Assembly (NCBI GenBank): GCA_030390025.1
Contig: CM059434.1
Span: forward strand, 62,806,001-62,870,000
Direction of reading: 5' to 3'
DNA from: Squalus acanthias
Taxonomy: Eukaryota
Length of the DNA stretch: 64,000 nucleotides
The translations under genes and the position numbers were made by a program. Shown here one piece after another: positions 1 to 64,000 of the stretch (position 1 is its first letter; the number at the start of each line of letters is the position of its first letter). The notes below the pieces were generated by a model that saw only the letters and a program-made list of their open reading frames with translations, was not told the origin of the DNA and searched no databases.

Positions 1-634
1 ACGTTTCCAATTTATTGCTGCTGATATCTGCCAATACGTTTCTGTGTGCAAAACCAGCGTTGGAAGGTGAAGTATAACACCGATACGTTTGCATTGAACT
101 TAAGCTTTTTAAAGAATTAGCAATTGCTGTCAGAATTAGATAAGTCAGATGGCATTCGTGAATGTGGGCCAGTATGCATAGTTTTTGTTCTTTTAATTCT
201 CAAATTGCTTATTTACCATGGTACAAGTGAGGCATATTCTAGATTTAGTGCATGTCTGTAAGCTTCTATTTTCAGAGCCTGGGGACAGTCCAGCAGAACG
301 TCATCAAAATGTCCCAGTCTTTCACAAAAACTGTAATTGAAGGAAGTATGAAAACCATGTAGTAGTATGCATGCATTGAACCTCTCATTTCTGGTGTTAC
401 TCTGTATTTCCTGAAGGTGTAATGTCTCCGTTAAATTAAAACACGTACCTGTGTACACCATCACATTTTAAGTGCGCTGGTTGGTTATATTTCTGGCCAT
501 GTAGTAATCCAGATTGCAAGTGTTATGTAGTAATACGGTACTATAACTGCTGATAATTCTTCATGAGTGTCATTTCAAAGAACTAAATGTTGAACTTAAA
601 AGTTTTAATAATGTAAAGTTGATTCCTCTGTGCA

Positions 635-1172
635 GTTGAGTACTGTATGCAGTTTTGGTCTCCTTACCTAAGAAAGGATATACTTGCCATAGAGGGAGTG
701 CAGCGAAGGTTCACCAGACTGACACCTGGGATGGCAGGACTGTCGTTTGAGGAGAGATTGGGTCGACTAGGCCTGGATTCACTAGAGTTTATAAGAATGA
801 GAAGGGATCTCATTGAAATGTATACAATTCTGACAGGGCTAGTCAGACTGGATGCAGGGAGGATGTTTCCCCTGGCTGGGGGGTCTAGAATGAGGGGTCA
901 CAGTCTCAGGATACGGAGTAGAACATTTAGGACTGAGATGAGGAGAAATTTCTTCACTCAGAGGGTGGTGAACCTGTGGAATTCTCTACCACAGAAGGCT
1001 GTGGAGGCCAAGTCACTGAATATATTTAAGAAGGAGATAGATAGATTTCTAGACACAAAAGGCATCAAGGGGTATGGGGAGAGAGCAAGAATATGGTATT
1101 GAGATAGAGGATCAGCCATGATCATATTGAATGGCGGAGCAGGCTCGAATGGCCTACTCCTGCTCTTTTTTT
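635..1172 (+). mobile_element. CR1/HER1-type LINE, 3' fragment
   Basis: ORF 647-1102 is the CR1 ORF2 C-terminus ([11 protein letters not shown]...FFTQRVVNLWNSLP), followed by the typical tail gatcagccatgatc...ggcctactcctgctc. Confidence 0.93.
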
Positions 1173-1299
1173 TCTCTATTGATCTGGCATTTTATGGTGG
1201 AAGTCTACTTTACAAACATCAGTCTTCTCTTACTGCTACAGAATTGGATTTCAGGACCTTCAATTGTCCTAGATACACAGTGTTGCTGTACTGGAAAGA

Positions 1300-1720
1300 A
1301 AAATGAACTTGCTCTTGTATAATGTCGTTCACGGTATACAGTACATCCCAAAGCCGTTGAAGTACTTTTGAAGATAAGTCGTTGTTGTAATGTAGGCAAA
1401 TGAGGCAATTTGTGCACAGCTAGGTCCCACAAACAACATTGAGATGAATGATTAGATAATCTGTTTTGTTGGAATTGGTTTTAAAGATAAACACTGGCCG
1501 GAAGAACTACCCTGCTCTTCAAATAGTGCCAGAGAACCTTTTACACATCAGGCCTCGGTTTAACGTTATCCGAAAGACAACACTTCAGACATTGCAGCAC
1601 TCCCTTGGTACTGCACTGAAGTGTCAGCCCAAATTATGTGCTCAAATTTCTAGAGTGGGGCTTGGACCTACAACCTTCTGACTCAGAAATGAGAGCAACG
1701 CCAGTAAGCCAAGGCTGGTG
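1300..1720 (-). mobile_element. Degraded DeuSINE (SacSINE1-like)
   Basis: Reverse complement of the intact SINE at 59123-59588; tRNA-like head near 1660-1720. Confidence 0.8.
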
Positions 1721-2209
1721 TTGATAGAAATCTGCTAATTGATTGATGGGTATTAAAAACCAGTAAAGCATATGATCAAGTCCACTGAGAAATTTGCTTT
1801 AGCCTGAGACACTGTAACCCGGTCTGGAATCATTGGCTTCTCTTTTTGCACAAATAGTTCTTCATTCACTTGTAACTCACCACATATTATGGATAAGGTC
1901 AGCAATGCAGAAAATCTTTAGAGCTAGCTGTTTTAAACTTCGCCCATCCATGTACTATATCCTTATATATTCATTCCTGGGATGTGGGTGTCACTGGCAA
2001 GGCCAGCATTTATTGCCCGTCCCTAATTGCCCTCGAGAAGGTGGTGGTGAGCTGCCGCCTTAAACCGCTGCAGTCCGTGTGGTGAAGGTACTCTCACAGT
2101 GCTGTTAGGGAGGGAGTTCCAGGATTTTGACCCAGCAACGATGAGGGTACGGCAATATATTTCCAAGTCAAGGTGGTGGTGTTCCCATATGGCTGCTGCC
2201 CTTGTCCTT

Positions 2210-3053
2210 CACGGGGTGGGCAATTATTTGGGCTGGAGGGCCACTTAACAAGTTTTAGTGAGCTGTTGAGTGCTGCACATGTACACATAAAATGAATTGT
2301 GTTAACAACAGGTACCATTAAAATTAAAAACAGTGAATGCAATGTCCAATATACCCGGGTCCATTTAATTATGCCTCCACTATGCTAATTAAGTGGGATA
2401 ATATTAAAATGAGTGAATAATTGTGCAAGAATTAATAACCCCACAAACAGTCATTGGTGAGAGCAAAGTGTTAAATTGGTAAATTTGAAATAGGCGAACT
2501 CGTCATCTTGATCATCACTCCCACTTCTACCCTCCCAATAATTTATAAAGTTAAATTCAGAGAGTCAGATACTATCTTAAATACACAAACCGTCATGTAA
2601 AATCTTCTGTTACTAAAACAAATAAATGATTGATCAATCGATTATATGTTGTACTGAAAGTCTACGTGGCTGCTTGACAGAGCGGCTAGTGTCTGTGGGG
2701 CCTCCGACGTGGGAGGTGCTCTCTTTTAGTGTGCGAATTACGGGAGCCTGAGGCTTCGCAAGGCCTGAACTACAATCGCGTGCCATTACCTGGAATCCTT
2801 GTGCTCCGGGATCCACTCTCGTGTTTAAGATTGCGATGAGACCCCCCCTGCCATCGTACTCTAGGTACCAGGAGAGGAAAGAAGCAGCGCCGGCCTATTT
2901 CTTCGGTGAAAGAGTCATCGAGATGAGAAGCCATGACTACTCAGACCAATGTGCAGCTCAAGCTCCAGTTATAGTTCTGTCCCGTCCAGCGGGCAGGATA
3001 GAATGAACTGGCGGGCTGGATACGGCCCATGGGCCGTATTTTGCCCACCACTG
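2210..3053. mobile_element. Non-autonomous hAT (Charlie-like) element
   Basis: Ends cacggggtgggcaa ... ttgcccaccactg. Inserted at a ttctag site that splits the host LINE sequence cttgtccttc|taggtgg. The left TSD is incomplete. Confidence 0.75.
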
Positions 3054-3341
3054 TTCTAGGTGGTGGCAGAGTTTGGGAGGTGCTGTCGAACAAGCCTTGG
3101 TGAGTTGCTGCAGTGCATCTTGTAGATGGTACACACTGCAGCCACAGTGTGCCCTTGGTCAAGGAATGAATGTTTAAGGTGGTGGATGGAGTGCCAATCA
3201 AGCTGGCTGCTTTGTCCAAGATGATGTTGAGCTTCTTGTGTTGTTGGAGCTGCACTCATCCAAGCAAGTGGGGAGTATTCCATCACACTCCTGACTTGTG
3301 CCTTGTAGATGGTGGAAAGGCTTTGGGGAGTGAGGAGCGAG

Positions 3342-3504
3342 CAACGTTCCCGCTAAGCTACACAACTGTGCAGCAGTCTGGAGGTCCCGCACAGGCCACT
3401 CACTTTGCTTTTACATGAAGAAACCGCGTATGCAAGAAAATTTGAATGGGCCGTGCAGCCAGTTAAAGTGATCGCCCACGAAAAAAAAATTAGAGGCAAT
3501 ATTG
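3342..3504. mobile_element. ~160 bp hAT MITE
   Basis: Imperfect TIRs caacgttcccgctaa / ttagaggcaatattg, near-TSD gtgaggag / gtcaggag, and a second inverted copy at 33602-33752. Confidence 0.78.
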
Positions 3505-3881
3505 GTCAGGAGGTGAGACACTCGCCGCAGAATACCGAGCCTCTGACCTGCTCTTGTAGCCACAGTATTTATGCAGCTGGTCCAGTTAAGTTTCTGGTCA
3601 CGGACTGCTTCATTATCTGAGGCGTTGCGAATGTAACTGAACACTGTGCAAACATCAGTGAACATCCCCATTTCTGACCTTATGATGGAGGGAAGGTCAT
3701 TAATGAAGCAGCTGAAGATGGTTAGGCCTAGGACACTGCCCTGAGGAACTCCTGCAGCGATGTCCTGGGGCTGAGATGATTGACCTCTAACAATCTCAAC
3801 TATCTTCCTTTGTGCTAGGTATGACTCCAGCCAGTGAGAGTTTTCCCCCTGATTCCCATTGACTTCAATTTTAATTAAACT

Positions 3882-3889
3882 TATATATA

Positions 3890-3920
<31 letters not shown>

Positions 3921-3926
3921 AGATAG
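3882..3926. repeat. (TA)n(TAGATA)n microsatellite
   Basis: Seen directly. Confidence 0.95.
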
Positions 3927-5481
3927 TTGGAATGAACTATCTGTTGAACAAGAATTTATGGTGGGCCAACTAAAATACTCATTTTAAATTGGTAATGATT
4001 TTTATTTTTGGCTTTTTTGTACATTTGTGTTCCCCTATGACCCTGGGCTGTGCAGACCCTGATTTAAAAAAAAATGTTTCGTGCTGATCCTTCAAATGAG
4101 AAATTGCCATTCAAGCATTTTTTCGAACTCCTGTGATTAAGGCACACCGATTATCATTTCGCAGTTTTCCTGTTCGGAGTGCTGTGAAAATTAAAGCGAC
4201 AGTATTCATTTTCTCTCTGTGAATTTAGTCCATAATGCAAATCGATTCTACACAATATAACCTGTTGCAAATGTATCCAGCAATTTCTTCAGAATTGGTT
4301 TTGGGATTCCATGGAGTTGTTTGTAAAGTGCAAGTGTTTTCACTCAGCGGACTGGAGATGGGGAATTCCTTGTACAGTAAATGGAATGTGTGAGGTGGGC
4401 AATGTCAGCCAGTTTTTTTTCTTTTGCTCCTGAGCCTCCTGTAATGTTCCTAGGAATAACCCAGCAGTTATTTCTGGTTGCTTTTCTTAATGTTATTACT
4501 TCGCATACTGAGTAGCAATGATGGTGAACATCCACATGTGATAACAGTTTGTATCCATTCCAGTAAACTGTTCTACTCTCACATCATTAAGCAGTATATG
4601 TCAACCCTAGTGGCACCAAACAAAGACAAAATTAATGACAAAGGAGTTCTCTGATGATTCACAAATTGAGTGCGCCAGAAGTGTGGTTCTAAATGATGTG
4701 GACCACTTTGATCCTTGGTCTGTATTGAGCTGGGGGACTTGCAGTTGGCCTGCATGGGAGGAATGGGGGAAGTCAAGGTTCTTACTCTTGGTAAGAACAT
4801 AAGAATTTAGGAGCAGGAGTAGACCATACGGCCCCTCGGTTAACGGAAGAAAACAGAGAATAGATGACCTAGATGAAGGGACTGAGTGCAATGTATCCAG
4901 GTTTGCTGACGGTACAAAGCTAGGTGGGAAAGTAAGCTGTGAGGAGGACACAAACCGCATGCAAAGGGATATATTCAATAAGATCACTGCTGATTTTCAA
5001 CCTCAACTCTACTTTCCTGCCCGATCCCAATATCCCTTGATTCCCCATGAGTCCAAAAATCTATCTAGCTCAGCCTTGAATATACTCAACGACTCAGCAG
5101 TCACAGCACTTTTGGGTAGAGAATTTCAAAGATTCACAACCCTCTGAGTGAAGAAATTCCTCCTCATCTCAGTCTTAAATGGCCGACCCCTTATCCTGAG
5201 ACTATGCCCCCTAGCTCTAGAATCTCCAGCCAGGGAAAACAACCTCTCCGCATCTACCCTATCAGTCCCCCTCAGAATCTTGTATGTTTCCATGAGATCA
5301 CCTCTCATTCTTCTAAACGCCAGAGAGTATAGGCCCAATCTCTCCTCAGAGGACAACCCTCTCATCCCAGGGATCAATCTAGTGAACATTCATTGCACCT
5401 CCTCTAAGGCATGTATGTCCTTTCTCAGATAAGGAGACCAAAACTGTGCACAGTACTCCAGGTGTAGTCTCACCAAAGCCC

Positions 5482-8240
5482 TTGCTCTGGCTAACTAAGG
5501 AAGTAAAGGATGGTATCAAATTGAAAACGAAGGCATACAATGTTGCCAAGATTGGTGGGAGACCAGAGGATTGGGAAATTTTTAAAAACCAGCAAAGGAT
5601 GACTAAAAAAATAATAGAGAGAGAAGATGAATTATGAGAGTAAGCTGGCAAGAAACACTGGCCCTGAAATTCACCTCTCCGGCTTGCCGCGGGGTAAGGA
5701 TCGCGCACGCACTTGCCTACCGCGCCTGCCATTGTTTGTTGGGCCCACGGGAACTTCAGCTCCTGGTCCTGCTCCAAGTGCCGGCGCGCAGTGCTTGCGT
5801 GTCCCAGGGGCGCAGTTAGTGCGATGCGTCCCCTGGGATCACGTGGGCCATGGAGAGCCAATGGCAGCAGACCATCTTTCATTCATAGATTTGAGACCTG
5901 TCAAATCTGTGAATTGAAATCGGCCCCAAAAGAACAGCTAAACTTCAAATAAATTTTTTTAAAAAGCACGTTTATAAAATAACTATGTTAAATAAATTAA
6001 CTACTTTAAACAAAAATTTAAATTTTTGAAAAAATTAAAAAACTTTTTAACAGTGCTAAAAATAAACTTACCTTTCTTTAAAGTATCTAAAAAAAAAAGC
6101 TAAACCTGTTGGAAAAAAAATGTAAAATTATAATTAATTAACCATTTACCTTGTTGAAAACGGGTCCTGCGTCTCCTTTTTAAATGTGCAGGTTCTTCAA
6201 TACTTACCCTCCCGTAGAAACCTGAAAAAAACCCTAAGTTTGCTGCGTGCGCGCAGCCTCTACCGCGCACGCGGTTCACCTATGAACCGCCCCCTTCACC
6301 AGACCGGAAGTTCCGGTTTCCCGCGCATGCAGGAAACCAGCACTTCAGCACGCCTTACGGGTGAGTACACAGTCCGTACTCACCCGGGAAGGGCCGAATT
6401 TTTGGCCCACTAAAACAGATAGTAAGAGCTTCTACAGGTATATAAAAAGGAAGAGGGTAGCTAAAGTAAACATTGGTCCCTTAGAGGATGAGACTGGGGA
6501 ATTAATAATGGGGAAATGGCAGAGACACTGAACAAATATTTTGCATCTGTCTTCACTGTAGAAGACACTAACAACATCCCAATAATGGATAATCAAGGGG
6601 CCACAGGGAGTGGAGAACTAAAGACAATCACGATCACTAAGGAAATAGTACTCGGTAAAATAATGGGACTAAAAGACGACAAGTCCCCTGGACCAGATGG
6701 CCTGCATCCCAGGGTCTTAAAAGAAGTGACTGTAGAGATAGTGGATGCAATATACCAAAATTCCCTGGACTCTGGAGAGGTCCCAGCGGATTGGAAAACC
6801 GCTAATGTAACACCCCTATTTAAGAAAGGAGGGAGACAGAAAGCAGGAAACTATAGACCAGTTAGCCTAATATCTGTCATTGGGAAAATGCTGGAGTCCT
6901 TCATTAAGGAAGCAGTAGCAGGGTATTTAGAAAAACATACTGCAGTCAAACAGAGTCAGCATGGTTTTAGGAAAGGGAAATCATGTTTAACAAATTTACT
7001 GGAGTTCTTTGAGGATGTAACAAGCAGGGTGGACAAGGGTGAGCCAGTGGATGTGGTGTATTTGGATTTCCAGAAGGCATTCGATAAGGTGCCACATAAA
7101 AGGTTACTGCATAAGATAAGAGCTCACGGCGTTGGGGGTAATATACCAGCATGGATAGAGAATTGGCTAACTAACAGAAAGCAGAGAGCCGGGATAAATG
7201 GGTCATTTTCTGGTTGGCAAACGGTAACTAGTGGGGTGCCACAAGGATCTGTGCTGGGGCCCCAACTATTTACAATCTACATTAATGACTTGGATGAAGG
7301 GACCGAGTGTAATGTAGCCAAGTTTGCGGATGATACAAAGATGGGTGGGAAAGCAAGTTGTGCAGAGGACTCAAAGAATCTGCAAAGGGATATAGACAGG
7401 CTAGGTGAGTGGGCAAACATTTGGCAGATGGAGTATAATGTGGGAAAGTGTGAGGTTATCCACTTTGGCAGGAAAAATAAAAAAGCAAACTATTATTTAA
7501 ATAGAGAGAGATTACAAAATGCTACAGTTCAGAGGGACCTGGGGGTCCTTGTGCATGAAACACAAGTTAGCATGCAGGTACAGCAAGTAATCAAAAAGGC
7601 AAATGTAATGTTGGCCTTTATTTCAAGGGGGTTGGAGTATAAAAGCAGGGAAGTCCTGCTACAACTGTACAAGGTATTGGTGAGACCACACCTTAAGTAC
7701 TGCGTACAGTTTTGGTCTCCTTATTTAAGGAAGGATATACTTGCATTGGAGGCAGTTCAGAGATGATTCACTAGGTTAATTCCAGAGATGAGGGGCTTGA
7801 CTTATGAGGAAAGGTTGAGCAGGCTGGGCCTATACTCATTGGAATTTAGAAGAATGAGAGGTGATCTTATCGAAACATATAAGATACTGAGGGGGCTCGA
7901 CAGGGTAGATGCAGAGAGGATGTTTCCCCTCATGGGGAAATCTAGAACTCGGGGGCACAGTCTCAGAATAAAGGGTCGCCCTTTTAGAACTGAGATGAGG
8001 AGGAACTTCTTCTCTCAGAGGGTCGTAAATTTGTGTAATTCTCTGCCCCAGAGAGCTGTGGAGGCTGGGTCATTAAATACATTTAAAGTGGAGATAGACA
8101 AATTTTTGCAAGATACGGGAGTGAAGGGTTAAGGGGAGCGGGCTGGGAAGTGGCTTTGAGCCCTTGATCAGCCATGATCTTATTGAATGGCGGAGCAGGC
8201 TCAAGGGGCCTATTCCTGCTCCTATTTCTTTTGTTCTTAT
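5482..8240 (+). mobile_element. CR1 LINE, 5'-truncated, with a nearly intact RT
   Basis: ORF 6516-7766 has [10 protein letters not shown] and FADD. ORF 7788-8132 is the C-terminus. The CR1 tail ends at ...ttcttatg. Confidence 0.95.
5660..6408. mobile_element. PIF/Harbinger-like (PHIS) MITE, 749 bp
   Basis: TIRs ggccctgaaattc / gaatttttggccc and 3-bp TSD ACT on both sides. Cleanly interrupts CR1 ORF2 (gcaagaaac|act...act|aaaacagatagtaag). Confidence 0.85.
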
Positions 8241-8891
8241 GTACTCCAACCCCCTTTCAATAAAGGCCAACATGCTATTTGTCTTCCTAATTGCTTGCTG
8301 TAGCTGCATGCTAACTTTCTGTGATTCCTGTACGAGGGCACCAAAATCTCTCTGACCACCAACATTTAATAATTTTCTCACCATTTAAAAAAGAGTCTGT
8401 TTTTCTATTCTTCCTACCAAAGTGATTAACCTCATAAAGCCTTGTTGACTCTGCCTAATCATGTTAGGATTTTCCAAGTGCCCTGTTACCACATCCCTAA
8501 TAATGGATTCCAGCATTTTCCCGACGACTGGCTAACTGGCCTGTAGTTCCCTGTTTTATCTTTCCTTCCTTTATTGAATAGCGTGGTTACATTTGCTACC
8601 TTCCAATCTGCTGGGACTGTTCTGGAATCTAGGGAATTTTGGAAGATCACAACCAGTGCATCCACTATCTCTGCAACCACCTTTTTTAGAACCCTAGGAT
8701 ATAGGCCATCATGTCCAGGAGATTTGTTGACTTTTAGTCCCATTAGTTTCTCAAGTACTTTTTCCTCTACTGATATTACTTTAAGTTCCTCACTCTTATT
8801 AGCCCCTTGGTTCCTCACTATTTTTGGTATGCTTTTTGTGTCTTCTACTGTGAAGACTATATTTGTGATACAAAATATTTGTTTAAAGTCT

Positions 8892-10178
8892 CGAGGCCAG
8901 TCAGCATGGATTTGTTAAGGGAAGGTCGTGTCTGACTAACTTGATTGAATTTTTTGAAGAGATAACAAGGAGGGTTGATGAGGGTAGTGCGTTTGATGTA
9001 GTCTACATGATTTTAGCTAAGGCTCTTGACAAGGTCCCACATGGCAGATTGGTTAGAAAAGTAAAAGCCCATGGGATCCAAGGGAAAGTGGCAAGTTGGA
9101 TCCAAAATTGGCCTTGTGGCAGGAAGCAAAGGGTAATGGTCGACGGATGTTTTTGTGACTGGAAAGCTGTTTTCAGTGGGGTTACGCAGGGCTCAGTACC
9201 AGGTCCCTTGCTTTTTGTGGTATACATCAATGATTTGGACTTCAATGTAGGGGGCATGATTAAGAAGTTTGCAGATGATACAAAAATTGGCCATGTGGTT
9301 GATCGTGAGGAAGAAAACTGTAGACTGCAGGAAGATATCAATGGACTGGTCAGGTGGGCAGAAAACTGGCAAATGGAATTCAATCCAGAGAAGTGTGAGG
9401 TAATGCATTTGGGGAGAGTTAACAAGGCAAGGGAATACACAATAAATAGTATGATAATCAGAAGTGTAGAGGAACAATGGGACATTGGAGTGCATGTCCA
9501 CAGATCCCTGAAGGTAGCAGGACAGGTTGATAAGATGGGTAGGAAGGCATATGGGATACTTTCCTTTATTAGCTGAGGCATAGAATATAAGAGCAGGGAG
9601 GTTATGCTTGAACTGTACAAAACACTAGCTAGGCCACAGCTAGAGTACTGTGTACAGTTCTGGTCACCACATTACAGGAAGGACGTGATTGCACTAGAGA
9701 GGGTACAGAGGAGATTTACGAGGATGTTGCCAGGACTGGAGAATTTTAACTTTGACAAAAGATTGGATCGGCTGGGGTTGTTTCCTTTGGAACAGAGGAG
9801 GCTGAGGGGAGTCTTGATTGAGGTGCATAAAATTATGAGGGGCCTAGATCGAGTGGATAGGAAGGACCTATTTCCCCTAGCAGTGGGGTCAATAACCAGG
9901 GGGGCATAGATTTAAAGTAACTGGTAAAAGGATTAGAGGGGAGTTGAGAACTTTTTGATCCAGAGAGTGGTGGGGGTCTGGAACTCACTGCCTGAAAGAG
10001 TGGTAGAGGCAGAAACGCTCATCACATTTAAAAAGTACTTGGATATGCACTTGAAGTGCCGTAACCTACAAGGCTACGGACCAAGAGCTAGAAAGTGGGA
10101 TTAGGCTAGATAGCTCTTTTTCGGCCGGCACAGACACATTGGGTCAAATGGCCGCCTTCTGTGCTGTAAATTTCTATT
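8892..10178 (+). mobile_element. CR1 LINE (different subfamily), RT and tail
   Basis: ORFs 8941-9576 (FADD) and 9604-9909; tail ...ttctgtgctgtaaatttcta. Confidence 0.92.
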
Positions 10179-13100
10179 CTGCAATTTCCTTATTCCCCAT
10201 TATAATTTCTCCTGTCTCAGCCTCTAAGGGACCCATGCTTATTTTTGCTACTCTCTTTCTTTTACATACTTGCAGAAGCTCTTACAAACTGTTTTTATAT
10301 TTCTTGCTAGTTTACTCTCATGCTCTATTTTCCTCCCTCTTTTAAATTTTTGGTCATCCTTTGCTGGTTTCTAAAACTCTCCCAATCCTCAGCTTTACTA
10401 CTCTTGACAACATTATAAGCCTCTTCTTTAATCCAATACTATCTTTAACTTCTTTTGTTAGCCACAGATGGATCACTTTTCCCGTGGAGTTTTAATTTCT
10501 TAATGGAATGCATATTCGTTTAGAATTTTGTAATATTTCTTTAAATGTTTGCCACTACTTATCTTCTGTCATACCATTTTAATCTAATTTCCCAATCTAA
10601 CTTCGCCAACTCACCCCTCATACCTATACAATTGACTTCATTTAAGTTTGTCTCTCATTTCCAACTTAAAATTTCAGATTGAGTTTGAGAGTGAAATACT
10701 TAACATATATTATGATCACTCTTCCCCAGAGGATCCTTTACTCTGAGATTACTAATTAACTGTCTCATTACACAATACAAGATCTGAAATAGCCTGTTCC
10801 CTGGTTGGCTCCATGATGTCTTGTCCTAGGAAACTGTCTTGGATGCATTCCATGAACTCGTCCTCCAGACAACTTTTGTCAATTTGATTTGCCCAGTCTA
10901 TATGAAGATTAACGTCCCCCATAATTAATGTATTACCTTTGTTACAATCTCCTATTATTTGTTGATTAATACTCTGTCCAATGGTATAGCTGCTGTTTGG
11001 GGGCCTATAAACTACTCCCACCAGTGTTTTCTGCCCCTTGTTATTTCTTATCTCCACCCATACTGATTCTACTTCCTGATCTTCCGAGCCAAGATCCTTT
11101 CTCACTACTGTCCTTATGTCATCCTTTATTATCGGGGCTACACCCCGTCCTTTTCCATTGTTCCTGTCTTTTCGAAACGTCAACTACCCTGGAATAGTTC
11201 TCAACCTTGGTCACCTTGCAAGCACGTCTCTGTAATGGGTATTAGATCAAAGCCATTTATCTGTATTTGCGCCAACAATTCGTCTATCTTGTTACGAATA
11301 CCTCGTGCATTCAGATAAAGAACCTTTAATTTTAACTTTTTACCATTATTCCCTGCTTTCACCTTGTTCGTTGATGCACTTTTACCGTTAAACTATCTGT
11401 CCCTTCCTGTCACACTCTGCTTATCTTTACCAAAATTGCTACACTGCTCCATTGCCTTGCCTTTTCTCTTTAGATTTCTAAATTTCCCCTCACCTGACCC
11501 CCTTCCCCCCCTGCCCCTTTTTAGTTCAAAGCCCTATCTACAGCCCTAGTTATTCGATTCACCAGGACACTGGCTTAAGATGAGACCGTCCCAATGGAAC
11601 AGCTCCCTCTTTCCCCAGTAATCGTGCCAGTGCCCCATGAATCGAAACCCCTTCCTTCCGCACCCCTATTTGAGCCACGCATTTAACTCTCTGATCTGCA
11701 TGTCCCTATGTCAATTTGCGCATGGTTCAGGTAACAATCCAGAGATTAATACCTTTGAGGTTATGCTTTTTAATTTGGACCCTAGCTAATCAAACTTTCT
11801 CAGGAGAACCTCATTCCTAGTCCTACGTGGACCACGACAACTGGCTCCTCCCCCTCCCACTCCAAATTCTTCTCTAGCTGCAAGGAGATATCCTTAACCC
11901 TGGCACTGGGCAGGCAACAGAGCCTTCATAACTCCTGGTTGTGGCTGCAGAGAACAGTATTTATCCCCCTGACTATACTGTCCCATACTACTAAAACATT
12001 TCTTTTCACTCCCCCCACTTGAATGGTCTCCTGTACCATGGTGCCATGGTCAGTATGCTCATTCACCCTGAAGACTTTGCCCTCACCCACAAAGACAGCA
12101 AGAACCTCATACCTGTTGGATAAGGGCAAAGGCCGAGGCTCCTCCAGCACGGCACCTGGGGTGCCCTTACCTGCCTGAGTTGCAGTCACACACTCCCGTC
12201 CCTGACCACTAACCAGACCTGTACCACTGCCTAACCTAAGTGGTATGACTGCCTCCTGGATCAAAGTGTCCAGATAACTCTTTCCCCCCCCCCACTCCCT
12301 TGTGCCCTGCAATGTCTGCACCTCGGATACAAGCTCAACAACTGAGCTGAAGTTCCTCGAGATGCAGACACTTACTGCAGACGTGGTCATCCAGGATCGC
12401 GATGCTCTCCACAATCTCCCACATGCTGCAGTTACAGCACACCACCTACACCGCTATCCCTTTATAAACTTGTTTTATTTATTTAGTTAATTAAAATTGA
12501 TGTATTTAATTTGCAGCTCATAGTTTAGATTTCAACTAATTACTAGATCTAGTTTAAGTTCGGAGTCAGGAAAGTTTACATTGGGATCGCTGCTGGGCGC
12601 ACATGCCCTGTGTGTTGGAAACTGGCACTTCTCTAAGGCAAATGTAAAAGCAGGTTGAAAAGGAATGGGTCAGTAAACTGAAGCGCTACGTTGTCTGATA
12701 CATTATCTTTTTAACCATGCTTTGTTCTAAATTCCGGGCTGTGTACAATTGTGCAGGACTATTTCAAAAAGCCTATCATCACCATGGTGATTGTATACAG
12801 ATTAGGACATTGCTTATTCTTCTCATGCTTTTGTTTATCTTCATATATAATTTGTGTTGCACTGTGGAATTGCTATTCTATCAATCTCTTTACTGAAAGT
12901 GGCTGAGAATATTAATTTCTATCTGTATTCTGTGTAATGTTCACTGTAGTGGTGCAGGAATCCAGTTAATTGAAGTGTTTGATATGACCAGCTGTAATTT
13001 ACATTTTAGTAGCACGGCACAAAGCAATAACAGCTACTCAGATACAGATAAACATGCATTTACTGCTCCCCGGGGGTCATTATCTAATAAAATCTCAGTA

Positions 13101-13914
13101 ATATTATACAGTTGTATTTTTTCTTTTTAATGGTTGTAAGGGTAATACAATTCTCAATTAAATGGTTGGTTGGGCCAACAGGAAATATTGCTTCCTGTTT
13201 CTGTATGCTACTTTCCTGAAGTATGGTTGGAGTTATCCACTAGTATGGTACGTAGAAAAAGAAACCAAAAGCCATTTTAAATTGTTCTCAAACTCTTCCT
13301 TGTTTTATTTTTCTTCTTCTGTCTCTCCCTATCGCATTCATTTTATTTATTTAGCACCCCTCTGGCTCCAATCTACTTGAATTTGGAATTCTAGCCTCGA
13401 CTAACTTGAATTATTGTTATAATTATGGGCTTTTCATAGAGCCATGATCTACCACTGGTTGTTGTAAGTTGACCATGTGCCCTACGATGCAGCCATGTCC
13501 TGCATGCAATGCAGTCAAATGGGAACCAACTTCCCTCCAGCCTCTTGCCCAGCTTCATTTATGTGAAGTCTATTGGAGTAATACATTATTTGCTAAACAT
13601 CTGTCCAGATATGTTGAGCTTTCCCAAAGGGCAATGTTCTAGTTTGGGTAATGGCTAAAAGCATTTCTCAAATGTTAATTGCAGACTTTTGCTTTATAGT
13701 TCTGTATTGATCACTTTTATTGAACACAGTAGTCGGCATTGAAACCAGCATGTTGATCTTATTTACAACTTCCTCTGACTGTCAACAGAGACAGCTCATG
13801 AGTCCAGTCGGATGAGAAACGTATACAAGTATTCGCTAATCTTAGTCATCAGTAATAAATTAATAGTCATTAAAAACTGATTGAAATACTCTTTGTAATG
13901 TACAACTGGCCTGA

Positions 13915-15030
13915 AGAGGAAAAGGTAATCATTGCACCAAAGAATTAGGATTCACTTTCCCATCTTGTTGAGAAATTAAGATTCTTTTTGAGGGGAGGAG
14001 AAAGGGAGTCATAAAACACTACATCATTTGTATAACCACAAGTTAGACTGTCATTCTGATCTGCTGGAGTCTTTCAGAGGCAGTCCTGTGACATACAAGT
14101 TGCCGAACCAATTATGCTACAATATGGTCACTGATTTGGTTCTTCACATTTACATGCAATGACCACCTTATCTTGGCCCAGCTGTCAGTGTTGGGTGCTT
14201 TTGCACATGGTAGATAGCAAATCAGAGGATAATTCAACATGGGTTGCCCTTGCGCATTTAACTAGCAGAAATCTGGGAAATGGTTGTCTCACTGGCCTCT
14301 TGTTCAGAATAAGCTGATTAACTGATGAGCCCAAAAAAAAGAAGCAATTTCTTCAATGTAAAGCTGCATTACACCTTGGTAGTGAGAATTTTAGATCTAC
14401 TGAGTCACAGCTTTTGCTTTTTTGAATGAATCAAGTATAAAGTTCTGTAGGCACTGCCGGTGTGTGTAAGTAACTCACCTGCTGCCTATGTGTCATGAAA
14501 TGGGAAAGGGCCGAAACAACCAATTGGTAGTTTCAATGAGGGGAGGGAAGACAAAGATAGAGAGCGCAACCAGCTGATTCTCATGCTGAAGCTGTTGGAA
14601 TCTTTGTGCCAATAGATGAGATTGATTATTCATCATTTTGTGATCAGTGTGCTAACGAAGTTGTCCTGTGGAAAGGCAAACTGTTTTGCCAAGTATTGTG
14701 CACTCTGGAAGTTTTAGGATTTAGCTTCCCAGCCTCCTATTTGAGAAATATTGAAGTATTCAACAGTTAAGTAGCCATTTTGATCAGTTCGAATCCTTGT
14801 GAGGCAGTCCAAGTGTCAAAGCAAGTTGCTGAATCAATATGTTTGAACTATAGACGTGGTTTTGGTTCCGCAGTTTTACACATCTAATATTAGATCGCGA
14901 GTGTCAATGATGGGTGCTTTTGCACGGGGGAAGATTATCAGTCAGAGGATAATTAAAATCAGTTGCTCGTGGCCAGTTGTAAAGCAGCATTGGCCGAAAC
15001 CTGGGAACAGTTCATCTCCCTGGCCTCTTA
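13915..15030 (+). ncRNA. Two diverged tandem copies of a putative structured RNA module (~720 bp period)
   Basis: Shared anchors in the same order: ttaggatt, ttgagaaat, gaggcagtcc (14077/14801), tgggtgcttttgcac (14192/14911), tcagaggataatt (14222/14942), ctggcctctt (14292/15020). Substitutions preserve pairing. The duplication is directly visible; RNA function is inferred. Confidence 0.55.
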
Positions 15031-17044
15031 GTTTGGGAATATTTCAATGTGGAGGCATCAAACCTGAGTAAAAATGAAGTTGTTTCACATGGTCTGTTAT
15101 TAGTAAAACAGATCCTTGCTAATGTGTGCATTTTGTGGTTGCTGGTGTATTGCCCTGCTGTATCATAGTTTTATGTTTCCCAAATGTTTGAGTGCAGCAG
15201 TGCTTTTGTATAATATTATGTACAAAGCCAGACGTATAAATATTTGACTTTTTTTTTAACCAAAAATATGGCAGCAGCTTAAAAGTTGTTTTCAAACTGA
15301 ATACAACTGGCATCTTCATTTAGTTTCCAGGCAACTGTAGTTCTCTTGGTCTCCTTGCCATAGCACCAATAAAATTGAAAGAATGCTTTTCACTGAACCA
15401 CACTGACCACTAACTGGAATGTCATTTCATGCATCAGACTGAAAAATTGTATTTTGCTCCTTTAATCCTTTTTAAACATAACTGTTGTTTGGCATTCTGC
15501 AAGCTTCCAGTTATTGGGAGATTGATCCTTGAATTTGAATATAGTTATACTTAAAATGTGAACTATATTCTCAAGAAAATGTGGATATTTTTACATTTGG
15601 CTGGTCAGTCAGTATTGTAAATGTGGTTTCTTTAATCATAAAGTACTAGATTTGCCATATGTACTATGTATCATCACTGTGCACTTTATAAGAATGCCTT
15701 GTTTGTATCTGTGTGCTATATATTGTGAGACAAGGGAATTAACCTTAAGCTAGAAGCGAAGTGCATTTCTTTAATTGAGCAATAATACATTTCAAGCGTG
15801 CACTCTTTGTGAATTGAGACTAGGCCTGCAGGCTAATTGATGTGTTTTTTTTCATCTTTTCCAAATTATCTACAGCTGAAAAGACAGGCAGGCATCCCAT
15901 AGTGCCACTCTAAAACTGGCTTGTGATAACTTAACCATGCTGCCCTGCAGAGAAGTGCTTGATTTCCACTTGGCACTTCCCTGCAGTGATTTGGCTGAGA
16001 TTCGGCACTGAGTGCAGATTACCGGTGTGAACTCACATCCCCCACACTGGCACCGTTCACTGGTGCAACAGATTCCACTATGGTAAACTGGCTAAATGAA
16101 GGATGGGACCAAAGGAGTTGAGCCCTTCAGTCAGGCATTTTGTCCTCCTTATCCACATCCAACACACGCAACCACATTGTGTTTGAACAGACCAATGTGA
16201 TCCAGAAAATTAGATTAAATCAAGCCTCATTACAGATTTGTGGAGGTTGGTAAAATTATTTATCAGAACACACATTAGTAAAATCTACCTCCTTTTATAC
16301 TGGTTACAATAGACTTGCAGTGGGTCCAGGAGAAAGCTTGTATTGACAGGTTTGTTCAAATGACTTTTTTAGATTAAATTGCACTGAAATTGCTGGGTGG
16401 CACAGCTAGGTACAACATCACAAATTGCTCACAGCCTAACTTTTAATCGGCAACAAGCTGGTAGTCTCCCTAATATCAAGTATTAGTGAAAGGGGAATTG
16501 GCAGAGTCACACTGGTACAATAGGCTAAGGTACATTTGAGGTTGGAATTAAGCAAATTGTTTGGGCAGAAGCTTTACTCTGCATCAAAATTTTGCTATAT
16601 CATACCTGGGAGGAGTTGATGGTAAGTCTGACGAGAAACAATTCCTTTCCTCAGCACTTGCATTTTTCTTGATGGATACCAAAGCATCTAAGTCCTAACT
16701 CTATAGCAGCACGAGCTTTATTTAGAGAATATTAACAATTTTTGTTCTTTAAATGTTCTGAATTTTAGAAACTTGGATGAAAAATTATAAGGAAATTACT
16801 CAAGTTCAGATTGTATATAATAGTGATATTTAGGGTGTTAACATATGCAGAAACAGTTATGTTCCTTATGGTCTATTTTTTGGATGCACAAGACTTTAAG
16901 TTGAAGATTTAAAGCATCATAAAAAATTAAGTATATATGTATAAACTTAAAACAAGCTTTTACCTTTTTTCTGGCTTAAAATTATTTGAGAAGTAACTTT
17001 TATGCCTTTCTGTTATTTGTCTCTTTGTTTATCCTGATCTTCAG

Positions 17045-17233
17045 CCTCGGTCAATGTCCTAGTCCAAAACTGCAAAATTTACAATGATGCAAGCTGCGAT
17101 ATTTCAGCAGATGGACAGCTTCTAGCTGCATTCATTCCCAGCAGTCAGCGTGGATTTCCAGATGAAGGCATCTTAGCAGTCTATTCCCTTGCTCCGCATA
17201 ACCTGGGGGAGATGCTGTACACTAAGCGATTTG
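17045..17233 (+). CDS. AMBRA1: AMBRA1 internal coding exon (189 bp, phase 1 to 1)
   Basis: Pyrimidine tract and ttcag acceptor, g|gtaagt donor. Translates (A)[62 protein letters not shown](G), which I recognise as the vertebrate AMBRA1 C-terminal WD40 region. Not shown in the ORF track. Confidence 0.97.
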
Positions 17234-17489
17234 GTAAGTTTATTGCAAAGAATACAACATTTATTCAAGCCCTATTTACTTTTAAAATTCTATAGCCTAT
17301 CATTTAGTCCTCTCCTTTTCTTCTGGCCAGTTTTAAGGGAAGTTTCCGTACGTCATGAAAATAACTTAACTACTTGATTGCCACTTACAACAAAGGCATT
17401 TGCCATAATGGTCTCCAATTTTAAAAATATAACTATGGGGTTCGATGGAATGGATGGTGTAGAGGTTTGGACACCCCATAGTAGGAGGC

Positions 17490-17910
17490 TATAGAAAAAA
17501 ACCATGTTGCTTGAGTTATGGAGCTATAATTATGAAGAGAAGTCAGAGCTTTTAAGGGGTTACCAAATAGAGGTCTTCCAGATTATGAAGGGTTATGAGA
17601 AGATAAATGGTGGTAGATTGCTTCTATTCATTGTTGAGACAGTAACGAGAGAGCGCAGATTCAAGATAATCACAAGAATTAAATGGGCGAGTTAGAAAAA
17701 TATTCTTGATGCAGAGGATGATTTGAATGCGAAATTCTCTGCCACAAGCCATTTGTGAAGCAGAGCCAATAACAGAAATTATATAGTGGCTTCAAAAGAG
17801 GAATATTAAAGCGTATGAGGAGCGAGCAGGAGAGTGAGATTAGACTAGATGGGTCATGTGGAGAAAAACTGGTGCAGACGTGAAGAGCCATATGGACTCT
17901 CTATGCTTGC
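17490..17910 (+). mobile_element. Old degraded CR1 3' fragment
   Basis: ORF 17504-17695 resembles the CR1 C-terminus (IEVFQIMKGY). Confidence 0.7.
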
Positions 17911-18084
17911 GTTTCCAGCATTCTATTACCAGCCTTTCGCCATCACTGGCTGTAAGGGCTTTGTGGTGAAATTACTTTGAGTAGTCTTAATCCAGTTCCC
18001 ATGGGCATGGGCTCACTGTATAAAACTGCCCCAAATTTGGCAGTCTCCCTCACTACAAGATGGATGTTGGGGTAAAAGTTGTGT

Positions 18085-18428
18085 TTTTAAATTGATTCAG
18101 TAGGATAGACACACACAAACTATTTCCTCTGATGAGGGAATCCAGAACAAAAGGGCATCTTAAAATTAGAGGTAGGCCATTTAGGAGTCAAATCAGGAAG
18201 CACTTTTTTATGCAAAGTGTAATGGAAATCTGGAACTCATTCCCCCAAAAGGCTGTGGGGGCTGCGTCAGTTGAAATTTTCAAGACTGATATCAATAGAT
18301 TTGTTGGGTAAGGGTATCAAGGAATATGGAGCGGGTAAATGAAGTTAAGATACAAATCAGCCATGATCTCATTGAATGGTGGAACAGGGTCAAGGGGCTG
18401 AATGGCCTACTCCTGTTCCTATGTTCCT
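18085..18428 (+). mobile_element. CR1 3' fragment
   Basis: Ends in the CR1 tail cagccatgatctcattgaatgg...cctatgttcct. Confidence 0.88.
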
Positions 18429-21400
18429 AAAGGGGAAAATGTTATTAGTGTTCTGTGGATGCAGCAGGTGCACGTTCTTCGAATGATAGAGAAAGCTTTA
18501 TTATCCAGTTAATTATTGAACCTCCTGCATCTTGATAAGGACACACATGTCACAGAAAACAAAGAAAACTGAAGCCAGGTTTAAAAAAAAAAACTGCAAA
18601 CATAGCTGGGTTATGAATGTTAAAATGGGCTGCTAGTTTAGTGTATGTACGTGGGGACTGAAGCAGAAAATGTTTTCGAAAACAGCATTTGGGCATATTT
18701 TCCTCCATTCATTAATGCTGATGTAAAAGTTGGTGTACGTATAAAGTGAGTTTTGTTTCATTCCTGATATTGTTTTGAACTTCTGTGTTTCTGTGAACAG
18801 AAAACCAAATAATTGGAAAAAATAAATTCTGGCTGGATATAAATTAGAATAAAAACTTTTGGTGAATAAATCTTCTGTATTCTCCAACCATATATAAGCT
18901 CAGTGTTGCTATGTAACCATTGATGTTTAAGACTACAAAATACAACTAGTTTGTGAAGCCCAGCCAAAGTGATTTTGGTTCATTAAGTGCCTCTCATGAG
19001 CTGTTATATTATCTCATAGTGCAGCAGTAGCCCTCTCCCTCACACCTTCTGTGGTAATGGAACAAGAGCATGTTTCCAACCTGAGAACAGTTATTTGAAT
19101 TCTTAATGTTCTCTTTTTAAAAAAAAATGCTATTCAAAGGTTATAAAATCTCAATGCCTCCCTTCCGTTTTATTGCTAAATTTACGTTGCTTCCCTGGGA
19201 CTGAAATGATGATGTAATTGGTTCAATGTCAATGATCCTCCTTATCTGTGATATTTCATGAAGCCGTTCAACCGAAATTGGTGTGCAGTTTTGGCATTAA
19301 AATGTAAGCTGTACATTTAAGATTTTGAGCATTTGGTCAAAATGTAGAACGTGCAGTGTGATACAGGCGATTTATTACGACCTCTTCTATCAGTCCGCAT
19401 TATGGCTTATCATTCTGACAAGTTTAGCTTTCTAAATAAAACCATTTGTTTTTATCATTAACCTGCATTGGTTTCCTGCATGGCAGCTGGTTTATCAACT
19501 AAGCAATTTTGTAAGAAAACCTGACTGCCCTCGATAACTTTCTGTCCTCATCAACTTGGCAACAGTGGATAACCTATTGTAAGCTCTTCTGCTAAGTGGC
19601 AGGTCTCACAGTAGACCAGCACTAAGTAGTTTGTTCTTCGAGGCACTGACGAGAGAGAACAGGGTTTTCTGTATATTTCTTTTGCAAGTTCTTTGGCTCT
19701 CATCCCAGACTTATCCAAGCTGAACACGAGTGGCAATAATTGGAAGAAAAACTAAGGCACAGGCTCACTAATTTCATTTCATTTAATCTAATTTATTTAT
19801 GATCAAGAGCAAGTAAAGTTTTGGGTATTCTGATGGCTCGATGGAAAAATGCAAAGCTGGTGTGGGACGAATCCAAAGAGGACCAGGAGGGTGGGGTGAG
19901 CTTCGGTATCTCTGGAGCAGAGGGAGAGAAAATCAGCCTCATTGCTATCCAGAGATGCCCTTCGATCAAAGAGCCTGTCAATACTCGTCGTCCAGATGGA
20001 GAGTAGCCACTTGAGTGTGGTACTTGAAGGTTGCTCACACCAGTAAAACCATAACCGAGCATGAATTGGCACCTTCTGGGAGGAGGGAGTCCATTTGACA
20101 GCTGCAGAAATATTCATCGAGTGAGTGGCCAATCATTGCATGATTTATGCCTGTTCTAGGGAGGAGTACTGAGGACAATTGCAACATAAAGCCAAGACTG
20201 AAATACATAATTAGTTTAATTTATTCACTGAACAACTAATGTAGTGTATTAGGTGAGAAATGTACTCGTGAATTGAACTTTGCACTTTGTGAAGAAAAGT
20301 ATATCCGTGTTTTGTAGGATGCTTGATAAAACATTTAACAAACATTCAGTTTTGAATATGTAATTAACTATTCCAGTAATCACTGATTGTTCTATTGGAA
20401 ATTGTATTGGTCCAAACCTGTTGCCTACTCTCGGCAAATGCCAATTTGTGTCTTCATCTCGAAGGCAGCTACATGAGGATTTACCATCGGATCTGGATTT
20501 CCATTTCCTCTTCATTCGGTATCCTCCATCCACAATGGAAAGCCCTGATTGCCAACAGTGAGGCACATCATGGACATACCCTATAGTATGTTTCTTATGT
20601 TGGTTATGGCATCATGGCCCACTACTGTCCATGTCATATAAAGGCAGTATATGTAGCCACAAACTATTCCATGTGGTTCGAGGTAGTTAATGGTTTATTG
20701 TTTTCATAAAATTACATTTTCCCTGAATGACTTTGAAAAGGACATGGTTAGTTTTCAAATACTACTTCTGGAATTTCATGGCAGCTAGTCTAGTTGTCTG
20801 TCACCCAAAAAGGACCTTATGGGTTGCTTGCAGCACTGGGAGACAATCTGCTTAAAGAGAATAAGACGGTGATAGTGCAAGCAGAAATGCAAGTTTGTTT
20901 CACTTAGAAAACAAGTTGTTCAAGCATAAACTCTCCCTCAATCTAACTTCGTGCTGGTGAATGAGTTAAATTCTCTAACGTTCTTCATAGTTTAGGATAG
21001 ACCATACATCCACCTGGGGAGAATCACTGGGACAGCACTCGTCTTGAGAGTTTTATACCATTAAAGACCTGTAATTTTCCCCTAACCACCATCTCATCAT
21101 CACAAAGATGTGGCCCAGGGCCAAATTTCAGTTTTAAAAAAATGATACAAAAAGAGCATACAGAAATTCATGGAGAGCAAAATTAAGCTCCTACTTTGTT
21201 TTAAGGGACAGATGGCAGTTTTATGTCTTATAGAAACAATTGTTTGATTTTGTAATGCTTTAAATCTGTGGATACAAACTCCAGAAATTCTCAGTTTGTG
21301 TTTTCTTTTAAACGTAATTCTTTGACCAAGCTACTGTTAAATCTATCCTGTTATGAATCTGTTGACCTCATTTGCAACATGCATTATTGATGTCATTTTA

Positions 21401-21860
21401 TGACTGACATTGCGGTTTATCCTTTTCATATCACTCAATACTTTGAGCTTGGTTCTGTTGTGCCATGCTTTATGGACTTGCATCATCATTACAGGGAAGC
21501 TAGAATGACTCCTATGAGTCAACGGTAATAGAATGGGAAAAAGTGTGAGGAACACAAGTGCAACTTCTAACTCCTGTTTCTAATGCATTGAATATTTCTT
21601 TGCCATTGGTCCTCTGAGGCTGTTCTAACTTGCCGTTATAACCAGTGAATTGCTGTTCCCTGTATGTTGTAGTTTTAATAACTTGCTTTTGTAAAGCAGC
21701 TTATGTGCTTCAAAGGATTTTCAATCTACATAAAGCCTTTATGATTTTTTTTAAAAGTGCATCTTATGGGACACACTAGGGAAGCAGCTTAAGAAACGCG
21801 AGGTAACGTAGTCTGGCCTATAGGAAAGGCGATTGCTTGAAAGACTACTCGCCAGCCAGA

Positions 21861-21892
21861 GCTAACCTGTCTTTTTTAACTCCTCCCCTCAG
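21861..21892 (+). promoter_or_regulatory. Branch point (gCTAAC), polypyrimidine tract and 3' splice site
   Basis: gctaacctgtcttttttaactcctcccctcag immediately precedes the exon. Confidence 0.75.
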
Positions 21893-22047
21893 GCCCAAAT
21901 GCTATTTCTGTCAGTTTGTCTCCAATGGGCAAGTATGTGATGGTTGGCCTGGCCTCCCGGCGCATCCTGCTGCACCCCTCCACTGAACATATGGTGGCAC
22001 AAGTCTTCCGATTGCAGCAACCCCACGGTGGAGAAACCTCAATGAGG
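21893..22047 (+). CDS. AMBRA1: AMBRA1 next coding exon (155 bp, phase 1 to 0)
   Basis: cctcag acceptor and agg|gtaagt donor. In frame with the previous exon: (G)[51 protein letters not shown]. Confidence 0.97.
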
Positions 22048-22674
22048 GTAAGTGTTACTCTGTTAGCTATCTAATGCCTTGATGCCAGCAGGTAAAACTG
22101 CAGGGATCTTCTTGTCTCCTGACAACAGCAGGTTTTACTGTAATGATTGACTGACTTGTATGTTGTAGCAGTTGTGCTTTTGTTCGAATCATTGCTGCAT
22201 GCATACCAGTGAGAGATTGGCCGACATACAGGAAAAGTCTTGCTGAGCTCAGTGTGGCAGCTCAACAGTTGTGTTCTTCACTTTGTAAACTTCATGACGT
22301 GTACGGCTGGCGTAGCATATTAGTTTAAAGCAGTGTCCTTTTTTAAACTTGTTCCCTGTTGGAAGATCCTATTTGCCATCAATCCTAATGGAGGCCTTAC
22401 TGATCTCAAGAAAACTCCAGGCAGTTCTACGATTGCAGAAGAGTAGAGAAGGTTAAGTGTACAGCTGGGGCTAAGGCTGTCATAGTGGTCGTAACCGAAT
22501 TCTACTCATCACCTTCACAAACTTAGCCCCTGTTGTTAAGATTTGGTATTAACATACTCGATAATATAACACTTTCCCACATTGTGCCGAGTGACTGGAT
22601 CAAGCACTATTGGGTCAGGTGTGGCACAGATCCGTAGGAAAACTAAGTTTAGTGTTCCTCCCCAACACACACAC

Positions 22675-22812
22675 ACATTTTCTAAGGGAATCAAGGGATA
22701 TGGGGATAGGGTGGGAAAGTGGAGTTAAGGTAGAGATCAGCCATGATCTTACTGAATGGCAGAGCAGGCTCGAGGGGCTGAACTCCTGTTCCTTTTTCTT
22801 GTGTTCTTATAT
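22675..22812 (+). mobile_element. CR1 3' tail fragment
   Basis: gatcagccatgatcttactgaatggcagagcaggctcg. Confidence 0.85.
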
Positions 22813-24641
22813 GCATACGCATACTATACATTTTGACCCTGCTCCTCTGAAGATAACCACTGAATTTAATACATTTCTGCATTATGGAGTGTGAGTGAAA
22901 AGAGTCCACATTTGTCTGAAAAATTCAAAATTTCCTTTTTTAAATGTCAAAAGCTGAAAGATAACTCGAATCCCCAAGGGCCACCTGGAGGCATGCTAAG
23001 CCCTTGCAAGCTGTCTGTCCACTTTTGCCGTCCCACCCACTGGTTTCTCCCTTTTTTGCAGCTATTGCCCACTTTGGTGGCAGTGTGCTAAAATAGAAGA
23101 CAAATGAATATCTACCACCTGTATATGTATGCAGGGAGCATGGAGTGCATTCAGAGATCTTCTCTAACCTCTTTCAGTTTTCTTGTGGCACTGCCAGAGA
23201 GATAGCAGCTTATGAAATGTCAACTTGATGAACAAAAGTATGCTTTTTTGTTTTGCATATTTGTCTGTAAAGGTAATGGTACCAATAGGCAGAGCTGTCC
23301 TGCGCGATGAGTTTGAACTTTTGACAAATGAATATGCTGCAATACTGATTTTTCAAATTCCTCCTCATTTTCCAGTGTCAGGGGACATCCAGGGGAAGGT
23401 TGGTGCAATATGTGCAATTTGAAATAACAGCAAAAACAGTACATGATGAAATGTTAGATAGTTTGGTGGTCCTCAGATGACCCAAGAAAGGGATTATAAA
23501 CATTGCAACTGTGCTGCTGCTTGCTGGCCAGAATGTGATTTCACAGGAATATTTTCAGCACAGGCCGAACATCATGGCTGTTGCCTATCTAATGTGTCAT
23601 TATGTCTTCTATATTGGCAATCTGGCTGGTTCTAAAAGCCAGCAGCATGTACAGATATAACTGGCAACACCTCTTGAACCCCTCTGTCTTGAGGGGGACT
23701 GAATATTTGTATGAGTATGTTCACGTGGGGATGGAGGGAAATAGCTAATAGGTAAATGCTCTCGTGTTGTTACTGTGCTGTGTTTTTGGAGAAATTTGAC
23801 CTAGAATTTTGTGCCACGTTCCCTGCAGAGTTGGCTGTTCCACCCTGTGCCATTTTCTTGAGAGGAACGCCTACTGCATTTGTACCTTAGCTGCTGTTAA
23901 TGGCTAATTTCCAAAACAACCCAGATTCACATGGGACTTAAATTAAGCTGCAGCCTTTGATTCAGTTGCATTATTCAATGCAACTGAGTCCACTCTCTCC
24001 CCCCCTGCCCCCCCCCCCCCCCCGCTATCACGTGGGCAGCTGGTGGCTAAATTGCACATTTGCTTCTTAAAATATTTCTGCAATAATAAATGGGGTGCAG
24101 GGGCTTTTAGGAAACCTAGTCTAAATACAGTTGTTGAATTCAGTTTTTGATAGTCCAAATAGATGTCAGAATTCGCAATCTTCAGCAGAAAATCCGTTTT
24201 TAAGATTGAGGTGTAACAGAGGAAGCCTCCTACACTGTTGTTGACACCTTGCCCGGAATGAGTACAGATAGAATAGCTCTCAAGCTAAAATTTGTTAATG
24301 TTCCAGTGTCCCTTTATATGATAAAATCTACTTAAAGTACAGTTAAATAAATGTTATTAAAGTCTTCTTGACAATAAGCAGCATTAATACAATCTATCAC
24401 GATGACAGATGTGGAGCCCACTGACAATTAATATTGGAATAAAGATATTAAAATACCACAAACAAAGTAGTATTTCAAAAAGGATCAGAGATTGAGTTCA
24501 AAGCTATAAATTAATCTTTCGGTTTATGCTTGCAGATTATGAATGCTCTGAATACCATCTTGTACATTGCTCCCAGGAATCCTTTATGCAGGCCATGCTA
24601 TTTTCCTATTGACATGCTGTGAATTAAAATTCTATCTTTGA

Positions 24642-25068
24642 TCAGATCAGCCATGATCTTATTGAATGGCAGAGCAGGCTCGAGGGGCCAAATGACCTCC
24701 TACTGCTCCTACATCTTATGTTCTTGTGTTTATTTCAGGTCAACTCCCATGGCACATTTGCGCTCAAGTTTAACTCACATGTCCAAAAATGTGTGGGTTA
24801 GGTTGATTTGGCTATGATAAATTGACCCTTAGTGTTAGGGGGGATTAAAAAAAATGTGGGGTTATGGGGATAGGATGGGATATGTTAGGGGGAATTAAAT
24901 ACGTGGGGTTACGGGGGTAGGGTGGGATATGTGTACTGTGGGGATTAAAGCAGGGACAGGGTACTGGATTTGGATGATCAGCCATGATCGTATTGAATGG
25001 CGGAGCAGGCTCGACGGGCCGAATGGCCTACTCCTGCTCCTAGATTCTATGTTTCTATGTTTCTATGA
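24642..25068 (+). mobile_element. CR1 tail fragment followed by a 5'-truncated HE1-type V-SINE
   Basis: V-domain-like gtccaaaaatgtgtgggttaggttgatttggctatgataaattgacccttagtg, a HER1-type tail, and (tttctatg)n terminal repeats. Confidence 0.8.
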
Positions 25069-25379
25069 TTTGCACTGATCACGGAAGCTTGTCATAACAA
25101 AAGAAAATTTTTGTGGACACAAAATAAAATTGTCTATAAACCGGATAGTAAAGTGGCGTATATTTCTAGCCATAACACATGTAGGGTTCACTTGGAACAA
25201 GAAGATGTGATATTTTGCTATAGCGGCTTATAACCTCATCTGAGCACCTTCCTGTGTTGCTGTCAGTGATACACTGTAGCCTGTGTGTTATCCTCCAGTG
25301 TGTTTGTTTCATTTCTCTCACATTTGAAAATTACAACTTTTCTGAGCAGCCAGTTGCCTTCCATATTATTTGGGTACTA

Positions 25380-25975
25380 TTTTGAGGGGTGTGCAAGAGC
25401 AGAGGGACCTGGGGGAGCATATTCACAAATCCTTGAAGGTGACAGGGCAAGTTAATAAGGCAGTTAACAAAGTGTATGGGATACTTAGCTTTTTAAAATA
25501 GGGGCATTGAATACAAAAGTAAGGAAGTCACACTAAACCTTTACACATCACTGGTCAGGCCTCAGCTGGAGTATTATGTACAGTTCTGGGCACCACACTT
25601 TAGGAAGGATGTCAAGGCCCTGGAGAGAGAGAGAGAGAGAGAGTACAGAGGAGGTTTACCAGGATGATGCCAGTTACGTGGAGAGATTGGAGAAGGTTAA
25701 GAGGAGACCTAATAGAGAAGTTCAAAGTTATATGGGGTTTTGATAGAGCAAGTTGGGAGAAATTATTTCCTCTCGCAAGTGGGTTGGTAACCAGAGGTCA
25801 TTGATTTAAAATAATTGGCAAAAAAAACTAGAGAGGAAATGAGAATTTTTTTCAGAGGGTTATTGAGATCTGGAACTCACTACCCGAAAGTGTGGTGGAA
25901 CCAGATTCCATAGTAACTTTCAAAGGGCACTTGGACATGTACTTGAAAAGGACTAATTTGCAGAGTTATGGGTAT
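25380..25975 (+). mobile_element. Degraded CR1 fragment with an internal (GA)n tract
   Basis: cagttctgggcaccacactttaggaaggatg and tggaactcactacc motifs. Confidence 0.85.
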
Positions 25976-28387
25976 TGACACAAGTGTTTATATTAATACT
26001 GCCAGATTTAATCCTGAACATGCTGGTTGAACTGGGAAATTCTGGGCTGGTTGTTTACTTGCGTTTACAGCAGCTCACAACGAGACCAAAATAATCGTCA
26101 TAATATACTAATAAAGTTACTCAAGTATCAAGTTCGACAACTAAAGTAAAAACCCAAGTAAAAAGAAGTCTTGGAGCCTCCAGGGGATCAGATGCAGATC
26201 CAGCACTGAATTGTTAGGCACTTGGCTGACACAGACAGGAAGCACACAAATGTCTAACTTATTGGAGTCTTCCATTGTAGGTGATGCTTGTTGTTGCCAC
26301 CAAAGAGGCTGGAACTGCAAAATTGCATCAAGCATATGCAGAGGGCCACAAACCAGAAAACTGTACAATTGTGCAGTGTTTGTTTTTAAATCTAAAAATA
26401 AGTTCCACGAGCATCTGAAACTGAACTGAACAGTGTTCCTCGATGTTACTTGCTGCTGCCATCTGAGCATGGACTCAGCTGAAAATTGATCCTCGATGGC
26501 TAACAATCCTATCCGATAGCAGCAGTACTGGAGTAGCTCATAACTGTTGCAACATCTGATAGTGTGCTTTTCCTTTCCAAATGCTTTGGACCTAAATCTC
26601 TCAAAAGTTCATTCCTCTTCCTAAGCTGTAAGGTCGCCGTGCTTGAGCCTGCATAAGGACAATGAGGTCTAGGAACTGCTCATATGTTAATGTAACACTG
26701 GATTGGGAGGAATTAGTCTGTCTTATGTAAACTAACCAAGAAGGTGACCAATTAATGAGGCCACCGGGGAAAAAAAAGTGAAAAAGAAGGATAACATGCT
26801 GTAAGGTGTAAGAGATTTGTAGAAGAATAAATCATTTAAAAAGGTATTAAAAGTTTAGTCGAAGTGGCCAGGCCCAGGTTTTTCGTGTTTGTATATTTGT
26901 ATAGGCTGAAGATCTAATTCGGCTGTGTGCAAAATAATTTTAGGTGTTTGTACTACATTTAAAAAGCAGCTGACCGTACAAGGTTCTCTTGTCAGCTGCA
27001 GTTAGAAATATAAACTTTGACTGGCCTTGTCTTGGCAGTAGTGGCAAACAGCACTGAGTAGAAAAGCAAGTGGAAGAGAGCAGCACCGTATGATGATTTC
27101 TGGATTTTTTAGACGCAGTTTGAGTGGGCAAAATGGGCAGAGATCTATCTATATAGAAATTAATAGAAAATGTTATGATGTTGAGGGCTGCTTTGCTCTG
27201 CTTGCAATATGAAATGGTTTATAGAAGGATTTTGTCGTGGAACTTAGGTGCAAAGAACATGTCTGTCGTCTGTGAAGTCTTTCCTATGAGAATTTATTTT
27301 GTTGAACAGAGGGTTTGCTGGGCTATGCAGCTGCCAGGCACAAATGTGTTTCTTTTTCTTTTGAGTTCTGGAACTTTAGCTCTTAATCCAGCTGAAGGAA
27401 AGCAGATAAAAAGCTTCCAGGATTCAAAAAGAAATTAAGCCGAGGACTATTCTGTTGGAAATGTTCAAATCTCGTGTGCATTTTCTACTTGCATTTCTAA
27501 AATCTTGATTTTTCTACAAATCACTAATGCTAGGTATTGTGTGATCTAATTGAGAAAAGGTTGTGAGAGGGCACTAATATTCTCAATTTCAGCATTGTCT
27601 AATTAACTGAAAATAGTTGTAGACTTGTTCTGTATTTTTGTGCAAGAATGCCACTGTGATTCACTGAGAGTAGCTCAGAGTTTCAATCTTGTTTGCAGTA
27701 AAGTAATGATACAAATGCCTCCAAATTGCTGATAATTGATAATTGATAGCTGCACTATATGCAATGGCTCCTGCTAAGGTTATAATTATGGTTTTTGTAT
27801 TGGGCTCAGGAATGAGTCCTCCATTTCCTTCAACCGTTTGTGATGCAGTAATTGTGTTGCTCTCCCTCCAATCCTATACAGCTCCTAAAGTAAAAGGATT
27901 TTTGTTTTGATAACTCTCATTCTGGTTTCTGCTTTTAATGTCTTTTTTGGGGGGTGGTGAAAGCAAAGTCACTTTTTTATTTTTACTTTCTGAATTGTTG
28001 GTTTAGTCATTGGGATTATGCAGTCATGTACATGTGTTTGAGTCAGGTAGGTGTTTCAATCTCTTAGTCTAGTGATGGAGCATACACCAATCTGAGTGAT
28101 CACTGCTGGTCAGTGGAGTGTGCATCTCATTTATGCAAGATGCAGCACAGGATCCGTTTCTTTTCCCTGTCACTTTGATGGTATGTATTAAATATCTACA
28201 GTCCTCTGTATGTGGTTTATCAGATTCCCCCACCCCTTCCCATCCATACAGCTACAAGGCTTGACTTGGCAAATGCTGGAATTATAGCCCATCACACACT
28301 GGATTATACTATCAGCATTTTTTTCACTCACCAAAGTTGTAGTTTGATTTGGTCATTCAATTCACATTGAATTGAGAGTTTCTAATA

Positions 28388-28626
28388 CAGGTTGAGTGTC
28401 CAAAATCCAGAGTTCCAGAATCCAGGACAATTGGTGGCAGGGTCGTCTGGAATCCGTAAAATGTTCCGGTTCCGGACACCCTGAGGGAGGCTTACCAAAA
28501 AACGGAAATATCGCAACCTGGGCTCGGGCGTTTCCGGACATCAGAAACACGTTCCGAAGTCCGGAAAAACACGAAAACCGGCTCGGCCTCGGTCCCGAGG
28601 TTGCTGGATTCAGGACGCTCAACCTG
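28388..28626. mobile_element. Tigger/pogo-type (Tc1-mariner) MITE, 239 bp
   Basis: TIRs caggttgagtgtcc / ggacgctcaacctg with TA on both sides; internal tccgg(a) repeats. Confidence 0.9.
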
Positions 28627-28639
28627 TACAGAACAAATC

Positions 28640-29420
28640 AATAGGTTACATGCTGATTTAGATAATTTGGGTGAATAAACCCATGTGTAATAAATGTCTG
28701 GTGCATTGTTGTGCATACCGGGTTAGGAAACTCCAGCAATATCTATACCTTGCAGGGGTACCTATTGGAAGAAGCAGATCAAGATAGAGACCTGGAGGTA
28801 GTAGTTGACCACTTCTTCAATGTGTGAAAATGTGAGATGTCGATAAGGAAATAGATAGTGAAGGATGTTTAGGATGCAGAGTAGGGCTATAAGGATGATG
28901 ACAAACTTTAGATCTCTTAATTATGACGATGTGCTCCAAGGATTGGGGTTATCTTTTAGAAGAAGGCAGACTTAGAGGCGATGTGATTGAATATTTTTAA
29001 ATGATTAAGTATGCACTCTGGTTAGATTTTTGGAATGGATAAGGATGGTAGGACTAGAGATTATGCTTACAAAATCTAGAGGTGAAGGGTTAGACTAGAG
29101 ATACAAGGAAGTACTTGCTTTTTCAGAAAGTCATTGCCCTCTGGAACAGTGGTTTGTGTGGAGTCGCTACAGTCGTTTAAAAAGGAACTTGTTCCTGAGA
29201 GGATAGTTCCAGTTGTCGGAGATATGTTGCGAGTTAGTTGTGATTGTAATGAGTCATGGGCAACCTTCATCTCCTGGAGCTTGTTTGATTGTTTTAGGGA
29301 GGAATTTTCCAGAGTTCTTCCTTAATTGGCTGGAGGCCTTTTCAGTTTGTTTCTTGTCAGGAAAGAACATTGCGGGGGTATTTGGACTAGTTAGGGGAGA
29401 CTTAATGAGCCCTCTTCGTA
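28640..29420 (+). mobile_element. Highly degraded CR1 3' region
   Basis: Remnant agagacctggaggtagtagttgac and agacttagaggcgatgtgattga motifs. Confidence 0.65.
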
Positions 29421-29773
29421 TGTTTGTATGTGATTGCATTAGAAAAATGCCATTGCAAGGAAAATGATGGATTTTCCATCAGTACCCAAGACGGTGCTTC
29501 CTTAAGAGTCGTCCTAAAACAAAGATCTTAGAAATAATGCCATTTATTATCTTAATCTGCAGAATGTGGTTAATTTGATATCCAATTTTGAGCAGCAGCC
29601 AAATATTGATCCTTGGGGCTTATAACTAAAGAGTGAGTTTTGCTGCCAAGTTTAATTAAACTTGTCCATTTAAACTGATTAGAACTTGCTCCAAATGGTG
29701 AGACCCATAACTTCACAAAGGATTGTCAAATCTGAGCGATCGAAGAAGTACTGAATTATTCTAAAGTAACAAT

Positions 29774-30365
29774 GGCCCGTATTTTCCGATCGGAGGCTTC
29801 CTGCGCCGATCTGGAAAAAATCTATGCCTCTCCACGACGAAATGCACAGGGCCCAGGTATCCCGGGGACGCAGGCGGTTCACAAGCCATGGAGAACCAAT
29901 GGGAGAAGGGAATCTCCCTTCATACTTTTGACAGATAGACCTGTCAAAAGTATGAATGGAGATCATTCCAAAACACATCAAAACATTAAATAATTTTTTT
30001 TTTTAAATCACGTTTTTAAAATTAGTTAAAATTAAAGTTTTTTACAGGGCTAAAAATAAACTTTTTTAAATTATAAATGAGTGGGATTTACTTTTTTAAA
30101 CTCTTATGCTGGTAAAAGCAGGCCTTACACCTGCTTTTACCAGGCGTAAGATTTTTAAGGGTTTTCTGTGGGCGGAGGTTCTGCAGAAAGCGGAACTCTC
30201 CACCCGCAGAGGCCCTTCTCCAGGGCAGGCGTCCGATCTGTCAAGAAGATTCTTGACAGATCAGAAATGCCGGTTTTCAGCGCATGCGCTTCGCATGCCC
30301 GAAACCGGCATTTGCGAGGTCTCTACAGGTGTGTACACACCCGTAGGCATCGGAAAATACGGGCC
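29774..30365. mobile_element. PIF/Harbinger-like MITE, 592 bp
   Basis: Perfect 17-bp TIR ggcccgtattttccgat, flanked by AAT / ATT. GC-rich arms around an AT-rich core. Related in inverted orientation to 36846-37546. Confidence 0.85.
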
Positions 30366-30857
30366 ATTGTTTCAAAAACTGTGGTGGTTGGTTAATATTT
30401 TCCTGGAAATTTCAATTTAAATTCCTCAAAATTCTGCAAATGTGGTGGGAACAAGAATAAATGAAAATGGGATATTGTAAATGTAACCCAATTATAAATT
30501 CAAGTGGAACTGACTGTATCATCATCATCCCTTAGGCAAGAATTTCTGTCATTATCTCAGCACCACCCAATGAATGCTGAACCCAGGTAAATATTAGGTT
30601 GGTTTTGAGTTAGTGTTCACATTTTGAGTCGCGACCCATACTGAAGTTTTTGGATGCACGTATCTGTTCCCCCTCGTTTTTGTGTATAAGCTCTTTCCTT
30701 CATTCATGTTTATATTGAAAGACGTATTGAACTCTGATCTATATAAATTACCCATGTAAGACAGACACAGCAGTAAGCACCAGTTTGAAAACATTTCCTT
30801 GGATGATTTGAGTTCAAAAGACACTTGCATATTGGTGTCAGGACTGTGAAGATTGAA

Positions 30858-30951
30858 ATAAAAACAGAAAATGCTGGAGATACTCAGCAGGTCAGGCAGC
30901 ATCTGTGAAGAAAGAAACAGGGTTAACGTTTCAGGTCGATGACCTTTCGTC
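30858..30951 (-). mobile_element. Solo 94-bp Penelope pLTR end with a 9-bp TSD
   Basis: aagattgaa at 30849-30857 and 30952-30960. Matches the terminal sequence of the Penelope copies at ~32000 and ~47220. Confidence 0.8.
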
Positions 30952-31994
30952 AAGATTGAAGCTCAAGCAAGAGACCAGCAATCGTTGCCTGTCACTCTCC
31001 CCTTCACGGCATGTATTTAATTTATACCTTGCAGCTTAGGAAAAATAAAAAAATAAATTACCTTTTTTATAAACTCTTTTTGGTGATTTGGTAGTGCAGC
31101 CAATCAAACCTCCGGGCCATTGGGAACTGTAATCTGTGACCGAGAGCCACTACTCATATGGAGCAAGCTGCAAAAGGAAACTTGAATGGGGAGAGATAAA
31201 GATCGAGAAAGATGAACAGAAAGGGAGAAAAGGAGATGGACAGCAGGAAATAGATATATCTGCCGAAAGACGAAAGTAAGCCTGATTTTGGAGAAGAGAA
31301 GGGTAGAAAGTGAAGGAGATTGGTACTTGTGCCATTGGAATATATTTGTAGGAATGGGACTCCGGACATATAAAATACAATGTGTAAACCACGCAAGGTG
31401 ATGCAAATGTGTAACACCACCAGCATACTGACCGATAATTAATTCTGTGTTCATTACTTAATCTGTATTGTTGAGTCTCTGTGTGTAAAATGCAACAGAG
31501 GGGTATTGTTCAATGTTGACTCCAGAAGAACAGGAGCCAAATACTTCATGTAAGTGGGGCAACGAACCCATCAGTTTCTACAAAGCTGCGACCCATTATC
31601 TGCCTCCTTTTAAAGAAGCTAATTCGTTAGAATTCTAAATAGTCTGGAAGAATCATCTACAGTTGCTTTTTCATACCTGTTTTATGGAACAAAACAAGTG
31701 CTCAGAGGCTCCATGAAAGTGGGCATTTTGCACATTATCCTACATTGAGGATAGCTGTTCACTATCTCCAGAGTACTGTATTCTAATTTCCCCACCGATG
31801 ATGCTGCTGGAGACCATTTCACACACACTATCTGTTCTCAGCTAGCCTCTGAGTGGCAGTTTTACAGCACAAAACCTGAGAACAATGGAGCACTAATGAT
31901 TACCAAAACATTTATCTTATTGAAATTCTGCTGATTGAACTTTTCTTCCCCTTTTTATCTATAATTCTTTGAAGTAAAGTAGCAGCTACTAAGA

Positions 31995-32665
31995 AAAATG
32001 GAAACAGAAAATTCTGGAAATACTCAGCATTTCAGGCAGCACCTGTGGAGTTAGAAACAGAGTTAACTTTTCAGGTCGATGACCTTTCATCAGAACTGGA
32101 AAAAGTTAGAGATGTTAACGGGTTTTAAGCAAGTACAGAAGCAGCGAAAGGGTGGAGGTGAGGAAAGAACAAAAGGGGTGGAAGGCAGGAGAGATTAAAT
32201 GACAAAAGGGATGATGGTGCAAGGTGAAAGAAGATGGTAATGGGCCAAGTAAAGCAACAAAAGATGGGTCCAGAGGAGGTGTTATTGGGAATATCAGCAT
32301 CATCAGCAACAGCTGCCATCTGAAAAAATGGGGGCAAAGGTTAAGATGCAAAATTGTTGAACTCAGTGTTGAGTCCAGAAAGCTGTAAAGTGCCTAATAG
32401 AAAAATTAGGTGCTGTTCCTCGAGCTTACATCGAGCTTCATTGGAACAGTGTAGGAGGCCAAGGTCAGAATGGGAGTGGGGCGGAGAATTAAAATGACAG
32501 GCGACCGGAAGCTCGGAGTCACGCTTGTAGACTGAACGGAGGTGTTCCGCAAAGTGGTCACCCAATCTGCATTTGGTCTCCCCAACGTAGAGGAGACCTC
32601 ATCATGAGCAGTGAATACAGTATACTAAATTAAACGAAGTCCAAGTAAATTGCTGTTTCACCTGA
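31995..32665 (-). mobile_element. Penelope-like element 3' fragment (GIY-YIG C-terminus and pLTR)
   Basis: ORF 32341-32565 reads GDHFAEHLRSV...PVACHFNS...EQHLIFLLGTLQ. Confidence 0.9.
32061..32097 (-). ncRNA. Minimal type I hammerhead ribozyme motif in the Penelope pLTR
   Basis: AGUU-CUGAUGA-A-AGGUC(AUC)GACCU-GAAA-AG-UU-AACU: both core boxes, a 5-bp stem II and a 4-bp stem I. Confidence 0.75.
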
Positions 32666-32667
32666 AA

Positions 32668-32958
32668 AAGAAAGACTTGTGATTATAGATCACTGATCAT
32701 AGCTCTCACCTCAAAGTGTTTAAGATAATTAATTACTTGCAGTGACTTGTTCTACATGGGAACCATTTTGTGCACCCCATGATCCTACAAAGAGCAATGA
32801 GATGTTAATTTGCTTTGTGGTGCTGGTTGAAGGAGTTAAGTTTGCCAGGGCAAGAGGCAAATTCTGTACTCCCAACAACTGTTCTTCAGTGTCTATCAGA
32901 CCCACCAGAAGAGGAGTATGGCACCTTCGTATAACATCTCACTCAGTACTGTAGTGAA
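32668..32958 (-). mobile_element. Degraded DeuSINE fragment
   Basis: Weak reverse-complement similarity to 59200-59580. Confidence 0.55.
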
Positions 32959-32959
32959 G

Positions 32960-33522
32960 TGAGTGGGTGAAAGTTATGCTACACTTCTTTAAAACTCTGG
33001 TTAGACCGCATCTGTAGTAGTGCATTCAGTTCTGGGCACCGCACCTCAGGAAGGAGATATTGGTCTTGGAGGGATGCAGTGCAGATTCACCAGAATGACT
33101 AAAAATGGTTAAATTATGAGGAAATGTTGTTTAGTCTAGACTTGTATTCCTTGAGTATAGAAGATTAAGGGGTGATCTAATTGAGTTGTTTAAGATGACT
33201 AAAGAATTTGATGGGGTAGATAGGGAGAAACTATTTCTTCTCGTGAGGGAGTCCAGAACAAAGGGGCATCATGTTAAAATTATAGCTAGGCCTTTCAAGG
33301 GTTATGTGAAGCGCGAGTGGAAATCTAGAACTCTCTCCCCAAAAAGCTGTTGAGGCTAGATCAATTAAAATTTCAAACTGAGATCAATAGATTTTTGTTA
33401 GGTAAGAGTATTAAGGGATATGGAACTACGGTGGGTAAATGGACTGGAGATACAGATTAGCCATGATCTAATTGAATGGTAGAACAGAATCAAGGGCTGA
33501 ATGGTGTACTCCTGTTCCTATG
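32960..33522 (+). mobile_element. CR1 3' fragment
   Basis: cagttctgggcaccgcacctcaggaagg through to the tail ctcctgttcctatg. Confidence 0.88.
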
Positions 33523-33601
33523 AGTGTCGAGCAACGTTATGTGCTTAAGTGCTGGAATGCGACCTAAACTTTCTCAACTCAAAAGAAAAAGTGGTTACAA
33601 C

Positions 33602-33752
33602 CAATGTTCCCTGCAATTCTTTTTTCATGCACGGTCCCTTTAAGTGGCTGCACAGCCCATTCAAATTTTCGTGCATGGTTATTTCCATTGAAAAGCCGGT
33701 GAACGGCCTGCACGGGACCTCCAGACCACTGCGCAGCTCAGCAGGAGCGTTG
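33602..33752. mobile_element. ~150 bp hAT MITE (inverted relative of 3342-3504)
   Basis: 8-bp TSD gttacaac / cttacaac; ends caatgttccc ... ggagcgttg. Confidence 0.82.
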
Positions 33753-35825
33753 CTTACAACTGAACCAAGCTAACACTAAAGAAGCATGGTCTTCACAACC
33801 TCAGCACCGGTGTTGCTCAAGACGATGCTTAGTTTTGCAAAAGGTCTCCTTGTTTATGGGATGGTTAACCTGACTCTCCCTTGCCATAACTATGGTGAGA
33901 GACTCATCAACTATGTTTTATCCTTCCCATGGGGTGGTTTGAGGCAAAACCAAGAAAGTGCTAGTCAGCTGTTTGATGCATCCTAAAGATTATCACAAAA
34001 AATGATGAGCCCCAGGCCAAAGACAAGCGAGTACAAGAGCTGTAAGATTAGTCTTTCTCCGAGTCGTTGTAGCTGTTCGTAATACTGTGCCTGGATGGTA
34101 ATTGCAAAATAAATGAGCAACATATAGCGGTAATAAAGGGGAGCTATGTTACATTTCTATCTACATATGGATTTTGAAGCCTGCAAACCAACTCAATATA
34201 CCTGTTCACAAAAATATTGTAGAATTATGTCAAATACTACTATTAATTTTGCTAATGTTTGTGTGAATGGTGGTGTTAGAGACCAAAGGGGTGACAAAAT
34301 GACTTTTGGATTTTGATCGAGCTTGGACCAGAGTTTGGGTGTGTATGCTACATTGCCAGTTTGGCTTGTACTCAGTTTGACTGTTTAAGTTCACCTACTT
34401 GTACTGGAAACACACTGAGAACCTTGGTGTAGTGGTCAGTTGTGTTACCCTGAATTAATGCAGTTACTTGGTAAAATTATTTCTACACTTCGGCGTACAA
34501 GCAGGCAGCTTAAATAATGTAAAAAATTTTGCTGGCTAAGTGATAATAGACATTTTGATCACTGTTCCACCATACTGGTAGAGTTTACCCATAAATCCTG
34601 TGTGCTAGTGTTCCAACTCCAACTCTCAAAAGGTTAACATTTTACTGAATACTAGGTATGTTGTTGTGTATTTAAGGAAAATAGTGTCATGGAGTAAAAT
34701 ACAAAGCAAATGATGCACTCAACAGCACTCAATAGGCAAAATATGCAAATTGTGTGTGTGATTTACATCTCTTAAAAGTTCCTCTAAATGGTGGAAACCA
34801 TGGAGACTAATGAGCGCTGTTAAAAAGATTAAACTGAGGATTGTTTACCAAGGATAGGATTTAAGCTCAGCTAAAATACATTAAAATTCATAAGCACCCA
34901 CTGCGTATATGTAATGATGCTGTGTACTTTTACACTTTGCTAAAACTGAAGCTCCCATGAATACTGCGTTGGAGATTTGATTCTTGTGAATTCTGAAAAG
35001 GAAAAGGGAGGAGGGAAGAACATGGTTTTGGGAGAGCTGGTGTTAACTCAGTTAGTGGGCTGGAAGGATTAGGCCTAAGGTTTGCAGTCTCATCCTGTCC
35101 ATGACATCCATTGATTTGAATCTGAGCCAATGTAGGCTGCGCAAGAATATTCTTCACTGTGTCGTGATTGTCAAAGGATAATTCTCCCTTTAGAAATTCT
35201 GAGGGTTACCAAAATCTTGAGGTATTTTAAAGAAAGTAATCAAACCTGCAGGTTCTGCACCAACAGCTTTGCAGAGTTTCTTTTTCGTCAGTTGATTTAT
35301 GAAGTACAGTAACTATACATTGTACGGCGCAAATACCAAAGTGTTTTAAATGCACTGAATACACATGCAATACGTGCAAATGCTGTTGTGATTTCCATTC
35401 GTTGGCACCTCACTACTGCTGATTATACCTGACTGTCTTTGAGTAGATTTGGGCCTTTCCCCAGATAAGTTTCTCTGGCTTGGGGATGTAAGTTAGTGGT
35501 AGGATGTACACTTCACATGTGTGATGTCCTAGGTTCAATGTGTGGCACATCTCAACAATGTTTTATCTGTACAGTTGCTATTTAATCACTGGCTCGGTAT
35601 GTTACTGAATTTTAAATAAAAGTAAATTGAAGGTAAAGCATTACACAGTGTTAATGTAATGAAAGGGAGAAGGACAAACAAGTAAAATGTCCAATAGATG
35701 CTGGAGGAGTAAAATTAATTTAAAAAATCATACACTTGGCAATATAAAGTATCAGCCTCTATTATATTTAGCTATGTGGGAAGATAGCTACTGTATTTAT
35801 GGTGCAGATAAAGTGGTACCTAAGA

Positions 35826-36000
35826 ATATAAGATCATTAATAAAGATTGTAAATAGCTGAGGCCCCAACACTGATCCTTGCGGCACCCCACTAGTTACAG
35901 CCTGCCAACCTGAAAAAGACCCGTTTATCCCTACTCTCTTTTCTGTCCGTTAACCAATTCTCTATTCATGCTACTATATTACCCCCAACGTATGAGCCCT
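35826..36000 (-). mobile_element. Internal CR1 RT fragment
   Basis: Reverse strand encodes the [13 protein letters not shown] region. Confidence 0.85.
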
Positions 36001-36845
36001 AAAACAGTATCTGTACCATAGGCAACTTCAGCTCAGATAACACTTGGCATTAATAGTCATTTGGTCAATGTGAGAAAAAAGGTTTGGATTACATTTTGAG
36101 TTAATTTTGTGAGTTTCTACTCCCAGTGTGAATCTTCTCTAGATGAGAGTGCGACTTGTACACTCAATCAGCTCTCGAGTGTTAAATGGTCTGTCTGCAA
36201 CCGGCATTCCAGTGCAATGAGACCCCACACTGGGAACCTCATCTTACAAAATTGATGTGTCTTTTCATAAATACTTTAAGCTTTGTTTCTATCAACAGTT
36301 GGAAGTTTTATTGTAAACCATAACATCTGCCCATAATGCCCTGGAGTGTTTTGAGCCGGCGACCACTGACTTGGAAGTGAGAGTGCTACAACTGAGCCAA
36401 GCTGACACTCAGTGGAGCACTCTTGTTGGTTGTGTTACCATGTTATTATTGCACTCTTTAATACAATCATGTACGTGCTAGTTTTGGAGCAACTAAGGAA
36501 AAGTTTTGCAGGGCCAAGGGGAAAGAGTGGGACTAATTGGATAGCTCTTTCGCAGGCACGATGGGCTGAATAGTCTCCTTCTGTGCGGTATGATTCTATA
36601 AAAGGAATCCTCCATTTAATACTGAATTGTGCGCAATCAGTTAGCATGCTGTTCTTTCATCTCTGGGACTGAGTTTGAATCCAGGCCCAACTAATGGGGC
36701 TAAGGGCTGATGTGAGCCGATAGTCCAGAATGCTGATCTGATTCTTGTCTCGCTGGACTCATATCAGTTCTTCACAGATTTCCAAAGTTGGCCTCAATTC
36801 ATTGTCTGTTGGTTCTTGAAAGATTAGGGGACTTTTGCACACATT

Positions 36846-37546
36846 GAGCTGTAATTGCGCGACCCGCAAGTTCCAGGTTTTCACGCGCGAAGCGCATGTG
36901 CAAAAACACGGAACTTGTGATCTGTCAAGAATCTTCTTGACAGATCCAACGCATCCCTGGGAAAAGGGTATCCGCGGGTGGAGAATTGGGCTATTTGCCC
37001 AACGAAAGCCCGTGAAATTCTTATGTCTGGTAAAAGCAGGCCTAAGGCCTGCTTTTACCAGCCTAAGAGTTTAAAAAAACTTAATCTATCATTTATACAT
37101 TAAAAAACCTGTACAATAAGGTAAGTTTACTTTTAGCCCCTTTAAAACATTTAAATTTATTTTTCAAAAAAATAAGTTTTTGTTTTAAATATCTAATTAA
37201 ATGGCATTTTAATTAATTTTAAATATGTAATTTTTTTAATTTATTTGATTTGTAGATGTATTATTTTGGGGTATTCCTATTCATGCTTATGGGGTTTCCG
37301 TACATAGGGAATCCCCATAAGCAAGAATGGGGATCCCCTTCTTTCATTCGTTGGGCTGGCCCACGTGATCCCAGGGGCGCTTGCGAACCGCGTGCGCCCC
37401 GAGATACGTGGGCCTCCAACCGCGGGTACCCGGAGAGGCCCAGGACCGCGAATCTCCGTTGCTCCCGGACCACCATGTATACGGGCATTTTATTGTGGAT
37501 CGGAGGCATTTCCTCACAGGAAGCCTCCGACTGCAAATTCAGGGCC
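36846..37546. mobile_element. PIF/Harbinger-like MITE, ~700 bp
   Basis: ATT flanks both ends. Right end is gcaaattcagggcc; the left TIR is degenerate. Shares internal palindromes with 29774-30365. Confidence 0.78.
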
Positions 37547-38269
37547 ATTATTAATTCCTAATTCTTCTGACTTAATCGCCATACATTACCAGACCATTGA
37601 TTTCCTTTTCCTATGTGGGTTTTTTCCTTTTCTCATAGGGCTTGGTGCAGGATCCTCCTGCCTTGTTGACCTGCACAGGCCTTGTTTGCAAGCCTCTGTT
37701 CCAGTTCGGTTGCTGCCTCTTCTGGCCTTGCTCCTGGTATTGTTGCTACCACTAAATAAACATTTTTTTTCCCAGAATAACATTTTCCATGTGTTCAGTT
37801 GAGCTGAGGGTTGGAATTGGTCTTAGGATTAGTTTGGAGTTGAGGTTAGGGTAAATTTATTTCAGGGGCTAACTTTGGTTTATTGAATGGGAGCATTTTA
37901 TTTCATTGGCAATGATTCTGCACTAACTGGTTTGCTAGAGCAAGCGGAGAATCTTGCAGGGGCCGATATAGCTTGTGGCAGGGGCTGTTGCCACTGCTCT
38001 CCATTGCCACTGCTCACCAGGATCAAAGGTTGCCAGGGCAGGCCGAAGGAACACAGCAAGAGGGCTGTGAAACACCCTTTGCTAACAATCTCTACTTCAA
38101 ACTTTAAATAGGAAAGAGGTTACATCTTTCAACCAGCTCTAAAGGTCTTGTCAAGTAAGTTTGGGCAGTCTTGAAGCAATTCCCACTTACTGTGGCTCCG
38201 CTCACATAACTGTTGACAATTTATCAGGCCACAGGGTGGCTGGTGGTGTGGTGCTTTCGGAAATGGTAA

Positions 38270-38480
38270 AAATAACTTGCGACTGTATAGCATCTTAAAC
38301 ATAGAAAACTGTCCCCAGGCATTTCACTGAGGAAGAAAGGAACTGACATTGATTATTTGTGAGAGAATTAGGAGAAGTGATTGAAAGCTTGGCCCAGGAG
38401 ACGGATTTTGAGACGGCTTTTAAAGATAGAGGGCTTTAGAGAGGAAGGTCCAGACAGTAGGGCCGAGACAGCTGACGGGT
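38270..38480 (-). mobile_element. Degraded L2 3' remnant
   Basis: Resembles the L2 tails at 43970 and 60940. Confidence 0.55.
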
Positions 38481-39169
38481 CTGTCAGAGTAATGGGAGCT
38501 TCAGTGAGTATTTCGGTTGCATTGTCCGTAACACACACATGCTCGATACTGAAGGTAAATGACAAAAGTAAAAAAAAAAAATCATTTCACAGCAAACAAT
38601 GTGCTTCACTTTAATGGGCACAAAATATCAGGAAAAATATAAATTAAAACGTAGAATCATACAATCCTCAGCTGGTTAGTACTCAGGAGTAATATTAGAC
38701 CCCTCTGCCTGGATTATTTTGTAGCTCTCATCATTAATAAACATTAAATTAAAGGCCCAGAGTGATCAGACTTACGCTAATTTGCCTGGGTTTTGTAAAC
38801 CGATCCACAGATTTATACAGTGTGTCAGTTGCATCTGCATGCTTATTTTCAATAGGCACCTCCTCAGAAGCATTATAAATTATAATTATATTTCACATTT
38901 GAACTGAAAGCCTATCTCTACTACAGTTAATTAGTTTAGTTAGGGACTACTGACAGATTGTTCAAGAAATTTTTACGCTGAAGGGTTATAGGCCACTGCT
39001 AATTGCAGTTGGACAATTTTTGAATTTGCTCTGATGTGGTTTCTCGTTTGAAGCTCAATTATGCTTTTTTTCTATCAAATAATAGATAATGGGGAGATTC
39101 AGCTCTGTCAACCCAAACTGGAAATTACACGCAGATTACGCATCGTCGCTGAGGGCAGCAGAGCAGTGC

Positions 39170-42100
39170 ATTTTGGACTAGGGACTAAATTTAAAAAGCA
39201 GAACCACAAAGGTCATAATCTCTGGATTATTACCGGAGCCACGAGCAAATTGGCATAGGGTCAATAGGATCAGCGAGATGAATGCGTGGCTCAAAGATTG
39301 GTGTGGGAGAAGTGGGTTTCGATTCGTGGGGCACTGGCACCAGTACTGGGGAAAGAGAGAGCTGTTCCGTTGGGACGGACTACACCTGAACCATGCTGGG
39401 ACCAGAGTTCTAGCAAATCGAATAACTAGGGAGGTAGATAGGGCTTTAAACTAAATAAGAGGGCGGGGGGGGGGTGGTCCCAGTGGAAAGAAATCCAGAA
39501 TGCGAAAGAGAAAAGACAAGGAAGCAGTGCAGGAAAGTGATTGGGGTAAGGATAACCAGATGGTGTCAGGAAGGGACAGAGTGTACAAACAAAGGAGTGC
39601 ACTAACAAATCGGGTCCAGGTAAGAAAAAATGGTAAGACAAATAGGGCCATAGTACAAAAAAATGTTAAGATGTCTAAAAATGTTAAAAAGACATATCTA
39701 AAGGCACTGTATCTGAATGCACGAAGCATTCGTAATAAGGTAGACGAATTAGCAGCGCAAATAGATGTAAACGGATACGATATAATTTCGATTACGGAGA
39801 CATGGCTGCAGGGTGACCAAGACTGGGAGCTGAATATCCAAGGATATTCGATATTTAGGAAGGACAGGCAAAAAGGAAAAGGAGGTGGGGTGGCCTTGTT
39901 AGTAAAGGATGAAATCAGAGCAATAGTGAGAGAGGATATTGGCTCAGAAAATCAAGATGTAGAATCAGCCTGGGTGGAGCTAAGAAGCACCAAGGGGCAG
40001 AAAACTTTGGTGGGAGTTGTCTATAGGCCTCCAAACAGTAGTGGTAATGTAGGGGATGGCATCAAACAGGAAATTAGAGATGCATGTAACAAGGGTACTA
40101 CAGTAATCATGGGTGACTTTAATCTATATATAGACTGGCCAAACCAAATTAGAAATAATACTGTGGAGGATGAATTTTTGGAGTGTGTACGAGATGTTTT
40201 TTTAGACCAGTACGTTAAGGAGCCAACTAGGGAACAGGCTATCCTAGATTGGGTATTGTGCAATGAGAAGGGGTTAATTAATAATCTTGTGCGGGGTCCT
40301 TTAGGGAAGAGTGACCATAACATGATAGAATTCTTCATTAAGATGGAAAGTGAAGAAGTCCAATCTGAAACTAGGGTCCTAAATCTAAACAAAGGAAACT
40401 ACGAAGGTATTAGGAGTGAGTTGGCTATGATAGATTGGGGAGCTTCATTAAAAGGCATGACGGTGGATAGGCAATGGGTAACATTTAAGGAACGAATGCA
40501 TGAATTGCAACAGTTATACATTCCTTTCTGGCGCAAAAACACAAAAGGAAAAGCGGCCCAACCATGGCTAACAAAAGAAATTAAGGATAGTATTAGATCC
40601 AAAGAGGAGTCAGAAAAAGTAGCAAGCCTGAGGATTGGGAGCAGTTTAGAGTTCAGCAAAAAAGGACCAAGAGATTGATTAAGAGGGGAAAAAGAGAGTA
40701 TGAGAGTAAACTTGCAAGGAACATCAAAGCAGATTATAAAAGCTTCTACAAGTATGTAAAAAGAAAAAGAGTAGTGAAGACAAATGTAGGTCCCTTACAG
40801 TCAGAAATGGGAGAATTTATAATGGGAAAGAAGGAAATAGCAGTGCAATTAAACAAATACTTTGGTTCTGTCTTCACGGAAGAGGACACAAATAACTTCC
40901 CAGAAATGCTAGGGAACCAAGGGTCTAGTGAGAAGGAGGAATTAAAGGAAATTAATATTAGTAAAAAAATAGTGCTGGAGAAATTAATGGGACTGAAAGC
41001 CGATAAATCCCCAGGGCCTGATAATCTGCATTCCAGAGTACTAAAAGAGGTAGCCATGGAAATAGTGGATGCATTGGTTGTCATCTTCCAAAATTCTATA
41101 GATTATGGAACAGTTCCTGCAGATTGGAAGGTGGCAAATGTAACCCCACTATTAAAAAAAGGAGGGAGACAGAAAACACGGAACTATAGACTGACATCAG
41201 TAGTAGGGAAAATGCTATTATAAAGGATGTGATAACAGGACACTTTGTCTAATCCCGTTGATATTTTTTTAAGTCAACATGGATTTATGAAAGGGAAATC
41301 GTGCTTGACTAACCTACTGGAGTTTTTTTGAGGATGTAACTGGTAGAATAGATAAGGGAGAACCAGTGGATGTGGTGTATTTGGATTTTCAGAAGGCCTT
41401 TGATAAAGTCCCACATAAGAGGTTAGTGTGCAAAATTAAAGCACATGGGATTGGGGGTAATATACTGGGATGGATTGAAAATTTGTTAACAGACAGGAAA
41501 CAGAGAGTAGGAATAAATGGTTCTTTTTCGGGGTGGCAGGCGGTGACTAGTGGGGTACCGCAGGGATCAGTGCTTGGGCCCCAGCTATTCACAATATATA
41601 TCAATGATTTGGATGAGGGAACCGAATGTAATATTTCCAAGTTTGCTGACGACAAGAAACTAGGTGGGATTGTGAGTTGTTAGGAGGATGCAAAGAGGCT
41701 TCAAGGCGATTTAGACAAGTTGAGTGAGTGGGCAAATACATGGCAGATGCCGTATAACGTGGATAAATGTGAAGTTATCCACTTCAGTAGGAAAAACAGA
41801 AAGGCAGAGTATTATTTAAATGGTGATAGATTGGGAAATGTTGATGTACAAAGGGCCCTGGGTATCCTTGTACACCAGTCACTGAAAGCAAACATGCAGG
41901 TGCAGCAAGCAGTTAGGAAGGCAAATGATATGTTGGCCTTCATTGCAAGAGGATTTGAGTACAGGAGCAAGGATGTCTTACTACAGTTATACAGGGCCTT
42001 GGTGAGACCACACCTGGAGTACTGTGTGCAGTTTTGGTCTCCTTACCTAAGAAAGGATATACTTGCCACAGAGGGAGTGCAGCAAAGGTTCACCAGACTG

Positions 42101-42563
42101 ATTCCTGGGATGGCAGGACTGTCGTATGAGGAGAGATTGGGTCAACTCGGCCTGTATTCACTAGCGTTTAGAAGAATGAGAGGGGATCTCGTGGAAACAT
42201 ATAAAATTCTGACAGGGCTCGACAGACTGGATGCAGGGAGGATGTTTCCCCTGGCTGGGGTGTCTAGAACGAAGGGTCACAGTCTCAGGATACGGGGTAG
42301 GACATTTAGGACTGAGATGAGAAGTTTCTTCACTCAGAGGGTGGTGAACCTGTGGAATTCTCTACCACAGACAGCTGTGGAGGCCAAGTCACTGAATATA
42401 TTTAAGGAGATAGATAGATAGATTTCTAGACACAAAAGGCATCAAGGGGTATGGGGAGAGAGCGGGAATATGGTATTGAGCTAGAGGATCAGCCATGATC
42501 ATAATGAATGGCGGAGCAGGCTCGAAGGGCCGAATGGCCTACTCCTGCTCCTATGTTTCTATG
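39170..42563 (+). mobile_element. Long CR1 LINE: end of ORF1, ORF2 (APE endonuclease and RT) with frameshifts and stops, complete tail
   Basis: ORF 39500-40678 (LYLNARSI, ITETWL, YRPP, MGDFN, SDH), ORFs 40675-42421 (RT, FADD), and tail ...cctatgtttctatg. Confidence 0.96.
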
Positions 42564-42863
42564 AAAATAGTCCATCTTCGATATGAATCAGTCCAGTAGA
42601 TTTCACATTATCTGAATAATCTGAAATACATAATTCGATCTCTGATTTGGACACGTGCATTAAATTCACACCATGACTGATTCCCATTGCTGCTACAGAA
42701 TTTTAATCAGAAGTAGTTGATATAATCAAGGGCTTATGAATGTTAAAGGTGTGTATTTCTGTTCTCCCTTCAACCAATCATATTCCAAAACCATAAATTC
42801 AAATCTCAGATATATGTAAACATGGACTAATCAGATTCCAGAACCATCTCTGTAGTGTAATTT

Positions 42864-43790
42864 AAGAACATAAGAAATAGGAGCAGGAGTAGGCCATTCG
42901 GCCCTTCGAGCCTGCTCTGCCATTCAATGAGATCATAGCTGATCTTCTGCCTCAACTCCATTCACCAGCCCTGTTGCCATATCCCTTGATGCCCTTACTA
43001 GTCAGAAATCTATCGACTTCTGTTTTGAATATACCTAATGACTGAGCCTCCACAGCCCTCTGGGGTACAGAATTCCAAAGATTCGCCACCCTCTGTATGA
43101 AGAAATTTCTTCTCATCTCAGTCCTGAATGGCCTACCCTTTATCCTGAGGCTGTGGCCCCTGGTTCTAGACTCCCCAGCCAAGGGAAACATTCTCCCAGC
43201 ATCCACCCTATCAAGCCCTGTAATAATTTTGTATGCTTTAATGAGATCCCCTCTCATTCTACTGAATTCAAGAGAATACAGGCCTAGTTTACTCAATCTC
43301 ATCTCATACGACATTCCCGCCATCCCAGGAATCAATCTCTTGAAGCTTCGTTGCACTCCCTCTATGGCAAGTATATCCTTCCTCAGGTAAGGAGACCAAA
43401 ATTGTGCACAGTACTCCAGGTGTGGTCTCACCAAGGCCCTATATAATTGGAGTAAGACTTCTTTACTCCTGTACTCAAATCCTCTTGTAATGAAGGCCAG
43501 CATACTATTTGCCTTCCTAATGGCTTGCTGCACATTCACTTTCAGTGACTCATGTACAAGGACACCCAGGACCCTTTGAGCATCTGCATTCCCCAATCTT
43601 TCACTATTTAGGAAATACTCTGCCTTTCTATTTTTTCTACCAAAGTGGATAACTTCACATTTATCCACATTATATTCCATCTGCCATGTTCTCGCCCACT
43701 CACTGAGCCTGTCGAGATCCCCTTGAAGCCTCTTCACATCCTCTTTATAACTGACACTGACACCTAGCTTTGTATCATCAGCAAATTTGT
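42864..43790 (-). mobile_element. CR1 LINE 3' fragment
   Basis: ORF 42952-43827 runs from KFADDTKLG to the C-terminus; tail at 42864. Confidence 0.95.
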
Positions 43791-43967
43791 TAATGGTCAT
43801 GGTTATTGTTGTGACTGAACCAATCACATTCTACCAAAAAATGGTCTCTGCCAATTCCTCATCTGCTTCACTATATACCACTAAGAATAACATTTATAAC
43901 AGAAACGCACACAAATTCAATAGTTCAATTTTTTTTTTAACCTAACCTATCGGCCCAAGAAAGTGCA

Positions 43968-44750
43968 TGCAACAACAACTTATATAGCGCCTTTAGCTTA
44001 GTAAAACGTCCCAAGGCGCTTCACAGGAGTATAATAAGACAAAAAAATTGACGCTGAGCCACATAAGGACAAATTAGGTCAAAGAGGTAGGTTTTAAGGA
44101 GCATCTTAAAGGAGGGTGGAGAGGTTTCGGTAGGGAATTCCAGAGCTTAGGGCCTAGGCAACAGAAGGCACAGCCACCAATGGTTGAGCGATTATAATCA
44201 GGGATGCTCAAGAGGGCAGAATTAGAGGAGCACAGATATCTCTTGGTGGGGGTGGGGGCGGGTGGCTGAAGGAGATTAGAGATGGGGAGGGGCGAGGCCA
44301 TGGAGGGATTTGAAAACAAGGACGAGAATTTTGAAATCAAGGCGTTGCTTAACTGGGAGCCAATGTAGGTCAGCGAGCAAAGGGGTAATGGGTGAATGGG
44401 ACTTGGTGTGAGTTAGGACACGGGCAGCCGAGTTTTGGATCAACTCAAGTTTACGTAGGGTGGAATATGGGAGACCAGCCAGGAGTACATTGGAATAGTC
44501 AAGTCTAGAGGTAACAAAGGCATGGATGAGGGTTTCAGCAGAAGATGAGCTGAGGCAATGGCGGAGACGGGCTATGTTAAGGAGGTGGAAATAGGCGGTC
44601 TTAGTTATGCTGCGGATATGTGGTCGGAAGCTCATTTCAGGGTCAAATATGACACCAAGGTTACGAACAGATGTTAGGGAGAGGGATAGAGTCAATGGCT
44701 AAGGAGGGGAGTTTGTGGCAGGGACCGAAAACAATGGCTTTGGTCTTCCA
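43968..44750 (-). mobile_element. L2 LINE 3' fragment
   Basis: ORF 44276-44695 reads RNLGVIFD...LIHAFVTSRLDYSN...LHWLPV; (caa)n tail. Confidence 0.93.
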
Positions 44751-44867
44751 AAACCAAACACGTTAGCAAGATGCTCCTGTCTCTGTCTTTCGTACTTCTC
44801 ACAAAATGTGTAATTACTAAGCAATGTTTTTTGTTTGTTTACAATAGAGACTGCAGCAATTTGCTAC

Positions 44868-45495
44868 GGGCTGGACTTAAACTAGCTTCAAATCTTACAA
44901 GGATTTTAGTTTTTCCATTCATGAGAATGTAGGAGATGGGCAAAGAGCGGCTGTTTCACTGGCAGTCAAGATTAAACCGGTTGGGTAACCAGCAGTCTGT
45001 TCACTTTCCAGTTGGGTAGGTGTTGCGCCTGGGGGATGGACCGGTGGCGCGCAGGGCAGTTTGGGATGGGAGGTCGTGTGTTGGGGCCTCCAGGGGTGCA
45101 CCAAACCAGAGTTGGCAACACAAACCTACGGTAAGTCCGGGAGGAGCAGATGGCGGGGCTGGGGGGTGAGCGATGGCCGGCAGCAGCTTGCAGTTTCAAT
45201 GTGGGGCCAGGAGGAGCACTGGATAACTGGTTTGGCTGCTTTAGGCCCGAGAATCCTGAGCGCAGCTTGCATAGCACATGCTGTGGTCAGTCACGATCCA
45301 GTTTCCCAAAGGTGTCTGAAACGGGCTTGAGGCCCAACATTTGCATAGGAAATGGGCCTATCGTTCGTTTGAGGCAGGCATCTTGGCTGACTTAAGGGCA
45401 TGCTAACCAATTTGGATGTTTGGCGCACTTCCGGCGTGACCTATTGGACCCCATGTCCAAAAAATGGGCGCTGCACAATCCAATTTTATGGACCT
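44868..45495. mobile_element. GC-rich degraded non-autonomous DNA-transposon-like segment
   Basis: Composition shift and ends loosely resembling the Harbinger-type MITEs. TIR and TSD could not be resolved. Confidence 0.35.
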
Positions 45496-46074
45496 GTATC
45501 TCTAACCTAATCACAATATCCTGGAATCGTGGAGTGGTGCAGCAGGGGAGGGGGAGGTTCAGCCCATCGTGTCTGTACTGGTTCTTTGGATGAGTTTCTC
45601 CCCTGCTCTTCCTGCTGTAACCCTGCAGGTTTGTACTTTTCAAGCATATAATCCTGATTCACTTAATTTACTCTTCATCCTGCACTATGGGCCTCACTAG
45701 TTCACCTTTGGTATGAAGTACTTAAAAAAAAAACTCAGACACTCCAGTTCAATTATTGTTATGAGAAACACTATTATTTTGCATCTTTGGGGTGACAGCG
45801 AATCAGTAGCCAGTGCTGCACCCTGCCCAATTTTCTCTTCCATTGATTCAGGGCTTAAAAGAAATAAATCCTCAGGGTTCGACGGTATTATCCCAGAGTG
45901 TTGAGAGACTAGTGAAGAGATTTGTAAAGGACTGACAATCATTATGAGGGACTCAAAGCACACTTGAGTATCAGTCGATTGGAAACAGGCTAATATGGAG
46001 CCCATAAAAGCCAACAAAACACAGGCAACTACAGACCAATTTGTCTGTCTTCAATTTCATATAAAGGGGTTGTA

Positions 46075-46495
46075 ATTTGGAGAGATTGAACAGGCTGGGG
46101 CTCTTCTTTGGAAAAGGGAAGGCTGAGGGTGACCTGATGGAGGTCTTTCTGAAAGGGTTTGATAGGGTAGACATAGAGAAGATGTTTCCACTTGTGGGGG
46201 AAACTAAAACTAAGAGCCATAAATATAGGAGAGGCACCAATAAATCCAGTCGGGAATTCAGGAGAAATTTCTGTAGCCAGAGATTGGGAGAATGTGGAAC
46301 TCAAAAACACATGGAATAGTTGAGGTGAATAGCATAAATGCATTTAAGAGGAAGCTAGATAAATATGAGGGAGAAAGGAATATAAGGATATGTTGATAGG
46401 GTTAGATGAAATGGGGTGGGAGGAGGCTCGTGTGGAGCAAAAAAACCGGCATGGACCAGTTGGGCCGAATGGCCTGTTTCTGCGCTGTACATTCT
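46075..46495 (+). mobile_element. CR1 3' fragment
   Basis: ORF 46077-46319 is a CR1 C-terminus, followed by a tail. Confidence 0.88.
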
Positions 46496-46509
46496 ACCAT
46501 TTCTAGCAA

Positions 46510-47310
46510 CACACTAAACCCACAGCACCTTCCTGTGCAAGCCCAGGAGATGCAACACTTGCCCTTTCACCTCCTCCCTTCTCACCATCCAGGGCCCCAA
46601 ACGCCGCTTCCAGGTGAAACATCAATTTACTTGTACTTTCAATTTAGTATATTGTAATCACTGCTCACGATACGGTCTCCTATACGCTGGGGTGACTAAA
46701 AGCAGATTGGGTGATTGCTTTGCTGGACACCTCCATTCAGTCTGCAAGCGTGACCCTGAGCTTCCGGTCGCTTATCATTTTAATTCTCCGCCCCATTCCC
46801 ACCCTGACCTCTGCCTCCTACACTGTTCCAATGAAGCTCGAGGAACAGCACCTCATCTTTCGATTAGGCACTTTACAGCCTTCCAGACTCCGTTGAACAA
46901 TTTCAGATCATAACCACTGCTCTCATTTTTGGACAGAAGGTGCTGGTAATGATTCTGCTGTTGCCATTTACAGCTCCTCTAGATCTATTCTTTGTTTCTT
47001 TAATTATCCCAATACCACCCCTTTTGCCGTGCACTATCCTCCCTTTTGTCATTTAAATCACTCCTGCCTTCCACCCTATCACAGACCTTACCTTCCCTTT
47101 TGCTCTTGCCGCCTCCTCTTCCTCCCCCGCGCGCCGCCCCCCCCCCCCCCACCAACCAGCCTTTCCCTGCCTCTGCACTTGCTTAAAACCTGCTACACCT
47201 GTAACATTTTACAGTTCTGACGAAAGGTCACAGACGTGAAATGTTAACTCTGTTTCTCTCTCCACAGCTGCTGCCTGACCTGAGTATTTCCAGCATTTTC
47301 TGATTATATT
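46510..47310 (+). mobile_element. Penelope-like element 3' fragment (GIY-YIG and pLTR)
   Basis: ORF 46614-46913 reads NLVYCNHCSRYGLLYAGVTKSRLGD...PVAYHFNS, a degenerate GIY-YIG. Same family as 31995-32665. Confidence 0.9.
47213..47249 (+). ncRNA. Minimal hammerhead ribozyme motif in the Penelope pLTR (sense to the AMBRA1 pre-mRNA)
   Basis: AGUU-CUGACGA-A-AGGUC(ACA)GACGU-GAAA-UG-UU-AACU, with one mismatch in stem II. Confidence 0.7.
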
Positions 47311-47849
47311 ACAGTAAAATGTACATTTGCCAGGCTGCTGAACTCATTGGTTAAGGCAGCCCTTCAACCGATCATATTCTAAAACCATAAATTCGAGGTT
47401 GACTGCAGAGCACAATTTTTTTCCCTTGTCAGTAATGGAACTCCAATTTTGACCAGATGAGCCCCTGAAACAAAGAGATACTTTGCAAATCTCTGTCACC
47501 TTGTAGTAAATGAGGTTCAACTATAATTACAGATCTCCATATTAATCTCCAGGTCAGCTTTCTAGTTGGATATCAATGAACTAAGAGTGGTCGATCTTTA
47601 CAATTGTCGCGTTTTGTAGCAGTTCTCTTCACAGTAATTGCAAATGTGCCTTTTTTTTTACATTAGTGCAGTTGAAGAATGCTAATGGGACAGATGTCTC
47701 AAAATGACCCTGGCATCATGAGGGCTTGGAGAAATTATATTAGGGGTCTGTGAGCAACGAACTTCACAGAATTAAAGCATGCTCCAATAATCCTGGTTCA
47801 GCAAGTAATATATTATTTAAAATTCTGCCATAGAACAGATTTTTTTTTT

Positions 47850-48435
47850 CTACGCGGTTAGAGAAGTTATGTTAAACTTCTATAGAACCTTGGTTAGACC
47901 ACAATTTGAACAGTTCTGGTCTCCATATTATAAAAAGGATATAGAGGCACTGGAGAAGGTGCAGAAAAATTTGCTAGAGTGATACTGGAGCTGGAAGGTT
48001 ATTTCTATCTGTGAAGGTTGAACAGATTGGGGCTCTTTTCTCTCAGAGAAGGCTCAGGGGTGGCCTAATAGAGAGACCTTTAAGATTATGAAAGGGTTTG
48101 ATAGGGTAGACGTAGACAAGATGTTGGGCGAGACCAGAACTAGGGGCCATAAATATGAGATAGTCACTAATTAATCCATTAGGGAGTTCAGGAGAAACTT
48201 TTTTACCCAGAGAATGGTTAGAATATGGAACTCTGAACCACAAGGAGTAGTTGAGGAGAATAGCATAGATGCATTTAAGGGGAAGCTAGATAAGCACATG
48301 AGGGAGAAAGGAATAGAAGGATATGCTGATTGGGTTAGATGAAGAGGGGTGGGAGGAAGCTCGTGTGGAGCATAAACACTGACATGGACCTGTTGGGCCG
48401 AATGGACTGTTTCTGTGCTGTAAATACTTTGTAAT
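47850..48435 (+). mobile_element. CR1 3' fragment
   Basis: cagttctggtctcc through to the tail ctgtttctgtgctgtaaa. Confidence 0.88.
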
Positions 48436-48708
48436 ATTACTCCAGCCCCACAACTCTCCAGGAACTCTGACCTCTTGTGCATCCCCCATTCCCTTCACCC
48501 CAACATTGGCAGCCGTGCCTTCAGCCGTCTAGACCAGTGGTTTTCAAACTTTTTTGATTGAAGGGCCCCTTTTCAAATGGATTAGTAATCCTGCCCCCCC
48601 CTCCCCCCCCCCCCCCCACCTCATCTGCATTATAATGCTATATATTATAGTAATTGCAACTTTGCCACTCATTCATGGAATTACAAAATCATAATACACA
48701 TATTCAAT

Positions 48709-49460
48709 GGCCTGGAACGTGCGGACCTGATGACGGCATTTCGCCTTTGAAACTGAACACAACTTCAGGATTTAGCGCATGCACAGCCTAAAATGGAATT
48801 CCTGAAGTTGAGATCGGTCATTCACTGTTCCTCCACAGGCTGAGCTGTGTGCCCCCACCCTGTCCCCAGAGCCAGCAATCAGTGAATCACTGATCTGACG
48901 AAAACCTCCCCTTTTCCGAACAAATATCGCTGTTAGAAACCCCGTAAAAAGTTAGACCCATTCAAATGAGGTGTAACTGGGTTTTTAACAGCGATCTGAT
49001 TAATAATTACTGATAAACAACCGTTCTGGCCCTGAAAAACTAATTTTATATTGGTGGAATGTCAAAATTCTCCATGAAGCTAAAAATTATTAGATTTTAA
49101 AATGAATACATTTTTAAAAGTTTGTTCATAATATTTCAGTTTCTACTTTAACCCAGTGTATGTTTAAAAAAAAAAATCTTTACTTCGCTCTCTGTAAATT
49201 TTTTAAAAACTGATGATTTAGTGCTTTCTATTTCCTGGTTCCCTGTCTCTGAGAATTCAGTAATGTGATTGGCTTCTTAGACAGCTTGTTGACGTCACAG
49301 CAGCTCGCACGATGGGATTCCCACTCTACTACGTTGATTTCAGCTGCACGTCGGAAAAGCTGAACATCGTGCCACAGAGATCGTGAGATCTTTGTGGGAA
49401 ACTTACTTTGGGGCTAGCGGCGAACGTCTTTCTTTTGCCACTGACCGCAAATTACAGGCC
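48709..49460. mobile_element. PIF/Harbinger-like MITE, 752 bp, nested in the hAT element
   Basis: TIRs ggcctggaacgtgcgg / ccgcaaattacaggcc; TSD AAT on both sides. Confidence 0.85.
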
Positions 49461-50370
49461 AATATCTGCATTAATGGTTTATTTTAATTCAATTCATTTG
49501 CACAGCAATTGTAACAAACCCTGCCTTGACCAGTGTTTTTCCACTCAAATGGCACATGCACACACTGACTCCCAAGACATATAAACACTCTTCCAAATTT
49601 TGGGCTTTCGTGCAATGGCTGCAACCATCCAGCACAGGCAGAGCCCTCGCCAGCTGCTGTTTTACGAATAACACAAAAATTAAAATTTTGCAAACAACAA
49701 CAGGATTAAGTGCAGCTGCTTTATTGATAATGCAAGGGGATGGTTTTGAGATTAGGAATTGAGTTTTTAATATATAATAGATACATATAAAATTAAATTA
49801 CCAGGTTCCAGTCCATATTACTCCAGAGCTCTGGAGCAGAATGGGGTTTTATCCCACAAACGCTAACAATGTCCTGACTTACCCAGTTTTCCCCGAGATT
49901 CCTCCAGCTTCTGGATTTAATTCTCCAGGAACAACATCGCGATCACAAATACCACAGCCACTAGAAGCTGCAAATTGGGCGGCATGATAATTCTTAGAAG
50001 CCCCATGAAATTATCAAGACATAATGCAAGTGAAAAAAAATAAAGAAAATCGAAGAGCAGAGAAGGAGGCGGGGGAGGGAGAGTGAAATTACACAGACAA
50101 AATAGAACTAAGGAGAAATCAGAAGCGTGAAGAAAACATGGATGCATGGAGATTTTTGCCAACTGATTTGATGCACATAATTATGTCACTGGGGAGATGA
50201 AGCTTTAAGTCACAGCGCCTCTCTCTCACCGATTCTCAGTGCTGTTCACTGGGCAAGGACTCGGTGTCTTATCTCCTTGCCTTCCCTCCCTCCCTCCTGG
50301 GGTCTCCCTCCTCACGCGTCCGAACACCAATCGCCGACGCTGCCTTGCGCACAGACTGGCTTGCTTTTTT

Positions 50371-50374
<4 letters not shown>

Positions 50375-50410
<36 letters not shown>
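50375..50410. repeat. (CT)n microsatellite
   Basis: Seen directly. Confidence 0.95.
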
Positions 50411-50412
<2 letters not shown>

Positions 50413-51534
50413 CACTTCAACCAATATCTGTGCAAACACCGAGCGATCCCGGCTCTGATCCACTCTCATTGGACGGCTTCCCTTGATTGACAAAGTACTT
50501 GGCTGCAGCTTGTCCCAACTCCGATTCTGATTGGTCTGTTATCACGTCAATTTTTTTTTCTACACATTTTTGGCGGACCACTTGAAACCTTCCACAGACC
50601 CCAATTTGAGAACCACTGGTCTAGACCTTGAGCTCTGGAATTCCCTCCCATTATCTCTCTGCCTCTATTTTCGCCTTTAGAACCCTCTTTAAAACCTACC
50701 TCTTTGACCAAGCTTTTAGCCACCCCTACTAATATTTTCTCCTTTGCCTCAGTGTCAATTTTTGGCTAATTACGCTCTTGTGAAGCGCCCTGTGATGTTT
50801 TTCTACGTTAAACACGCTATATTAATCCAAATTGCTGTCTACCTAATGACTTTGCTGTGGAGGTTAGTTTGGAGGCTTACTAAGCCTAAATCATTAGAGT
50901 AGCTGAATTAACATAGGGCTGAAATAGCATGATTGCTGAAGCCCCTTGGGTTAATGACCGTGTCTGCACAAGTGATAATTTAGCTCCATCACACTGCTCC
51001 AAATCAATTTTTTCCATGATGTTATTGCCACTCACCATTTATACAAAGATTGTCATAAAATGGGCTCGGAATAAAATGCCCCAGAAAATAAACCATTTTC
51101 ACAGTTAACTCTGCTTCCATTCACTCTGATGGGGCAAATCCTAATTGGTTGTTGAGAGATAGAGATATTTCAAGATGTTTGAGATGTGATGAGGTGCTAT
51201 CTAACATGCAGGTATAGAACAGAAGAGGTTTTTTTTTAAAAACTTCTGATGATTTTAGGTCATTTAATGCAAACAGTTTTTAGGATGCTGGAACTCCAGT
51301 ATTCCTGCGCTCTCTCATAATTAGACGTAAGTGCTTCTGTTTGTCACACTCCCACGTTATATTGCCAAATGTAATTCCAGTATGTCTGAATAGAACAAAG
51401 ATGGCAGTAATTATAATAGAGCTGCCTTCCCTCCAGCTGAAGAATGCCCTCCACTGTCTCATTTCTGCCCCCATGTTATTAACACCATTACCAACAGTAG
51501 TGTACTGTTGCAGGATGATGTAACATGAGCACTG

Positions 51535-51584
51535 TGTGTTAGACTTGCATTTTGATAGCACCTTATCACATCAGAAACATCTTG

Positions 51585-51627
<43 letters not shown>

Positions 51628-51990
51628 CCCCTCTCACAGATACGCAATTTGAATCACTTTGAAATATGGTAATTGTTAGGTGAACAGCAGCTATTTCATG
51701 CACAGCAGGATATGACATTCAGCAACGAGTTGAGTGACCTATTGGTGGTGGTTGAGGGACAGATTTTAGCCAAACACTGGGCAGACTTTCTGCTTTCCTT
51801 TAAATAGGTGCCATGGGATCTTTTAATGTCCACCTGAACCACAGGAATAGCAGACGAGGCCTTGATTTATTATCTGAAGAATGGCATGTCCAGCAACTTC
51901 CTCAGGAATTGGAGTTCAACCAAGATTATATGCTCAGACCCTGAAGTGGCGTTTGAACCTATAACCTTTTGACTCTGGAGCGAGCTGGCA
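51535..51990 (-). mobile_element. Degraded DeuSINE with an internal (CT)n tract at 51588-51630
   Basis: gtgccatgggatcttttaatgtccacctga and a tRNA-like head near 51940-51990. Confidence 0.75.
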
Positions 51991-54429
51991 GAGGTGTTAA
52001 TGGCATTATATCCAAGGATAAATGACTGAGGCAAATTGTATTGATTACTCCAAAGTGTCAGAAAGTGAGGGTACCAAGGTAAATAACAGGAGAGGAAATC
52101 TGTTGCATTGAATTTTGTTGCAGTAAACTGACATAGTTTAAAAGGAGAAATGTTGGCAATGTAACACATCAGTGCAATACTTTATAGTGGTGGTGATGAG
52201 AATGCGACGCTGTGTTATGGAAGTCCACGAGATAGGAAAGTAGTTAATTTCAGAGTACTCTTAATTAAGACTTTCAGTACAAAAGAAGTACTGAAGGGAA
52301 TTGCTGTAAAACACTGGTGTACATTGATTATAGTGCTGTACAGATATATTGTGACAGGATTGTGAAACCACAATCCGTTCAGTCCAGAATAGGAACTCTG
52401 GCCTTGTTCAAAACAATAAAACTATTGAGCATGACTTTTTTTTCCTTTCACTCTAATTATAATGAATTTTGCTTTTAAAATTAATACTCAGTAGTCCTGA
52501 CAACACGCATTTTTCTTTACTGATTCTGTCGCTGTAGTCTTTAGAGTACTCTGCAACCAGATTGTTCCTACACTCACACGGTAAGAGGAAAGAAAAACAT
52601 ACCTTGTATTGCATATTTGCATTTCATTATCCATTGTTGTCACAAAATTAGTCGGACAAGTGAATAATTTAGTTCTTTGTTATTGTCAGAAGGAGTAAGT
52701 TAATCAGTTTCATTAACTGCTACATGTTTATATACTATAGTTTTTTAATAATTTGTCGCGCTGACTTCATGACTTCTTTAAAACCACGCACTATAATATT
52801 ACAGATGTTCACAGCAGCAATGCGAGCTCCGGTTTATTCTTCAAATGTGAGCTTGATATTGGTAATCTGTGTTTAATGCTGATTTGTAATCACAATCCTC
52901 ATGTTCCACAGAGGGGGAAGATTTTTTTTGTTGTCCATCTTCCCCCAGAATCATTTCTCTTTTTTGAAGCGTGTGTGTGCATGCAAGGTAGCTCACCCTA
53001 TGACTTGTCAGTTAATTATATTACTGGGGCAGAACTTCATCCTGTCACAACAGTGGGAGTTCATTATGATGTCTGTTTCCAAGCTGCCTTGAAACGACAA
53101 CTTTAATGTCCTAGAGAGTGGCCAAGAGATACTGCTAAGTGTAAACATAACTCTCCTTATAACACTAGATTATGTGACCATAGACTAGAATAGCTTCCTC
53201 GTTTCCAATTGTTTGTTCTTATTGGATCTGTCGTGCTTTATTGCTATAATAATAATGAAAATAAGGAAGTCACGCAATGATGTTTCTACCGCAAGCTGTC
53301 ACTGTATTTCACAGTAAATACAGTACGAGTCAAACAAGTTGTTATTGATTTATAATTAGAGACAGCCTTTTCAGTTAAATTGGTTAATAAGTTGTGGAAA
53401 TGAGGGTTGGGAATTGAACCTTAAAGGAGGCATCGCCCCTATCACGGGTGCTAATATGAAGCAGTTCTAAAGAACTGTCTGTAACTGTTCCTTCTTGAGC
53501 AGTGTTTTGCCATCTTGCTTTTCATTAATTTTGTTGGTACGTGCAAAAGCTTTATTTGTTGAGTCCTGATGACATTGCAGGCAAAAAAAATTCTGGTCCA
53601 AAGAAATTACGGTGGCCAGTAGAGTGTGAGAGCTGAATTAATGTGTAAGGCTGAAGTGACATGAGCGCTGAAACACTCCAGGTAAACATCTTACATAGGA
53701 TTACAAAGGATATACAGCACAGAAACAGGCCATTCAGCCCAACCAGTCCATGCCGGCGTTTATGCTCCACTCGAGCCTCCTCCCATCCTTCCTCATCTAA
53801 ATCTATCAGCATAACCCTCTATTCCCTTCTCCCTCATATGCTTGTCTAGCCTCCCCTTAAATGCATCTATACTATTCGCTTCAACCACTCCCTGTGGTAA
53901 CGAGTTCCACATTCTCACCACTCTTTGGGTAAAGACGTTTCTTCTGAATTCCCTATTGGATTTCTTGGTGACTATCTTATATTGATGGCCTCTAGTTATG
54001 CTCTTCCCCACAAGTGGAAACATTCTCACTGTATCCACTCTATCAAAATCTTTCATAATTTTAAAGACCTCTATTAGGTCACCCCTCAGCCTTTTTTCAA
54101 GAGAGCCTGTTCATCCTTTCCTGATATATATACCCTCGCATTTCTGGTATCACCCTTGTAAATCTTCTCTGCACTCTCTCCAGTGCCCCTCTATCCTTTT
54201 TATAATATGGCGACCAGAAGAGTACGCAGTTCTCTCTAAGGTTCGATACAGGTTTAGCATAACTGCCCTACTTTTCAATTCTATACCTCTAGAAATAAAC
54301 CCTAGTGCTTGGTTTGCTTTTTTTATGGCCTTGCTAACCTGTGTCGCAACGTTTAGTGATTTGTGCATTTGTACTCCGAGATCCCTTTGTTCCTCTACCC
54401 CACCTAGACTCACACCCTCCAAGTGATAA

Positions 54430-57400
54430 TTTTTTTATTTATATTCGTTCATGGGATCTGGGCGTCGTGGGCAAGGCCAGCATTTATTACCCGTCCCTAA
54501 TTGCCCTTGAGAAGGTGGTGGTGAGCTGCCTTCTTGAACTGCTGCAGTCCGTGTGGTGAAGGTACCCCCCACAGTGCTGTTAGGTAGGGAGTTCCAGGAT
54601 TTTGACCCAGCGCCGATGAATGAAAAGTGATGTACTTCCAAGTCAGGATGGTGTGTGACTTGGAGGGGAACTTGGAGGTGGTGGTGATCCCATGCACCTG
54701 CTGCCCTTGTCCTTCTAGGTGGTAGAGGTCGCGGGTTTGGGCGTTGCTGCAGTGCATTTTGTAGATCGTACACACTGCAGCCACGGTACGCCGGTGGTGG
54801 AGGGAGTGAATGTTTAAGTTGGTGGATGGGGTGCTAATCAAGCGGGCTGCTTTGTCCTGGATGGTGTCGAGTTTCTTGAGTGTTGTTGGAGCTGCACTTA
54901 TTCAGGCAAGTGGAGAGTATTCCATCACACTCCTTACTTGTGCCTTGTAGATGGTGGAAAGGCTTTGGGGGGTCAGGAGGTGAGACACTCGCCGCAGAAT
55001 ACCCAGCCTCTGACCTGCTCTTGTTGCCACAGTATTTATGTGGCTGGTCCAATTAAGTTTCTGCTCAATGGTGACCCTCAGGATGTTGATGGTGGGGGAT
55101 TTGCTGATGGTAATGCCGTTGAATGTCAAGGGACGGTGGTTAGACTCTCGCTTGTTGGAGATAGTCATTGCCTGGCACTTGTGTGGCGCGAATGTTACCT
55201 GCCACATATCAGCCTAAGTCTTAATATCGTCTAGGTCTTGTTGCATGCGGTCATGGACTGGTTCATTATCTGAGGAGTTGCGAATGGCACTGAACACTGT
55301 GCAGTCATCCGCGGACATTCCTATTTTTGACCTTGTGTTGGAGGGAAGGTCATTGATGAAGCAGCTGAAGATGGTTGGGCCTCGGACACTGCCCTGAGGA
55401 ACTCCTGCAACGATGTCCTGGGGCTGTGATGATTACCAACCAACCACCACAACCATCTTCGTTTGTGCTAGGTATGACTCTAGCCAGTGGAGAGTTTTCC
55501 CCCCCAATTCCCATTGACTTCAGTTTTACTACAGCTCCTTGATGTCCAGGGCAGTCATTCTCACATCAACTCTGGAATTCAGCTCCTTTGTCCATGTTTA
55601 CACCAAGGCTGTAATGAGGTCTGGAGCCGAGTGGTCCTGGCGGAACCCAAACTGGGCATCAGTGAGCAGGTTATTAGTGAGTAAGTGCTGCTTGATAGCA
55701 CTGTCGACGACACCTTCCATCACTTTGCTGATGATTGAGAGTAGATTGATGGGGTGGTAATTGACCAGATTGGATTTGTCCTGCTTTTTCTGGACAGGAC
55801 ATACTTGGGCAGTTTTCCACATTGTCGGATAGATGCCAGTATTGTAGCTGTACTGGAACAGCTTAGCTAAAGGCGAGGCTAGTTCTGGAGCACAAGTCTT
55901 CAGCACGATAGCCGGGATGTTGTCGGGGCCCGTAGCCTTTGCTGTATCCAGTGCGCTCAGCTGTTTCTTGATATCACGTGGAGTGAATCGAATTGGTTGA
56001 AGTCTGGTTTCTGTGATGGTGGGGACCTCGGGAGGAGGCCGATATGGATCATCCACTCGACATTTCTGGCTGAAGATGGTTGTAAACGCTTCATCCTTGT
56101 CTTTTGCACTCACGTGCTGGGCTCCATCATCATTGAGGATGGGGATATTCATGGAGCCGCCTCCTCCTGTTAGTTGTTTGATGGTCCACCACCATTCACG
56201 ACTGGATGTGGCAGGACTGCAGAGCTTTGATCTGATCCGTTGATTGTGGGATCATTTAGCCCTGTCTATAGCATGCTGCTTCCGCTTTTTAGCATGCATG
56301 TAGTCCTGTGTTGCAGCTTCCCCAGGTTAGCACCTCATTTTTAGGTACGCCTGGTGCTGCTCCTGGCATGGTCTTGTACACTCCTTATTGAACCAGGGTT
56401 GGTCCCCTGGCTTGATGGTAATGGTAGAGTGAGGGATATGCTGGGCCATGAGGTTACAGATTGTGTTGAATACAATTCTGCTGCTGCTGATGGCCCACAG
56501 CGCCTCATGGATGCCCAGTTTTGAGCTGCTAGATCTGTTCTGAATCTATCCCATTTAGCATGGTAGTAGTGCCACACAACACGATGGAGGGTGTCCTCAG
56601 TGTGAAGACGGGACTTTATGCAGTGGTCACTGCTACCAATGCTGTCATGGACAGATGCATCTGCGACAGGTAGATTGGTGAGGACGTGTTCAAGTCGGTT
56701 TTTCCCTTGTGTTGGTTCTCTCACCACCTATCGCAGGCCCAGACTGGCAGTTATGTCCTTCAGGACTCTGCCAGCTCGGTCAGTAGTGGTGCTACCGAGC
56801 CACTCTTGGTGATAGACATTGATCTCCCCCACCCAGAGTACATTCTGTGCCCTTGCTTCTCTCAGTGCTTCTTCCAAGTGGTGTTCAGCATGGAGGAGTA
56901 CTGATTCATCAGCTGAGGGAGGGCGGTAGGTGGCAATCAGCAGGAGGTCTCCTTGCCTATGCTTGAGACTTCATGCGGTCCGGAGTCATGTTGAGGACTC
57001 ACAGGGTCACTCCTTCCCGACTGTATACCACTGGGCCGCCATCCCTGGTGGGTCTGTCCTACCGTTGGGACAGGACATACCCAGAGATGGTGATAGAGGA
57101 GTTTGGGACATTAGCTGAAAGGTATGATTCTCTGAGTACGATTATGTCCAGCTGTTGCTTGACTAGTCTGTGGGACAGCTCTCCCAATTTTGGCAAGTCC
57201 CCAAATGTTGGTGAGGAGGACTTTGCAGGGTCGACTGGGCTGGATGTGCCGTTGTCATGTCTTAGGCCGGTGCCGAGGTCGATGCCGGGTGGCCCGTCTG
57301 GTTTTATTCTTCTTCTTGTTTGTTGTAGCGGTTTGTCACAACTGAATGACTTGCTAGGCCATTTCAGAGGACAGTTAAGATCAACCACATTGCTGTGGGT

Positions 57401-57661
57401 CTGGAGTCACATCGGCCAGACCAGGTAAGGGCAGCAGATTTCCTTCCGTAAAAGACATTAGTGAACCAGATGGGTTTTTACGACAATCTGATAGTTTCAT
57501 GGTCACCATTACTGATGCTAGCTTTTTATTCCAGACTTATGTAATTAACTGAATTAAAATTCCCCAGCTGCTGTGGTGGGATTTGAACTCACGTCTCTGG
57601 ATCGTTAGTCCAGGCCTCTGGATTACTGGTCCAGTAACATAACCACCATGCTACCGTTCCC
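54430..57661 (-). mobile_element. Full-span single-ORF CR1/L2-group LINE with a tRNA-derived 5' head (degraded, internally deleted)
   Basis: A box TAGCATGGTGG (57653-57643) and B box GAGTTCAAATCC (57590-57579), then the APE start (KLGELSHRLVKQQLDIIVLRESYL), RT (ATGPDNIPAIVLKTCAPELA...QFGFR) and an A-rich 3' end. Confidence 0.88.
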
Positions 57662-57994
57662 GAAAGTGACCCCCCTATTTATCCTACCAAAATGTAATAC
57701 CTCACATTTATCTGTGTTGAACTACATTTGCCAATTATATGCCCATTCTGCAAGTTTATGAATGTCCTACTGTAATTTGTTGCAGTCCTCCTCAGTGTTG
57801 ATTTTTCCACCGCGCCCCCTCCAATTTGGTGTCATCCACAAATTAAAAAATTGTGTTTTTGATTCCAAAGTCTAAATCGTTAATGTAAATTGTAAACAGC
57901 AGTGGTCCCAGCACTGATCCTTGTGGAACACCACTGCCCACCTTCTACTGCAAATAGCTACTGTTTACTCCTACTCTGCTTTCTGTCCTTAAGA

Positions 57995-58490
57995 CCAATA
58001 AATTAAATCATCCTGACTATCTGCCGAGGTGTGATAAAGTTAATTAAGTCAGCCAGGAAGGTACCACATCAAAAGACATAGCAAGATACAACTGAGACAA
58101 TGAGGTGAAGTCGCAGGGGTTCTAACGTGTCAAAAGCTGCCGTATGTATGTAAAACGAAAAGCTTTAAAAAAAATTTACTTTTTTACTGGGAAAATTTTT
58201 ACTTTTTTACTGGGAATCACATCTGTGAACAAGCTAACGACGACTCGAGTCCGGATCACGTCATGTATCGTGACATAAACCCAAGATCCCGATTGAGACC
58301 GTCTTCATGAGTGCAGAACTTGGCTATCAGTTTCTGCTCGATGATTTTGCGTTGTCGTGTGTTTCTAAGGTTGCCTTGGAGAACGCTTACCCGCAGATCC
58401 GAGGCTGAATGTCCTTGACTGCTGAAGTGTTCCCCGACTGGGAGGGAACAATCCTGCCTGGCGATTGTTGCGCGGTGCTCGTTCATACGT
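57995..58490 (-). mobile_element. Penelope-like fragment (second family)
   Basis: ORF 58256-58486 reads MNEHRATI...PVGEHFS...EQKLIAKFCTHEDGLNRD, a GIY-YIG C-terminus. Confidence 0.85.
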
Positions 58491-59122
58491 TGCTAAGCCA
58501 GCCAGCAAATCATTCTGCTACTTGTCCCCTGACTCCGCATTCTCTGTCCTTGTTCATCAGTCTATTATGGGGTACTTATCGAAGGCCTTTTGAAAATCCA
58601 GATAAATTACATCTACTGCATTACCATTGTCTACTCTCTCTGACTAAGGTTGGTCAAGCTAGACTTTCCCTTTTGAAATCCATTCTGACTATTCCTTATA
58701 TTTTTGGTTTCTAGATGTTCTTCTATTTTCTCCTTTAGTAGGGATTCCATTATTTTTCCTACCACCGATATTAAGCTGACTGGTCTATAATTCCTTGGAC
58801 ATGTTCTATCCCCCTTCTTAAATATCTGTAATACATTAGCTATCCACCAGTCCTCTGACACTACACCTTTTTCTAACGAATTATTAACTATGTGTAGTAA
58901 TGTCTCTGCTATCTCTCCCATAGATTCTTTTAAAATGTGTGGATGCAATCCATCCAGGCCAGGGGTTTTATCCTCTTTGAGTTTGATTAGTTTATTTAAT
59001 ATATCCCCTTTTTTTATTTTAAATGCACTTATCTCATTACTAATCTCATCATCCAATGTCATGTCCACCTGTTCTATCTCCCTGGTAAATATTGAAGCAA
59101 AATAATTATTTCATATTTCTGC

Positions 59123-59588
59123 CAGCTGTGGCTCAGTGGGTAGCACACTCGCCTCTGAGTCAGAAGGTTGTGGGTTCAAGTCCCACTCCAGGGACTTGAG
59201 CACATAAAGTTAGGCTGACACTCCAGTGCAGTGCTGAGGGAGTGCTGCACTGTCGGAGGTGCCCTCTTTCGGATGAGACGTTAAACCGAGGCACCGTCTG
59301 CTCTCTCAGGTGGACGTAAAAGATCCCAAGGCACTATTTTGAAGAAGAGCAGGGGAGTTATCCCCGGTGTCCTGGCTAATATTTATTCCTCCATCAACAC
59401 CGCTAAAACAGATTATCTGGTCATTATCACATTGCTGTTTGTGGGAGCTTGCTGTGTGCAAATTGGCTGCTGCGTTTCCCACATTACAGTGACTACACTC
59501 CAAAAGTACTTCATTGGCAGTAAAGCGCTTTGAGACGTCCGGTGTTCGTGAAAGGTCCTGTATAAATGCAAGTCTGTCTTTTTTTTTT
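59123..59588 (+). mobile_element. Well-preserved tRNA-derived DeuSINE (SacSINE1-like)
   Basis: A box tggctcagtgg, B box ggttcaagtcc, Deu-domain-like core and an L2-like 3' tail. Inserted into a CR1 with tgcca at both junctions. Confidence 0.9.
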
Positions 59589-60748
59589 GCCATCTCTCTA
59601 TCGTTACCTGTGGTATTATCCTGTCTATCCCTTAATGGCCCTATCTTAATCTACTAGACCTTGTTTCACAGGTGTTTTGAGAGTTAGTAAGAAGATGTGA
59701 TACGCTCGCCATCAAGTCTGCCACCCCTTCTGATTGGGAGCAAGACAGGATCAGTTGAGTAGGGTTACAAGAACAAAAGAGTGAGAGAGGGATGAGGATT
59801 TAGAATACCCTCATAATAAAAATAAAGCATCCTGTTATTAAGATGCTAAAAAATGGAAGTGAACAACAAACCCCCCCCCCCCCACAAAAAAGTTTCTAAC
59901 TGCATTTCTAACTACAGTATATGTGCAGTACATAAAGCAGTTACAGTTGAGTTACAATACTTGTTTGTCTTTCCAAATATGTACAGGGTAATCAGTCTCC
60001 CCTAATAACTGGCCATCAATCACCACTGATAATTGGTATGTGCAGTGGGCTGAGAAAAGAGCTGGTGTGGTACTTGACATCACTTAACTAGAACAAGCTA
60101 TTTAAAATAATTTGCATGTCTGCTTCCAGGCGACTTATACTGTTTAGAAGAAAATAAATGACGCTTGTTTTTAGAGGAAAATATAACTGCAACATAGGGT
60201 AGCTGGATTTTCATATCACTTCAATGTTTTTACATTGTTTTAAAACAGTTGTTTACTTGTATATTTATATATTTGTTTAGCAAGCATGTTGGGAGTTTCC
60301 AAAGCAACTCTACTCCTTATCATTGGCGTCAGTAGAACTGTCCACTTGGAAGCTGACCGATTCTGAATCTCTCTCTCTTTTCTGGTTACCATTAAATATT
60401 TGCCGAGTGGAGAATAATCTTTCGCTGCAGGCTGCAACCAGTCTCTCAATAGAAGAGTTCCAAAGTACCAATGATGAGTGAAGAGCATGCTGTGAGTGGA
60501 TCCGCTTGGTTTCTTTACCCTTGGTCCACACAGTACAGTGCGCGCAAGGATCCAAAAATGAATTGGCAAATGCAAATATTTTGAAAGTTGCTTATGAAAA
60601 GGAAAGTGCACCTGAGCGTTATGTAGGTAGATGTTTACTGTATATTTAACCTTATTAAGAGACTTGGTTTGAAAGATGTGGATACACTTATGGGTTGGTT
60701 TTGACTCTGACCGCACTGACCATCCTGACTTTTTTTCCTTTTTATAAT

Positions 60749-62413
60749 GGACCAGAATATTCTGGAGCGGGGGCATCTCGCATTATGCCCCGTTAGTTGG
60801 ATTTTTTTTCCTCTCCCTTTTTTGCACGGAAATTACTGGAAGTGTGAGTTGCTAACGGTGCCGCAAGGGCAGCAGGACCTCCTGTGACTTTAGTAAATGA
60901 CGGGACGATCAGTCTATCTCCTTAAAACAACACCACCAACAACTTGCATTTATATAGTGCCTTTAACGTAGTAAAACGTCCCAAGGTGTTTTCACTGGAG
61001 TGTTCTCAAATGGGGATGTGCAAGAGGCCAGAATTGGAGGCGCGCAGAGATCTTGGAGGGTTGTAGAGCTGGAGGAGATTACACCGAGGGGCGAGGCCAT
61101 GGAGGGATTTGAAAACAAGGATGAGAATTTTAAAATTGAGGCGTTGCCGGACTAGGAGCCAATGTAGGTCAGCGAGCGCAGGAGTGATGGGTGAACAGGA
61201 CTTTGTGCGAGTTAGGATTACATAGAATATACAGTACAGAAACTGGCCATCACCCCAACTAGTCTGTGGTGGTGTTTCTACTTATTCCATCTACCTCATC
61301 TCAGCCTTTCAGCATATCTTTCTATTCCCTTTTCTCTTATGTACTTGTCTAGTTTCCTTTTGAAAGCATCTAAGCTATTTGCCTCAACCACTTCCTGTGG
61401 TAGTGAGTTCTACATTCTAACCACTCTAAGTAAAGAAATTTCTCCTTATTTCCCTATTGGATTTATTAGTAACTATCTTGTATTTGGGGCCCCTAGTTTT
61501 GGATACAGGCAGCAGAGTTTTGGATGAGCTCAAATTTATGGAGGGTGCAAGGTGGTAGGCTGGTGAGGAGAGCATTGGAATAGTAGAGTTCAGAGGTAAC
61601 AAAGGCATGGAGGAGGGTTTCATTAGCAGATCAGCTGAGGCAGGGGGGAAGTCAGCCTATGTTACGGAGATGGAAGGAGCCGGTCTTGGTGCTGGAGAGG
61701 ATATGGGGTCAGAAGCTCAGCTCAGGGTTAAATACGAAGCCAAGGTTGTGAATGGTCTGGTTCAGCCTTGGGCAGTGGCTAGGGAGAGGGATGGAGTTGG
61801 GGGCTTTGGAACGGAGTTTGTGGCAGGGATCAAATATTTTGTTTTGAGGAAATTTCTGCTCATCCAACACTGGATGATCAATAAGTAATGAGATTTAAGG
61901 ATAGAGAAAGATACAGAGGAACAACGGAGAAGGAAATAAGGTGAATTAGAGTAAAATTAGATGCAGAAAAATAGATAGAGTGTGAAAGAAAGATTGGATT
62001 GTGAGAGAGAAGAAAGACAGAAAGGAAAAGAGAATTTTTTTCATTAACATTTTTTAAAAACCTCCAAGAAACAGTTTACTACCTGCAGGAGTGAGAAACT
62101 CCACAGTTTCAATTGTTCCCTTTCTGGGACTCCAAGGTTGAGTGGCATTGCAGGAACATAAATCTTGTCATTACATCGTTAAGTGCCAGCCCTAACTTTC
62201 TGCAGTGACTTTAATTTGTTTTAATTGCAAAATGCAGCAATCTCTTGACACTCATGGGGAGGTTGGCGGCCATCTCCGGTTTGTTCAAGGCTAACAGTGG
62301 AGCGCTGCAAATCGTCCAGGGATTTGTGGTGATTCACAACTCAAGGGTGTCTCTTACTTGCCACAAATTACTGGGTTTTGTACACACTAATAATGGCAGG
62401 GAATATCACAGCC
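60749..62413. mobile_element. PIF/Harbinger-like MITE interrupted by an L2
   Basis: AAT flanks both ends; imperfect TIRs ggaccagaatattc / gaatatcacagcc. Confidence 0.6.
60925..61885 (-). mobile_element. L2 3' fragment containing a CR1 tail (61218-61500, minus strand)
   Basis: Tail caacaacttgcatttatatagtgcctttaacgtag; colinear with 43968-44750. Confidence 0.88.
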
Positions 62414-62814
62414 AATCCAGATAAACACATGCTTTCCAACAGGAGTCAATGGACAGTGATTGGGACCTAAAGCCCTGGCTGATACTAGTCCAGGGATGAA
62501 ACTAATTGTCGCATTGCTACTCCTGCCCTGGCTGAGGTCGATGAATTTACGGCCCAGCGACCATCAACAGTGATGGCATTAGGAAAGCTCACAATGTATA
62601 GAATTTTTTAAAACAAGAGTTGTGATATAAAGCAAGAATGTCTCGGATAAAGTTGTTATTATAGCCTTGGGTTGATTGGGTTAACTCCTTGTCACAGGGC
62701 AGAAAAAAAAACTGGTCTGTTTTAGCATGTGAAAATATTTTGCTGCAGGTGGGTGAGAATAACAGCTTGGGGTGCCACTGGTTTGAATCACAGCCGTAAA
62801 ACACTTCTGCCCTC

Positions 62815-63745
62815 TCAACAGCAACAGAATCTTGCATTTATACAGTGCCTTCAACATATCAACATTCCAATGCCCTTTACTGAGGCACAAGGAAGATGTA
62901 CATCTAGCCAAATGAGGGGAGGTTAGGTGGGGGTATGCAGAATCTTGAAGGAGAGGGAGATAGAAAGGTGGTGGGTTTTAGGGAGGGAATTCAAGAGAGG
63001 GGACCCAGATAGTTGAAAGTATGACTGGCAATGGTGAGGAAAGAGAGGGACGGGATACACAAAGGTCCTGAGTCAGAGGAAGGCGAGTTGGAGCTGTAAT
63101 TCTGGAGGAGGTTATGGGAATAAGTGAGGTGCAGCATAGAGCCGTTTAAAGACCAGGGCAAGGATTTTAGATTTTGCTGCTCTGGGGAACTGGAAACCAA
63201 TGTAGATCAGTGGGGTCGAGGATTAAGGATGAGCAAGACTTGGTGCAGGATAGGATTTAATCAGTGTTTTGGATGAGTTGGAGTTTATAGATAGTGGAGC
63301 CTGGGAGGCGTGCAAGGAGAGGATTGGAGTACTAGAGTTTTGAGGTGATGAAGGCATATTGTGTTGGTTTCTGCAGCGGAGGGGCTGAGGTGGCCCATTT
63401 TACAGAGATGGAAGTAGGTGGTCTTTGTGATGGAGGATGTGAGGTTGGAAACTCTTGGTTGAACAGGATGCTGAGCAATCGAACAATTTAGTTCAGCCTG
63501 AAAGGGTGGCTGAGGAGTGGGCTGGAGTCATTTGTGAGAAAGCAGTGTTTGTGGTGAATACAGCAGTGATGACTTTGGTCTTACCCATGTTTAGCCGTGA
63601 GAAGTTAAGATTCATTCAGAAGTGGAGGCCTGGAAAGCAGTCTGTCCGCACGAAGGTAGTGGCGTGGTCAAGACAGCTGCTGGAGAGGTCGAGATGAGTC
63701 TGATCAGTGTAAACATAGAAGCTGATCCCATGTCTACGGATGATA
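62815..63745 (-). mobile_element. Old degraded L2 fragment
   Basis: L2-type tail at 62815-62860 and weak colinearity with the other L2 copies. Confidence 0.75.
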
Positions 63746-64000
63746 CCGTAAGCCAAGCAACAAGATTCCATGTTGCTGGTGGAGGGTGGTTAACTTTAGT
63801 CTTCGTTCTTGGAATCTTGACAATAAGAATGCTTTAAACCTTTGATACAGTTTAGTTCTTAAGAGGTTCTTGAAACCTAAACACGTCACATTAGACTTTG
63901 TCGGTATACCTTCTTCCTGCAGCTTTACAAGACCTTGTGTTTTTGTAGCTCCTTCTGTAATCCACACAGTACTTCTGTTGACCGATTTTGACTTTTTTTT

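Follow-up and report, generated by a model that had tools for sequence, protein, structure and literature searches.

An old local duplication in an AMBRA1 intron of Squalus acanthias and tests of the RNA fold proposed for it

About 0.55 kb of an intron of AMBRA1 in Squalus acanthias has been copied beside itself by an old local duplication, and a core of ~270 nt has changed more slowly than the tail duplicated with it in both copies. It had been postulated in an earlier note, made from the sequence alone, that the substitutions separating the two units preserve a multi-branched RNA fold. However, calibrated tests reveal no shared global fold, and in fold tests the duplicate acts like ordinary homologous DNA. 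The duplicate is real, old, and probably unannotated, a modest feature that is possibly a regulatory element. AMBRA1 is described as regulating autophagy, D-type cyclins, and neural development, and the cores, if conserved across vertebrates, would represent an unannotated regulatory element in this gene for which the two copies supply a built-in comparison.

The window, that is, the whole 64-kb stretch of DNA that was analysed, contains the two units listed in Table 1. Positions 14052-14301 align with 14776-15029 at 67% identity over 265 columns (blastn, E 1.1e-12), and nhmmer gives the homology of the units an E of 1.3e-21; the earlier claim of a diverged local duplicate ~720 bp apart is thus borne out. 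The anchors of the core are offset by 719-728 nt between the units, and the 5' arm of the helix designated H1 by 769 nt. In a sliding comparison, z is 7-18 across 14021-14380 and 3.2 for the 5' arm at 13940-13976. The two units do exist as described, but the duplicate does not end at 15030, as had been stated, since homology goes on weakly to ~14480 in the first unit and to ~15250 in the second; the outer limits in Table 1 are those of this weaker homology and are approximate. The homology of the tails has a z of 3.7-5.0 relative to random intron and a score of 117, where the highest-scoring of 3158 control windows reached 116. On the 5' side, the similarity stops fairly sharply, and no homology was found upstream between 13580-13940 and 14350-14709. 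The two halves of the core show no significant internal repeat (p 0.32-0.86). A duplicated coding exon was considered and rejected: the core carries indels of 1 and 2 nt, its frames are short (the longest open frame in the duplicate has 74 codons at most), and the exon scan did not select it.

The AMBRA1 setting claimed earlier was confirmed by an exon scan, which identified two AMBRA1 coding exons in the window, both on the + strand and both matching PDB 8wqr_B. Neither the exon scan nor a motif search of the window found an AMBRA1 exon before 17045; the duplicate is therefore placed within a long intron, 2-3 kb ahead of the acceptor at 17045. In the 42 kb from 22048 to 64000, the exon scan picked up no third AMBRA1 exon, and consequently the intron there is very long or an exon was missed by the scan. 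Repeats internal to the window make up ~36% of the 64 kb, and much of this is LINE sequence that encodes domains of reverse transcriptase and endonuclease. The duplicate lies inside the longest tract that lacks window repeats (11786-17554), which speaks for constraint; the second-longest such tract likewise surrounds an exon, which lessens the weight of this point. The long LINE copies at 6412-8225 and 39178-42554, whose reverse transcriptase/endonuclease frames are broken by stops and frameshifts, served as negative controls in the tests below. Among the best 120 relatives listed for one LINE frame, the named ones that are most similar belong to Callorhinchus (70-73%), Chiloscyllium (72%), and Hypanus (64%), with bird and turtle relatives at 39-55%, a pattern that points to a cartilaginous fish as the probable host.

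Table 1. Coordinates of the duplicate, its helices and words, and the AMBRA1 exons (positions in the window)
Feature	Position	Position in unit 2	Strand	Remarks
Unit 1	13940..14480		+	5' arm 13940-13976; core ~14030-14305; weakly alignable tail 14311-14480
Unit 2	14709..15250		+	5' arm 14709-14749; core ~14755-15033; weak tail 15041-15250
Core of unit 1	14030..14305		+	72% identity to core of unit 2 over aligned columns; K2P 0.36
Core of unit 2	14755..15033		+	
TTCCCA word	13957..13962	14726	+	complementary to TGGGAA at 14274 / 15002
TGGGAA word	14274..14279	15002	+	
H1	13947..14073	14716-14797	+	aggattc 13947 / gagtctt 14067 vs 14716 / 14791
H2	14079..14104	14803-14830	+	ggcagt 14079 / gttgcc 14099 vs 14803 / 14825
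H3	14105..14142	14831-14868	+	gaaccaa 14105 / ttggttc 14136 vs 14831 / 14862
Invariant hairpin / spaced palindrome gtgcttttgcac (gtgc-tttt-gcac)	14195..14206	14914-14925	+	within 15-nt identical block
agagg/cctct junction	14224..14300	14944-15028	+	agagg 14224 / cctct 14296 vs 14944 / 15024
Extra 6-bp weak hairpin	14042..14060	14766-14784	+	absent from earlier note
AMBRA1 coding exon	17045..17233		+	downstream of duplicate; 64/64 residues identical to PDB 8wqr_B
Next AMBRA1 coding exon	21893..22047		+	49/51 residues identical to PDB 8wqr_B

Every helix word that had been listed is found at its place in both units, and all seven changes within these helices are one-sided transitions through G-U, with no compensatory change. 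These wobble changes, together with the calibrated tests, go against the idea that the substitutions preserve a multi-branched fold. H1 has three one-sided changes and a pair probability of 0 in whole-unit folds; H2 has one wobble change and reaches at most 0.14 in both whole-unit folds. The ggataatt hairpin does not exceed 0.18 in unit 2, and the agagg/cctct closing helix, which is invariant, stays at or below 0.01 in both. Furthermore, the three-hairpin junction that this last helix was said to close is self-contradictory. The agagg (14224-14228) and ggataatt (14227-14234) words overlap by two G, and consequently a complete junction helix would preclude a complete first hairpin. The best-supported shared hairpin is H3, the sole helix that is well populated in both ensembles (pair probability 0.2-0.99); with an inner stem that differs in sequence, it is the fold of lowest local energy in each unit. 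The same is true of the extra hairpin at 14042, which carries the lone two-sided change of the counted structure (G-C to A-U). The invariant hairpin sequence gtgcttttgcac is present twice in the 64 kb, at 14195 and 14914. It had also been argued that indels fall outside the helices, but this follows from having picked helices that are shared and free of gaps, and eight gaps would by chance avoid the 88 paired of 380 columns ~12% of the time. In unit 1 alone, 13914-13936 could form a long enclosing helix with 14155-14172 and 14296-14301, which relies on a 9-nt insertion missing from unit 2.

An unlikely alternative, covering the model of the earlier note and weaker forms of it, is that both copies have been kept as a structured RNA, within the AMBRA1 pre-mRNA or as a stable intronic RNA, in the form of weak G-U-rich local stems, perhaps with long-range pairing of TTCCCA and TGGGAA, that are stabilised by protein. 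Several results argue against it. The single units fold no better than their shuffles, with z of -0.65 (24/100) and -0.74 (25/100). Forcing the earlier note's helices plus two added ones, 44 pairs in all, costs 23.0 and 33.9 kcal/mol above the free minimum; among these pairs, 35 are invariant, 8 have one-sided changes via G-U, and 1, in an added hairpin, is two-sided. Substitutions are found in 10/88 paired columns vs 91/223 others, a comparison that is circular because the helices were picked for being shared. Nulls were then generated with one unit fixed, by moving the substitutions (N2), redrawing the substituted letters (N3), or sliding the conservation pattern (N4). In each of the seven tests, between 15 and 107 of the 120 nulls reached the consensus energy (-27.3, with a structure conservation index of 0.39), and no null was beaten at 5%. 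The claim that the units themselves testify to selection on RNA structure is not supported, since the consensus fold surpasses no null that moves or redraws the substitutions. The overlap of independently computed pair probabilities gives z of only 0.4-1.3.

The results that favor a structured RNA come from shared local stems. Shared helices of at least 6 bp within 60 nt number 5, where placement nulls give 1.6-2.3 (p 0.03-0.09); there are also 5 of at least 7 bp within 150 nt, where these nulls give 1.1-1.8 (p 0.00-0.06), and 6 of -9 kcal or lower at any span, vs 1.8-2.7 under placement and column-shuffle nulls (p 0.01-0.09); these p values are uncorrected across many statistics, and some of the counted helices are mutually exclusive. 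For the best nested helix set, 3 of 12 + strand tests give p <0.05, vs 0 of 12 on the - strand, where 1 of 6 pair-probability overlap tests reached 1/30. Overall, the sense-strand excess of shared local stems is weak (p about 0.02-0.2, uncorrected). The local folding of H3 and of the 14042 hairpin in both units, and the one G-C to A-U change, are also as a structured RNA would have it.

The tests were calibrated against RNAs of established structure. Eleven positive pairs (nine pieces of 23S rRNA, E. coli vs Priestia, and two RNase P RNA pairs), which resemble the duplicate in length and have a pair identity of 69-82%, were used together with 14 LINE pairs from the window as negatives. The consensus-fold z of the positives is 3.3-12.7, 1.8-9.2, and 3.8-10.2 on N2, N3, and N4, respectively, compared with 1.4, -0.2, and 1.2 for the whole duplicate and 0.5, -1.7, and 0.5 for the core alone; thus, on the placement null the duplicate reaches 0.5-1.4. 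The LINE pairs give -0.9 to 3.4, -1.4 to 1.2, and -1.0 to 0.8 (7/14 run). All 11 positives outscore the duplicate on all three nulls, and it ranks among the LINE negatives. When 110-column pieces are considered, none of the seven overlapping windows of the duplicate exceeds a z of 1.2, whereas 52-55% of 33 positive pieces exceed 2. The positives have 5-19 two-sided changes per piece and the duplicate 0; in shared helices of -7 kcal or lower, a cut-off that omits the weak 14042 hairpin with its single two-sided change, the duplicate has 0/59 two-sided pairs, the positives have 3.6-14.6%, and the 14 LINE pairs 0-8%. As many strong shared helices as in the duplicate are found in 4 of the 14 LINE pairs. 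A helix-chain z is less decisive, as the values for the whole duplicate (2.5, 1.5, and 1.5) lie between the lowest positives (1.9, 2.1, and 1.3) and the highest of the 14 negatives (2.8, 1.7, and 1.4).

These comparisons suggest that the shared helices would simply be the many G-U-tolerant stems inherited by two 72%-identical, G+T-rich sequences. If so, paralogues at about 70% identity can yield convincing shared helices from G-U wobble alone. It should be noted, however, that the positives are richer in G+C than the duplicate (50-58% vs 42%), which may overstate the power of the tests, and that two sequences provide little power to detect covariation (PMC8250186), R-scape being expected to have none on such a pair; consequently, a weak, protein-held structure may persist.

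A quite improbable form of this idea would be an undescribed, ancient structured RNA of 400-550 nt, present in two copies plus nearby decayed remnants and shared by jawed vertebrates, which would function either within the pre-mRNA or as an intronic RNA that is itself stable. Its putative fold would combine weak G-U-rich local hairpins with a pseudoknot in which TTCCCA 13957/TGGGAA 14274 crosses GAGGC 14077/GCCTC 14295. TTCCCA/TGGGAA is indeed the strongest shared helix (-12 kcal), which as a long-range pseudoknot would cross both H1 and GAGGC/GCCTC, and both pairings can form in both units. However, they are uninformative about pairing because they are invariant in the two units. Should orthologues show covariation, the duplicate would represent a new large intronic RNA family. 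Published candidate sets offer a partial parallel. The CRS set (PMC5538553) and RLM-Fam (bioRxiv 10.64898/2026.10.24.761493) are like the duplicate in being intronic and sense-strand, with plausible shared stems and scant covariation, and in RLM-Fam only 4.6% of candidates have a covarying pair; they rest, however, on multi-species alignments, whereas the duplicate is known from two paralogous copies. A literature search found no description of a structured RNA or enhancer within an intron of AMBRA1. Two AMBRA1 read islands are listed in supplement file 3 of PMC5538553, both overlapping coding sequence and not tied to this intron; for PMC7941889, 12 of the 20 supplementary files were searched and lack AMBRA1, and the main text of the RLMHelix preprint does not name it, although its supplements may list this locus.

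Other evidence bears on constraint of the sequence itself. The core has 60-67 matches per 100 columns, compared with 46-52 for the tail and 44 for random pairs, and the score of the tail is 175.5, whereas 500 simulations at the core rate all gave at least 277. Given that the core has changed more slowly than the tail, purifying selection on both cores is suggested, and constraint of some kind on the element is judged somewhat probable. In addition, the core has 35 transitions to 39 transversions, compared with 488:337 in the LINE pairs (Fisher p 0.05), which are a coding-derived rather than a neutral comparison. Saturation at some sites together with fixation at others would be expected to give such a low transition share.

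The explanation that is tentatively preferred, though held at less than even odds, is that a cis-regulatory stretch read as sequence motifs was duplicated locally long ago. In this model, a ~0.55-kb intron segment was duplicated in place and both cores then came under purifying selection, which would act on short motifs read by proteins rather than on a shared multi-branched fold. The element might work as a duplicated conserved non-coding element (CNE), a putative module of the enhancer type that serves AMBRA1 or a gene nearby. Like duplicated vertebrate CNEs, it is non-coding, intronic, a few hundred bases long, and present as two paralogues, with a core that has outlasted its flanks. However, most described duplicated CNEs arose by whole-genome duplication, whereas the copies in the AMBRA1 intron are adjacent.

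A candidate motif is TGGGAA/TTCCCA, the most enriched 6-mer in 13500-15200 (9 vs 1.1 expected). Its occurrences span 13520-15182, with one near each end of both units, and it may resemble the CSL/RBPJ core. In control windows without simple repeats, 6 of 47 have a top word that is about equally enriched, corresponding to an empirical p of about 0.1. The GGCA..TGCC hairpin and the YCAY, TGACA, and TAATT words show no enrichment over control introns. Furthermore, the identical blocks show no clustering beyond that expected at random (p 0.15-0.45), which counts against motif-level selection because such selection should tend to cluster them.

This last result is instead compatible with a neutral relic, a somewhat unlikely reading in which an old tandem duplication decays unselected in a slowly evolving genome, its tail having been lost via indels or its core refreshed by gene conversion. 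Conservation that is no patchier than random is what such a relic would have, and the structure statistics of the duplicate fall within the LINE range. Stable folds (z < -2) are likewise not enriched in the intron stretch, where they occur in 4 of 74 windows on the + strand vs 7 of 190 controls. In addition, LINE pairs dip locally to 37-55 matches per 100 columns beside large indels; therefore, a decayed tail need not imply selection. Nevertheless, the core-versus-tail contrast, the low transition share in the core, and the survival of two intact, adjoining copies in a tract free of repeats, even though their distance has reached 0.36, all argue against neutral decay. That distance also bears on age. 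For the epaulette shark, pedigree data give 7e-10 mutations per generation (PMC10587355), and at this rate a K2P of 0.36 corresponds to ~2.5e8 generations, which is too old for a literal reading. The distance and the slow pedigree rate together thus indicate that the duplication is very old.

It is very doubtful that the units instead derive from a dispersed transposable element or a retroposed RNA, whether as two copies that have decayed or as a single copy that was afterwards duplicated locally. The unit length would suit a SINE, the homology ends fairly sharply upstream, and a word in unit 2 at 14787-14796 is B-box-like. This word, however, is not kept in unit 1, no tRNA was called, and there is no long open frame. 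Moreover, the 64 kb contain no other copy, whereas the common repeats of the window occur up to 8 times. The search for a third full copy in the 64 kb used blastn, nhmmer, a sequence model, and two covariance models run with filters off; the covariance-model search of the window, which the earlier note had proposed, likewise returned none. The suggestion that a module array grew by local duplication is accordingly supported as to the local duplication but, with no third full copy, not as to an array. The best internal matches beyond the duplicate score 142 and 141, compared with 149, 147, and 146 in control introns. Three borderline remnants of the core, all on the + strand and next to the units, were noted: 15187-15322 (E 0.25; score 254, with the best control at 220), 14634-14732 (E 0.12; 244.5, with the best control at 239.5), and 14556-14608 (144.5, with the best control at 147).

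Known RNA families and elements were also considered. Rfam 15 gave 0 matches at gathering score in the 64 kb, which also tells against a structured RNA of a described family, and the best E in focused scans was 0.49-1.9. ARAGORN called 0 tRNA genes in the window. Intron-encoded snoRNAs and scaRNAs duplicate locally, and the duplicate resembles them in being intronic and on the sense strand and in having a local paralogue. However, a box C/D snoRNA or scaRNA was rejected, as no RUGAUGA box C is found on the + strand of 12480-17045, and the Rfam snoRNA models reach at best 16-18 bits, far under gathering cut-offs of 52-100; no box H/ACA layout kept in both units was seen by eye, and Rfam gave it no support. 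A hammerhead ribozyme was also rejected, since none of four cores closes stem II at the first GAAA. Hammerhead-like words without a canonical core occur on the + strand at 14322-14530 (CTGATGA, later CGAAAC) and at 13796-13822 (a CTCATGA variant); by eye, the CGAAAC at 14512 leaves a C-C mismatch in stem II, and the 14322 word is absent from the corresponding tail of unit 2. A distant blastn search of 13900-15100 against phages and plasmids found no match, and the exact two-anchor pattern occurs in 0 GTDB genomes.

Several other features lie near the duplicate, all on the + strand. It is flanked by an unrelated pair of similar sequences, 13428-13501 and 15891-15959, with a weaker relative at 12740-12795; the pair contains a 5-bp stem, GGCT..AGCC / GGCA..TGCC, with one A-T/T-A swap. 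It scores 49 vs a shuffled maximum of 35, and 144.5 vs 83-106.5 in focused controls, but in region-wide scans it is no better than the best control matches; thus, the pair is probably real, though near the level of control matches. Just 5' of the 15891 copy, at 15845-15876, there is a strong acceptor-like site with a long pyrimidine run and CAG, which may possibly mark a cryptic or non-coding exon. Sense-strand windows within 15461-15660 have folding z of -2.8 to -4.8. Finally, a long, G-U-containing hairpin of pre-miRNA size is present at 12647-12723 (z -4.6 on trimmed coordinates); it has no Rfam match and is stronger on the sense strand.
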